DNA of 61,634 nt, the filler included, from Diploschistes diacapsis (Eukaryota): NCBI GenBank assembly GCA_023645945.1. It is 9 parts of 9 records of this genome, joined end to end, with 100 filler letters (N's around TTAATTAATTAA, not from the genome) between each part and the next. Parts side by side here need not be neighbours in the genome. Positions count along the whole stretch, not along the records: positions 48,683 to 52,936 come from JALAIB010001738.1; 8 more parts are not named here. One strand, written 5' to 3'. A program made the translations under genes and the position numbers. Of this stretch, positions 1 to 61,634 are shown in pieces (position 1 is the first letter of the stretch; every line of letters begins with the position of its first letter). Below the pieces are notes generated by a model. The model did not search any database. It was given only the letters and a program-made list of their open reading frames with translations, and was not told where the DNA came from.

Positions 1-685
1 GGAAGGAAGGGCAGGGAAAGTGGGAGTGGTGGGACTGGGGGCCGAGAGAAGGAATGATGTGAGTATGAGCACTCGACTTCCAGGTTGGAGGACAGCGGGA
101 AATTGTGGGCCGAGATTGGCTGTGGGCATGGGAGTGGGATCCGGGCACAGTGTACAAAGATTGGGAAGACGAAGCTTCGTGGCTACGTGGTTACGGGGCA
201 TGCTTAGGTGCTCGATTGTAAATGATCCCGACTTTTGGAATTGAAGTTTTTGTTCCTACATGCGCTTTTTCAATGACTATTCATCTGAGATTCTGTCGTG
301 CCGGATCTGGTTCACGGACCGAATATGAGACGAGCTCTCGATCCCGCCGTAGAGAGCCTCAGGAATGCTCCGGGCGTATTTCTCTCACCTGGGCGGCTCT
401 CGCAGCCATCTCTTGCGATTCTCCTGTTGCCTGTGCCTTGGCCACTTTTGCACCAGTCGTAATTTGTGTGATATTTGCAACGTGCACGCAAAACCGGACA
501 GCTGCCAAGCCAAACCCCTTTCCTGCTCGACCCTCCATAAGAGTCTCCATCTCGTCCACGTAGAACGGCTCGTGGATTTCTTCCCATCATGGCCTACTTT
601 GTCTCCACCTCTAATATTACAATATCCCTTCGGACAATCATCAACCCGTACGTGGACCAATTTCTCACCATGTCCAATGCTCTCT

Positions 686-1753
686 TCATATGACGGCCCC
701 CCCAAACTGCCCCCGCAGTGCCATGATCTGGCCCCTCTCTGCCGGATTCAGCTTGTCGATCTCGCTCTGTGGCATGGCCAGCAGCTGCCTGATCAAGTCC
801 TCTTGGCCCGGCGGTAGCTGGGGTATTGGTTGCGGCTGTTGCTGTTGCTGTTGTTGCGGTGGGGGTCGCTGTATGCCGACGGGTGGGGTGCCATATTGCG
901 CTGGCCCAGGTTGCTGTTGCAGTTGTGTGAAGGGCCGACTTGCCATGTTCTGCGGCGGTATCTGCATTCCCTGCCCAGGAGTGGAAGCGGAAGATTCGAC
1001 GACTTGGGCGATGAGGCTGCTGTCGACCAAGCCCATTAGTAGCAGAGCTTGGAAGATGGCGTAGGAGAGCTGCGGGGCTTGTTTGAGCAGCTCGGCGGCG
1101 CGGGTGGGGGAGTCGGTGACGAGAGATTTCATTTGGCTGAGGATGTCGAGGAGTTGGGGGGTGGGGAGAGTGGAGAGGGTTTTGCTGATGGCATCTGGAC
1201 ATGTCAGACCTGCTGGGAGCTCGGCGCCGTGGGGAAGAGGCCCCAGAAGGGGGTTCGTTGGTGGTTGTCCTTGCCCTTGGCCTGGTTGTGGAAGACCAAG
1301 CCCGTTGAGGGGAACGCCTTGCTGTGGAAAATTAGCATAGGAGGAGAGATCCATGGGAACGGTTTGCTGGTTGTTTTGCTGTTGGTTCTGATTGGAGTCT
1401 TTGTCTTTGGAGCCGACATGCGAGTAATCGACGCGCAGCTCGCGGCCTTGAATCTGATACTTGTCCAAGTTCCGCACTGCGCTGGCGGCGGCATCAGCGT
1501 CTGAAAACTCGGCGAATCCAAAGCCTTTGGGCCGCCCAGTGTCGCTGTCGTACACAAGCCGGAAGTTAATGACTTGGCCAACTGCGCCGCAAATCTGGGT
1601 GATGGCTTCTTCTGTGAGACCTTGAAGACGGAGAATGTTTAGCACAAAAGCTTTTTGGGTGGGGAAACGGGGAAGCAAGGGCAGTGTTTAGTGGATATTA
1701 CCATAGGGTATATTGCCGATAAAGACAGTGCGGCTGCCCTTGTCGGAAGCCAT
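686..1753 (-). CDS. RNA15: mRNA cleavage/polyadenylation factor CstF-64 / Rna15 homologue (RRM, hinge, C-terminal domain); 2 exons
   Basis: ATG at 1753. Exon 1 (1753-1702) MASDKGSRTVFIGNIPYG carries RNP2. GT..AG intron 1701-1621. Exon 2 has RNP1 'RPKGFGFAEF', hinge 'PDAISKTLSTLPTPQLLDILSQMK...PQLSYAIFQALLLMGLVD', a Q/P-rich linker and C-terminal 'QLLAMPQSEIDKLNPAERGQIMALR'. Confidence 0.93.
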
Positions 1754-2121
1754 GATGGACTGAGGAGATGAACAATCGGTTGGCTAGAAACGAAGGTGTA
1801 CAGTGCGAGTCATCAAAGTCCTAAGCTGCGTAAGTGCATGCCGAGCAGACAAATTCAAAGAGCGCTTTGTATCCAGGGGGAGCTCTAACAAGAAAGTTAT
1901 ATCGGTATCTTCCCACCGTTCTAGGTATCGGGAGTGCCAAGCCCAGCCTTGCCCGGGCCATCGTTGGACCGTGCTAGTTGAAGCTCGAAGTGAAAATCAA
2001 TCCAGTAAGGTAAGGCATCAGCACGGCATCACTTAATTCAACCCAGACATCACACCTGGGCCAACTTGCGCTCAGCCTCCATCGATCTTTCATTCTCATC
2101 TCCTCCTGATAACAGCAAAAC
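1754..2121. promoter_or_regulatory. Probable bidirectional promoter between RNA15 and PHB2
   Basis: Only 368 nt separate the two divergent start codons. Inferred from gene geometry; no specific motif identified. Confidence 0.5.
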
Positions 2122-3140
2122 ATGGGGCAAGATCCAAGAGAGGCGTGGCGAAGGCTCACGCAAGCTGTGCAAAGCGCGCAAAGAAGGAATCCTCGTTTAG
2201 GTGGAGGAGGCCCAGGAAGAGGTGCTATCGGAGGCCTCGCAGGCCTCTTGTTGCTCGGAGGTACTGTAGTGGTTGCTAATAATGCTTTGTTCAACGGTGA
2301 GTCTCCTCTCCATACTCTCGAGGATACGTGCTGACCTCATTCAGTGGAGGGTGGTCACCGAGCTATCAAATATACAAGAGTTGGCGGTGTGAAGAAGGAC
2401 ATCTACACCGAAGGCACCCACTTCCGAATCCCGTGGTTTGAAACACCCATCACCTACGACGTTCGAGCCAAGCCACGGAACGTCGGGTCTCTTACTGGCA
2501 CAAAAGATTTGCAGATGGTAAACATAACGTGCCGTGTCCTATCGCGCCCTCGCATCGAAGCTCTTCCTCAGATATACCGAACACTTGGCGTAGACTATGA
2601 CGAAAGAGTTTTGCCATCTATAGTCAATGAAGTTCTCAAGAGTGTTGTTGCGCAATTCAACGCCAGTCAGTTGATCACGCAGCGTGAAAGCGTTGCGAGG
2701 ATGGTCAGGGAGAATCTCTCCAGGAGAGCCGCAGTATTCAACATCCTGCTAGACGATGTTTCTTTAACAGTATGCTGCCATCTTGCTTCTGAAAGCTCTT
2801 AGTCTGATCATTGCAGCACCTCAATTTCTCTCCAGAGTTCACAGCCGCCGTCGAAGCCAAGCAAGTCGCGCAGCAAGAAGCACAGCGAGCAGCTTTCGTC
2901 GTCGATAAAGCCCGGCAGGAGAAACAAGCCACCGTTGTCCGAGCGCAGGGTGAGGCACGCTCAGCAGAGCTGATTGGTGATGCCATCAAGAAGAGCAGGA
3001 GTTACGTCGATCTCAGAAGGATCGAAAACGCTAGGGCTATTGCTCAGATACTGCAGGAAGCTGGAGGAAGAAACAAGCTTTACTTAGACTCCGAGGGACT
3101 CGGGCTGAATGTGTCGGAGCATGTGGAGAAGAAGAACTGA
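2122..3140 (+). CDS. PHB2: Prohibitin-2 (SPFH/band-7 mitochondrial inner-membrane protein); 3 exons
   Basis: Exons 2122-2296, 2345-2769, 2817-3140 with GT..AG introns. Spliced protein contains '[17 protein letters not shown]', '[29 protein letters not shown]', '[34 protein letters not shown]', typical of PHB2. Confidence 0.96.
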
Positions 3141-4321
3141 GAGGGCAAGAAAGGCATCATTTGATTCTCCCATTCATGCAAAGGCAGAGCAGACATATTT
3201 GCATATCCGGTTGCGGTGTATTTTTATTGCAAGCGAAACACATCACAAGTCTCCGTTTCTCATCTTCAATGCACCAAACCCTAGCGGATCCAAATAACCT
3301 TCAAGTATGGTATTGATGCGAAGCTCTCCTTAACTAGCTTGTGGCATTCATTCTCCCGGTGCTTCATGGCTTAAAGTCTTTCCCAACTACCTATATCTAT
3401 ATTCTTTGAGTGGAGCCTAGCCAGAGTTCGATCACGGCTCTGCTAGCTACACTTTTTGCAAAGTTCACGAGGTAGCAAAAAAGCAGACTGGAAATCGATG
3501 CATTCGGCCTGTTTTCTGCCCAATCCTTAGGGAACTTTTCCCATGTTTCCTAAAGTCTTTGGTGCTGCTAAGTGCATAGTAAGAAATTTAGCGTTGTCCT
3601 ACCTGACAGCTGTAATATAATCATGTTTTCGAAGAACCTTCAAGCGGTTGATGAGGTTGAGGTTCACACTAAATAACCTTCTCCACGACTCTTTGTCGAT
3701 GTACAGCATAAGACCTTCAGAAATGCTTTATACAAATTACAAGGCAAACCTAAAAACTTGGGGAGCTGCTTAAGTTATTCCAGGTTTATATTGTAACTGC
3801 TCTGGAGCATCTTGCGAGCTCTTGGGTTGGAAAAGCCAAGGAAAAAAGTACAAAATGGCGAGTTGCAGGATAACCCTACTGCTATTGGCTATTGGTTGCA
3901 TCTTAAACAATTGCGCTGTATGTTACCAGACCCCTGTCAAGCTGAAGGTTCCGCTCACGGGCGGGAAAGCGTTTGCCTCCCCCAACCTCCGCAACTCATT
4001 GCGGGCGATGGACCTGCCCACTGCCCACGCCCCTCGCTTTCGTCAAGCCTCTTTGGCCGTTGGAAGCGTATCCTTCTAGCATTTGTCTCCTTGATTGAAA
4101 CCTCTCTTTTATTGTTACGCTCAAATGCTCAGATACCTACCCTCTTAATTTCACAGCGTTATTTGCCGATCCTTGTGCGAATCATTGATAGCCTCAGTAA
4201 GCGAGGGTGAGTTGGCGGCGGATCCAAACAGCAGCTCTTGCAGCCACTAGGAACTCATCCTACGTTTTGTCGCCTTTTAGCTGCAAAAGCAATCGAATCA
4301 CGGAATACGGCTTGGGGGAAA

Positions 4322-7300
4322 ATGTGGCAACGAGTTCTAGGTCTCTCAGACAAGACAAACGACTCCTCGGCATCTTCTCGCCGCAAAGAGTCGCAGCGCA
4401 AAGGTTCTGTATCTGCGGTGTCTTCCTCTACGAACCGGCAGCAATCACGGGGTGATGACCGTGATCGCGGGATCAATCCTACCTCTACTAGCTACTCATC
4501 CTCCTCAAGAAGCCCTTATCCAGGTGGCGCGGCTCCGTCCGTGGCCTCAAATTATGCAATCGCACAGGCAAATCAACTCGACGAAAGAGTAACTCAGCCT
4601 GATATTGTGAGAAGTTCCAGCCTTGCAAATAATATGCCTCGCGCACGCTCCGAACGCGATGAGCGAGATAGAGATGTTGAGAAAGACAAGAAAAGTAGGA
4701 GGAGGCGAGAGCGCTCCTCGAGTCGCGATCGGAAAGAGCACAGACGAGACAGATCGCGCAGTGATGAAAGGAAAGGCAAAGGTGATAAACGGGAAAGGAA
4801 GCTCAAGAGGCGGAGTACCGATCCTGCGATTCTTGAATCCAGTGAAACCACAAGGATAGGTGAAATGGTCAGGTTCAACTCTCAAATCGGATCGGCCGGC
4901 TTCTCTCAATTCCCGGGTCAATTTGATACCGGAATGCCCACCATGCCTGGTAGCCAACGTCCGCCGCACAATATGTCAGACCATGTCCCTGATATGTTTC
5001 CTGGGCAGTTTCCGTCTGGTACCGCCGCTCCCTATCGTCCGCCATTGGCAATAAATGAAGGAGGACCCGGGCTAGCGGCGGACTACTATGGTGATACCGG
5101 TCAATCTGTCGCAGATCAGCCCGGTGTGCGTACAGGAACTCCGAATCTCATTATGGGTTCTGAGCCTCATCTAATGATGGCTTCCTCTGTCGCTGCTCCA
5201 CCGCCAGAACCAAGCTCCATGGGGCAGCAAGGCTCTGCTGCCGCATTTTTTGAGAGCGATGCCACCTTTCAGACTCCTAATTCCTCCCCAAAACCTCTGC
5301 CACAGGGCGCTTCGAGGCCACAAGGCGCCCCCTACATCGCCCAAGAGGCACTCTCACCAGGATTGCCTCCCCAGCCATTGACTGGTCAATCAATGTCTGT
5401 ATCGCCTATTGCATCTACGAACCATATTCCTGCAATTGATGCTGCAGCCGCTGGCGCTGGCGCTGCCACAGCTTACGCGACCGGCCATCACTCGTTCTCT
5501 GGACAAGTCTCAAACTTCAATTCCTACCAAGGGTTCACTCCTCAAGAGCTCCCGGGATCGGATTCACAGTTGCCACCATCTAGCAGTACCCGCCCGCCCA
5601 GACCAGGTAAGCACACCTCTTCTAACGTTCCTTTAGCAGCTGCGGCGGCGGGCGCTGCTAGTCTAGCGGCAGCAGCCTATCAACATCATCAGTCTCATCA
5701 AAACTCCTATCAACATCAATCGCATCAAGATTCGTATCAACATCATCAGCCTCATCAAAACTCATTTCACCACCAGAATAACCAAGGCTCATACAATTAC
5801 TCGAATGGTGGCTCAAGTTTTCAAACTGGTATGGTGCACAAACATCGTCATGAAGGGCCATTTGCTCGATTGGTCGATTTCTTTCGTGATCCTGATGGCG
5901 TTGCTCAGTTCGAAGAGTATACCGAGTACATCGGAGTTTGTAGAGATTGCTTTGAGCCTGGCTCTTCGCCCCGTGATGCGCCACGAAAGCATCACTACCG
6001 TCGGAAAGCGTCGCGCGAAAAGCTGCGAATGAGTGCTCGAGTAGACAAGGAGAATCGATACTACGTGTCTTCAGATGGTGATGGTCGGCGCAGCAATAAG
6101 AAATCCTGGCTGGCCACTGCCGCTGCTGGGGTTGGCCTTGCTCAGGCTGGCAAGAGTTATTTTGGGAATCCAAATGACTTTCAGAACACACACAGTGTCA
6201 AATCTGGCCGAGTTAACGAATCACCAAACTCGCCGCCTCGACGACATTCTCCATCAAGCCACCGCAGAGTCGCTACCAAGGACGATCTGAGGGGACATAA
6301 AGAGGATCGCAGAGTTGATTACGGTATCACTGTAGACGATGAGATGGTTAAGATGGTATCTCGAAAGTCCACTGGCAGTGGTGCTGTCACAAGCTATAGT
6401 GATCGTAAATATCACAGGGCCCACCGACGATCCAGATCTCGCTCTCAAGAACATAGCCACAAACTTCGCGACGCTGCTGTGGGAGCTGCCGCTGGTGCTG
6501 CTATTACGTCGGCTGTCTCACGCAAGCGAACGCCTTCACCTGAAGAAAACGTTATTCGGGTCCGCGACGGGTCGCACCACGAAAGTACGGAGCGAAAGTC
6601 ACGCCGATCTCGTATATCGCCGGAGCGCTCAAGTGGAGTCTTGGGCGGCTTCTTCTCCTCTCCACGTGATCAAAGCCACGGCAGCCGTGGGAGAAAACAG
6701 AACAAGGGATTCTTTTGGTTGGGTAATGGATCCTCTTCTTCCTCTGATGCAGATTTAGCGTTCGGTGAATCGTATCGTCGCAATAGCTCCAAGAGAAAAT
6801 CATCTCCGAAAATTAAAAGCGATGCTGAGGCGAGTGCTGCCCTGATCGGCCTGGGTACGGCAGCTGCAGCGCTTGCAGCCCATGGGAGTCGGCCAAAGTC
6901 CAAAAGAAATGGAGGTCCCAATGTCGTTGCGGTAAAAGACACAAAGGGCAAGCATCGGCAGCAGATAGATTCGAAGCATGATCGCAAACACAAGCAATCT
7001 AGGTCCGATAGTCTGAAAGAAGATGACCTCTGGGAATCTGCTTCTGAAGATGAAGGCTACTCTAGCGTAGAGTCTGCATTGGCGTTTGGCATGGCCCGAC
7101 ATGAAAGTCGAGAATCACTTAGAGAGTCTGGCACAGACAAGTGGGACTGGCGTTGGGGCAACAAGAAGCCTCGACGACTGTCCCGAGAAGGCCATGAAAG
7201 TTACATCCCATCCGTCGCTACTGCAGCAGCGGCGGGCATAGCAGGCGCTGCAGCAGAAGCTCCATTGGAGTCTCGTGAGCGCTATCCAGGCTCAGCGATG

Positions 7301-10300
7301 CAAAGTACCGGTAGCATTCATTCAATGCAACACGTCTATCCAATGCCAACATCAGACCCTGCAAGTTACGAGGCAGTAACACATGACCCGGTTACCGGTC
7401 AGCCAACAAGGAACGCGAGGCCTGCTCCAGTCCCAATTCAACAGCCACGCCCCATAGTTCCCGTTCCAGCCACGGTCTACACTCAGGCGCCACCAGAACG
7501 AACCTTTTCGGGGCCTGCTGTTCTCGCCGAAGAGCCCGTCTCCAAGCGATATGACGGAGTCTCTAAATATAGCAGTTCGACACCAGGTGCTTTCCCTACA
7601 AGAGACGACACCCCTGATGAATCAAGAAATCGGCGTTTCGACCTATCTCAACCAGCTATTGTTGATGTTGAACAGGAACCTGCACGGTCTCGAGACGAGG
7701 GCTCTTCTGTCCGATTTGGCCTCACAGAGGAGCAAGAGGAGAGGCACAGGAAGGAAGAACGCCGAGAACGTCGGAGGTCTGAGAAGGCGCGATCCGAAGC
7801 TGAGCGTCGCGAATACGAAGAACCAGTTATTATGGATCGTGAGAAACCGCAGTCCAAACGATGCGGTTTTGAATACGAGCAAGAACCCGAGCGCCGCGTC
7901 GTTGAAGAGAGCGTGGTGGAAAGCCAAACCTCGAAGGACAAACGTGTTGCAGATTCACAGAAAGGGAAGCAGTCTGACCGGTACGCAGAAATTGAGGCTG
8001 AGTTGCAGCGGTTAATTCAAGAAGAGCCCCCAGCTTCCAAACCTAGAAAACAGTCCGTTGACCATGTCATTGAGTATGCATTGGCTGGTGCGGCTGTTGG
8101 TGTTACCGCGGCTGCTCTAGCCCGAGGTTCTGAAAGCTCGGAAGAGAAACGACAGAGACGAAGAGAAGAGCGTCGCCGCAATGAAGAAGAGTGGGACGGT
8201 CTTGTGGATGAAAGTCGAGACCAGATCAAAAAATCGAAATCCTGGGATAGCTTTGCCGGCGTTGTAGGCTCAGCAATCGTTAGCGAAAAGAACCGAGGCC
8301 GTAGGAAAGATGAAGAGTTAGCCGAGGCGATAGAGCCTTCCTATCGAAAAGGGAAAGAGTACGATACGCGTGCTGCAGACGACCAAGCAACTCTAGAGAG
8401 GAAGTTGGCTAGACAAGCAACAGCAAAGGTTCGCATAGCTAGGCCACCAAGTCCAGCTCCTCATGAAAGCTATGCGTCATATTTCGCCCCTGAAGGGATT
8501 CTTTCAAAACCGGCTGGAGAGAAACAGAAATCTGTAGGCCCTAGTGCTGATGCCGACACTACTGCTTTTAACAAGAGAGTGGATCCACCAAAGTTCCGTG
8601 GCCGCTACATTGAGCCAGAAATTCCTATTATGCCCCATGAAGATTTTGCCCCTATAGAATCGCATCAGTATCTGCCATGGATAGTTCCCCCTTTGAATTT
8701 GATACATCCTACGCCTTCGGCAAGCCGCGCGGGCAGCAGAGCTAGCTCGGTTGTGCCTTCGCCTATCATTGCACCTCGTGATCGTCCGGCAGAAGAGGAA
8801 GAGGAGCAACCAGAAACGTTTAGGAAAGTCTCGTTCGGTAACAACCAAACTCACGAATATGAGGTTATCTTTCCCGAAGAACACCACGACGAGCACGTCT
8901 CTTCCGATAACAAGGCTGATAAAGGCAAATCGGAAGGTGAACAACGTTCGCCAACTTCTCCAAAAACTGCTGTGCATGCGGCCGACGTCAAGTCACCGGT
9001 TGAAGAGATATCGGGAAGCTCAATGCCAGGCGTCTTTGATGACGATCCAGAGTTTGCTGCTACACTTGCTGCTGGAGTAGAAGCGGCAGGATTTAACCCA
9101 GACATAGTGATAGATGATCCGATGTATCGTAGGAGAGACTCGCCTCCTGGCTCGCAAGAAAGAAAAGGCTTCTACAGGCAGCCATTCTACCAGACTGTTT
9201 CTGACATTGCCATGGACTCACCTAGAAGTCATGGTGCTCCTCCCCAAAGGGTTTGGGTTGAGCAAGGTGAGCTTCCAGAGACACCGAAGGACAACAATAT
9301 TTATAGTCGTAACGAAGAGAAGAAGACGGATGATGATCCGGATATCAATTGCAAAGAGCGAAGAAAGTGCGAGAAGGCTATCAAGAGACGAACTACCGGG
9401 AATGATATCATTGAAGCTGAGTCTCCGTCACGAACGGTACCAGAGGCTAAGGAAATTGCCGATCCAGATGACGCTGAGTTGGAAATTATTGAAGACGCAG
9501 CTCAAGAACTTGCAGATGATTTTCCACCTGCTAAATCCAAAAAGTCAAAGAAGAAGAAGTCCAAACGGAACAGTATTACGGAGAAGAGCCTCGAAGCGAC
9601 CATTCAAGATCACCAAGCTTCGGAACGCGCAAACAAAGGTTCAGTATCTTACGGCGAGCCAGTTGGGATCCAATTTCCAGGCGACGATGGTGAGCCTCTC
9701 GCTCCGTTAGGCGTGACCGAAAATACAGGAACTGCTCAGCCCGAAGTTGAGGAAGAAATTTACGAGTCCCCAAATGAGTACGCTGCATCTGCCGTTAGTG
9801 CGCCCCTTCATGATGAAGGCGAGGAGAGGAGAAAACACAAGAGGAAGTTGAAGCGCCGTAGCACAGGGTTCGAGGACACTGCATCTGTAATTTCGTCCCC
9901 TGCCAAATTTGACGACACTAAGGAACCGCCAAGTAAGTCCAAGAAAAAGGGCAGTCTATGGGGGCTATTTGGCAAGTCTTCTGAAGACGTTGCTCTGAAA
10001 CGAGATACCAAGGACCAACTTCCTGAAGCTACGGAAGAGTATGTGGAGTCGAAGAAAAAAGGCAGAAAAAAGAACAGGAAGTCTCAAGACGCTGATGATT
10101 GGTATATCGGTACCGTCGGAGTGGGAGCTGATGTTTTGAAGACAGAAGAAGATGGAGAGGGGAAAAAATCTGCGAGATTTGTAGAAGACAGCCGTCGCAG
10201 CCGTCGCAGCCGTCGCAGCCGTCGTGATAGCAAAGAGAACGGGGACACAGGTAGGCAATCCCGAGACCTACCTGACAAGGTACTACTCCTCGCCTTTGCT

Positions 10301-13300
10301 TGATTCTCGCGAGGTAACTATTTCAAGGGCTAACAGGACTAGGAATTTGATACGCCGGGTCTAGTCAAGGGAAACAACGAAGGGGTGTCTTTTTTAGGGG
10401 AGCGCCAGGCAGAAACGGAACCATCTGACATTAATAGGGAAGCTGAAGATCCTGGTGGAGGCGAAGACCTCTCACGGCGTAGATCTAGCTCTTTGCCTCC
10501 AACGAGCCGCCCTAGTACGCCACCGAAGATCGATTGGACACACGATGCAGCTTATGATACTTCCATACCTTCTCCAAGTCGACCTAGACGTTTATCAATG
10601 TTGCAAACAGATAATACTACTTCGCCAGCAACTCCTTCCCCGACCGCTATTCCATTAGTCTTCCGAAGGCCCCCATCAGCCGGATTCACAAGATCATCCT
10701 CTGCTACCCCTATACCATCGCCTGCGTTGACAACTCCCCGGACACGGAAACCCCGCCCTCTTTCTACGGAATTTAAGACGAACGAAATCCGGCCACTATG
10801 GCTCATCGAACGCCATCAGTCGAAGCCTGAATTAGACCCGGCCGAAAGCTTGCCGTCCCTACCTTCGAGTCATTCTGGCTCAAGAGCTTCCTCTGTCCAC
10901 GGCGGTGACAGTTATTCTGAGGAGACGGATTTGCGCGGGTCGAAATTCAAGGGCGAGCCCCTTGATATCGAAGCTACTAGAGATTACATGCATGATATTC
11001 TTGATTCTCAGGAAACTACGCCGACCGCTGCTACATACCAAGTGAAACATGAGCTAGGCTCGAAGGAAGATCACAGAGAACGTGAGCAAGATTTCATCGC
11101 ACAAGCTACTCAGGAAGCTTTGGCCCAAGAGCTCGAGTGGAATCAGAAACATGCCAAGGAGCCTCAACAACGTCCGGAGAGCCGCCATTCCTCTCTCTGG
11201 AAGGATGCAGGGTCAGCTACTCTTGCTGGCGGCGCGGCTACTATAGCTCTCGCTTCGCACAAGGACAAGCCCGATACAGCAGCGAAACAAGAACATGACG
11301 CTGATTTGGTCGGGTCAACTCGTGGCGTCGAGCCAACAGCTGAGCTGCATTCGAGGAATTTTGATATGACCTGGATGAATCGAGAGCCGCGTCACAAAAC
11401 AATGCTACCTGTGTCGAAGGATGATCATGTCACTCCTGCTGAACCTGCAACATATGATTCTCAGCATGTTGAAACCTCTGCCATTCTTGATGATGCCCAA
11501 GACAGTTCGTATCCAGAGACGTCACAAGGTGGTGGTATTGTAGGGGTAGCTCAACGATTTGCTGCGGTTGACGAATCGAACGCCTATGCTTCTCCAAAAA
11601 GCAAGAAGAAGGCCAAAGGGGGCCAAAAGGGTCGTAGCGAACCTATAGATTTAGCTACTGTCGAAATTGGTCCCACGCCCACGCCAAACTCTAACGAAAC
11701 GGATATCGTTCCGCTTGAAGAGGGTATTCCGAGGGAGGAGCAGACTAAAGACATTATTGAGTCTCTCGATACTCTCGATGATACGCAACAGGCAAAACAC
11801 CCTGACGTATTTCGGACAGACTCCCTTCACGTAGAGAAGGCTAAGACCATAGAAGACGATGATCCTTTCCAAACCAGAGTAAATTCTAAGAAGGGGAAGA
11901 AAGCGAAAAAGTCTAAAAGGAAGGAACAAACACAGCTTTTGGGTAACTCTGATGATGAATCGGTCCCGCTGCCTCGTGCCACTCTTGAAGCTTACGGGCC
12001 CTTGCCTGCAGAGACCGGGAATCGCGGCCTGACAGCTACCCAGGAGGTCTCCAAGGATTATGTGATCCCTGCGACTGTCCTTGGTGCGGCTGCCGGCGCT
12101 GCTGCTTTGGCTCTTCGCGAATCACCAAATCTGGGACCGGAAACCGTTGCGCTGCCTGCAGGTGACGATTTGGATCTAGAGGAGCCGGTTTACGCTAGTG
12201 AGTCCTTCACAACGGAGTCAGCTACATCAGAAGCCCAATTAGACCCGCATACAGCAACCCAGCCAGAAGTTCACCCAGACTACCACCCAGAAGCTCAACT
12301 AGAAACCCCGTCTGAACCCAATTTAGAAACCGAGTCTACAGAGCAGCAAGACCCTATCATACAGCAACCTGTTCTTGAGCCGGATACTACCGAAGGAGCG
12401 GGGCTAGACTTCAATGAAACCCTAGCCGAGAGAGAGTTACTCGAGAACACTACATCGTCTCAGAACCATGAACACTCGGGTGAGGGTGAGACTGAGAGAG
12501 TTGCTCTGCAAACGCCACACACCGAGCCTATGAAGCCAGTATTAACAGCAGCCACGGAAGCAGAGGAAGAGATCTTCCCAGTGATAGTGCCTAAAAAGGG
12601 AAAGAAAGGCAAGAAGGGTGAAACCAAGCAAAGTGAACCTACAGAGCTTTCGAAAGAGACAGAAGCAATTACCAAGACAGATCTTGGAGAGCCTCTGCCA
12701 CTACAGTTCGACAATAACACGAGGGAAACTCCGGTTACTGTAGGAAATGCAGAAGAGAATGAATGGGCTTCTTTTGCGAAGAAGAAGAGCAATAAAGGCA
12801 AGCAGAATCAGACTGAGCCTTCCGAATCATTGGTGTTGACAGATGCAATCGCCAAGACGGACCTTGAAGAGCCCACTCGGCAACAGGCGGAAAACGGCGC
12901 GGGGGAGGCGCTAACTACTGCAGACATCGCAGAAAACGATGATTCGGTTTCTTCTAGCAAGAAAAGAGGCAAGAAGGCTAAGAAGAATCAAAGTGAGCCT
13001 TCGCAATTGCAGGCAAAGACAAATAAGATCATTACGACGAATGTTGAAACACTTCCTCTACCACAGGCAGAAAAGAGCACGACAAGGATTCCTGTTGGTA
13101 CGGGAATTGCGGAAGAAGATGAATGGGCTTCTTCTGGAAGAAAAAATGGTAAGGAGGGCAAGAAGCAAAACAAAGCAGAGCAGTTCGAAGAGATTCCACT
13201 CGAGAGGCAACGAGAAGCCCCTTCTGAGCCTAGTACAGTCCGAGAAGAGCCGGAATTGCAGGCCACGGAGCCCAATACTGGGCAGGCTTGTGGTTCACCA

Positions 13301-16300
13301 CTTGCGCCCTTCTCAGAAGGTGGCTCTGCTCCTGTGACGATGGAAAACGCCATTGAAGGATCTTCAGCGAGGGTTTCCGTTGAAAGTGGTCAATCAGATA
13401 CCCAATTAGGTCCTGAATCATTGCAAGAAGATGAATTGGCTTCTTTCGTAACTAAAAAGGACAAAAAGAAAGGCAAAAAAGCGAAATCTACAGCTATCGC
13501 TGCCGCTGCCGCCGTCGCCGTCACGGCAACACTCGTGGCCGATTCCTTCCAAGGACCGGATTCCGAAGCTGAGCCATTCTCTCGAGCTGCCTCTGAAGAG
13601 ACTCAAGAAGTTGTGGCAGATGAACCCCTGTCAAAGCCGATAAAAGATGGCCTGGCCGAGAAACAATGGGCTACATCTACTAAAAAGGCTAAAAAGGATA
13701 GTAGGGGCGAACGAGCGCAGGCCGAAGAGTTTCCCGAAGAATTACCGCGACAAAATGCAAATGTTTTGTCGACAACCGCGCCTCAACCTGAGGAGGCCGT
13801 AGCTGCGCCTTCTAAAGAATTCAATGGTCCATCGTCGAAGAAATATAAGAAGCGTAAGTCCGTTACCTTCGCAGAAGATGATGCGCCTATGGAGCCCAAG
13901 GCGGAGAACTTCGATGCTGACACTGCCGTTCCCGTGATACACCGAGGAAGCAGGCTTTTAGCAGAACCCGATTCCTCTACATTTAATTCAATCGCACAGG
14001 AACCATCTGTGGCCGATCAAAACGAACACCTGCCTACAGATGCCGAAGAATTGCTTACCGAGCCTTCCACAGGCTTAGACGGTATCGCAAAGCTCGAACC
14101 TACGGTATCTCGAGAATTGTCTGCGGAACAAGCGACTTCTATAGATGAAGGACATTTGCCTGGTACCGTTGAATTTCTCTCTCAAGAAGTCTCAGCGGGT
14201 GAGCATACTACTTTCCTGGCCGAGAATCTGGTGGAAGAAGCACCAACAAAACGTATGAACGTCGAATCTGTTATTGGCAGCGAACCGAGTAATGCTCCTC
14301 TGGAGCCGACTGAAGATGTTTCAAAGGAATCCACTGGTCAGAATATCGATATTTCTACGCCTGTCCCCATCGCAAACCAGGGTGCAGAGTCAATTGTTGG
14401 CGAAGTAAATGAGCACAAGCGTGCTCATCTAGACCCGCTCACTGTATCGGAAGAACCTGTCCAACTAGTGCGAGAATTCGAGACTAGCAGCGCTGAGCGG
14501 TTCGATGACCCTTCGAAACAGACTGCAAGGCCTGAAGATGAAGTAAGAGATGCAGTTATAAAGGAGCCAACAACGACTGATCCGGAAAGCAACTTCGCTT
14601 CCGCCAAAAGCAAGAAAGTCAAAAAGATGCGTAAAAGGAAGGAATCATTTGGTTGGGAAGATGCTCAGGAACAACCTCTGGAAAACGAGAGCAGCACCAA
14701 TGCTATGGCGCAGGAGCAAGAGCCGCCCGAGACCAGTATAGAGAAACCACTCGAAAGCGCCTCGGCAGGTCTGGACCAACCCATCAGTCAGTCAGAGAGT
14801 AAATGGCTCGAGAACCTGGCGGAGGAAAACCCTATTCCCGTGGAGAAAAAGGATAAGAAAATAGCGGGAAAGGCTAGAAAAGCCTCGTTGTTCGAAGATC
14901 CCGTGGCTAAACGCCCTTATGCGAACATTAAAACTATGACAGAGCATGAACCTCTACAAGGTCCTAACGAAATGAGAGATGAGGAAATAAAAGTGCCTTC
15001 CCCTGCGATTGAAGATATTAATGCCCGTGAGAGGTCTCTAGAAGGAGTACCTTACGAACAAATGTCGACTGAAATCCTTACACCTTCGCTTACTGATGCA
15101 CTGACCGACTCGTTCGACGCGACAGGGTTTGTTCAATCCGATAGTAAGAAAAAGAAGAGAGGTAGAAAGGGTCGGGTGGTAGACTCTGGCGAAATTCATG
15201 AGATTTTTAATGAAGTGTACACTGGTGGAATCGAAGAGACTAACGAAGATGTTCCAAATCCTCTTAATGAAACTGGTCTACTGAGAGCCAAAGAAGCAGT
15301 CAGAGGTTTATCGAAAATTCCTAATGAACCTAGTTTGCTGGAAGCTGGAGAGACCTTCAAAGATCTTTCAGAAGATAATGACGGACCTAGTCAGGTAAAA
15401 ACCGTAGAAAACTTCAACGATATTTTCGAAACCCGCGATGAACCTAGTCAACTCGAAGCCGAAGCGCAAAGTGTTGATATGGAGACCCCTACAGAGAAGC
15501 CTCAAGCTCCCCAAGAAGAACCCGAAAATGTGTGGTCGGCAGGCAAGCAAGGCAAAAAAGACAAGAAAAAGAAACGCAAGTCCTCGGCCTGGGAACCTGA
15601 AATTGAAACCCCTATGGGAGCTTCTGAAGATGTAGATTCAGCGTTTTCCGCTTCTGCGACAGCCGCTGGATTTGTGCTTGGTACTGAGGGAGCTTTAAAG
15701 GGTATACCGGCCCATCCTCAGCCAGAAGATGATGGATTTGCCTCGTCAAAAAAGGGCAAGAAAGGGAAGAAATCCAAAAAAGCAGCCCAGTGGTTTGGCA
15801 CCGAGGAGGAAACCAACCAACCGCCACAGGCTGCTTCCAATGACGTTTTCGAGCCGGTTGTCGAGCCAGTCCGAGAGGTTGGAATGGAAACTCTCCAGAG
15901 TAAGAAAACTTTCTTAGAGGAACCTAAGAAAGGCAAAAAGAGCAGGAAAAAGTCGAAAGTCTTGGATTGCGACGCAGACTCAGAAGCCAAGGCTCAGGAC
16001 CCTTATAACGACAGGTACGAGGATGGTACAACGCCGGAGCTTACTTCAGCAGTCATCAATATTCCTAGCTTACCTCCTATTGATTTAGACGGTGAGCCTC
16101 CTGCGGCAGCAGAAATCGAAGGCAAACAAGAAGTCGTTCCTATGGGAAAGAACAAGAAGGGGAAGAAAAGTAAAATGTCGAAAACATTTGATTGGGCTGA
16201 TGCGCCAGAAGCTGAAACTCCTGAGCCTGAAACTATCAACAATGAGCGGGATGTTACTTACCACCTTGTATCAGAGAGCGTATCTAATCCGGAAGTGGCC

Positions 16301-19300
16301 GTCGCAGATCCTGACCGAGAGGGACTTGAGGGTGCATTTGCACACCAGCCAGAAGAATTTCCTCTGTTCAATGACATAGAAAATGGAGAGGAGGAGCGAC
16401 AGGAATCGGAAGCTCTTGATTGGACTATTGGACCGAAAATTGAGGGTCAAGAACCAGACGTGATCGAATATGACCAAGGTCCATCGGTAGACCCAGAAGT
16501 ACAAGGAAGCCAAAGTGTCGAACCCACCATTACCGACGCCGAGCAAGAAGAATTTGAACGCGCAATGGCTGAGATGAATGAACCCAGTGCTTCCCTAACA
16601 TCAGCCCACGGTAGCGCTCTTCCATTAGAATCTATAAAGTCTATGCCCTTGGATCGGAAAGGCACAGAGGAAGATACGCAAGAATCAAATCAAGTCCAGG
16701 ATGATGTCTCCTTCCGAAACATGATGGAAGCCTCTCACGATGACGGTCCGTTACTTCTGGCATCAGAGCCGGAAATTTGGAAACTTAAGTTGCTTTCCGA
16801 AGAGAACCGGAAAGTGTATGAAGAGGATGCTGGTTACGGTGCGTCAGCGTCGACAGAGCCCCGAGACGCGTCAATGCTCGGTGAGACTGGATTTATCAGT
16901 GCAACAGAGGAACTGAATCGATCTAGAGAGACAGAGACAATAATCCCGCCTGATTCTACCGCAATAGTAGAGCCCAGCAAGGATGATTGGGAAGGCTTTA
17001 CAAGCAGCAAAAAGGACAAGAACCCGAAAAGAAAATCAAAGAAGAGCGATCAGACTCCCACTTTTGATGATGAGCCAATAGTCGAAGCGTTCGACCCGAC
17101 CACACCGACCAATGCTCTTATGGCTCACAAGTCAAAAGAGCCAGAGCCGGAATCCAATTGGCCACGGTTGAAGTCAGGTATTGCACCTTGGCTTTCAACA
17201 GAAGAGAAGGCGGCTAATGAAGGTGCTGTCACACATCAAGACACTAATACCGAGGAAATGGCTACCCGTACTGAGACCAAAATAAAGAAAGTAAAGAAGG
17301 GTAACAAGAATAAGACCTTAGACTGGACGGAAGAGCCAGATATGAAGAACCATGAGAGCACTCCTTCAAGCGCGGCTGCTGTTGCTTTTGCAGGTTTAGC
17401 AGCTGCAGAGCAAACGCACGGTGACTATTCGCTTGATCATACCGATGAGGACCAAACAATCAAGACTCAAGACGTCGCTGCAGAGAGCAAGGAAAACTCT
17501 TCTTCTGGTAATCGAGCTTTTACTGAAGCAATGGATATTGTGGAGACTGAGCCAGGCGCGGAAGCCGAGCGACAAATGAGCGTAGTGGAAGATACTGAGC
17601 CTCTGGGTGTCTCCTCCAAGAAGGGCAAAAAAGGCAAGAAGTCAAAGAAAGCTCAGGCTTTCTCCTGGGATGAGCCGGAGGCACCAACTGAAGAGCTGGC
17701 TAATCCTTTCGATCAGACGGTGCCGTACGTTGAGGAACAACCTACGACAACAGCGCCTTCCGAAGAAGCAGATGCACCTAGAGAAGAAAATCCCACCGTC
17801 GATTCATTCACATCTTCGAAGAATGCCAAAAAGAATAATAAAAAGAAGAAGAGCTCTTTCCTTCCTCGGGATGAACCAGAAGAGCAGCAGCTTGAACTTC
17901 AGGGCCAAGATGCAATCGACCAAGTACGAGATACTCTCGAGGTCTATCATAAGAAACTTGAGCCAATCCAGGAAAAGTTTGTGCACGACGCTGATCAACA
18001 ACCTACAAAAGCAGCGCCTACTCAGGAAGCAATTGTACCCAAGGAAGAAGAACCCACCCTCGATTCGTCTACGGCTTCCAAAAAAGGCAAAAAGAATAAG
18101 AAGAAGAAGAGCTCTTTCGCTGCTTGGGAAGAACAAGAGGGGGCACCTCCTGAGCCACCAGGGGAGGTAGCAACCGAGCAAGAACAAGAGACCTTCGAGG
18201 GTTATCCTAATGAGCTTAAGCTAGTTGAGAAAGTTATCGCGAGCCATGTAGATTTATCTGGAGCGACTGCTGAGTCGAATGAAGATGGGTACAGAGGATT
18301 CGACAGCGACCCTTCTGCAGATCCAGCCCCTAACCGCGGGGAAATAGCAAAAGAGCCGATTCTTGGACCCCAACAGAGTGAAGAAGCCTTCAACCCAGTT
18401 CCCGCTAAGAAGGGCAAGGAAGTCAAAAAGTCCGAGAAAGCGCCTGAATGGGAGTCACAGCAACAGGACCCGTCAGATGAGCGGACAGAGGATGTAGTCA
18501 TCGAACCAGTGGAGAGGCAAGATGCAGAATTCTTGTACGAACAACGGCCTTTGACGGCTCCGACACAGCCTCAGATCGACGAGTTTCAGCAGACACCTGC
18601 CATCGAAGAAGAGGGTTTAGCTCAAGCAGAAGATGCCAGAAATCGTGAGGTTCTTGAGACCATTACTAATCAACCTGAAGAGGAGCCTTGGGCATTCTCG
18701 GCCAAGAAGAGCAAGAAGGTAAAGAAAGGCAAAAAAGAAAAAATGACCGAAGAAGAGCCTACAGATCCATCGAGACGAACTCTCGCATATGAAGAGCCCG
18801 TGTTATCGCCAACAACTGAAGAGGCACTCAGGGACGTATCTCAAGTCCCACTTATCGTTGATGATCAACCGCAACCTACAGAGAGCCCGATACCTTTGCC
18901 ACAAGAAGAAAAGGTGGAAGCGGACGATGACTGGGCAGCTATCGGTACAGTAGGAAAAAAGAAAGGAAAGAAGGGAAAGAGACAGCAGGATATGATACCC
19001 GATGAAGTTGAAGTTGCCCCAGACAGGTCTAACTCTTTTCAACATCGCGACAAAAATCCTCCCGATCAAGTTCCAATAGGTGTCAACGATCAATCACAAC
19101 CTGCAGAGAACTCGGTGTCTTTGTCACAAGCAGAGGCAGCAGAAGTGGACGACAACTGTGCAGATTTCGGGACCCCCAAGAAGAAGAAGGGGAGGAAGGG
19201 AAAAAAGCAACAAACCATTGCAGCCGACGATGCTGGAGCTGTCCCCGTTAAAGCTGACACATCTCAACGTCTAAATGAAGAATCCTCCAACCAAGCCTTG

Positions 19301-22300
19301 ATGAAGGCTGATGATCAGCCTGGACCTATCGGAGAAGATGCACCGTTCCCACAGGAAGAAAAAGTGGAGGAAAATGATAGTTGGAGAGGCTTTGGTAATA
19401 CGAAAAAGAAGAAAGGCAAGAAAGCTAGGAGGACTGATTCGGAGACTATGGATTCGTCAGGAGCAAAAGTCAATATCGCAGAATCTATATTACCGCCAGC
19501 CGACCAACCTATCGAGGACGTGCCTAATAACCCAGTAGACGCTTCCCTTGACCTTGGAGGCATGGAGGAAGCGAGTACCTTTCCGCAAGATGAAAAAATA
19601 GAAAGTGACGACTGGACGAGTTTTGGAGCAATAAAGAAAAAGGGCAAGAAAAACAAAAGACAACAGAATATCCTTACCGTTGAACCTGAAATAATCCCTC
19701 GAAAGTCAGAGTCAACTGAAATCATCGACGAAGGCTCTTCAAAAACAATATATCAAGAGCCAGGGCGCGTAGATAATCCTATACTTGATGACACCTACGC
19801 CGATAATCAGTCATTGAGAGACGTGATGGGCCAATCGGAGCCAGACTTCGGTCTTGTAGCGTCAGCTGCTATTGTTGCCGCTCCTGGCCTACTACGACAT
19901 GAAGATTCTTTAGTCCCTCCACGGATCTCCGATTTCGAAGCAGAACCCAATGCCGAGTCTGAGTGGGACATGTCGACGACGAAGAGAGGGAAGAAGAACA
20001 AAAAGAAGAGGAAGGAAAATGCCTTTCCAGAAATCGAAGGAAATGATCCCACAGATGTTCCTATCGTCGAACCCCCTGCTGAGGACAGCCGGGATACCCA
20101 AGACTGGCAGGTGGATCATCAAAAGACCAACATCGAGCCACCTCCAGAAGGGGTTGAACAGAGGGAAACGGTGGAAGAACCTTTGATACCTGCGGAAAAT
20201 GTTGCCGAATCTGAATATGATGCAGCTGCTACTGCCACGAAGAAAGGCAAGAAAGGTAATAAGAACAAAAAGGATCGTACCCCCGCAGAAGTCGATAGAA
20301 CCATCGCTGTAGATACTACTATTTCCCTGCTTTCTGCAAGGAATAGCCAGGCAGCTCAAAAACAGCAAGTCGCTATTGAACAAGCCTCTAATGAGCCATA
20401 TCCAGAAGACGTCCAGGATAGAAAACTGGTAGAAGACCGCTCAAAGGAATTAGCGACGTCTGTTGGACCTGAAGGCGATTGGGCCGCGTCCGTTTCAAAG
20501 AGAGATAAAAAGGGCAAGAAATCCAAGAAACAAGTTTTTACGGATAACGGCTTCGCTGGTCTAGATCAAACGTCTGAGGAACAGAAGATTGACCAAGTTG
20601 CAAAAAGTGCTGCCGATCAGGGTTATTCCCGGTCTTCCAGCGTTAAGGGTGCGGCTATGGCAGCCGGTGCTGTTGGCGCAGGGATTGCTCTGTTTGAGGG
20701 CATACATCGCGCAGCATCTATTTCGGAAGAGCAGAGGCCTGAAGGAAAGGGTAGAAGAGGCTCAAGAACAGATCACGCACCAGTCCCGGTCTTTGATGAA
20801 GAGCCACAGCCCACCGTACATAAGGAAGAGCAAGCAGCTTATCAACCAGTTACTCAGGAGACCGAGCCGTCGTATAGAGACAGTGCATTGCATATGGATT
20901 CTCCAATGGTTCCAGAGCCTTCTCATCGCTACGACAGTGTGCGTGACAGCGGATTCCAAGATGAACATGAGCCGGAAACCATGGACCGACCACTTCAGGT
21001 GGATGTCGAAGCCGATCCAGCCTACACCGTCTCTATATCAAGCCCAGGACGAGGCCAACTCACGAGAGGGGATCTCGAACCTCTCTTGCCCTTTCCCGCC
21101 GATTTGGGGCAAGCTTCCCCACGACGTAGCCACTTTTATCAGGAGCCTTCTCCTGTCGACTCAACTACCAAGGGCCGCTCGACTGAGCTGTTCGGATCGT
21201 CACCATCAACCCGAGATAGTCTTCGATTCAACGAGGGGCATCTCAGTATTGACGAGATTACCTCGCCAAATCCCGGGCCACCCAGATCGCTGTTTGGCGG
21301 CCCGTCAGGAGTCAGTAGTGATTGCGACGTCGATGCCTTCCAGTCACCGCCGAGGACCCCAATAGACAATGCGACAGCGAATCGACCATTAGCGACTATT
21401 GAAGAGCGCAGTCCCGAAGACTTTCCACACATCAATAAGCCACGCCATGTCTCAGAGGTTGGCTCACCGGAGCATTCACTTAGAGGAGCTCGTCGCTCGA
21501 TCACACCGCATAGTATACCACACCACCGGGTCCGATCACCGCTTTCGGACAACCCTCGACGACTTGGGCTGATTTCCACCGATGAACTGATCTCTAGCCT
21601 TGCTTGGCCAGAGGTTGACGAAGAAAAGCACGCGGTTGACCTCGAAAGGAGCCTAAGTCGCAATACGGATAAGGACCGCAAGTCGTCCGGTCGTCAGACT
21701 CGACCGCCCTCGCTAGTGATCGATCCTAAGAAGGTCCGGTCTGCGAGCGGTGGCAGCGTAAGGTCGAACGATAGCATCAATGCTATCATCCGCTCACCAC
21801 CGCTATCAACTACAAGCACGCCACCCCTACGACGAGTCGATCGAAGTTTGAGCAGTGACCTGCGAGCAGCCAAGAGGCGGGATGAGCCGAGGAATGACCC
21901 GATTCTTAGCACCACAGACAAAACAGAGCCGGAGAAACGTGCTAAGTCCGTTGGCGAACTTCACTCGCCAAAACTCGAAGGCATCGCTTCTTCTTCAACC
22001 TATGACCCAACCAAGGACAAAGGCAAAGGTCGCATTGTTAAAATGACCGATGTATACGTAAGTGTATTCCTTGCGCTTGATCATGCCCAATCCAGTTCGA
22101 TGATTATTTGTTTGTAATAGCGCTGACAATTGCTTGCAGGAAGGGTATGGGGACTTTAGTGGCTCGCCCCGGTCGCCTACGCGACCGCAAAGCGTACGGC
22201 GCCGGCAAAGCATGCAGATACTCGACCTGGAGACCAGGCTCGACCAATTGGTATCCGAAAACAGATTACTAGTAGATGCAAAGAACAGAGCAGAGCGAGG

Positions 22301-23699
22301 CCTGGATCAAGCGACGCACGATCACAGTCAACAGCACCATGCGCTAACTGAGGCGCTTGAGACACGTGATCTCTATCTACAGCAGAAGGATGAGGAGCTT
22401 GATGATCTCAAGCGTACGCTCCAAGGTCTTCAGGATGAAGTTGGTAGGCTCAGTGAGGCGAACAAGGGCCTGCTCGATACGAGAAATGTCGAGAAGAGTT
22501 TTGAGCAACGATACCAGGATCTGGAGGAAGAGCACAACGCTGCTCGCGAACAATTAGAGGAGCAGTCGCACGAATTAGAGGAGCTCCGTCGCAAGCATAC
22601 GTCGCTCTCTGGAGGTATGGAAGGCATCGTTGCAGCGGAGGTTGCATTAGCTGTGCAGAGCAAAGATGCTGAACTCAAGCAATTACGCAGCGAGCTTGAG
22701 ACCGCCAAGCAGCAAGTCCGTAGCTTGCAACAGGAGATAATGGCTGCAAGAAGAGGCGAAGACAGTTCAGTGGAGCATGATGAAGACTACTTCGAAACCA
22801 AGTGCGAACAGCTATGCAGGCATGTTCAGCAGTGGGTAATGAGGTTTTCGAAGTTTTCCGACAACCGAATTTGCAGGATGATGGAAGAGGTCGTTGATGA
22901 GAAGATCACTGATCGTTTCGATAACGCTATTTTGGATGGCACCGATGTCGACATCTACCTTGCAGACCGTGTCAAGCGACGAGATGTATTCATGTCGGTG
23001 GTAATGTCGATGGTCTGGGAGTACATCTTTACCCGCTATCTCTTCGGCATGGATAGAGAGCAGCGGCAGAAGCTCAAATACCTGGAGAAGACCTTATCAG
23101 AGGTTGGACCACCATCCGCCGTCAACAAGTGGCGCGCAACGACTTTGACAATGCTTGCAAAGCGTGAAGCGTTTCGAACACAGCGACAATCAGACACCGA
23201 GGCAGTTCTTCTGGAGGTGTACAGCACCCTCGCTGCCTTCCTACCGCCACCTTCACATCTCGTGGATCAGATCCAAGAATCTCTCCGGAAGGTTTTATCT
23301 ACTGCCGTGGATCTATCCATTGAGATGCGTACGCAGAGGGCAGAGTACATCATGCTTCCCCCGCTGCAGCCAGAGTACAACACAAACGGTGACCTCGAGA
23401 CCAAAGTGTACTTCAACGCCGCCTCAATGAACGAGCGCAGCGGCGACACAGTAGACAACAAGGACCTCGAAGAGAACGAGGCTGTCGTTCGCATTGTGCT
23501 GTTCCCACTCGTCGTCAAGCAGGGATCCGAAGACGGGGAGGACGACGAGCGTGAAGTCATCTGCCCCGCGCAGGTGCTCGTAGCGAAGGAGGACAAGGGA
23601 GATAGGAAGGGGAAAAGGAGCGTTAGGGTAATGGGCGCGCTGGGCAACAGGACGCAGGAGAGTATCGCGCCGAGCCAGATGGAGGGTGGGTACATTTAA
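4322..23699 (+). CDS. lah: Leashin (LAH), giant Woronin-body tether protein (often annotated 'involucrin repeat protein'), ~6410 aa; 3 exons
   Basis: ATG at 4322 (MWQRVLG...). Exons 4322-10279, 10343-22057, 22140-23699 join in frame through introns 10280-10342 (GTACTA..GCTAAC..TAG) and 22058-22139 (GTAAGT..GCTGAC..CAG). Conserved N-terminal block 'LVDFFRDPDGVAQFEEYTEYIGVCRDCFEPGSSPRDAPRKHHY'. Acidic disordered middle with about 30 poly-Lys patches, many preceded by W/F. C-terminal coiled coil plus 'DEDYFETKCEQLCRHVQQWVMRFSKFSD...YLFGMDREQRQKLK...RTQRAEYIMLPPLQPEY'. Confidence 0.88.
5678..5780 (+). repeat. Three imperfect 27-30-nt tandem units encoding a His/Gln-rich tract (YQHHQSHQNS-like) in leashin
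   Basis: tatcaacatcatcagtctcatcaaaactcc / tatcaacatcaatcgcatcaagattcg / tatcaacatcatcagcctcatcaaaactca. Confidence 0.8.
10190..10225 (+). repeat. 9-nt tandem repeat x4 (AGCCGTCGC) encoding (SRR)4 in leashin exon 1
   Basis: agccgtcgc agccgtcgc agccgtcgc agccgtcgt read directly. Confidence 0.9.
12629..13168 (+). repeat. Diverged 180-nt (60-aa) tandem repeat x3 in leashin
   Basis: Units start at 12629, 12809, 12989 (Q[S/T]EP...IxKTDLxEPLP...AEENEWASxxKK). Confidence 0.8.
15266..15480 (+). repeat. Diverged 57-nt (19-aa) tandem repeat x4 in leashin
   Basis: aatgaaactggt / aatgaacctagt / gacggacctagt / gatgaacctagt at 15266, 15323, 15380, 15437. Confidence 0.65.
17738..18215 (+). repeat. Diverged ~261-nt (87-aa) duplication in leashin
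   Basis: caacctacgacaacagcgcct (17738) vs caacctacaaaagcagcgcct (17999); both continue into 'PTxDSxTxSKxxKKNxKKKKSSF'. Confidence 0.75.
18860..19760 (+). repeat. Diverged 225-nt (75-aa) tandem repeat x3-4 in leashin
   Basis: Units at 18860, 19085, 19310 (DDQP...PQEEKVExDDxWxxFGxxKKKKGKK), with a partial fourth copy from ~19560. Confidence 0.75.
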
Positions 23700-24938
23700 G
23701 AATGGTCCGGGGCGTCACACCCGGATCCTGACCTTGAGGTATCTGGCCTCCAGTAAGTTCACGAAGTGTATTTTTGCTTACGAAGTTACGACACTTGGGC
23801 TGTGGCATGTTTGTGGTGGTCTATTTCGGCGTGCATTTACGTGCTAGGGGTCTCTTTTCTGTTGCGCTTGGCGAGCGAAAAAGGTTGGTCATTAGCAATG
23901 GGTTTAACTAGGTAGATGGAGCGCAGGGCACATAATCTCTTATATAGCTAATTTCAAGATATCGTTCAAATCTCAATCGATTGCTCTTCATCTGCAGCCT
24001 TTTTAATCTTTACACCGAAACGCATTCCGAGCTCTTTCAGACCGTAGACACCGTTCATAAGTGCCAGAATAATTCCATAGCAGCAGACGGGGTGGAGCAA
24101 GACTTGCGAACAACGCTCTAGCCTTGAAAGCTTCGATCAACTTCATCGACGAACAGCAGAATGAGGCGCAGAAAGCCTCTTTTACGTCCGTCTCCCGTAG
24201 AGCTCGATAAGTATGATGCAGGATATCGTGGCTGGCGATCGCGACAAACCTTGATCCTGAAGCAGCAACTGCTTGTCGCAAAAAGGAACTCCAATTCCAG
24301 ATTGGGAGAGCCAAACCTTGTCTTAAAGAGGTCTAGCGCCCTCGGGGAACCTTGCGGACACTACAGCCATGTCTTACCACGGCATTTGCGTCCAGCGGTT
24401 CGAGCCTTCACTTCATTCGAGAATCGACGTCCACCGTGGATGTGAACTATCGATGGCTTGCGTTGCTGGACGCTAGAGCTTCTCCAGGTATCCCTTTCAC
24501 CTTTGTTTGCTGGAGCTTACTTCATATCCAAGATCTGAAAGCATCGCTTATCGCTCTTTGCTGGGCGAGCGAGCGTCGGAGTCATACTACTTTGTACAGC
24601 TATGCTGGCGACTTCATGCCATACTGCGTACATGGCTGAGGAAAACACCCGGAGCTTCCATGCGAGCCGAGTCGGACCTTGGTGAAAAGGGCTTTGCTTG
24701 GGAAAGTAAGCCGCAAGACAGCTTTGTGGCTGGTTAAGGAAAGGGTTGCCATCTCTAGAGTGGAGTCTTCTTGCTAGATGAAGCTACAGACTGCTTAGAC
24801 TGCTTGTTTCAGGAGATCAAGGTTGCTAGCTTACACGTCTTGTTACTCTTTCCTACACCTGATAAATCTGCCTCCGAGCTTCTTCATTCTGTGTTCCTTG
24901 CAACTAAATTCCTTCTGCTTCTCACCGTTGTCGTCGCC

Positions 24939-25755
24939 ATGTCGCCTACCTTTGTGTTTCTGGCTTGTCTATCCCTTTTCTCTAGTTATTGCAGTAGTCA
25001 AAACGTTGGGTTCGTTGGGCCATATGCTCAGGGTAGTTGGCCTCCTGTGACCCTTACCAATGGCGGCACCCTTTCATGCTCCTGGACAGACCCTGGATGG
25101 AACCCAATTTCTTTATCTCTGATGAACAAATGTGCTTTGACGACTGTTAACAACTATGATACCCAGTGGCTCTTACGTATGTATCTCAGCCCAAGCCAAT
25201 CGTTAAAATGTCAGTTATTGGAACGCAATACTAATACAGGATTCCCTAGGTAACGCAACCAACTTCAACTACTATAATACAACTCTCAACGTTCAAATTC
25301 CCAATGTGCAACCGTTCTGTCTCATGGTGAACGGTTCGGATCCGGCCAGCGGTGATGCTTTCTACAGTGGACAGTTTTCCATAGTCTTCCAGAGTCCTAC
25401 AACAACGCCAACTAGCCCCAGCACCCTATCTACATCTGCGATGCAGACTGCCTTAAGTACAGCTTCAGGTCCCGCCTCTGCAGGTATTTCCTCGGCAGCA
25501 GTTCTTGCCAATGCTGGCGCCAGCGCTCAAGCCGCTCACAACACAACTCTCGGATTAGGCATCGGCTTGGGTCTGGCATTACCAATTGTTGTAGCGGCAT
25601 CTGCTGTGACAACATGGTTTCTGTACCGTCGCCGATATCGGAAGACCTCTGCTAGCGGCTTGGAGTCTAGAAGCCCTAATGAGGGCGCTATATATCAGGA
25701 CGCTGGAATAGAGCAAAACTCAAAAAATAAAGTGATGAGTAGTATCCACGAGTAA
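24939..25755 (+). CDS. Small type I membrane protein (signal peptide, Cys-containing ectodomain, S/T-rich stalk, one TM helix), Mid2/Wsc-like topology, 247 aa; 2 exons
   Basis: ATG 24939 MSPTFVFLACLSLFSSYCSS (signal peptide). Intron 25177-25249 (GTATGT..CTAAT..TAG) joins the frames. TM 'LGLGIGLGLALPIVVAASAVTTWFLY' is followed by stop-transfer 'RRRYRK'. Several NxT/S sequons. Confidence 0.75.
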
Positions 25756-26751
25756 CTCGGTTACCTAGCAAGTCGAGCACAGCTCAAGTGGATCTAGAGG
25801 ATTCTTGACGGTGTTCTGATAGTGCTTCCTCCGGTTGTTCGTGGATACTCTGGAATTATATACCCCAGTCCAGCAGAGACTTTCATAACTTCTTTGCCTC
25901 ATGACGCACTCCCTTTCTGGAGGCTCTGTGGTGGCATACTAGATCTTCGCACACATTTCGAGAAGGCAACGCCTCTGCAATAGCACTACTCTAATAAGCG
26001 CTTCGGTCATTACACAAACCTTGCGAAACCTAATCAATACAGAGGTAGCACGGCATGTCCAACGTATCATAGCGATGAGACTTTCCACTACCCGAGAATG
26101 AAATGCCGTCATGGTTCCTTCTGCCCACTCTTGGCCTCACACCGGGATCTGAGGGTTTATGGCAACATCTTGTACACCTAGGCAGCTTGCTCGGACGACC
26201 AAATGCTGTCCCTCAATCCCATTATAGGCTCTCTTTCTAGATCCGACCTTCTTTATCTTTTTGTTGCTCCTAGCATTCAGTCCTCCTTCGCAGTGATGCG
26301 TCGCTTTTCTCCTTTCTTTGATTTGTAGATGTTGTCTATGCTCTTCTTGCTCCCTAACTGATCGATGTTACTTTGATTTTTTTTCCTAAGATCCTTTGGC
26401 ATAAAGGGACTGATCGCTTTCTGCTTTCTAACTTCGTACAACATCTGAACGCTCGCTCGAATACCGGATTTGCTGCGGTGGACAAGTACTCTTGATTCAT
26501 GGTTGGGGAAAAGCACGATGGCCCCTGGGAAGCAGTGCAGGTGAATCACAAAACAGCCGAGACACAAGAACGCACCGCATTCGCTACCGAATCGCTTCTG
26601 CCATCAGTACATCATTGTTCAATGCGTAGCCCGCTGCACCTCTCCTCCAAAAGCACCCTTTTACCGGAAATATCTGCCCTCCCAAAATATTTCCCTCCAT
26701 ACCTTCTTCCAATCTTTCCCTTCCACCCTCAACCCCCCTTCTACTCATCAG

Positions 26752-26851
26752 NNNNNNNNNNNNNNNNNNNNNNNNNNNNNNNNNNNNNNNNNNNNTTAAT
26801 TAATTAANNNNNNNNNNNNNNNNNNNNNNNNNNNNNNNNNNNNNNNNNNNN
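26752..26851. other. Artificial contig linker (44N-TTAATTAATTAA-44N)
   Basis: Six-frame stop cassette flanked by Ns; identical at all 8 junctions. Confidence 0.99.
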
Positions 26852-29800
26852 ACGGAATAGACCCGAGCTAGTAACGGACGCGAAGAAAGTTGGAATAAAG
26901 AACATTATTGCAACCCGACGGTTCCTTAATAGGGACGTAAGATTCGTAATAAATCAAAAAGAAGCAAGAAACGAAGTCAAGAAAATAAAAGAATAAATAA
27001 CGATATTCGGACGAGAAGCGAAAACAATACGAAAAAAATTTATAATAATAACGCATAAGATACGAGTAAGTTTTATAAACATCACGGAACAAAACGCGGC
27101 GGTATACGTTATCAATAAAATAAACCCGAATTTAAAAAACATAATACGTCGAACAATATAAAAAAAGCGAACCTTAATGAACGGAAAGAAAATGAATTTA
27201 TTATTTATCGTAATCGGAACGTCGGAAATAATTAATAAATTAATAACGAAAGGTTTTCTTTAGGATAATAAAATTCACGATTACGAGCCATTCCACGGAA
27301 ATTATCGTATTACGTAATGTTTTAATTATTATAATTTTAGGTATATAGTAACCCGTTACGGACGACCAAAGTATTACGGGTTTTACGCGGGCACGACTTA
27401 CAAAACGAACGTTTATCCGACGAAAAAATAACCTTAAAGCCACAAATACGTAAATTATAATTATAAAGATTACCCGTTATGATCGAAATAGTACCTTATA
27501 GGCCAAACGATAACGAACCGCGTTTATAAAAAATACAATATAAGGCCAAAAATATTCCGAGAATAGATCGAGACGCACCCTTTAACGATTAATATAAGAT
27601 ACGGGAAACGACCGTATTCTTATATTTATCCTTCGCGTTTCTTCCCCCTCTCGACCTCTTTTATAACCTTAATTATCCTATCGAACTCACTTCATTTCCC
27701 GTTTTCGAACGGCCTTCAGGACCCAATCGGAAGCCCGTTTAAAACCGTAACACCAACGGATCTAGCGCGTACCGAACCGGAATCCAGTAAAAAAATAAAA
27801 GAAGTCATTATAGAGAACTATAACGATAAAAATATAAAAAAAACGAGAAATACGGGTCCGAAAAAAAAACGAACGCGCGCCGATTATATAACGATAATAA
27901 TTTATCGTCGGAAAAATTAATCTATAACGAAACGATTATAAAAATTCGTAAAAAGTTCGGCCGACATCCGATCCTTCTAAGCTGACGACTTAGAAAACCT
28001 ACGCGAAATAAAAGGGAATAACGGGAATAACACGACTTCAATAATTAATCTATGTTAGACATCATTATCTATTAATATAACGTATAAAAAAACAAAAATA
28101 AAATAATAACATCCTTTTTCGTAAACGAAAAGACGAAAGATTACGATATTATAATTATTTAAAAATCGTAACGGAATTTATACCAGAACGATATATATCG
28201 ATTAAAAAAATGGCACATCGTTATTATAACGGGAGATACCCGCGCGCGCGTCGCGGTAATAATTAATAAAAAGATAACATTAAAGACGTAAAAAGTCGAA
28301 CGAACGGAACCGAATTAAATAACAATAATAATTCAATAAGACGGTTTACCCCTAATTATAATCCACTATATATATAATTAACCCCCGTTAAACCATAATA
28401 ATACTTCGTTTCTTTTCTTAATCCCCGGGTTCTGTAACTTATTTACGAATTTATAAATTATAATAAACGACTTTAATATCTATTACCCAGACTAATCTAA
28501 ACCCGGGTTACTTATAATCCACGCCTTAAGCCATATTCTAATTAAAAGAATAAACCGGATAAGCATACGGTTACTAACCGTCCCGAAAACGCGGACGTAA
28601 AAAAGGAAATTTTCGTCATCAATAATCGATTTAATATAATATTTTAAAAATATATAAAACGTAACGGTCTTATATCAAACCTTAAAAGAATTCGATTATA
28701 AATCCGATCACATACCGATAATAACCCGTTTCGATAACGCCAGTTTATCCGGAAAAAAAAAGGAATATTAATATTAAAAAAACATCGATACCTAGACCGC
28801 GGAAAAAGAAATAACTGCCCTACTTATATTCAAAAACGAAGCGACAGCAAAACGAATAAAACTTTACAACGCTAAACTAATAACAAAAATAAAATATATC
28901 GCAAAAATCTACGTATTACGGAAAAAGACATAAATAAATTTCTCTAATTTATGATTCGATAGCGAGATTAGGAGCCTAATAACAGAAAAAAGATCTACGT
29001 TCTGCCAACGGGTCAGCCCCGAATAGATCGCGGAGATCCAACGTATAAAAAGAAAAGCCATTAAAGCAAAAAAAAGAACGATCTTTTAAAAACACATAAA
29101 AGAAGCGGCCGAAAATATAAAAAAGCTATAAAAGACCGCCGCTTAAATAAAAAAGACAAAAACGGTATTAACGGGCCTAACAATACCAAACCTAAAAAAA
29201 TAAGATAAACACGCGCGAACATTTCTAGAAAAAGCCGAAACGTTCGCGAAAAGATTCTATCTAAAATCTATAACCGACTTATTAAACATTAAAGACCCGA
29301 AAGGACTACGCTCCCGTCGCGTCGAAATACCGGAAGAAACCCTAATAACGTTAAAAAAAATAAAAAACATTCTACGCGAAATTAAACAACATACGACACC
29401 GAAGCTAAACGAATTCCCGATCTTTTTTCTAAAAACGATAAAAAAAAAGTAATATACCGTCGCGGCATCGCTAACAAACGTTTATTAAAAAACGAATTAC
29501 TTTACGAAGTCGTTCCGGACGACAAGAATAATAATCTTACGTAAGCCGAAAAAAGAACGATACGACGAACCGAAAATATAACGTTCAATTACCTTACTTA
29601 ATACGATAAATAAAGTAATCGAAAAAATATTCGCAAACCGGATAAAAGATTTAACCGAAGAAAAAGAACTGTTCTTTCGCACCTAGATAGGCGGCCGGAA
29701 AGGCCGCTTAATAAAAACAGCGGTAGAATTATTAATAGAATAAATCTATATTATCTAAGACACGGAATCGAAAAAAAATATAATATTATTATTATCGCTA

Positions 29801-31123
29801 AATATCGCCGAGATATTCAATACGATAGATTATATCCGGCTTTTAAACGTATTACGAACGAAAGAACTTCTCAAATAAATAATAAACTAAACGATAACTT
29901 TCCTATAAGAACGACGAACCACGCTATATTTTTAAAACGAAAAAACCTCACCCCGAAAGATTACCGTTAAAATCCCGCAAGATTCGCCGTTATCAATTAT
30001 TCTATTTCTTTTATATAATTCCACCTTAATAAAAATACATAAGAATAAAAGACTTTAAACAACGAATATAAGATTTATAAATAATCTAAATATTATCGTT
30101 TACGGCCTAATAACGAAAAATAATTATATCGCGTTTAAAGAATTATACGACCGATTAATTAAAAAAGCAAAAAAATTTAGATTCGCGTTCGTTTTTTAAA
30201 AATACGAGCTGATCTATTTCGCAAAAAAAAGAAAACGTTATAATATAACGGCCACGTTACGGATAAAAGACGATACCTTACCGCCTATAACTTACGTAAA
30301 GGTTCTCGAAGTTATTATCGATATAAAACTTAAATAAAAAAAACATTTACGAAAAACGAAAGATAAAGCGAACGAAACGCATTCGACGTTAACGCGGATC
30401 GCGGTATCGACGTAAAAAATGTCCTTACGGGACGCGCGTTAAATATATTATATAAAAATAAGAACGAGTATACTATATAAAAACGAGATATAGGCAGAAT
30501 TATAACAACCTAAACCCGAAAAGAAAAAAAAGGAACTCGAACGCTTTTAAAATCGCGCGCTTCGTACAATCACGAAAACGTATAAATCGATCTTAATCGC
30601 GAAATTAAGAACCGAGGCTTATATATTCCCGACGGATCTTTATTTAATCGATATAACGGCGCGCATTTATCGAAAACTCGAAACTAGCGAAATAACAACG
30701 GAAATTAAGAAACGATACGTAACGATAACGAAAAAATTACGACCAAAACGCGGACGGAAAACGGAAATTAAACCGACGTTAATTTAACTCCGGGCGGCAT
30801 AAATAAACGATAAAAAAAAAGAAAAAAAAAATAAAAGAATAAATAAAAAAAGAATAAATAAAAAAAATAAAAAAATAGAAAGAAAAGAAAACTAACGGAA
30901 AAGATCCGGAAAGGAGGCGAAAGAAGGATGTCGTTATAATACCGGAAGGCCGCAAGATTCTCGATTTATATCGAGAATTAAGAAAAATAAAAAGTTCGAT
31001 AGCGATTTAAGTAAAAACCGGTATAAACGGGTTAAATAAATGTTTTAAAAAATGAAACGTTCCCGAAATTAAATCGTTAAGATATCGTTATGACGGTAAA
31101 TTAGAAACGATTCGATATATAAT
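26852..31123 (+). mobile_element. Tad1-like non-LTR retrotransposon (LINE), heavily RIP-mutated: ORF1 Gag zinc knuckles and ORF2 APE endonuclease-RT-Zn finger
   Basis: Reverting C>T/G>A changes restores: CCHC knuckles 'QCFNCYNFGHIATRC...CGFCAG..H....CP' (~27315-27420), 'YDIIAIQEPW' (28142-28171), 'GDFNIHHPDW' (~28466), 'SDHIPI', 'LRKPGK..YDEPKAWRPIALLNTMGKVIEK' (~29540-29630), 'QMGGRKGRS', 'LSLDIAGAFD', 'GIPQGSPLS.ILFLLYN' (~29970), 'FVDD' (~30075), and a terminal 'ETIRHI'. Very AT-rich, TpA-rich, CpA/TpG-depleted. Confidence 0.92.
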
Positions 31124-31223
31124 NNNNNNNNNNNNNNNNNNNNNNNNNNNNNNNNNNNNNNNNNNNNTTAATTAATTAANNNNNNNNNNNNNNNNNNNNN
31201 NNNNNNNNNNNNNNNNNNNNNNN
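31124..31223. other. Artificial contig linker
   Basis: 44N-TTAATTAATTAA-44N. Confidence 0.99.
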
Positions 31224-31746
31224 GTTTTAAACTTTCGAAATAATATTTTCGATATAACTTTATCTTCGATAATATCCTTTATTTTAAATAAAAGAATGTT
31301 ATTAATTAAACGTATTTTTACGTAACGTAATCGTTATTCCGATTCGATAATTTCGAAAGATTATTGATTTTAAAATTAATTAAGGAGACGTTATTCACTT
31401 TTATAATAAATATCTTATCCTCGATAGGTTTATTAAGAATAACTATAGATTATCTTTAAGTTCTTAAAGAAAAATAACAAAAGATTAGCTCTAGAAGAAC
31501 TAGAATGCTAGCATAGAGAAAAGGATACTTGATGATTCTAAGGAATTATTCCAAAAAGGAAATCTAGTACCTAAAAGTATCTCAGCAAAAAACAAAAGCA
31601 AAAGTAAAGTACGGCTAGAGCGCCGGGCTCATAACCTGTCAATTATATTGATCGAGAAGAAGGATTGTATTTCTCTACATGAGATGTCTGTAAGCGGATT
31701 ATATACATTCTATATGACTAATCATGTCCCCCTGCTCCTTCTCACA
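31224..31746 (-). mobile_element. 5' end of a Ty1/copia LTR retrotransposon: 110-bp LTR (31746-31637), tRNA-iMet-derived PBS (31636-31617), RIP-mutated leader/gag start
   Basis: On the minus strand, TGTGAGAAGG...AATTGACA is immediately followed by GGTTATGAGCCCGGCGCTCT. This is complementary to the D-arm/anticodon half of fungal initiator tRNA-Met (half-tRNA priming typical of copia elements). Downstream DNA is AT-rich and RIP-like. Confidence 0.8.
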
Positions 31747-32060
31747 ACTTGTATCGTGATATCAGCTGTTCCCGTAGTGTAAATACAACAGCTTTGCTTC
31801 TCATCCGAGACTGCGGCGGTATCAACATCATGCTCATAATCGTTGGTATCATCCACGAAGGCTGTGGAATAGGCAGTGCTATTAGTCGCTGTCTGAAGAG
31901 GCTGCTGGTCATTAACTTGCTCGGCTTCAGCCATAGTATTCCAATCTTCTGCAGTAATGAGGTCAATGTCATTATTGTGGCTTACAATAGCGTTCCTGCT
32001 ATCGAACATCAGAATAAGATCACCGTCTGGATCCAGCACATGGCGACCAAAAATTTGCAT
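31747..32060 (-). pseudogene. 5' part of a fungal BTB/POZ-domain gene, interrupted by the copia LTR
   Basis: 'MQIFGRHVLDPDGDLILMF...ADITIQV' matches the start of fungal BTB proteins (LDPDGDLxL...xxVSSKHL). The frame runs into the LTR TG exactly where SSKHL is expected. Confidence 0.65.
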
Positions 32061-33194
32061 TCGAAAATTGTGAATTTGGGCGATTCGGACATAACGACAT
32101 GGGCTGGAAAAGTTGAGAAAGAGTTTGAAATGCTATCGTGTCAATGAGGCGCGCGAAAGCTTGCCAGAGTTAAAGGTACGAGGAAGCGGACTGAAGAAAT
32201 GAGAGACTGGCTTCCTCTCTACCTACTATATGCAATTAAGAATTGAGACAGTCGACTACCACTAGTAATAGTTACTTTGAGGAGCTGAAAAGAACTTGGG
32301 ACTTCATGATGCGACGTCACTGGGGATTTACTACTATATAAAAACACGGCAGCTCCATCTTATTCCAACCAAGCAAATAAATATGTGCTTTTGGTGGAGT
32401 CCTCTAAAAGTATTCAAGATAACTGCTAATTCACAATGCTTCCAGGATTTAAATCGCTCTTTCACTACTAGCCCAACATCTTCATTTTCGGTGAACGTTA
32501 AGATCAATGCAGTACTTGGCTCCTCAACTGTGTGACTGTTACGACGTCGTTCCTTTTCGAACGATAACTCCCTTGCCTTCATTTAGCAACTGCAACCGTG
32601 GATATGATTCAACTTGTCATTGCAAAAGTCACTAGCATGTCTCGATGGAGAACTAGAGGAACTTAGCACACATATTGCGGCATTGAACGTCTGTATCATT
32701 GAAAGATGGACTACCTGGATGAATGACAAACGGATTTACCCAACCGCATCAGCCCGGTGACAAGTACGATGGGATTTGTGTGAGAAGATGACGTTCTATG
32801 GTCTCGAGCTCATGATACTCGAGCATACCCCCCGGCAACGGAAACAGATGTAGTGGAAAGCTTTCGAATCGATGAAAAAAGGTACCATCACCGCTTTGAG
32901 TCTAGCCCGTCTGATATGCACGCTGCTTGATGAAATACCATGCTATCACAGGGTGACTCATGTTCATAAATGTGGAGTTTGTTATTGAATTTCTTGCAGT
33001 TGATGACACATTGGTCCCCCGTGTCCCCCGAGTCTTGAGTACTCGTGATGATGAAGCTTGAGCTTTAATAGAGGTTCAGTTTAGTCTCACTCTCGATTCG
33101 CGTATGTGTTTATACTCTAGTTCTTCACAACCGTTTCCAAGGTCTTTTTGGCTTCTTCTATGAGGTGCATCTGTGTATCCGCGCTAAGCTATCT

Positions 33195-34723
33195 ATGGAT
33201 CAGGATGAAAGGCACTCGCCTATTAATGATGCCAATATCTTGGGATTGGACGAGAAGAACCTGCATCGGCTCAAGCTCGAAAGAGCATTCGATTGGGTTC
33301 TAGAACTAAGCATAATCGAAGAGAAATCGGGTCGACCTGCATCTATATTCAAACCGAGAGGAGATGACTCTCCAGTCGCCAAACCATCGACTCCCGAAGA
33401 GGGACTACTGGCATGGGTACAGTGTGTTGCTGGGTTCTGCATCAACATTTATACTTGGGGACTCCTAAACTCATTTGGTATGTGGCCAGTTTTCCATTTC
33501 TGTTTCACGCATTAATTTTGCCAGGTGTCTTCCAAGCATTCTATCAGCAGGCACTTCCAAACACTTCGGCGTCAGATATATCATGGATTGGAACAATACA
33601 AGCGTGTTTCCTCCTTGTCGGCTCAGTATACTCTGGACCATTATACGATTTAGGATATTTGAGGCCATTGATTGCTGTCGGCAGCTTCATGGTTATATTC
33701 GGCATGTTTATGACTAGCTTTTGCAATCATTACTGGCAATTGATGCTCGCCCAAGGCATATTCGTCGGAATGGGCCTAGGTTGTCTGTACACCCCATACA
33801 GTTGTGTTATTCTCTCGCACTTCTCGAAACGCAGGGGTTTGGCGTTTGGCATTGCGAGCACTGGAAGCGCTATTGGTGCGTATCCGCAGGCATCAATTAT
33901 GAACAAATATAAACTTCTGTACAGGTGGTGTCGTGTTGCCGATTGCTTTCTCGAAGCTCGTTAGCGAGATTGATTTCGGCTGGAGCACACGGGCTCTGAC
34001 ATTGATGATGCTCATTCTGTCTATACTACCGGTCTTTGGACTACGTATGCGCACAAAGCCCCTCGCCGTTCGCAGCGTTTTCAATCGTGAAGCCTGGAAG
34101 GAACCCGAGTATACTCTCTTTGCTTTCGGATACTTCTTCGGAACCCTCGGAGTGTATGCTCCTTACTTTTATGTCCAGATATACTGCTCTGATCTTGGCA
34201 TTGTTACAGGTGATTTGAATTTCTACCTTTTGCCGATCATGAATGCTAGTGGGCTTTTTGGTCGTCTTGTGAGTTGTCCTTTGTCTTAGTCTACATGATT
34301 GCCTAATCGTTCTAGGCGTTTGGGGTTCTCGCAGATAGGATTGGCGCCGTGAACGCGCTAATCACAGCAGGCATTGGATGCATATTATGTCTTTTTGGAT
34401 GGATTAGCGCATATAACGAAGCCAGGATCGTGGCCTTCTGCATATTCTATGGATTCTTCTCGGCTGGCCTGATCACTTTGCCGCCCACCGTTATCGCTAC
34501 CGCTCTGTGTCCTGACATGCGCCAACTTGGAGTCCGCTTGACGCAGCAAGCTGTTCCTGCTGGTATTGGCTTGTTGATTGGTAATCCTATCGGCGGCGCG
34601 ATCTTGGATAGAGGATGGGTTGGTCTGCAAGCGTACGCCGGAACTACGGTTGTGATCTCAATTATGCTAGTCGTCGTTTCTCGGATGGTTAAGTTTGGAA
34701 CCGGTATCATGATCAAATGCTAA
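33195..34723 (+). CDS. MFS transporter, monocarboxylate porter (MCT/Mch-like) family, 461 aa; 4 exons
   Basis: Exons 33195-33477, 33525-33875, 33925-34268, 34316-34723 total 1386 nt with GT..AG introns. Motifs 'EEGLLAWVQC...TWGLLNSFGVFQAFY', 'SDISWIGTIQ', 'SGPLYDLGY', 'HFSKRRGLAFGIASTGSAIGG', 'LIGNPIGGAIL'. Confidence 0.9.
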
Positions 34724-35241
34724 CACGGGGACGCGGGTCAGTATATGTAAATGTGCTATGACTCGGGGCAGTTGTTTGATATTTGAATACGCTTCTGTTC
34801 CTGAGAGACTTAAGTGCCTCACTGCCTGTATTTAGAGATTTTATCTAATGTATTGAAATTAGTTGTATCTTAATGTCTACATCGGTTGAAGCTAAACGTA
34901 GGTCAAGTGAATCTCGCGCTGATACTTGTGAAGAGATATGTTTAGCCCTCCAGAAACATGCGCTTTGAGTAATAGTAAGGAATATAGCAATGTAGCTTCT
35001 CTGTATATACATGTACTGCTGGTCAGGGCAACTTCGGTTAACTTCCTTTGCAGCACCGGCAATGGAAAATCTTTTATCCCAGACAGAAGCTCTTTGGCGG
35101 AGCTGCGTATACTTGCATCTCGAAAGCTTCTATAACTTGACCGAACTTCTCCTTTCCTCACAATAAAGCCTCACGCTCTAGACTCTGCTCTATTATATCT
35201 TTAATATCGCCCCACTAGCTCCAGTAAACAAGTCGACCACC

Positions 35242-35464
35242 ATGTTCATCGCGCGATCAGAATACGGTAAGCTCCTGCAGCTCCTCGAGCTCTATCGTCC
35301 CCCTGCTAACGGAGCTTAGATCGCGGCATAAAGTTCGTCTACCCACTCCACCACCGAAAATATCGCAAGCTAAAGCTCTCCACAGCACCTTCTCCCCCGA
35401 AGGCCGCCTCTTCCAAGTCGAATACTCCCTCGAAGCCATCAAACTCGGCTCGACTGCCATCGGG
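35242..35464 (+). CDS. PUP2: 20S proteasome subunit alpha-5, 5' part only (truncated by contig end)
   Basis: Exons 35242-35266, 35320-35332 (13 nt), 35386-35464 splice to [39 protein letters not shown], the alpha-5 signature. Confidence 0.93.
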
Positions 35465-35493
35465 GTAACTTCTCTCCCTCTTAGGCCCCCCCC

Positions 35494-35593
35494 NNNNNNN
35501 NNNNNNNNNNNNNNNNNNNNNNNNNNNNNNNNNNNNNTTAATTAATTAANNNNNNNNNNNNNNNNNNNNNNNNNNNNNNNNNNNNNNNNNNNN
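35494..35593. other. Artificial contig linker
   Basis: 44N-TTAATTAATTAA-44N. Confidence 0.99.
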
Positions 35594-35767
35594 CCTTAGT
35601 GTATTATTAAAAATTTAAGGTATGAATATAGTCGTTAATATTAAATATTAATAAGATTGAATCGGTATTATGCGACGTGGCTATTGTTGAAGAAATTGAA
35701 GAAAAAGACGAAAGTTGTAATGAGAGGTGGCCCATTTCTGGGGGTGGCCCACTTCCCCGTCAAACAC

Positions 35768-36086
35768 GTTATTATAATAAGATTAATGATGTGTTTTAAA
35801 GGTTTTAGAACCTTTAGGGTCCCGTTAGTAATTAATTAATTAAATTGACTAATCCATTTAGGCTAATAATCTGACAAATCCATGATTTGAATATTATTAG
35901 ATTATTAATCTAAATCATCTAAATCATCTGCAGTCCTTTCCTAATAATATTTAATTACTAGTAGAATGTTCAACTGTTATTAATAGGATTAGTGATGTGT
36001 CTTAAAGGTTCTAGAACCTTCAGGGTCCCACTAGTAACTAATTTATCAGAAAGACTAACCTATTTAGGTTAACAATCCGACAAAAA
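35768..36086 (+). repeat. Two ~110-bp diverged direct repeats (35768-35878 and 35976-36086) in AT-rich, RIP-like DNA
   Basis: gattaatgatgtgttttaaaggttttagaacctttagggtcccgttagtaatt vs gattagtgatgtgtcttaaaggttctagaaccttcagggtcccactagtaact; differences are mostly C/T and G/A transitions. Confidence 0.8.
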
Positions 36087-36398
36087 CTTAACGGGAGGGT
36101 CAACCCGAATGGGGTTTCGGTTGGCGAAGCCTAGCGCATCAGTTAAAGGATCTGGGTCCTAAGGCAACCTTTCGAGCAACTGTTAATGATGTCATTGTAG
36201 TTTCAAGGTCAACACCGGAAAAATAGCCTTCAATCAAGCCTCTGTTAGCGCAGCGCATCGTCCCACTGTTAAGGGGTTCATATGTAATACCTATTCAATA
36301 TAACTCCATGTGGCTTTCAAGTCATGGAGTTATTGAGTGTACTAGGTAGTCATCCATATAGGACCTAAGGACATCCGGCTCATAGCAGCAAGACTCGT

Positions 36399-39300
36399 AT
36401 GATGCTTGGTCACGCTACACCGACGCCGTGCACTCAGATAGGCTGGAGTCCTCGGAGATGCTCTCGACCTCGAGGATATCGCGGCCAATGTCTAGTCCTA
36501 ATACTGCTGTTTTCGGCTGCGTACGCACGAGTCACAGCTGTAGCGAACACGCTACCCGCTCACGCGAAGCCGTTTAGAGTTGGTTTGTCAGAAGCGGCCA
36601 ATATGGGTGAAGAACTGGTGATACAAGAGGTAGCAACGGAATAATGTATTCTACGTTTGACTAAAGCTAATAAAATATATAAGTGTAGGTCTGTTCATTC
36701 CGCTGCTGATCAGTGTGCATTTATACGGATGAACTGCGTTGAGGAAGAACCGGGTCTATTATCTTACTTGGAATTCTACTATTGTACCTCACCTAACGCG
36801 AAGCCTGTCGCCTTCTCTCTGCTGGCGCTATGGCTCGTGGTTCTTTTCAGCACAATCGGTATAACATCGTCAGATTACTTTTCTGTGAGCTTCACGTGTA
36901 GTGCCCAATCTAAACACTAACAGCCCGAAACAGGTGAATCTCAGCACGATATCCTCGCTACTAGGCTTTAGCGAGAGTGTTACAGGTGTGACTTTTCTTG
37001 CTTTTGGAAACGGAAGTCCTGATGTCTTCTCTACCTTTGCTGCCATGCGAACAAATAGTGGTAGCCTTGCGATCGGAGAATTGATAGGTGCAGCTAGCTT
37101 CATTACGGCAGTTGTTGCCGGATCTATGGCTCTAGTCCATCCCTTCGCTGTTACGAGGATGAGTTTTCTAAGAGATGTAGGCTTTTTCATCGTAGCTGCA
37201 AGCTTCAGTATGGTCTTCCTTGCTGATGGTCAACTTCAGCTATGGGAATGTGGGACCATGATTGCGTTTTATCTGTTCTACGTTTCCTTTATCGCTGTAT
37301 GGCAGTGGAAGTCTAGCAGAAACAAGCGTTTGGGATGCATGGAAACACACGCTCGAAGCCATTTCCTCACTCCTGATATCGTCAATACAGCCGTTGGCAG
37401 ACGCGCACAGAGCGGTGACATATCCATTACTTCGAGTGAGCGTAACCTAGCTCTTGCACAAGAGCGAGGTTCTACTTTTGGGCGGTCACGTGGATCTGCC
37501 GCCTACGACACCGCTCGGGACGAAGATAGCGCAGGCTCTTGGATGACGAGTGTCAGTACAAACATGCGTCTAGGGAGGCCTGTGGTAGGCACAACAGATG
37601 GCGCTTCTAATCCGATCCGCCCAAGTTTGATTGGGGCTCTAGAATTCCGCGCTCTACTCGCATCTCTCAAGCACTCACAAACTGAATGGGGTGCTTCAAT
37701 CAATTTAAGACGATACTCTGACAATCCTAACTTAACGCTCGCGCAGCAGCAACGGTTTCCAACACATTTATCACCAGAGCTAGATTCTGCCCGGTATACA
37801 TCTGCGAATCATGATACAGATATCCAGATCCACGACAGTCGAAGGCGTGCAGCGTCTACAAATGACTTGCTGAGCGCTTCTAACAATGCGGATCAATGGC
37901 GCCTTTCGAACAGTAATCTCTCCCTGACGCCAGGGGAGAGATCGGCAACATCAGAGAACAGAAATAGGAAGCCAGATCGGGGGGCAGGCCTAAAATTGCT
38001 GAAATCATTGCCCCTTGAGCATGTTGATGCTCCGGATGCGGCCAATAGCCAAGTCAACTCCCACCTTGCGCCCCCACCTTGCACACCTTCTATATCGCCG
38101 CTTAGCGCTGCCTTGACAGCGCAAAACAGGACAGCCATGCCTGAATCACAACCGAATAGTGGCCGGCCCGATAATAATGGTCTGCGACATATAGAGGCTG
38201 CTGGGTCAACGCTTGTAGGCGATTTCCCCCCCTATTTTGACGATCCAAACGAAAACGTACTTCAATCTCGCGCACCCGTAGTCAGGCTTCATTCACCTAT
38301 TCCGGAGGGTCATAATAATGAGACCTGGCCGAGAGTTCCACAGGATCCCGAAAAGCCCCTTCGGTGGTGGCCTTACACGTTTTTACCCTCACCTGTTGTG
38401 CTGGTATCGACGCTCTTCCCAACACTATATCCTTGGGTAGGCAAAAGTTACAGCCAAAAACTGCTTGGTGTCCTGACCGCTCCCAGTGTTCTGCTGCTGA
38501 CTATAACACTTCCCGTGGTAGAGCCGACGGACATCCCGGAGCCACCTCTGGAGCACGATGAGACAAACGAACCGGAAGTTTCCACTAGAGATAATACCCC
38601 TAGCCACCAGCGGCACCTTATCGGAGATCTACTTGAGCAGACAGTATCAACGGACGGACTGAACAACATGCGTCTGGGCTCCACAAACGTTATAGCTGAA
38701 GCAACTAGCAGACAAATGGCCGAAGAATCAGATTCTTTACCCGAACGTCTTGAAGGGGTCTCGAACGAGCAAGGGACTGCCGTTGAATATCAGTCCACAT
38801 CAACGAAAGGTTGGAGTCGTTGGCTGGTAGCAATACAGATTTTTATGGCTCCATTTTTCGTCATATTAGTTACCTGGGCAAATATAGATGAAGCTTTGTC
38901 TTGGGTGACGCTTCTTACGTGGACGGCCTTCACGATGCTTGGATCTTTGCTCACATTATTGGCAGTTATCCTGACAACGACCGACAGTACTCCTCCAAGA
39001 TATCGTCCTCTTCTGTGTTTTGCTGGTTTCGTTGTAAGCGTTGCCTGGATCTCTACGATAGCAAATGAGGTCGTTGGTATATTAAAAGCGTTTGGCATCA
39101 TCTTAGGCATGAGCGAAGCGATTCTAGGTCTTACTATTTTTGCAATTGGTAACAGGTATGAGCTGCACTGCCGCTTGGAAAACCCTTTATACTAAGTACT
39201 TTCCAGTCTGGGTGATCTAGTGGCCGACATTACTGTTGCCAAGTTAGGATTTCCGGTCATGGCGCTTAGTGCTTGTTTTGGCGGCCCGATGTTGAACATC

Positions 39301-39632
39301 TTGTTAGGTGTTGGACTCAGTGGTCTTTATGTGACAGTCAAGGGTGAGCAAGGGAGACATGAGCACCACCTGGATGGTCCAGTCAAATATAAGCCCTATC
39401 GGCTAGAAGTGGACAAAACGCTGGTGATTAGTGGTGTCACCTTATTGCTTACATTACTAGGGTTGTTAATCGCTGTACCATTGAATAAGTGGATGATGGA
39501 CCAGTAAGCACTGTCGCTATTTCCCAAATTGAATTTACTAACATGGGATGAACTAGAAGGATAGGCTGGGGTCTTATAGCGCTTTGGTCATTAAGTACAG
39601 TCATGAACGTGATGCTGGAGGTCGTTGAATAA
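36399..39632 (+). CDS. Cation/Ca2+ exchanger of the CCX (NCLX / yeast Ecm27-like) group, ~1008 aa; 5 exons
   Basis: Exons 36399-36629, 36684-36884, 36934-39155, 39207-39503, 39557-39632 total 3027 nt. Alpha-1 repeat 'GVTFLAFGNGSPDVFSTF', alpha-2 repeat 'LGLTIFAIGNSLGDLVAD...MALSACFGGPMLNILLG', and a large central loop. Exon 1 is less certain. Confidence 0.9.
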
Positions 39633-39858
39633 GGATTAAATAACAACAAGCGGCAGAGTCAATTTAATTTGATAAGTATAGGTATTTGTGCACGTCCGAT
39701 AAGTCTTGAAATTTTTAAGCGAGTCCAGATTGGCTATAGCCGTCTTCCCATCTAATACTACTTAATTTGGGTAAATTCTCACGTGGTTAATTTTTTTGAT
39801 ATATACTTATAGAAATAGTCCATAAGTAGCCATTAGCTTTTGTTGAATAATATAATGA

Positions 39859-39958
39859 NNNNNNNNNNNNNNNNNNNNNNNNNNNNNNNNNNNNNNNNNN
39901 NNTTAATTAATTAANNNNNNNNNNNNNNNNNNNNNNNNNNNNNNNNNNNNNNNNNNNN
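39859..39958. other. Artificial contig linker
   Basis: 44N-TTAATTAATTAA-44N. Confidence 0.99.
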
Positions 39959-41204
39959 CAATTAAGATTTAAAAGAAAATAATATTTTACGTAACATTCT
40001 TTTATTTTAAAATGTTTAAAGCATTTATATTTATTATTCGTGGATAACGAATAAATTAATTCAAGATCTATTTATAAAGAACGGTTCGCTCTTCTACGAA
40101 AATCTTTTCGAGAGCATAAAAGATAAGTACGCGCTATTATTACGTTAATCACTCGTTTTAGTATTTATATTAAGTTTATTTGTTTATTTATTACTGTTTA
40201 AGAGCTTAAGACTGAAATTACGATAAAGATCTTAGATTATTGAAGTAGTAATGGATATAAGTAAAAAATTGAAAGCTGTCGTAGTTGTACTTATTAGGCA
40301 AGCTTAGCCTTTTTTGAATTAACGGGGGTGCCCATCGGAAATGAGTTTAAAACCCGTTTAATCCTTTGTATTACTTGATTAATTCAGTAATATTCTGGAT
40401 TGATATAGAATGAATAGTCAAATTCTCCGTTTAGATCCACTAAACGCCTTCTGCCTGTATGGACAAATCCTATCGTTTTAGGCATGATATTGATTAATGA
40501 TCATTACTCGTAAAGTAATTCTTTCAACATAGAGATCATAGAAATGACTTTTCAGCTTCACCACCACCGCAATATTAATACTGCTTCGTAAGTAAACGCT
40601 TTTGTCTGATTTGATTTTGGCTGCGGAGCTGGAGTTTGCTAAACTGGGCTTTTCTACTGAACCAGGCTAACAATTTACAGACCACGTCGTTCTACGCCGC
40701 CCCCTCCACCTACACTTCCTTCCCTCTGACGCTAATGTCTCACCTCATCTCCTCAACGCCGCCATCACCGCGTCCCTTCTTCCCTCCCTTATCCCTTCCG
40801 ACGTAGTCTTGCGTCCGGCTTCATCTGCTCCGAAATGTAAGGTTCGACGTTACATACCAATATACAACAACACACAGGAAACGTTATCTTGAGGCAATAT
40901 TTTGCAAGGGCACCATTGGCTAGTAACCTGCTTTACATTTTCGGAGTCAGTCAATTAATATTAGGCCAAAAGTAGTTGGGTACACCATAAGCGGCAGTAA
41001 ATAAATAGTCAACTCTTGCTTACCAGGGCGACCGGCAGGCATTGTGAGACTTGGAATTGAAGATACGAACCAGGAACTGCAGAGGTTTCGTGGCAGTATG
41101 CTGGTAGGATTGGTGGGAAGTGGAGGTTGAACGCGTTGAAGAGGACGGGGCAGTTGCATATGGAAAGGGAGATGAAATATGGCAACAGCTGAAGATGCAA
41201 AGAC

Positions 41205-42175
41205 CCAGACTTGAACTTTGTTCAACTAACCCTGACGCAGTGTCCGATTGCGGGCTTGATCCCCGTTTTGATTATCGGATCCATCAAGGCTATAATGAAT
41301 GCTATGCGCGCATCAGATCCCTTCGAGGCCAATGTGTAAGTCCTGATCATGAACCGTACATCTTCCCAATCCTCCGGCTGGTCTTCATTTATGAGCTCGT
41401 TGTCGAAGTATCGCTTGATGAGATCAGCGCGCTTTTCTGCTGCGACCTGTTGATCTATCAAGGTTGTGCTCTTTTCTCCAAAATTCTGTTGTAGGCCCTA
41501 TATTTTGTTAGTAGAATGAATCCGTATAATTAGGCGACGTAGAAAGTTTATGGCAATTAAAATCTTATTAATGAATACAGCTTAGCAACCGTCGGATGTT
41601 GCGTGAACATCATGACCTTCAATGGGTTTTTGCCTTTTCTAGGCTTTTGAGATTCCTTTTCGTATATATTAATGAAGTTAGTTAGTTTCTTAGAAGATTT
41701 TAGAATAGCCTATAAATTGTCCTCGTAGATCTTCTATACATCTAGTTGGCGTAGTCCTCGCGGTTGTAAGTTACTAATGGCTTCGAGCGTCAGAGGCGTA
41801 AAAGCTGCGGGAATGACGAGCCGATAAGATTTTCTCGATTATTTAATAGAAGTTACGCGGCCTTCGCAAGAGATAGAAGGCTCTGAAGAGGGAACGGTGT
41901 CCCGTTTTTTTACTAGCGGTATTCATATTCGCGAATTGATTCGATAAAAGAATTTGACTATAATATTTCGAGAAGTTGAAGTGACCCGGGTTTTAAGTCC
42001 ACGACACCGCGGTGTCCGTGAAAGTGTCTGTTAATCAAGGCTGGAAATGCGTCGTCGATCCGTCTCTTCCGGGCCGTTCCCCTTCGTTATCGGCGGATCT
42101 GTGGCCAAGCTCGAAACCCTGCAGGACCCGTTGCAAGTCACCGCTCGAGTACAGCGGAGGGGTACAAGCGGGCAT
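41205..42175 (-). pseudogene. Degenerate SF2 (SNF2-like) helicase C-terminal domain gene, partly RIP-mutated
   Basis: Minus-strand relic 'ILKSSKKL...KVMMFTQHP..AKL', a probable intron with a RIP-altered donor, then 'KRADLIKRYF...VRFMIRTYTLASKG...ALMDP...PAIGHCVRVS*TK', resembling helicase motifs IV-VI (QAIGRxxRxGQ). Several in-frame stops. Confidence 0.5.
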
Positions 42176-43234
42176 GTTTCCTAAAACGTGATCAAGTATT
42201 TCGCTTCTAATTCGAATCGCGGCTGTCCGAGGCAGCTATCGCTCGTCCCAGCCCAGCGTACGGTTTCGTGCCGTTGTTACAGGTGAATTGCGGCAGGTTT
42301 TCCTCGGCCTCTTGTTTAAGCGCGACAGAAAAAATTTGACAACAGTGCTGTCCTATGAAAGACACTGGTTCTTACTCGGGCCACACGCAGTTATTTATAG
42401 ACCTTTATATAGTACTGATCGACGGCATCTTGTTGGAAAATTAGATTATCTGAATTCATCACGTCGTCATTAATACGAAGCAGCGAACGATCTTGAAGCC
42501 TACTTGCCGCGCACCAGAGCTAACGCATAGCATCTTTATCGAAAATCGCTATATTAAGATTGGTATGCTCCAAAGAGGTCTCGAGAACTAAATAAATTCT
42601 TTTACTAAATGACCAATCATTGGTTTCTCGAATAGTCCTATGCTTCGCTTGAGAAAGAATCCGACGGTTTAAGCGGTACCCATCAGACTCTCCAGCCAGA
42701 CTTCTGATGGGCACCGCTAATTCAAGAAAGGTTAGACTTAACCGACAGAATAGCTACAACAGGCCTTTAAAATTTCTACTTCAACAATCCCAGGCGGTCA
42801 TGAATGAACAAATGAGCTTAATATAAATACTAAAGCCGTTGGTTTAATGCAACAGCAACGCGGCGAAATAAAAGAAAGAATGGATCATAACGACCGTGGT
42901 AAGAAATACAGTGCAGTACTCGCCGAAATCGGTACGGAAATCAACCTACCAGCCTATTCGACACCGTGAAAAAAAACCGGGTCAATATTAATAAAAATAA
43001 GAAAAGAAGTGACAACCTTTCAGAAATCCCTAAAGAATATTATAAATAACACCGAATAAGCCAAAAATGAGCGAGACAAATCCTCGAAACTTCGCTCCAA
43101 CATGGTAACAAATACCCAGCAGCAACCACTCTATTAGTCCTGCTTCTATACCCCGATAGCAACTCTTACTCTTTCATCAGGACAGGCGGCACATCCTCGA
43201 CAATGTCCTTCTCCTACACCTTATGTAAGACCTG

Positions 43235-43540
43235 CATCCACTGCTTCATTATAGCTTGCCTTAAACTCAGCTATTCGGTCTGCTGAATGTCGTTATAGCT
43301 CTCTTTCCGTGATCCACATATTATCTTATGTACTCCATCCTCGTCCTTTGCGGATGTAGCGCTTAGTTAGTAGGCGTTTAATTTCGTATTCTTTATCGAT
43401 TCCGATTGTCACTGGCGGCGGCGGCAAGGGTCGTCGACGATATGGGTCGTTCGCGGGATCTGGCACCGGTTCGAGGTGTGCGATGTTGATAATATCGTGA
43501 ATCTGGTGAGATCCGGTAGTTGTGATTTGTAATTAAGTTC
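43235..43540 (-). mobile_element. Ty3/Gypsy chromovirus relic: integrase C-terminal GPY/F region plus chromodomain
   Basis: Minus strand reads 'IHDIINIAHLEPVPDPANDPYRRRPLPPPPVTIGIDKEYEIKRLLTKRYIRKGRGWST*DNMWITEREL*RHSADRIAEF'. Confidence 0.8.
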
Positions 43541-44220
43541 TCACGAACAAATTCGTGAGAACTATTCAAATCTTAAGAACGTTCCATTCCTTACTCGATT
43601 CGATCCTCTGCACGATATAACCCCTATACTTATACGGTAGATGAAAAGCGATGTTCGATTCCTTACCCGATTCAACCCCCTGCTCAATTCCTTTTACTAC
43701 ACTCGGGTATCTAAAATCTTGTTTAAACTAATCCTCCTGGAATCATTACCATCCATTGCATTCCAGGAAGCGCCGCCTAATTGCCCTATTCAATTCATAA
43801 GACTTCCTAAGGTGACGAATGAGTTCGGAATAGACCTTAAAGGCTATTTTCTAGAACTTTTTTTATAAATGAAGGCCGTTTAGCTCATATTTAATTCCCA
43901 TAGAACTTTATATGCGTTTTGTATATGAAACACACTACGTCGCAAACGTATGATTTTAAAGTAAAGATAGATTGAAGCCGCCTCGCTGTCTATATAAAGA
44001 TTAAATCTCTATATAGATATGCCGTAAAAGATTAACATTGATACGATTAGGGCCTGAAGCCCTTTGCGCATTAACATGGCCTTCCAAAAGCAGTCACAAT
44101 CACCCCCATTCAGCCCCTATACCCCCCTATTTGTCTCCTCCTCCTCCTCCAGCGCCTCCCTGCCCTCCTCGCCGCTTCGTGCGGCATCCACACCGCCGCC
44201 GCAAACCTCCCCACCCTCCG

Positions 44221-44320
44221 NNNNNNNNNNNNNNNNNNNNNNNNNNNNNNNNNNNNNNNNNNNNTTAATTAATTAANNNNNNNNNNNNNNNNNNNNNNNN
44301 NNNNNNNNNNNNNNNNNNNN
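44221..44320. other. Artificial contig linker
   Basis: 44N-TTAATTAATTAA-44N. Confidence 0.99.
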
Positions 44321-44742
44321 GGAGAGCTGGGATGGGGGGGGGAAGAACTTGTATCTGTAAGAGAATTTTGGCTATGCATTGTATTTATCAGGGGCTTGTG
44401 GTGTTCAAGTCAAACTGACTGCACTGAAATGCAGGTGGACGAGCACAAAGAACTTTTTTGAATAGTGTATCTTGTGGGAATTGTGTCGCTATCAAGTACA
44501 CTATGACAACGTGCATGAAACATGGGTGTCAACACAAAACCTTTCTAGCATACATCTTACTCAAACAAGCCTAGCTAGCCCCTTAGCACACCCGCTTTGT
44601 CTAACCATCGTCATTCCAGCCCCAGGAAACCCCTCGAGCACCGCGCTAAACCCAAGATCCAAGCACATTGCCGTGTTAAAACATGATTGCATGCGAAAAG
44701 CAAACGCCAAGAACTTCAGCACGATAAATCCTTCTGCTTCTC

Positions 44743-46035
44743 TTACGCTTTGGCGTTCTCCACCTTTCCCTCCACTTCCATCTTGATCTCCTCAATTTCT
44801 TTGACCCAAGCCTGGATGCCGATCCTGGCTTCCGTCTTCTTCGCGAGCGCACTACGAACCGCTCGCTCAACCACACCACCCCTCTTCACCCTCAGCCCGC
44901 TAGTCCATTCGCCCATCCTCACTCCATCAAGCACCATACCCTCTTTCACCATGGCTAGCTTTCGCATATTATGCCCAGCGTGTGCGTATGGATCCTCGCC
45001 CACGGCTGCCATAACTAGTGTTACAGCCAGCGCCCAGACATCCGAAGCCTCTGTAGCAACGGCTGCATCAGCTGGATTTGAAGGGGAGGAGGAGCGCGAG
45101 TATGACTTCAAAAGTTCTGGAGAGGCGTAGGAAGTTGTGATCGCATCTGTGGGAAGAGCAGCGGGCGCATCGCCCGAATAGGGTTTCATGAGACGGGCTG
45201 AGCTAAAGTCGCAGTACAGTGCCTTGTACGTTGATTCCTCGCAGAGTGTATCGGAGTCGCTGACTGAGGGAGCGAGGAGGACGTTGGAGGCTTTGATATC
45301 GCCGTGAACGACGCCCATGCTGTGTACCCAGGCAAGGCCACGGAGCAACTGCGAAGCGATGTCAAGCCATGGTCTTATACCGATCACTGGATCTGAAGAA
45401 GGCCGGACGGCTGGTATGTTTCGCCCAGCGCCAAGAGCTGCACTGGCAAGATTTGACAATGTTTCTGACGCACGGGAAAGGACGAGAGAGTTAGTCGCGG
45501 GACTAAACCCATGCATTCGTACCATGTATGATGACGAATCTGGGCATCTCGCGAGCCTAGAGAGAATGTGGGCCTCGTGCTTGATCACGGGGAGAGCTAG
45601 AGTATGGGAGGGAACCTTGATAGCGAAGCACCTTGTCGCAGAAAGGACTCCTGCTGGTGAAGCAGGTGGTGTTAATGGCGATTGTGATGGGACAGTCGGG
45701 ACTTTGACCGGCTTCTCCCAAGCTTCGAATACTCTAGACCAAGCTCCAATCCCTATCTCTTCCCCAAGCTCAAGTTCGCCAGTGAATATCAGAAGCTCAT
45801 TCTCGGCCTCCCTTCTCGCCAGTAGCTCTGTCTCGGAGACCCTGATTTCATCGTCTCCTATGTCTCCCCCAGCAGGTCGTATGGGTGTGTCTGGGGGCGT
45901 CAAATCATCACCTACGGCCTGCATAACTGAGATGCGCATCTTTTCCATTTCGGGACCAAGAACCTGCTGGAGGCGATTGGCAGATGTGGACTTGCTGGCG
46001 GTAGGCATGGCGGGTGTGGAAAGTGAAGAGTCCAT
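44743..46035 (-). CDS. Ser/Thr protein kinase-like protein, intronless, 430 aa
   Basis: Gly loop 'IGIGAWSRVF', 'FAIK', alphaC 'HEAHIL', catalytic loop 'VHGDIKASNVLL', 'DFSSA' in place of DFG, 'YASPE', 'SDVWALAV'. Confidence 0.88.
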   Translation of the reverse strand: MDSSLSTPAMPTASKSTSANRLQQVLGPEMEKMRISVMQAVGDDLTPPDTPIRPAGGDIGDDEIRVSETELLARREAENELLIFTGELELGEEIGIGAWSRVFEAWEKPVKVPTVPSQSPLTPPASPAGVLSATRCFAIKVPSHTLALPVIKHEAHILSRLARCPDSSSYMVRMHGFSPATNSLVLSRASETLSNLASAALGAGRNIPAVRPSSDPVIGIRPWLDIASQLLRGLAWVHSMGVVHGDIKASNVLLAPSVSDSDTLCEESTYKALYCDFSSARLMKPYSGDAPAALPTDAITTSYASPELLKSYSRSSSPSNPADAAVATEASDVWALAVTLVMAAVGEDPYAHAGHNMRKLAMVKEGMVLDGVRMGEWTSGLRVKRGGVVERAVRSALAKKTEARIGIQAWVKEIEEIKMEVEGKVENAKA

Positions 46036-47164
46036 GAAATCTATCTATTGTTCAGTTATCGGTGGAGTAGAAGAGGGGCTTCTCTAAGCGTCTTTTCTTC
46101 AAGTGTAGGAAGGTAGACGAGGTGTAGACCGAAGTTGACGTGCCGAATCGTCAATATGTTGCTTTGGGTAAAGCGCGTGTCATAAATAGGAGTCCATCTT
46201 CTTTGACTCATATACCAAAGTCCACACAGCGCACAAAGCTCACGATGTTCATGAGGTTCACAAAGGTTACAACGGCCCACAATCCTTATAGAGAAATTAG
46301 AGATCAATAACAAAAGTAAAGAAATTCAAAATTTCAGCAACGGGCAGGTCGGGCGTCGCTGTTCCAATATACTTATACAGGTATCCCCGTGTGGCCTGAT
46401 CGGTCAACAATGGGAAGATGCAGCTCAACAACGACGCGGTTCTCTGCCTAGACGGGTCTAGTGGGAATATTTGGCGGATGGAACCAGGAACAGAGCATCG
46501 ATAACGGGAAACCGGGTTTGCGCGCGAGATGTTTCCGAGTTGGAGGATATCTCAAGTCACAGAACATAGAAAGATAGAGCAAAGTCTAAATCCAATATTA
46601 GCAAGGGAAGGGATGGAAGGAAAGGAGTCAGCCAGCCATGTGGGCTGCTATCTGCTCATTATGAATCATGGCGGCCGCACCTTTCCTCTTCTTCCCGTCC
46701 ATGTTACATGACGCATGCAATAAACGTGCCAACCGTCTGTGTATTATTGGGTGGGCTGATTTTACCGCTTATGCAAGCGTCGGAGGCAGGCAAGATGAGC
46801 TGCATCTTATCCTGCCTGTTAGCTTTCGCGCACTTGACTTTTGCATGAGTGGCCGATGCATGGAACATGGAAGGTCAAAAATCAAATCGAATTGCAGTTG
46901 GCGATTCACTTAAGCGAGCCTCAAATCCTCAACTCCGTTAACTCCATGTCCATATCGGCGGGAGACTCTCCGATCAATCCACTCAGCCCTACAGCAGTAA
47001 ACCCCGTATAAGTTACTTTTCTTTTTCTTTATCTCCGAAAAGCTTCATGGGCGAAGCTTTCTTTAATACTCATATTGCATGCAACTGCATGATTGAGCGA
47101 TACAATCTCTTTGGGCCCTTATGCACCTGATGATTAATCACGGCTATGATTCTTCCTGTCGCTT

Positions 47165-48574
47165 ATGACATCTGTCACCAATGTCATGAAACCTACAATA
47201 TATCTGACCCGACCTCTTCCTCGATTACATCTCTTGGCTAACTACCTCCTATCGCAGCCACGCCTTGCTCTCACCCTCGCCTTTTCCATCGTTTACCTCC
47301 TCACACTAGCCTGGCACTACCCCCTCTCTTCACACGACCCCTCTTCCATCTTCTTCTCCAACGCTCATGGCTATGATAAACGCTACTCCCTCGTTCGCGA
47401 GGCGCAATCTCTCTCCTTCATTAACGCCACCCATTACCTTGCCGATTCCTCCAGCTCTCCTACAACACCACCTCCAGCTTCTCCCTCCATTTGTCTCGGT
47501 ATAGCGACCGTCGCCCGCCCAACCACCCAATACGTAACCCTTACCGTCGGCTCCGTGCTCGAGGGTCTCACTACCGAGGAACGTGCCGACATACACTTCA
47601 TCTTCTTCATCGCCCACACAGACCCCAGCGTGCATCCCGTCTACCAGGAACCCTGGACACGCCTTCTCCCAGACACGTACCTCTCCTACCTCGGTCTACC
47701 AGTCTCTCAGCTCTCGAACTTACGAAAGTGGGAAGAAGAGCACGACTACCGCTCCAAAGGCCTCTTCGACTATTCCTACCTCCTCGACTCCTGCTACACC
47801 AAAACCTCAGCCCCCTACATCGCCATCCTCGAAGGTGATGTCCTCGCCGTGCGCGGCTGGTACGCCCGAGCCCTTGCAGCAGCCGAGCACATCGACTCCC
47901 TTGACCCGCACGACGAAGACGACCCCTACCTCCCCCCACCCTCATCCGACGTCGGCCGCGCCAACCCCGACTCCATCCCGACCCAAGACCTTCCCAAAGC
48001 CTCCTGGCTCTACCTCCGTCTCTTCCACACGGAAACCTACCTAGGCTGGAACAAAGAGTCCTGGCCCACCTACCTGCCCCTCTCAGCCCTGACCTTCCTC
48101 CTAACCAGCAGCACCCTGCTTCTCCTCCGCGCCATGCTCCCCACCTCCGCCCGGCGCTCGCCCTTCCTCTCCAACCCCTCCCTACTCCTCATCACCCTCA
48201 TCTTCATCCCGCTCTCCATCCTCCTTTTCTTCCTTCTCGGCCGCCCCACAGTCCTCCCGCTCCCGCGGCCCCCTCCAGCCGGCGTGCAGCGCATGGATAA
48301 TTACGGCTGCTGCTCGCAAGCCTTAGTCTTCGCGCGGCGGCAGGTGCCGTTTGTGCGGCAGCGGATCGCGGAGCGCCGCGTGGACTATGTGGACATGCTG
48401 ATGGAGGTGGCGGCGGGCGCGTGGGGCATGCAGCGCTGGACGGTGGAGCCGAGCCTGGTGCAGCATGTGGGCGGCATGAGCAGCAAGGGCGATGCCGTGG
48501 CGGATGAGCGGGCGGGCAGGATCTGGGCGTTTGGGTTCGAGAGGTGGCCGGAGGGGGGCGCGCCGGAACCCTGA
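47165..48574 (+). CDS. PGAP4/TMEM246-like GT-A glycosyltransferase with an inserted TM hairpin, 469 aa
   Basis: N-terminal TM; 'CLGIATVARP', 'KGLFDYSYLLDSC...YIAILEGDV', 'YLRLFHTE', two internal TM helices, 'LLGRP', 'GCCSQALVF', 'VEPSLVQHVGGMSS'. These follow the same order as motifs recalled for human PGAP4 (EDD, YLKLYHPE, LVGRH, QCCTPAMLF, VEPNLVKHIGLFSS). Confidence 0.75.
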   Translation: MTSVTNVMKPTIYLTRPLPRLHLLANYLLSQPRLALTLAFSIVYLLTLAWHYPLSSHDPSSIFFSNAHGYDKRYSLVREAQSLSFINATHYLADSSSSPTTPPPASPSICLGIATVARPTTQYVTLTVGSVLEGLTTEERADIHFIFFIAHTDPSVHPVYQEPWTRLLPDTYLSYLGLPVSQLSNLRKWEEEHDYRSKGLFDYSYLLDSCYTKTSAPYIAILEGDVLAVRGWYARALAAAEHIDSLDPHDEDDPYLPPPSSDVGRANPDSIPTQDLPKASWLYLRLFHTETYLGWNKESWPTYLPLSALTFLLTSSTLLLLRAMLPTSARRSPFLSNPSLLLITLIFIPLSILLFFLLGRPTVLPLPRPPPAGVQRMDNYGCCSQALVFARRQVPFVRQRIAERRVDYVDMLMEVAAGAWGMQRWTVEPSLVQHVGGMSSKGDAVADERAGRIWAFGFERWPEGGAPEP

Positions 48575-48582
48575 GATTCGGG

Positions 48583-48682
48583 NNNNNNNNNNNNNNNNNN
48601 NNNNNNNNNNNNNNNNNNNNNNNNNNTTAATTAATTAANNNNNNNNNNNNNNNNNNNNNNNNNNNNNNNNNNNNNNNNNNNN
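48583..48682. other. Artificial contig linker
   Basis: 44N-TTAATTAATTAA-44N. Confidence 0.99.
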
Positions 48683-51600
48683 ATATTATTTATATTATCG
48701 CCGTATTCAATTTTTTTAATTCTTTTAATTTAAACCGGAAATTTTTTTAATCGTTTAACGTTACGTGGTATTCGTTTATTATTATTTTTTTTAATCGTTC
48801 TTATTTTCGTAATTAATTTAAAAATCCGGAAAATCCGTCCGTCAACGCTTTTTTCGTCGTTATTAATATTATTTACATCTCGTCCGGTAATTTCTTTTTT
48901 TTCTACGTTTTTATCCTAATTCTTAACCTTTTATACCACCTCGTTATATTCTATTTTAACTCGATCAACGGTATTATTATTATCGTTACCCCGTTTCCGC
49001 TATAAAACGCCGGTAATATAAACGTTAAATTCTTTTTTTTTTTTGTCGGTATCATTTTTAATATTTTCGATTTTTTTTTTATTATTGTTTCTATTATTTG
49101 TTTTTATAATTTCTTAAATTTCGCCTTTTCGTTTATTATTTTCTTTAATTGTTCTTTTATATCTATCTTTTTTAATCTTTTCAACTTACGTTTCTTACTC
49201 TTTCTATCTTTTTTTTCTTATCTTATTATTTTTCTTTTACTTTCTTTTTAAATCTTAAACCTTAAAAACCGATATTAATCCTCGCTCGCCTGTCGATATT
49301 TCTTCCTCGTCGATGTTATCGTCCCGTTCTACTCCCGTATCTCGCGCGCGTATATCATTCTTATCACGTGCGATCCGTGCTTCGCCTATATATCCTCGAT
49401 CTCGTCCTCGTTCATTTCTTCTTCGTCTTCTTCGTCGTATTAAAATCCTTTTTTTAAATATTTTCGATTAATAACGATCGTTATGTTTCTTTACGGCTAT
49501 ATTATTAATCTTTTTATTCTTATCTTTTCCTCGCCCAACCGTTTCGTTAATACTCGATTTATCTTTATAATATCTTATTTCTTTTTATATTTTTTTTCCG
49601 CCGGTTATATCGACCACGATCCCGTATATCTTTCTTTCCTTTCTATCGCTTCCTAACCTTTTATTACCGACAATATCAATTATAAATAATAAATTATTAA
49701 TTCTTTCACCTTTCTCGATAAATATCGATAAATAATTTTAACGTTTTCGCTCAACGTGTATCTTTTATAATATCGCGTTACGAACATTACCGTCCCGTCT
49801 TCAACGAATATATTCCTTCCTTCCCCCTTTCCAGAATTACTATACCTAACGTTTAAAATTTTAAAGCTTCTTGCCGACTAATCGTCCGTTAAATACATTA
49901 ATATTAATTCTAATTCTCGAAACTCGGCCACTTATTTCTTCTATTCTTCTATCTTTTTTTGATTTCTGACTTCTTTACCTTTATTTAACGTTTTTTTATT
50001 AATTAATCTTTTCGCTAACCACGTCTTACTTTCCACCGGCCACGAATTACGTTCGTCTTTAACGAAACTATATCTCATTTCTTTTCGCGTGGCATCGTCT
50101 TTTAATTTAATTCACGAGATCTTCGATAATTCTTTTTCTTTTTCTTTCCTTTCGTTCATTCTTATCAATCCTTTTATTAAAATATCTCTACATTCCGTTA
50201 TTAATCCGTAAATCGTACCTCGTAATTCGTCTATACCGAACTTTTTATTCTTATACCGGATCTAATCCTTAATTTAATCCACATAACCTTATATCGTCGT
50301 ATTATAATAAATCTTTAACCCGTACGCCCGTCGATTTAACATCTATTATATCGACGTTCCATTTCTTCTAATCATAAATCCGTTTATTATTTTTTTCATT
50401 TTATTTAATATGTTTAATTTATTTTTTTTATTTTCGTTATTTTCCTCGTTAGACTATATCGCTAATTAAATCATTATAAAACGCATTACTTTAATTACTC
50501 GTAATATAATAGGCGGGTAATTCTCCGATATTCGTCATTTATCTTTCGTTACGCCCAATATAGCCATATTATATACTAATAATAATTCATATTTATAACT
50601 TTTATATCTCCGCGACATCAACGCTATACAAAATCTTAAACATACGGCTTTTAATTTTCTCAATCAGATCGATCTTCTTTCGTTTTCTTTTTCTTCTTTT
50701 CTATTCTCTTTTCTTTTATTTTCTATTTCTTCTTCTTCTTCTTCTTCTTCCTCTTCCTCTTCATTATCTTCTTCATCAATTTCTTTTATTTTCTTCTCGA
50801 TCCTAATCCTGTTTCTAATCCCATTTTCTTCTTTTTTTTTCTTTCGACTCTATTTTCGATACATCATCCACGTTTAATTTATTATTTTTATAAACATACT
50901 TTTCTCCTCTACGTCGAATTTAATTTTCGTTTTTTCGTTCTCCTTCCGCCCTTACGTGCGTACGAAAAACGCTATTATCTATTTCCACGATCGCGCGTAA
51001 TCGACGATACTCGCCCGGTCTATATACGTCTATAACGACTAATACTTTATTTACGCCGCCTCCGTCCTGACCGCTTCCATATGAATAAAATATCCGACCT
51101 TCTCTACCGTCGTCTATTAACAATATTCGATCATTTCTTCCATCGCTTTTTATATTACTACCACTAATGATTCCCTTTTTTTATCCGGATCGATTATCGA
51201 ATCTAATAAATCCTTTCGATCTAATCCTTCTAAATATACGGGCCATCCTATCGTTTTTAACCACGAAATAAATTCTATACCTTCTTTTCTTTTTTATATC
51301 CTTTTTCGTCGATTCTTTTCTATACCGTCCTAACTTTCTTTTAACAATCGTAATTTTCGGGTTATTACGTCTTCCGAAGATATTATATCTTTTTCGTTCC
51401 TCGTCTTTATTTTAAAATAATTACTTCCATATCTTTAAATAAAAAACCGTTAATATATAATCGATTTTTATATAATATATTCTTATTCTTATCTTTTTTT
51501 TAATTTATTATTTCGTTTACCTTTAATACTAAGATACTGTCGAGTTCAATAACGTTTCATGTTATTCTCGGCAACGTATACGTACGTATATTCTATACCG

Positions 51601-51860
51601 CGGATACATTTTATTCCTTAATAAATCGTTAATTCAAGAATCGTTCGTTCCGTTTAATGAATCTCGTTGAATTCGTTAGAATTCTAATGGATATCGATAC
51701 GCATTTATACAACTTTTTATACTTCTACGGCTTCTTAACGTTCGATACGATAAACGTCGCCTTTTAAATAACTAACAACGTGACTAAACCATACGACATA
51801 ATTATATTTCTTATAAACCATAACCCGCCAATCGGATAAATAATAGAAATACTCGTTTAT
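48683..51860 (-). pseudogene. RIP-inactivated telomere-linked-helicase-type ORF: Cys/His Zn-binding N-terminus (DUF3505-like), tyrosine-recombinase-like domain, RecQ DEAH helicase; 3' end cut by contig end
   Basis: All checked motifs share one ancestral frame from 51860 (ATA<ATG) over >1050 codons. De-RIP reading: 'VMVCKKCNYAVWPSHV..HL...H', 'PWLKTIGWP.YLEGLDR', 'NYPPI..VIK..RFM', 'PMQWML.RRAYGLKIHYNTT', 'GQPAR..EILNVR.SN...RNIFVEDG..FVTRYHKGY...KIIHRYL', 'WRNIAIAISRKYL', 'QAGHGSHV...IYAR', Walker A 'PTGGGKS' (49049-49029), 'IVVDECH' (48776-48765). Confidence 0.85.
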
Positions 51861-52109
51861 AACGATAATATAATCGATTTAATTCAATCTTCGTGATATT
51901 AAAAATTATATTAATGGATTAATAATAGAATTTATAAAAATCGTAATCCGTGATTAAAACACGTACGCGATCACGGATTAATTATATCTTATACGCGTTC
52001 GTGTTTAGTAACGTAATAGATATATTGAAGTCTAAAGATCTTAACTTAGGAAATATCCTACTATACAGACTTTTATTTTCTACGATGTGCGCTAAGCCTT
52101 ACTACCCTC

Positions 52110-52936
52110 TGTTACGATCCAAGTACCAGACTTGGCACGTCCCAGCTTTATATATAGGTCAGTCACGGGACCAGGGGTCACGTGATGCGCTCACTGCTCG
52201 CGCTTATTCTCGTGAGCGGCGAGCAAGCTTTCGTTACCGCTTGATAGTCGCGTTTATTTTTATAAACGGCGAGCCTTGAAAGTACCGTTCGTTGGGCTTA
52301 CGATAAACGGCAAGCGAATTAATTATATATAAACACGACTTTATTTTTATAAAAGAAAACGTGTTTATTTTTATAAATATCTTAAATTATTATTCGGGAT
52401 CAATCTATATTCGTTATTTTTATTATTTTAAAACCTTTTTTTCAGAAATAGTCTAAGATCTATGACTGTTTTATCTTTTTTTCCTGCTACACTTTTTTTC
52501 TAATAGAGATCAAACCCATCTTGATCCTACTCGTGTATATCTTGTATAGATAGAGATTATAACACTTAAACATCTTCAAGAATGAATATTATTGATAATA
52601 TAACTAAACGATCGCCACCGATGGCTAAATCCGTAGCACCTCGCGCACCTAAGATAGTAACGTTACTAGATGAAACCGATATCTTTATGGCGGACATTGC
52701 GGAAGTTAAAGGCGACGATCTCGGAAGTAACGATAAATCTAACGAAGATAAATCGTATAAAGAATTTATTATAAAAGTTATAAAGTTAATAACGTTCTAC
52801 GGAAACCGAAAGAAACTAGAATATTAGATATTTTAATTTTCAATATATTTCTACTGAAACCCGTATATTATAAACGATTAAAAGAAACGAATAATTTTCG
52901 TCGTAGGATTTATACGTAACCGCGTATTGATATAGA
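52110..52936 (+). mobile_element. 5' end of a Ty3/Gypsy LTR retrotransposon (LTR from TGTTACG at 52110 to ~52302; RIP-mutated gag from 52582)
   Basis: TGTTAC start with TATA-like tatatatagg and a CACGTG site. The gag relic 'IKVIKLITFYGNRKKLEY*IF*FSIYFY*' matches fungal gypsy 'KxxKPxxFxGDRxKLExWxxQxxxYF'. The LTR right boundary is approximate. Confidence 0.65.
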
Positions 52937-53036
52937 NNNNNNNNNNNNNNNNNNNNNNNNNNNNNNNNNNNNNNNNNNNNTTAATTAATTAANNNNNNNN
53001 NNNNNNNNNNNNNNNNNNNNNNNNNNNNNNNNNNNN
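52937..53036. other. Artificial contig linker
   Basis: 44N-TTAATTAATTAA-44N. Confidence 0.99.
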
Positions 53037-53751
53037 TGTCGCAAGCAAGCGAGAAGCAGTCCAAGATCCAATAACAACAAACATAACTGTTCATGCGCAA
53101 TGCATGCACCGGGGAAGGCTGGCTGGGGTGAACCCCACCTCTGGGAAGATGTGGAGATGCCATCTACAGCATCTGTCTGTGGTGACATATGTATCCTTTC
53201 CACCGGTTCATTCATGTGGGCCTGGAACCTGCCAGAGCTGCCACTGGCCTCGTGACACCTCTCCAGGAGCACTGCTGCCGCCCGCCTGCCACTCTAGCAG
53301 ATGCCCAAGTCAGCAGACAGCTACAGCTGCAGCTGCCTTATTGCACTTGAGGCCGAAGCAACACTTGTTGAGTGTATGGTCACGAGCAGTCTCTCAGGAA
53401 TGCCCAGTTTAGGCTCAATTGTTTTCTCAGCAGACAGTTACGAGTGACAGCAGCATGGTAGTACTGCCAGCAGAATCAATAAACGAGCATGCAATCATGC
53501 ACTCATCCCATGGGTGCTCAAGAGCAGTCTGCAATTTGCTGTCCCTGACTGTACATCTTGTGAGGGCAGCTGATTGGTTATGCCTTGAGACATGTGGCCT
53601 GGCGAGGAACTCAAAGTAAGGATGTGCTGCTTTCACATCAACCCTGCTCAACAAGGAGTCATGGTAAGACATGGCTACCAAGCTGAACGTGCAGTGCAGC
53701 GTTGCCTGGTGCAGCCTCACAGGAAGTGGAAGTGGAAGTGTGGGAGCGTAC

Positions 53752-54105
53752 GGGAGACGGAGAAGCCGAAGGTGTCTGGGTAGGCGGCGAAGAGGCGCTT
53801 GAGGATCGTGGACTTGCCGGTGCCGGAGGGGCCGGAGATGACGATTGGGCGGCGGACGGGCGGAGAGGGGGTAGTAGCAGGGGGTTCCTTGGTGGCTGTC
53901 GGAAGAACGGTCAGGAGGTTTTTTCGAGGGACTGTAAGTGCAATGCATAGCTGTAGGTGGGGCAAAGGTAGTCCAGCTGTTGGGATTTCATACCTGAGTC
54001 GGAAGAGGCCATTGTGGAGAGGGCGGCGATGCGCTGGCGGGGCAGACGCAGAGGAACGGCGAGGCGAGTACAGTGGTAGACGAAAGTTCGCGATTGGAGA
54101 AGCAT
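53752..54105 (-). CDS. GUK1: Guanylate kinase, first two exons only (in-frame ATGs at 54105 and 54012)
   Basis: Exon 1 ends at 53994. Intron 53993-53896 (GTATGA..CTGAC..CAG). Exon 2 (53895-53752) encodes '[34 protein letters not shown]'. Next donor GTACGC at 53751. Confidence 0.9.
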
Positions 54106-54462
54106 GCGATAGGATGAGGGTAATGGGGCTCTTGTGAGCACCCTAGGCCGACAAAAGCGACCAAAGCTCAGATGTTGAAATTGAACCAAAAAGGTTGTGC
54201 CCTGTTGCGGCTACGACCTTCAGTGTGATCCAAGGATTAGCACTTGGTGGCTCACTGCTAATAGAAAGTTGAGGACTGCACCGCTTTAATGTGCTGAAGG
54301 CCATGTGTTTTTACTTTAGATAGTAGGGGCAAACAACGGCTGCATGGCTTCTCCAAGTCCAGTAAGTGATACACCGGACGTCGTTCCTATAAAATGATTT
54401 CTAAATGCTTTCATACGTGAGTTGAGAGCACATTTTATTTCATACATGCGGAACTCCATCGC

Positions 54463-55719
54463 TTACTGCGTCTCCGCCACGCTATCAAGCTCCCAAACCG
54501 CTTCCATCGCCGATTTTAGAATCGGACGTGCACCCACAAACCAGAAGCGCGCATCGGCCATGGTGATAGGGTCTTCCATTGATCCGCATCGCGCTCCATC
54601 CCCCTCCCCATGGCCATCATGGTGACATTGAAGGATCTGTAGCAACAACGTGAGCGCAAGCGAAAAGAAGTACATTTCAAGAACGAGAATTTACGAGGGA
54701 ACTCAATAATCCAACTAAATAGTAAAGGTAGTAGTATAAGACGTGCCTCAGCGCGCGCTCCTTGTACGCGGAAATAGCTCCCGGCTCTGCTGGCAAACAG
54801 TATCGTTGATGAGTACCTTTGCACCCTTACGAAGGACGGGTACGAGCGCCCGCAGGATCCGTACGCAGTTCTTGTTCGACCAGTCGTGGAAGATCATGCG
54901 GAAGAAGTAGGCGTCGGCCGCCACAGGCTGGGGTGTGAAGAAGTCGTGCACCATAAAGGAGAGCCGGCCGTCAGGTCTTCCGGGACCTGGTAGTGGCGAT
55001 GGTGTCGCGCAGGTCCTGGACAATGCACGTAAGATTTGGATGCGCCCGGGCTATGGAGGCCATTACGCCACCGTGTGAGCCGCCGAGATCGATGAGAGTA
55101 GCGCTTGAGCCGTTGGAGACAGAGCCAAAGCCGGAGTCAGAGCCGTGACTTCCCCATGTGCATCGGGCAGTGTGACGAGGCCCATGGTGGGAGATTTGCC
55201 AAGGACGGTCATGGTTTCCTTGAAGCGGGAGATACGGGCTGGCTCCTTTGCCATTACCTTGAACATGGGCTTGTCGGTGTTGCTTGCGAGTTGAAAGCCC
55301 TAGAGTACGGTAAGCAAAGCCGGTAGAAACAGCGTCTAGGGCTTTAGGTTCACAACAGCCAGACTTACCGACTGGCCGATTTCCTCAGAACCAGGCCATT
55401 TCTGCATGGCATCATATGTCTACCTTCTTGTTAGTCCTCGCGCACTGCTTCCTAGAGGAATGAGACTCACTTTCACGGCCGAAGGCCAGATCTCCTCGCA
55501 CATGATCCCCACCCATGACCTTAGCTCTTGCTGATTCGCCAAAACTTTGGAGGTACTATCGTGGGCAACGAATCCATTCCGTGGCTCCTGAAAGAAGCGG
55601 CATGAGATTGCGTACTGCAGCACTCGCTGTAGATCTTGCTCATTCAGTCCACACGCTATCGATAAGTTGGAATACGAGATGTCTCCATCCAGCGGCACCT
55701 TCATGGTGAGGTTGAACAA
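54463..55719 (-). pseudogene. Secondary-metabolite O-methyltransferase (Methyltransf_2 / OmtA-like) pseudogene, 5'-truncated and frameshifted
   Basis: 'VPLDGDISYSNLS...FFQEPRNGFVAH', 'KWPGSEE', SAM-binding 'LIDLGGSHG', 'CIVQDL', 'FMVHDFFTPQPVAADAYFFRMIFHDWS', 'ERDADQW' lie in different frames that introns do not explain. Confidence 0.8.
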
Positions 55720-56443
55720 TGGCTAGACCCAGGCGGCGCTGCCCAGGGCAAATTTCCCGCCATAGACTCGTTTGCCCTCTTCACCAGCTACTCGGTCATC
55801 GCAATCGTTTCTGATCTCACCATTCTGTCTCTACCATCTATCGTCGTCTGGAGACTGCAAATGAAGTCGGGGCAGAAGCTGTTGATAAGTAGTGTCTTCT
55901 TGCTGGGAGGCTTGTAACCCTTCCCGTTCTGTTGCTGTAGCGCACTTTTAATGCTGACGATCATCCAGCGTCTATATTGCTAGTATTATGCGATTCCACT
56001 ATCTCATTGTGCACCTTAACCCAACAGCCGAAGCGCAGGAGGACCTTACCTATAAGTTTTCCACCGGAATCGTCCATCGAGCTGTGGACTGACGCATGCC
56101 ATATACAACATAGCAACATCATATTGTGGTCAGCCATCGAGCCATGCGTGGGTCTTATCTGCGCCTGTCTACCAGCACTAGGCCCTCTGTTCCACACCCA
56201 CACATTACAGATGATCGGAGTATCTTCTCTATTGGCTCCCGAGGCAGCGGTAGTGGACGAAGCGGGAGAAGCGGAAGAACTGGAAACGGGCAGAACAATG
56301 ACGAGTTCCTAGCTCGACAGAAGCTTCGATCCGGCTCCGGACCATTTTACCCTCTTGACGACCACCGCCGGCTGACCAACAGCATCCAAGGGTCAAACGT
56401 AATGCGGACAGAGACTCATATCCCTTGTAAGATATCGTGGTAA
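55711..56443 (+). pseudogene. C-terminal fragment of a PTH11-like (fungal rhodopsin-domain) GPCR-type membrane protein
   Basis: 'IVSDLTILSLPSIVVWRLQMKSGQKLLISSVFLLGG', 'ASIMRF', 'LWSAIEPCVGLICACLP'. No 5' half present; probable frameshift before the Ser/Gly-rich tail. Confidence 0.75.
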
Positions 56444-57068
56444 ATACTGAGTTCGATAGCTCTTCCTATACACGTTTTCACGACGTCTCGGAGGTGTAAT
56501 GCTGGGACTGATAAAAGGGAAGCTAGGTGGAAGCACGCAGCCAGCCCTTAAGCGCAGAGGGTTCCGGCAGCTTGGGTGCTGGGGTTTTTTATTGGTCAAA
56601 AGGCGGCGACATAGGCAAATGTCATGTTGAAAATGTATAGCATTGATGGTTTTTACTGTTCGGAACAGGAGACCTGTGATCCATGCGCGCGCCTGATAGA
56701 TGATCTTCCTGTATCCATAGCGTCGAATTCCTACTCGAACCTCCACATCGAGGTGTTAGTCTGGTGCATACAATTCTTGGTCCTTAGTTACTCATTGCGA
56801 GGAGCCGGCCGGTTCGAGGCGCAAAGGATGGCTAGTACAAGACGTTTACAAGCTATACTAATGAATCCCGAATCTTTGATACAGAGATGGAGCTTGGGAG
56901 TATGTTGTGCTGGGATACGCTGTGACCCCAAATTCATTTCTTGGATGAGGACGGAGTACTCGACCTGGGGCTGTCCACAGACTTACCAGCCATTGCAGTC
57001 AGTCCTGCTCGCTGGGGTCGCTCTTGCTGGCATACAAGCCCTCGATTCGATAGACCGTCAAGTGATCA

Positions 57069-57285
57069 ATGCTATTCGGGCTACTACAGCATTCGTACCA
57101 GCGCATCAGAGATGTCGAGTCTACCTTTAGCGAAGAAAAGCCAACCTCAAACCATGGCCACACAAGCCTGCTGGCTTCCTACCATTCCAGGACAACAAGA
57201 CTGGCATTCTTCACTGGCACCCTCTGTCTAACCTTAGGCATTATCGCTGGCCTCCTCCTCAACGACTCCCTCCATCTCTCCCACC
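57069..57285 (+). CDS. Possible 5' end of a type II membrane protein (truncated by contig end)
   Basis: ATG, a short charged N-terminus, then hydrophobic 'LAFFTGTLCLTLGIIAGLLL'; frame open to the linker. Confidence 0.35.
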
Positions 57286-57385
57286 NNNNNNNNNNNNNNN
57301 NNNNNNNNNNNNNNNNNNNNNNNNNNNNNTTAATTAATTAANNNNNNNNNNNNNNNNNNNNNNNNNNNNNNNNNNNNNNNNNNNN
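57286..57385. other. Artificial contig linker
   Basis: 44N-TTAATTAATTAA-44N. Confidence 0.99.
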
Positions 57386-57711
57386 TTACAATTCAATGGC
57401 TGGAGTTTTCGTAGGTGGAGGTGGGGTTGGTGGCTTGGGATGAGGAGTGGGAGTGAGTGAAAAGTTATACGGCGGATTTGAGGCGGTTTCAGAGGAGGAT
57501 GAGGAGGGCATCAATGGCTTAAGAGAAATAGTGGGGTGGGATGCTTTAGTAATGCGGGAAGAAGTCAAAGTACTTGGTCAGGCAGAATATCTGTAAGGTC
57601 TGGAGGTGACATAATAAATCCAATGAATCTGTTTGAGAAGTATCGATATGGAAGTCTAAACCAGCCGTGAGTGTATTCTAAGCTGAAAAGAAACTCCAGG
57701 TTTGAACGAAG

Positions 57712-58970
57712 TTAAGTCGATGAATCACAACGACATGGGCAGTTTCCAAAAGGGTCCCCTGAACGTATAGACCTTGGTATAATGTAGTCACTACCAGGAT
57801 CTGGTCCCGGGTGGCTTTCAATAAGATCGACGCTGCAAACAAGAGCCGTAACACACCTCAAGCAGCAACTTTTTACCTGGTGGAACCGAAGAACCGCTGT
57901 AGCTTCATATTCGAGTCGAATTCGTGTCTTTTCATCATAAGTTGAAGCGCCGAGCAGTTGAATTGGTGGAAAGCATAAACTGCCTAAGATCATAACGCGG
58001 AAGCCCATCTCCAAGCCAAGTAGCTTGCAGTTGCTCTAGCAGAACGAGATACTCTGAAGCAGGGGTTCCCAGTGTTCCAGTCTGTGGCCATGCTAGCGGC
58101 TTTGCACATTGTTCCGATAGTCTTGAACCATCCGAATCCCAATGATATGATAGTTCACAGTTGCAAGGGGAAAGAAGCACATAACCCAAACGGCAATGCA
58201 ACTTGAATCTCATGCCAAATCGAAACGCCCCTTTGTAATCCATTGTGTTGAGGCGGCAATCGAAAAGCTTGGCTGACAGAGAATGACTGTTCGTCTTTCA
58301 CTCCGATATATGTACGGGGTTCTTCAACTTTAGAACCATCTGATATGAAATACAGTGCTTCCGCTTCAGACCTCGCCCGTACCACCTGCCACGCGCATCT
58401 TCTGGTGTGTCAAACCATCAGAAGGCTCACCATCCCACAATCTCCCAGCGTCGAGTACCATGACGAGTAGGCACACCCCGCTTGACAAAGAGGTGAACAA
58501 CATCTTCGTCCGCAGGATCCGAATCGTTGAAACAGTCCATATAAATCCTCCAACCCCAGGCGCTGGATAGTGATGTGTAGGTGGAAACTTCTCCCCTTGT
58601 TCTATCAGTCCGGAGTGATTTGGAGAGCAGATCGTAGTGTTGAAGCCTAAGGTGAGATTTCTGGTGTGAGTCGAATATGCTATTGCCCAAACACCGAAAA
58701 GCCCAAACAGAAAGAGGTGGTAGCTCAGCTCCACTCGAATCAACAACTCTGGCAAAAGCAGACACCATCCAAAAAAAAGTTTTTCCATTCAGTACTCTCC
58801 ACAAGACGCTTGAAGGGCGAAGAAGGTTTCCAAGTAGAAAGCACAAGTTGCTTTGACCTTTGCCCGGTGTTGAACAATATTTCTGCTGCAATTGTAATCT
58901 CTAGAGGGCTAGGCAATCCCGTTTTCACGATTGGGCTCTCGACTTCGTGTTGCTGGAGCGCTTTAGGCAA
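57712..58970 (-). pseudogene. Fragmented relic of an uncharacterised fungal protein gene
   Basis: Successive short minus-strand ORFs in shifting frames with protein-like blocks ('WGWRIYMDCFNDSDP...VKRGVPTRHG', 'VLRFHQVKSCCLRCV'); no single intact frame. Confidence 0.4.
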
Positions 58971-59252
58971 AGAAAGTTACGTACAAATCCTCAGTCGTGC
59001 TCAAAGAGAAGAAAAGAACCAATAGATCATTCAAGCGCTATCTTTTGACCTTCTACAGACAGGGCCACTCATTTCGCCCTTGATCGGTGTGAGCCAAAGC
59101 TCGGCACTTCATTGAGGGCAAGTCTGACTCAAGTGACAAAGCCTGGGAAGGGCCTCAGGTGACCAGGGATGGGCAATTGAATTGTTTTGGTAGCGCTTCA
59201 AGCTCCTGACTATGGACGGGCGAATAGTCAGCCAACAACTACAAACTGTGTA

Positions 59253-60895
59253 CTATGTAGCCTGTTGTCTTGCAACACCCTCTATAGCAGCGAGTTGTTC
59301 AGCCACATCATTCAAGAACTCCGAACCGGCCCAACTCAATACCTTATCTATCGTAATGAGGAAGTCTACAACTCCTCCTGGAAGCGATGCATGGCAGGTT
59401 TGTAGAATGCTCATGTTGTATTTGCATGTGCCGTCAACAGAGGTGGTGTAATGAACCCACAGCTCCATGTGTGGACCTTCTGTACACAAGGAGAATGCCA
59501 AAGGCTCTTTCTTCTGATCGGATCCAGGTGCGACGGATTCAGTTAGCTTAGCGAGCTGGCGTTGTATGTTCATCATGCAGCTGCCGGCCACAGCGGCTTG
59601 GTTCTGTGCTTCAAACACACACCGGCCGGTCGAGTACGACTTCCCCTCGACAACGAGCATTGGGAAGCATGTTGTACTACCTTCCAAGGGGCTGGAGCAT
59701 AGTGCTTGCTCTTCTTGTAAAGCTTTCAGAAAGTAATCTGCTTTTACCTCCGGGACACCTCGTGTTACCAACGATGCAACTACGGTGGAATGGCTTAGCC
59801 CCATCGTGATATCAGGCCGCGGGGTCTTCACGCCGGAGTTGTTCTTCTTCTTTGATGGCGAGGGAGTTGGAGGTGGCGGCATGGCAGGGTTCGATTCGTC
59901 AGACGGTGTGACAGAAGTGGCCGGCTGTCTCCGCTTGTTTGGTGGTTCAATCGAGTCGTCAGCGGTATCATTGGACTTCCTTGGAATATTGTAGGGAAAC
60001 TGTACGAGCTCGGGCTTTAGCAACGGATCCCAGTCTAGAAACAAAGTGAGCGATGCACACACGCGCTGTTGGGGGGAGAGAAGCTAGACCATACCGATTT
60101 TTCTTGGCAGTCCAAAGTTTTTATCACTGTCCATCACGGAGAGAGCACGATATACTGGCTCAACGGAGTCATCTTCCCTTCCATGGCCTTTCAAGATAGT
60201 GGCAAACTCAGAACTCAAGCTGGTTGCAATGGTCGTCAGCTGACTTTTCCTCTCCGGTGATGGCTCCGACTGAAGGATACGATTGATACGGGCCTCGACA
60301 TTTTTGGGGAGAGGCTCGCACAAATAGATTTGGGCCCTGTGGAGAACGATCCATCGGTAGTTTGCGGGCGTGCATGATGACCGTTTGGACCAAAAAGAGC
60401 TGCCTTTCTCGTACACATCCACGGTGCTGGTATCTCGAGAAGATGGTCTCTTGCGACCGGCTTTCCCAGCTATTGGAGGTACTTGATCCATGCTGCCAGA
60501 CGTGGCGAATCCAGTAAGTCTATCGAACCGTTCAAGGTTCTCCCTGCTGAGAGGCTGACTCGGCTCGGACGCAAACTGGTGGCTTTCTTGTAGTTGCAGG
60601 CCTGGTTGGTCGTCCGTAGACGCGGGATTACCAAGAGGCTGGTCTAACCTGCAAGCAGGGTGGGGATCGCTATGTGGTCGCTTGCTTGGACGACGGTCCT
60701 GAGGAGCGGCCTTCTGCTTTTGTCCTCTGGTCCGTTGAGGATCAGTGAGGGGTGGGGAAGTGAGATTAGCAGTAGCCGTACTGGCAGAGCGTACTGCTCG
60801 CAATATCAGCGTGGGTAGTTAGTTATGAGAAGCGAAATTGGGAGAATACCTCTGGCAGTCTGTCTTCTGGTTGTGGATCTGGTTCTGGGAGGCAT
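59253..60895 (-). CDS. Uncharacterised fungal protein with a PD-(D/E)XK nuclease-like C-terminal domain, 508 aa; 3 exons
   Basis: Exons 60895-60850, 60793-60095, 60034-59253 total 1527 nt with GT..AG introns. Disordered basic N-terminus; 'KTPRPDITMGL...FPMLVVEGKS...EAQNQAAVAGSC...GPHMELWVHY'. Confidence 0.75.
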
Positions 60896-61634
60896 CTTAA
60901 GTCGTTGAGAGGCCAGGAAGCAAGTGCAGAGGCAATCAGCGTCGTCACTGCCTCAAGACTCAAAGCGGTCCTTTGTTACATGTATGCTGATAGAAGAGCC
61001 GGACGGAAATTAAATACCCACCACATTTGACCGATCATAGCAGCTTTAATTCCTACAAGAAACTTTTGTACTAGCGTCCGTAATCTATTAAACTTAACCG
61101 TCACAATAACCACAAAGAGCTTTAAATACAAACCTGAGATAATCGAAGCTCTCCCTTTTCGTCGTTCGAGCTTCTACATTGGCTTTGGCGCACGAAGTGA
61201 TGGAAAGGGTTATCAATAATATCGCCTGGGTGGGATCGAAGCGAGCGTGGTGTAGATAGATATGGGTTATTAACAGAGCAGCTATTAAGAGGAGCTAGGG
61301 GGCTTGCGTTAATGTACGGGCCTTGATGGAACGGACTGCGAAGAAGCCGGTGAAAATGAACGACGTCCTCACTGTTGTCAGAGTACAGATACTTATATCG
61401 TTGTGCCGAATGCCGGCCCTTTCAACTCACGGCACACCGTGTGACAAAGGCCCCAGAGAACCGAAAGGCGCTGTGCCTCCTTTCCAACAGTGCTATTCAT
61501 GCCCGCCGTCTCCTCTTACAGTCCAACTCCCTTCTCATCCCACCTGACCACCGCCCCATCCTTCATAACAAACCCCACGTTTCTCCCAGTCCGAACATCC
61601 TTCCTCACATCCCCCTCCTTAATTGCCACCAAAT

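Follow-up and report, generated by a model that had tools for sequence, protein, structure and literature searches.

The gene described here occupies positions 48683–51875 on the minus strand of the window, by which we mean the whole 61,634-nt stretch of Diploschistes diacapsis DNA that was analysed. It is carried by an unplaced contig of 4254 bp (JALAIB010001738.1, window 48683–52936), and a protein-library match together with a co-linear alignment identifies it as the N-terminal ~1040 codons of a RIP-degraded telomere-linked helicase (TLH) gene, with an approximate 5' limit. The read-through translation (P0002) follows a single minus-strand frame, with codon starts at 51800-3k, from ~51875 down to 48683, and is interrupted by 57 stops in 1039 codons. 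When aligned with intact proteins of 1100–1650 aa the relic remains in one frame and co-linear with no frameshift, and residues 12–1008 of the intact homologue P0004 map to 51842–48708 by tblastn. An earlier note on this DNA had proposed a degraded ORF in which a recombinase-like segment is joined to RecQ motifs. The frame is real, as the co-linear alignment to intact proteins confirms, but the ORF is incomplete, since the contig stops at 48683, directly before the N44-TTAATTAATTAA-N44 linker that joins the separate small contigs of the window. This end falls inside the RecQ helicase, so that the C-terminal 400–600 aa of the helicase are absent from the window. Searches with blastn and tblastn detected no second copy of the gene within the window, and no telomere repeat was observed there. 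We regard it as almost certain that the region is a TLH gene relic killed by RIP; this copy is dead and now without function, and the practical message for the locus itself is modest.

In the contig that carries the relic (48683–52936) the TpA/ApT index is 1.03 and the (CpA+TpG)/(ApC+GpT) index is 0.44. Six of the eight other window segments give values of 0.71–0.82 and 1.22–1.34, respectively, and one further segment is intermediate (0.94 and 1.02). Segment 26852–31123 is also RIP-like, with indices of 1.11 and 0.33. For a codon test we used 338 columns at which at least four of five intact homologues agree. The window departs from the homologues at 163 of these columns, with C>T/G>A alone accounting for 110 of the 163 differences and reverse transitions for 4, and 21 of the 26 stops at conserved columns are likewise attributable to C>T/G>A. 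The zinc module illustrates this decay, as most of its Cys codons have become Tyr codons ('VYKKYNYVVW..H' in the window versus 'VCKxCxYxVW..H' in homologues). The indices and the 110-versus-4 directional bias bear out the suggestion, made in the earlier note, that the ORF was struck by RIP. RIP-mutated telomere-associated helicases are already on record, as stated in a passage citing Coleman et al. 2009.

A HMMER search of the protein library with the relic returned 1864 matches at E<=1e-3, of which 206 reach E<=1e-30, with a best E of 2.8e-154. Among 14 homologues Pfam recognizes an N-terminal OrsD domain (PF12013) in 12, DEAD in 12 and Helicase_C in 11. With the RIP-mutated translation as query, Pfam gave only three weak chance matches, all below cut-offs, and a word-indexed search of longer proteins gave nothing; the full HMMER search was needed. 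Relatives in the ESM Atlas are Ascomycota 'hypothetical protein' clusters that have no common Pfam family. One bacterial cluster in that resource, of which 17% is labeled Phage_integrase, has a score of 0.75 and is a weak lead.

The alignment to homologues and the Pfam results for these homologues place an N-terminal zinc module (OrsD, or two C2H2-like motifs) at 51530–51842 on the minus strand, with approximate limits. The Cys/His zinc module that had been described ahead of the recombinase-like domain is therefore upstream of it but does not directly precede it, lying ~500 residues away at the very N-terminus. A poly-Glu acidic low-complexity insert that varies among homologues is aligned at 50667–50810 (minus strand). 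The window further aligns across the TLH-domain motif series GGQPAR...YHKGY...IHRYLP...QAGH...YAR, and ends in a truncated N-terminal lobe of a RecQ-type helicase (48684–49150, minus strand, by alignment). In this lobe motif 0, a Walker A remnant 'PTKKKKN' (Lys at 49034–49032) and a DExH remnant 'NEYH' (~48773) are visible up to the contig end, after the recombinase-like domain as had been noted, and the C-terminal lobe is absent.

TLH genes have been recognized since about 1998–2002 as the outermost genes on many chromosomes of fungi. The available part of a bioRxiv paper (10.1101/2024.02.27.582403), citing Rehmeyer et al. 2009, defines TLH proteins by C2H2 motifs, a TLH domain and RecQ, and describes the TLH domain as ~250 aa directly upstream of the helicase with a function that it calls unknown. 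As far as the accessible accounts go, the family comprises M. oryzae TLH1, the S. pombe tlh genes, U. maydis UTASa and the F. oxysporum TLHs, extends over fungi and a choanoflagellate, and shares with the window gene the same C2H2/OrsD motifs, ~250-aa TLH domain and RecQ. The same accounts describe these genes as multicopy, as the last gene before the telomere and as RIP-mutated in sexual species, whereas the window copy is dead and truncated. Zinc motifs, TLH domain and RecQ-type helicase motifs were all found in the window and, judged by its sequence, the window gene belongs to this known family and not to a new one. The element that the earlier note called undescribed is thus a member of a published family, and its recombinase-like segment is the 'TLH domain'.

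The present analysis assigns the TLH domain, on predicted models, to the fold shared by tyrosine recombinases and type IB topoisomerases. AlphaFold was run without templates on two intact relatives, with different reference proteins and overlapping alignments. The P0043 model has a pLDDT of 86.5 and a pTM of 0.83, and the P0125 model has a pLDDT of 86.4. When the P0043 model was searched against 48161 chains, every one of ranks 1–31 was a tyrosine recombinase, a type IB topoisomerase, a protelomerase or a domesticated relative of these, with the archaeal Xer 4a8e_A as the top match (Z 11.8, rmsd 3.1, 165 residues aligned). XerA (Z 10.6), XerH (10.4), Cre (10.4) and XerD (9.0) also score highly, lower scores are observed with topoisomerase IB (8.7), lambda Int (6.8) and Flp (6.7), and unrelated rows begin at Z 4.6. 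A second fold search, with the P0125 model, gave a best Z of 11.6. This model superposes over both domains with XerH (242 residues), Cre (227), IntI (247) and TelA (247); with Tn1549 Int included, the core-binding plus catalytic clamp superposes over 227–247 residues within model residues 17–461. Residues 17–135 of P0125 are included in the superpositions with two-domain recombinases. In the P0043 model the order of secondary structure and the motif positions also agree with a recombinase fold. The top rows of Foldseek were all recombinases, yet the best E was only 0.013 in one run and 0.06 in another, never reaching 0.001, and the segment that holds the candidate Tyr has a pLDDT <50 in both models. 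Since the highest-ranking matches of both models are confined to tyrosine recombinases and type IB topoisomerases, the tyrosine-recombinase-like domain that had been recognized before the RecQ motifs is upheld, and on these predictions the TLH domain very probably has the tyrosine recombinase / type IB topoisomerase fold.

The P0125 model was mapped onto the window through the protein-library search (query 379–851 = P0125 15–494). Its superpositions place a helical bundle, the predicted counterpart of the core-binding (N-terminal) domain of tyrosine recombinases, at 50300–50660, and the fold searches place the predicted catalytic domain, which contains the published 'TLH domain', at 49255–50295; both are on the minus strand and have approximate limits. 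We take intact TLH proteins to begin with a zinc module (OrsD / C2H2), followed by a helical domain that resembles the core-binding domain, then by a catalytic domain of recombinase/topoisomerase IB fold and finally by a RecQ-type helicase.

The link to recombinases was also sought with sequence profiles. Pfam Phage_integrase (PF00589) matched none of 14 full-length homologues at E<=0.01 and none of 12 fragments at E<=10. A profile of 19 helicase-less homologues found no recombinase among its 13 matches to PDB sequences at E<=10, only weak C2H2 matches (best E 0.031). In hhalign, a 74-sequence TLH alignment gave only meaningless short matches to single Cre or lambda Int sequences. A recombinase profile of 28 sequences was then assembled from 26 of 44 listed recombinase matches from five bacterial genomes plus Cre and lambda Int. 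Against this profile the TLH profile scored 19.0 (E 0.075, not significant; nine controls 10.3–16.6), in an alignment of 175 columns that brings both Arg I and Arg II, as well as the His and the Tyr, into register. Two other profile sources were set aside, as a viral-contig scan for Cre relatives produced only near-identical Cre copies and a genome-contig scan with lambda Int produced mostly lambda DNA inside unrelated assemblies. The His motif 'GHGTHVAG' also draws weak chance matches to subtilases (E 0.1). We found no literature linking TLH to tyrosine recombinases, and InterPro, Gene3D or SUPERFAMILY might already flag the fold. An abundant fungal domain is thus missed by Pfam and by annotation from sequence profiles, and only its fold reveals it.

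All five codons of a candidate R-K-R-H-Y active site are intact in the window, each on the minus strand. Arg I is AGA at 49869–49871 in 'SAR' (family motif GGQPAR; R in 120 of 121 relatives), the candidate catalytic Lys is AAA at 49764–49766 in 'RYYKRY' (YHKGY; K in 121 of 121) and Arg II is AGA at 49488–49490 in 'XPXRN' ([WY]R[HQE]; R in 120 of 121). His III is CAC at 49377–49379 in 'AKHGSHV' (QAGH; H in 119 of 121), and the candidate nucleophile Tyr, nine residues past the His, is TAC at 49350–49352 in 'MIYAR' (Y in 119 of 121). For the two Arg, the His and the Tyr these are exactly the codons that the earlier note had picked out (49871–49869, 49490–49488, 49379–49377 and 49352–49350), and the invariance in intact homologues that it had put forward as a check is seen, each residue being kept in 119–121 of the 121 relatives. 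All five occur together in 116 of 121 sequences that are otherwise merely 26–46% identical to the reference, and the exceptions include plainly degraded sequences such as P0131. The equivalence to known catalytic residues rests on motif order, secondary structure and the weak hhalign register; the candidate Lys, for example, lies just past strand 139–146 of the P0043 model. A His-to-Tyr spacing of nine is that of Cre, XerD and lambda Int.

Like the Xer, Cre and integron-type recombinases, the TLH domain has a predicted two-domain clamp, a catalytic fold match at Z 9–11.8 and candidates for both Arg I and Arg II, for the Lys of the beta-hairpin, for His III and for a Tyr placed nine residues beyond this His. 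Unlike them, it has no detectable profile similarity, carries a variable-length acidic insert between Arg II and His III and is joined in one protein with zinc fingers and a helicase. A further difference is at the first His of HxxR, which marks tyrosine recombinases proper. At this position, three before Arg II, we observed Ser in 44, Gln in 23, Ala in 21, Arg in 8 and His in just 4 of the 121 relatives. An invariant Trp/Tyr precedes Arg II, and His follows it in 69 of 121. An R-K-R-H-Y set lacking the first recombinase His is the type IB topoisomerase pentad, and with that His missing a swivel function is as compatible with the remaining residues as recombination. The bacterial, poxviral and nuclear type IB topoisomerases share the superfamily fold with TLH (Z 7.7–10.3) but rank below Xer-type recombinases in both fold searches, and they lack the flanking recombination sites for which candidates exist at some TLH genes. 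We lean toward a catalytically active TLH family.

The genomic setting was sampled at 77 metagenome loci of TLH relatives. Of the 77 loci, 7 (of which 5 are independent) carry (TTAGGG)n arrays, invariably downstream of the gene when read on its strand. Where contigs are 12 kb or longer, their end lies downstream of the gene in 14/21 and upstream in 4/21. Paralogues with 84–90% identity have homology limited to the gene plus 0.3–0.9 kb, and those at internal positions inside 83–90 kb contigs also share gene-sized homology only. In a 94%-identical pair, homology ends one nucleotide past a 39-nt motif that recurs 11 times, always gene-oriented, on both sides of genes; it includes TGAGTCA, a GCN4/AP-1-type site. 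One intact 1580-aa gene lies between copies of a perfect palindrome of 25 nt, the first 99 nt ahead of the ATG and the second 18 nt past the stop, and an intact 1461-aa gene is bracketed by a 76-nt direct repeat. A flanking direct repeat that exceeds all 84 mismatched-pair controls was detected at 7 of 28 non-redundant loci, of which three share one motif and one is low-complexity; within 800 nt, no flanking repeat was found at 21 of the 28. Palindromes are not enriched at gene ends in general (3 near, 18 elsewhere), and the flanking repeats could be promoter/terminator elements or tandem-array spacers. Many TLH copies among the relatives are degenerate.

Taken as a whole, the best explanation, to which we assign a probability of about 0.6, is that the window holds a RIP-killed relic of a TLH gene whose recombinase-fold domain and RecQ helicase would recombine chromosome ends. 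We propose that the TLH Tyr would attack DNA to form a 3'-phosphotyrosyl link, so that strands could be cut and rejoined without energy loss, and that the fused RecQ motor would unwind or branch-migrate the same DNA. The most likely use would be to recombine TLH-bearing chromosome ends at short gene-flanking sites. A gene-sized unit might thereby copy itself between chromosome ends and build up tandem arrays, behaving as a semi-autonomous subtelomeric cassette. We give a little less than even odds to the tentative proposal that the unit is such a self-copying cassette, as opposed to serving the host alone. More speculative is the idea that TLH genes are the recombinase genes of an unrecognised class of mobile DNA, namely telomere-homing cassettes whose product joins a tyrosine recombinase to a RecQ helicase. 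Recombination between short direct sites on either side of the gene, for which the 25-nt palindrome and the 39-nt motif of the relatives are candidates, would release such a cassette as a circle, and the circle would integrate again at other chromosome ends. The idea would account for a single gene-sized unit being last on many or all arms in fungi and a choanoflagellate, yet we consider it a doubtful extension.

Several other readings must be weighed against end recombination by TLH. The protein may instead be a host telomere-maintenance enzyme that is not mobile, a type IB-like swivel or junction resolver coupled to a RecQ motor. Such an enzyme, a single-chain counterpart of the RecQ-topoisomerase III 'dissolvasome' or reverse gyrase, would aid recombination-based telomere repair when telomerase fails, with its multiple copies arising solely from ordinary subtelomeric duplication and gene conversion. 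The conserved pentad without the recombinase-specific His, the scores of bacterial and eukaryotic type IB topoisomerases (Z 8.6–10.3), the constant position and orientation of relatives beside telomere repeats and the 21 of 28 loci with no flanking repeat all fit a host enzyme. So do the stress on telomere stability in the TLH literature, as far as the available part of the bioRxiv paper (10.1101/2024.02.27.582403) represents it, and excerpts from other studies reporting many-fold higher Y' helicase expression without telomerase and mentioning RecQ and TLH in telomerase-negative survivors of U. maydis. Such an enzyme is harder to reconcile with best fold matches to Xer, Cre and integron recombinases that extend to two-domain superpositions, with the gene-sized homology of internal paralogues on 83–90 kb contigs, with discrete repeats tightly flanking the gene in several lineages (including a lox/dif-like palindrome) and with the many degenerate copies, as expected of a dispensable repeat. 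We consider this account unlikely as it stands, for the enzyme itself as for its coupling to telomere repair and the origin of its copies.

A catalytically inert recombinase fold that serves as a DNA- or protein-binding module and positions the helicase, like Ndc10 or QRICH1, has precedents among the fold matches themselves (Ndc10, Z 6.2–6.4; QRICH1, Z 4.8) and would be consistent with the missing HxxR His and with the low confidence of the modelled Tyr segment. Retention of all five catalytic residues in 116 of 121 diverged relatives is not expected of an inert scaffold, and we consider this reading improbable. Finally, the likeness to recombinases could be an artefact of by-eye motifs in an AT-rich low-complexity translation together with an over-read structure prediction. 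No sequence-profile method was significant, the Foldseek E-values are weak and the His motif also matches subtilases by chance, as this would predict. The motifs were, however, verified on intact homologues free of RIP, beyond the relic. Two separate template-free models agree, the 31 consecutive top matches in the P0043 search come from one superfamily well above unrelated rows, and the secondary-structure order and motif positions fit the fold, leaving an artefact very improbable.

A candidate break-and-rejoin site fused to a helicase makes it an experimental question how TLH genes function and spread between chromosome ends. If the domain is active, TLH would be the first RecQ helicase with a tyrosine recombinase or topoisomerase IB-like enzyme fused to it, and a new player in telomerase-independent end maintenance. 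It might also define a further type of mobile element in eukaryotes and supply new site-specific recombinases. As judged from their descriptions, Cryptons, DIRS/Ngaro and Starship captains resemble TLH in being eukaryotic multicopy units that encode a tyrosine-recombinase-fold protein, and short direct repeats also flank the gene in some TLH lineages. No description of these elements includes a fused RecQ helicase or telomere linkage, and QRICH1 is the only Crypton-derived structure among the fold matches. The S. cerevisiae Y' element, a helicase-bearing subtelomeric repeat, is a functional analogue of TLH, as are the helicase and topoisomerase partnerships of the RecQ-topoisomerase III dissolvasome and reverse gyrase. 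To our knowledge none of these, nor Borrelia ResT, joins a recombinase fold and RecQ in one chain at eukaryotic chromosome ends. ResT is described in the available part of PMC5388405 as a recombinase-like telomere enzyme with unwinding activity. Neither 'helicase' nor 'telomer' occurs in the accessible text of a 2026 paper that deals with recombinase elements of fungi and mentions DIRS, Ngaro, Crypton and Starships.

We also note a perfect 11-nt inverted repeat with a 15-nt spacer at 51944–51980, ~70–130 nt upstream of the ORF start in the window. By a rough estimate ~0.03 such repeats are expected by chance in a 1.2-kb stretch, and we treat it as a lead only.

The relic, a RIP-mutated gene on the contig at 48683-52936, occupies a single minus-strand frame (codon starts 51800-3k) that is readable from near 51875 down to the end of the contig at 48683 and carries 57 stop codons in 1039 codons. 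Its mutated translation matched nothing in Pfam and nothing in a word-indexed protein search. When we scanned 1.84 billion cluster representatives in full with HMMER, the relic gave 1864 matches at E<=1e-3, of which 852 reached E<=1e-10 and 206 reached E<=1e-30; the strongest match has an E value of 2.8e-154 at 34% identity. Pfam analysis of 14 of the best matches revealed one common architecture, in which an N-terminal OrsD zinc module (PF12013, 12 of 14) is followed by about 750 residues without a Pfam family and then by a helicase part recognized as DEAD in 12 and as Helicase_C in 11. The relic aligns to homologues without a frameshift from the first zinc motif to the DExH box; Cys codons of its zinc motif now encode Tyr, and its DExH box reads IINEYHV for the homologues' IVIDECHV. 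Two library homologues, P0131 and P0133, are rich in Lys, Ile, Met and Asn and have lost conserved Gly, Pro and Arg positions, as if they came from RIP-mutated copies.

The earlier note had regarded this gene as a candidate core of an undescribed mobile element. The architecture of its homologues is instead that of the published telomere-linked helicase (TLH) family, of which the relic is a member. In the accessible text of the preprint on this family (bioRxiv 10.1101/2024.02.27.582403), the hallmarks are C2H2 motifs, a "TLH domain" of ~250 residues that sits upstream of the helicase, together with RecQ motifs; the same text gives the function of TLH proteins as undetermined and does not contain the word "recombinase". 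The available part of a second preprint places proteins with OrsD/DUF3505, DEAD and Helicase_C in Fusarium subtelomeres and recalls RIP-type changes in Nectria haematococca telomere-associated helicases. With the family published and RIP-mutated helicases on record, both the kind of gene and the kind of decay are therefore known.

That RIP had killed the reading frame is borne out by a strong signature. Across 48683-52936 TpA/ApT is 1.03 and (CpA+TpG)/(ApC+GpT) is 0.44, compared with 0.71-0.82 and 1.22-1.34 in six of the eight other window segments and 0.94 and 1.02 in one more. We also compared the relic codon by codon with five intact homologues, taking the 338 columns at which no fewer than four of these agree. 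The relic departs from them at 163 columns, and for 110 of these C>T or G>A changes alone suffice to derive its codon from one for the conserved residue, whereas the reverse transitions account for just 4. Stops at conserved columns follow the same pattern, with 21 of 26 explained by C>T or G>A. The window copy is an ordinary RIP-mutated relic.

The proposal of a tyrosine-recombinase-like domain upstream of the helicase is upheld by predicted structures. A model of the homologue P0043, a natural 384-residue fragment, was built from a 74-sequence alignment without templates (pLDDT 86.5, pTM 0.83) and searched against 48161 representative PDB chains. Ranks 1-31 go without exception to tyrosine recombinases, type IB topoisomerases, protelomerases or domesticated relatives of these, led by an archaeal Xer (Z 11.8, rmsd 3.1 over 165 residues) and including XerA (10.6), XerH and Cre (10.4 each), Brujita Int (9.6), XerD and IntI (9.0 each), bacterial topoisomerase IB (8.7), lambda Int (6.8), Flp (6.7), Ndc10 (6.2), TelA (5.0) and QRICH1 (4.8), while unrelated helical proteins score 4.6 and lower. 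A model of the longer fragment P0125 (516 residues, 61 sequences, pLDDT 86.4) agrees, with a Z of 11.6 to Xer. Its residues 17-461 superpose on XerH, Cre, IntI, Tn1549 Int and TelA over 227-247 residues, and the upstream helical bundle is therefore the predicted counterpart of the core-binding domain. The stretch bearing the Tyr has a pLDDT under 50 in both models. Foldseek places the same families on top for both, but with weak E values: 0.013 and 0.06 at best, and none at or below 0.001. We put the probability that the TLH domain has the recombinase/topoisomerase IB fold, as these models predict, at roughly 90%, and consider it very unlikely that the recombinase resemblance is an artefact.

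Sequence-level searches did not detect the relationship. Pfam recombinase families matched none of 14 full-length and 12 fragment homologues, a profile search of PDB sequences returned no recombinase, and the family profile matched neither Cre nor lambda Int when each was used as a single sequence. Compared by hhalign with a locally built profile of 28 recombinases (Cre, lambda Int and 26 taken from five bacterial genomes), the family profile gave a score of 19.0 (E 0.075) over 175 columns in a register that aligns Arg I, Arg II-His, Gly-His and Tyr with their recombinase counterparts, while nine reversed or shuffled controls scored 10.3-16.6 over 5-31 columns; this alignment is compatible with a relationship to recombinases and short of proof. 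Relatives in the ESM Atlas fall into Ascomycota "hypothetical protein" clusters without a common Pfam family, and the domain has probably gone unannotated because sequence-level tests fail. We note that phage lambda integrase DNA occurs at 99-100% identity on short contigs (L084-L111) of assemblies labeled as very different bacteria, among them Shewanella, Pseudomonas, Oceanobacillus and Kitasatospora, and is most likely control DNA carried into the assemblies.

The five putative active-site residues (Arg I, Lys, Arg II, His and Tyr) lie in the relic exactly where the earlier note had placed them, and their conservation holds in intact homologues, whose motifs read GGQPARxxEL, YHKGY, IHRYLP, [WY]R[HQE]IAIAISR and QAGHxxxxAxxxYAR. 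Of the 150 best matches 123 span the domain, and 121 were aligned, P0077 and P0116 being left out because their matches split into pieces. Arg I is conserved in 120 of the 121 relatives, the Lys after strand beta-2 in all 121, Arg II in 120, and His and Tyr in 119 each; all five occur together in 116, and some of the five exceptions are themselves degraded-looking. His and Tyr are nine residues apart, a spacing shared with Cre, XerD and lambda Int. Of the HxxR box, the first His is missing: most relatives have Ser, Gln or Ala there and only 4 of 121 have His, and an invariant Trp or Tyr directly precedes Arg II. The His motif often reads GHGTHVAG, the catalytic-His string of subtilases (P0043 residues 254-290, window about 49385-49350). 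Several homologues show weak Peptidase_S8 matches (E 0.007-0.2), all below the cut-off, and we take the string as a chance motif.

Within the window we found no second copy of the relic and no telomere repeat, and mobility was examined in relatives, at 77 metagenome loci encoding the TLH recombinase-like domain. Seven loci, five of them independent, carry (TTAGGG)n ends, always downstream on the coding strand and, where the end is readable, starting about 1.3-2.1 kb past the gene end. At one of the loci (L189, 9872-10766) telomere repeats join straight onto a TLH gene that breaks off within the recombinase-like domain, as though a broken chromosome had been healed there. In contigs of 12 kb or more, the contig end lies downstream of the TLH gene in 14 of 21 cases and upstream in 4, and the relic's contig likewise stops on the gene's 3' side. 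The arrays and this bias thus confirm telomere linkage and its orientation for the family. In five loci the TLH gene lies internally, flanked on each side by 10 kb or more.

Unit boundaries were sought at the same loci. In one paralogue group of 84-90% identity, homology covers the gene plus 0.3-0.9 kb only. In another group, the contig L158 (1-13005; L160 is near-identical) bears a tandem pair of diverged TLH genes, and the 2.2-kb spacer between them contains scattered degenerate telomere-like repeats. The 94% homology of this contig to a telomeric copy ends one nucleotide past a 39-nt motif, ATTATGTCAGC...ATGAGT[A/C]AGCA. The motif occurs 11 times, always in gene orientation; it lies 150-270 nt downstream of genes and 0.5-2.2 kb upstream of them, in flanks that otherwise differ, and in three loci short GGGTTAGGGTT tracts follow it at a distance of 12-25 nt. 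An intact gene of 1580 codons is bracketed by a perfect 25-nt palindrome, which lies 99 nt ahead of its ATG and again 18 nt past its stop and is found nowhere else in the 77 loci. Palindromes show no general enrichment at TLH gene ends. Another intact gene, of 1461 codons, has a 76-nt direct repeat on both flanks. Flanking direct repeats outscore all 84 mismatched-pair controls in 7 of 28 non-redundant loci (three sharing the 39-nt motif, one of low complexity), and the other 21 have none. At L211 a perfect 1640-bp inverted duplication (1-1640 and 7085-8724) surrounds a TLH gene at the contig ends and could reflect either faulty assembly or a chromosome end that is palindromic.

These boundary patterns are consistent with site-specific recombination between flanking sites, and also with regulatory elements or tandem-array spacers. 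We favor the view that TLH proteins are catalytically active: they would be DNA breaking-and-rejoining enzymes that carry a fused RecQ motor and reach their targets through their zinc fingers. Most likely they would recombine TLH-bearing chromosome ends and so spread a gene-sized unit, although a self-copying TLH cassette can be put forward only tentatively. The main rival, a host enzyme acting as a type IB-like swivel or as a junction resolver in recombination-based telomere repair, is favored by both the R-K-R-H-Y pentad and the missing first His, and we hold it to be rather unlikely. Conservation of all five residues makes an inert DNA-binding fold like that of Ndc10 unlikely.

What is new with the predicted recombinase domain is an enzymatic domain and a domain fusion recognized in an already known gene family. 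Literature searches joining "telomere-linked helicase" with "tyrosine recombinase", and broader ones, found no such link among the papers covered, and we therefore rate both as newly recognized; InterPro or Gene3D entries might already carry a structural assignment. In the accessible text of a 2026 paper about recombinase elements of fungi, DIRS, Ngaro, Crypton and Starships are named, and helicases and telomeres go unmentioned.

From 26752 on, the window consists of small contigs in order of falling size (4272 bp for the largest, 4249 bp for the smallest), connected by linkers of the form N44-TTAATTAATTAA-N44 (26752-26851, 31124-31223, 35494-35593, 39859-39958, 44221-44320, 48583-48682, 52937-53036 and 57286-57385); adjoining segments are therefore not genome neighbors. 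The relic's contig is one of these and has 31% G+C. A second strongly RIP-like contig, 26852-31123 (G+C 0.32, TpA/ApT 1.11, (CpA+TpG)/(ApC+GpT) 0.33), yields zero Pfam families in six-frame read-through, and one of its plus-strand frames contains a stretch that, by eye, we take to resemble the reverse-transcriptase motifs of non-LTR elements. In a public run labeled "lichen metagenome" 0.79 of sampled words of contig 48683-52936 were present, against 0.06 in the other listed run. Upstream of the relic and divergent from it, an open 81-codon ORF (52582-52827, plus strand) lies near the contig's other end. A perfect 11-nt inverted repeat, TAATCCGTGAT / ATCACGGATTA (51944-51954 / 51970-51980, 15-nt spacer), lies about 70-130 nt upstream of the relic start, placed much like the palindrome flanking one intact relative.
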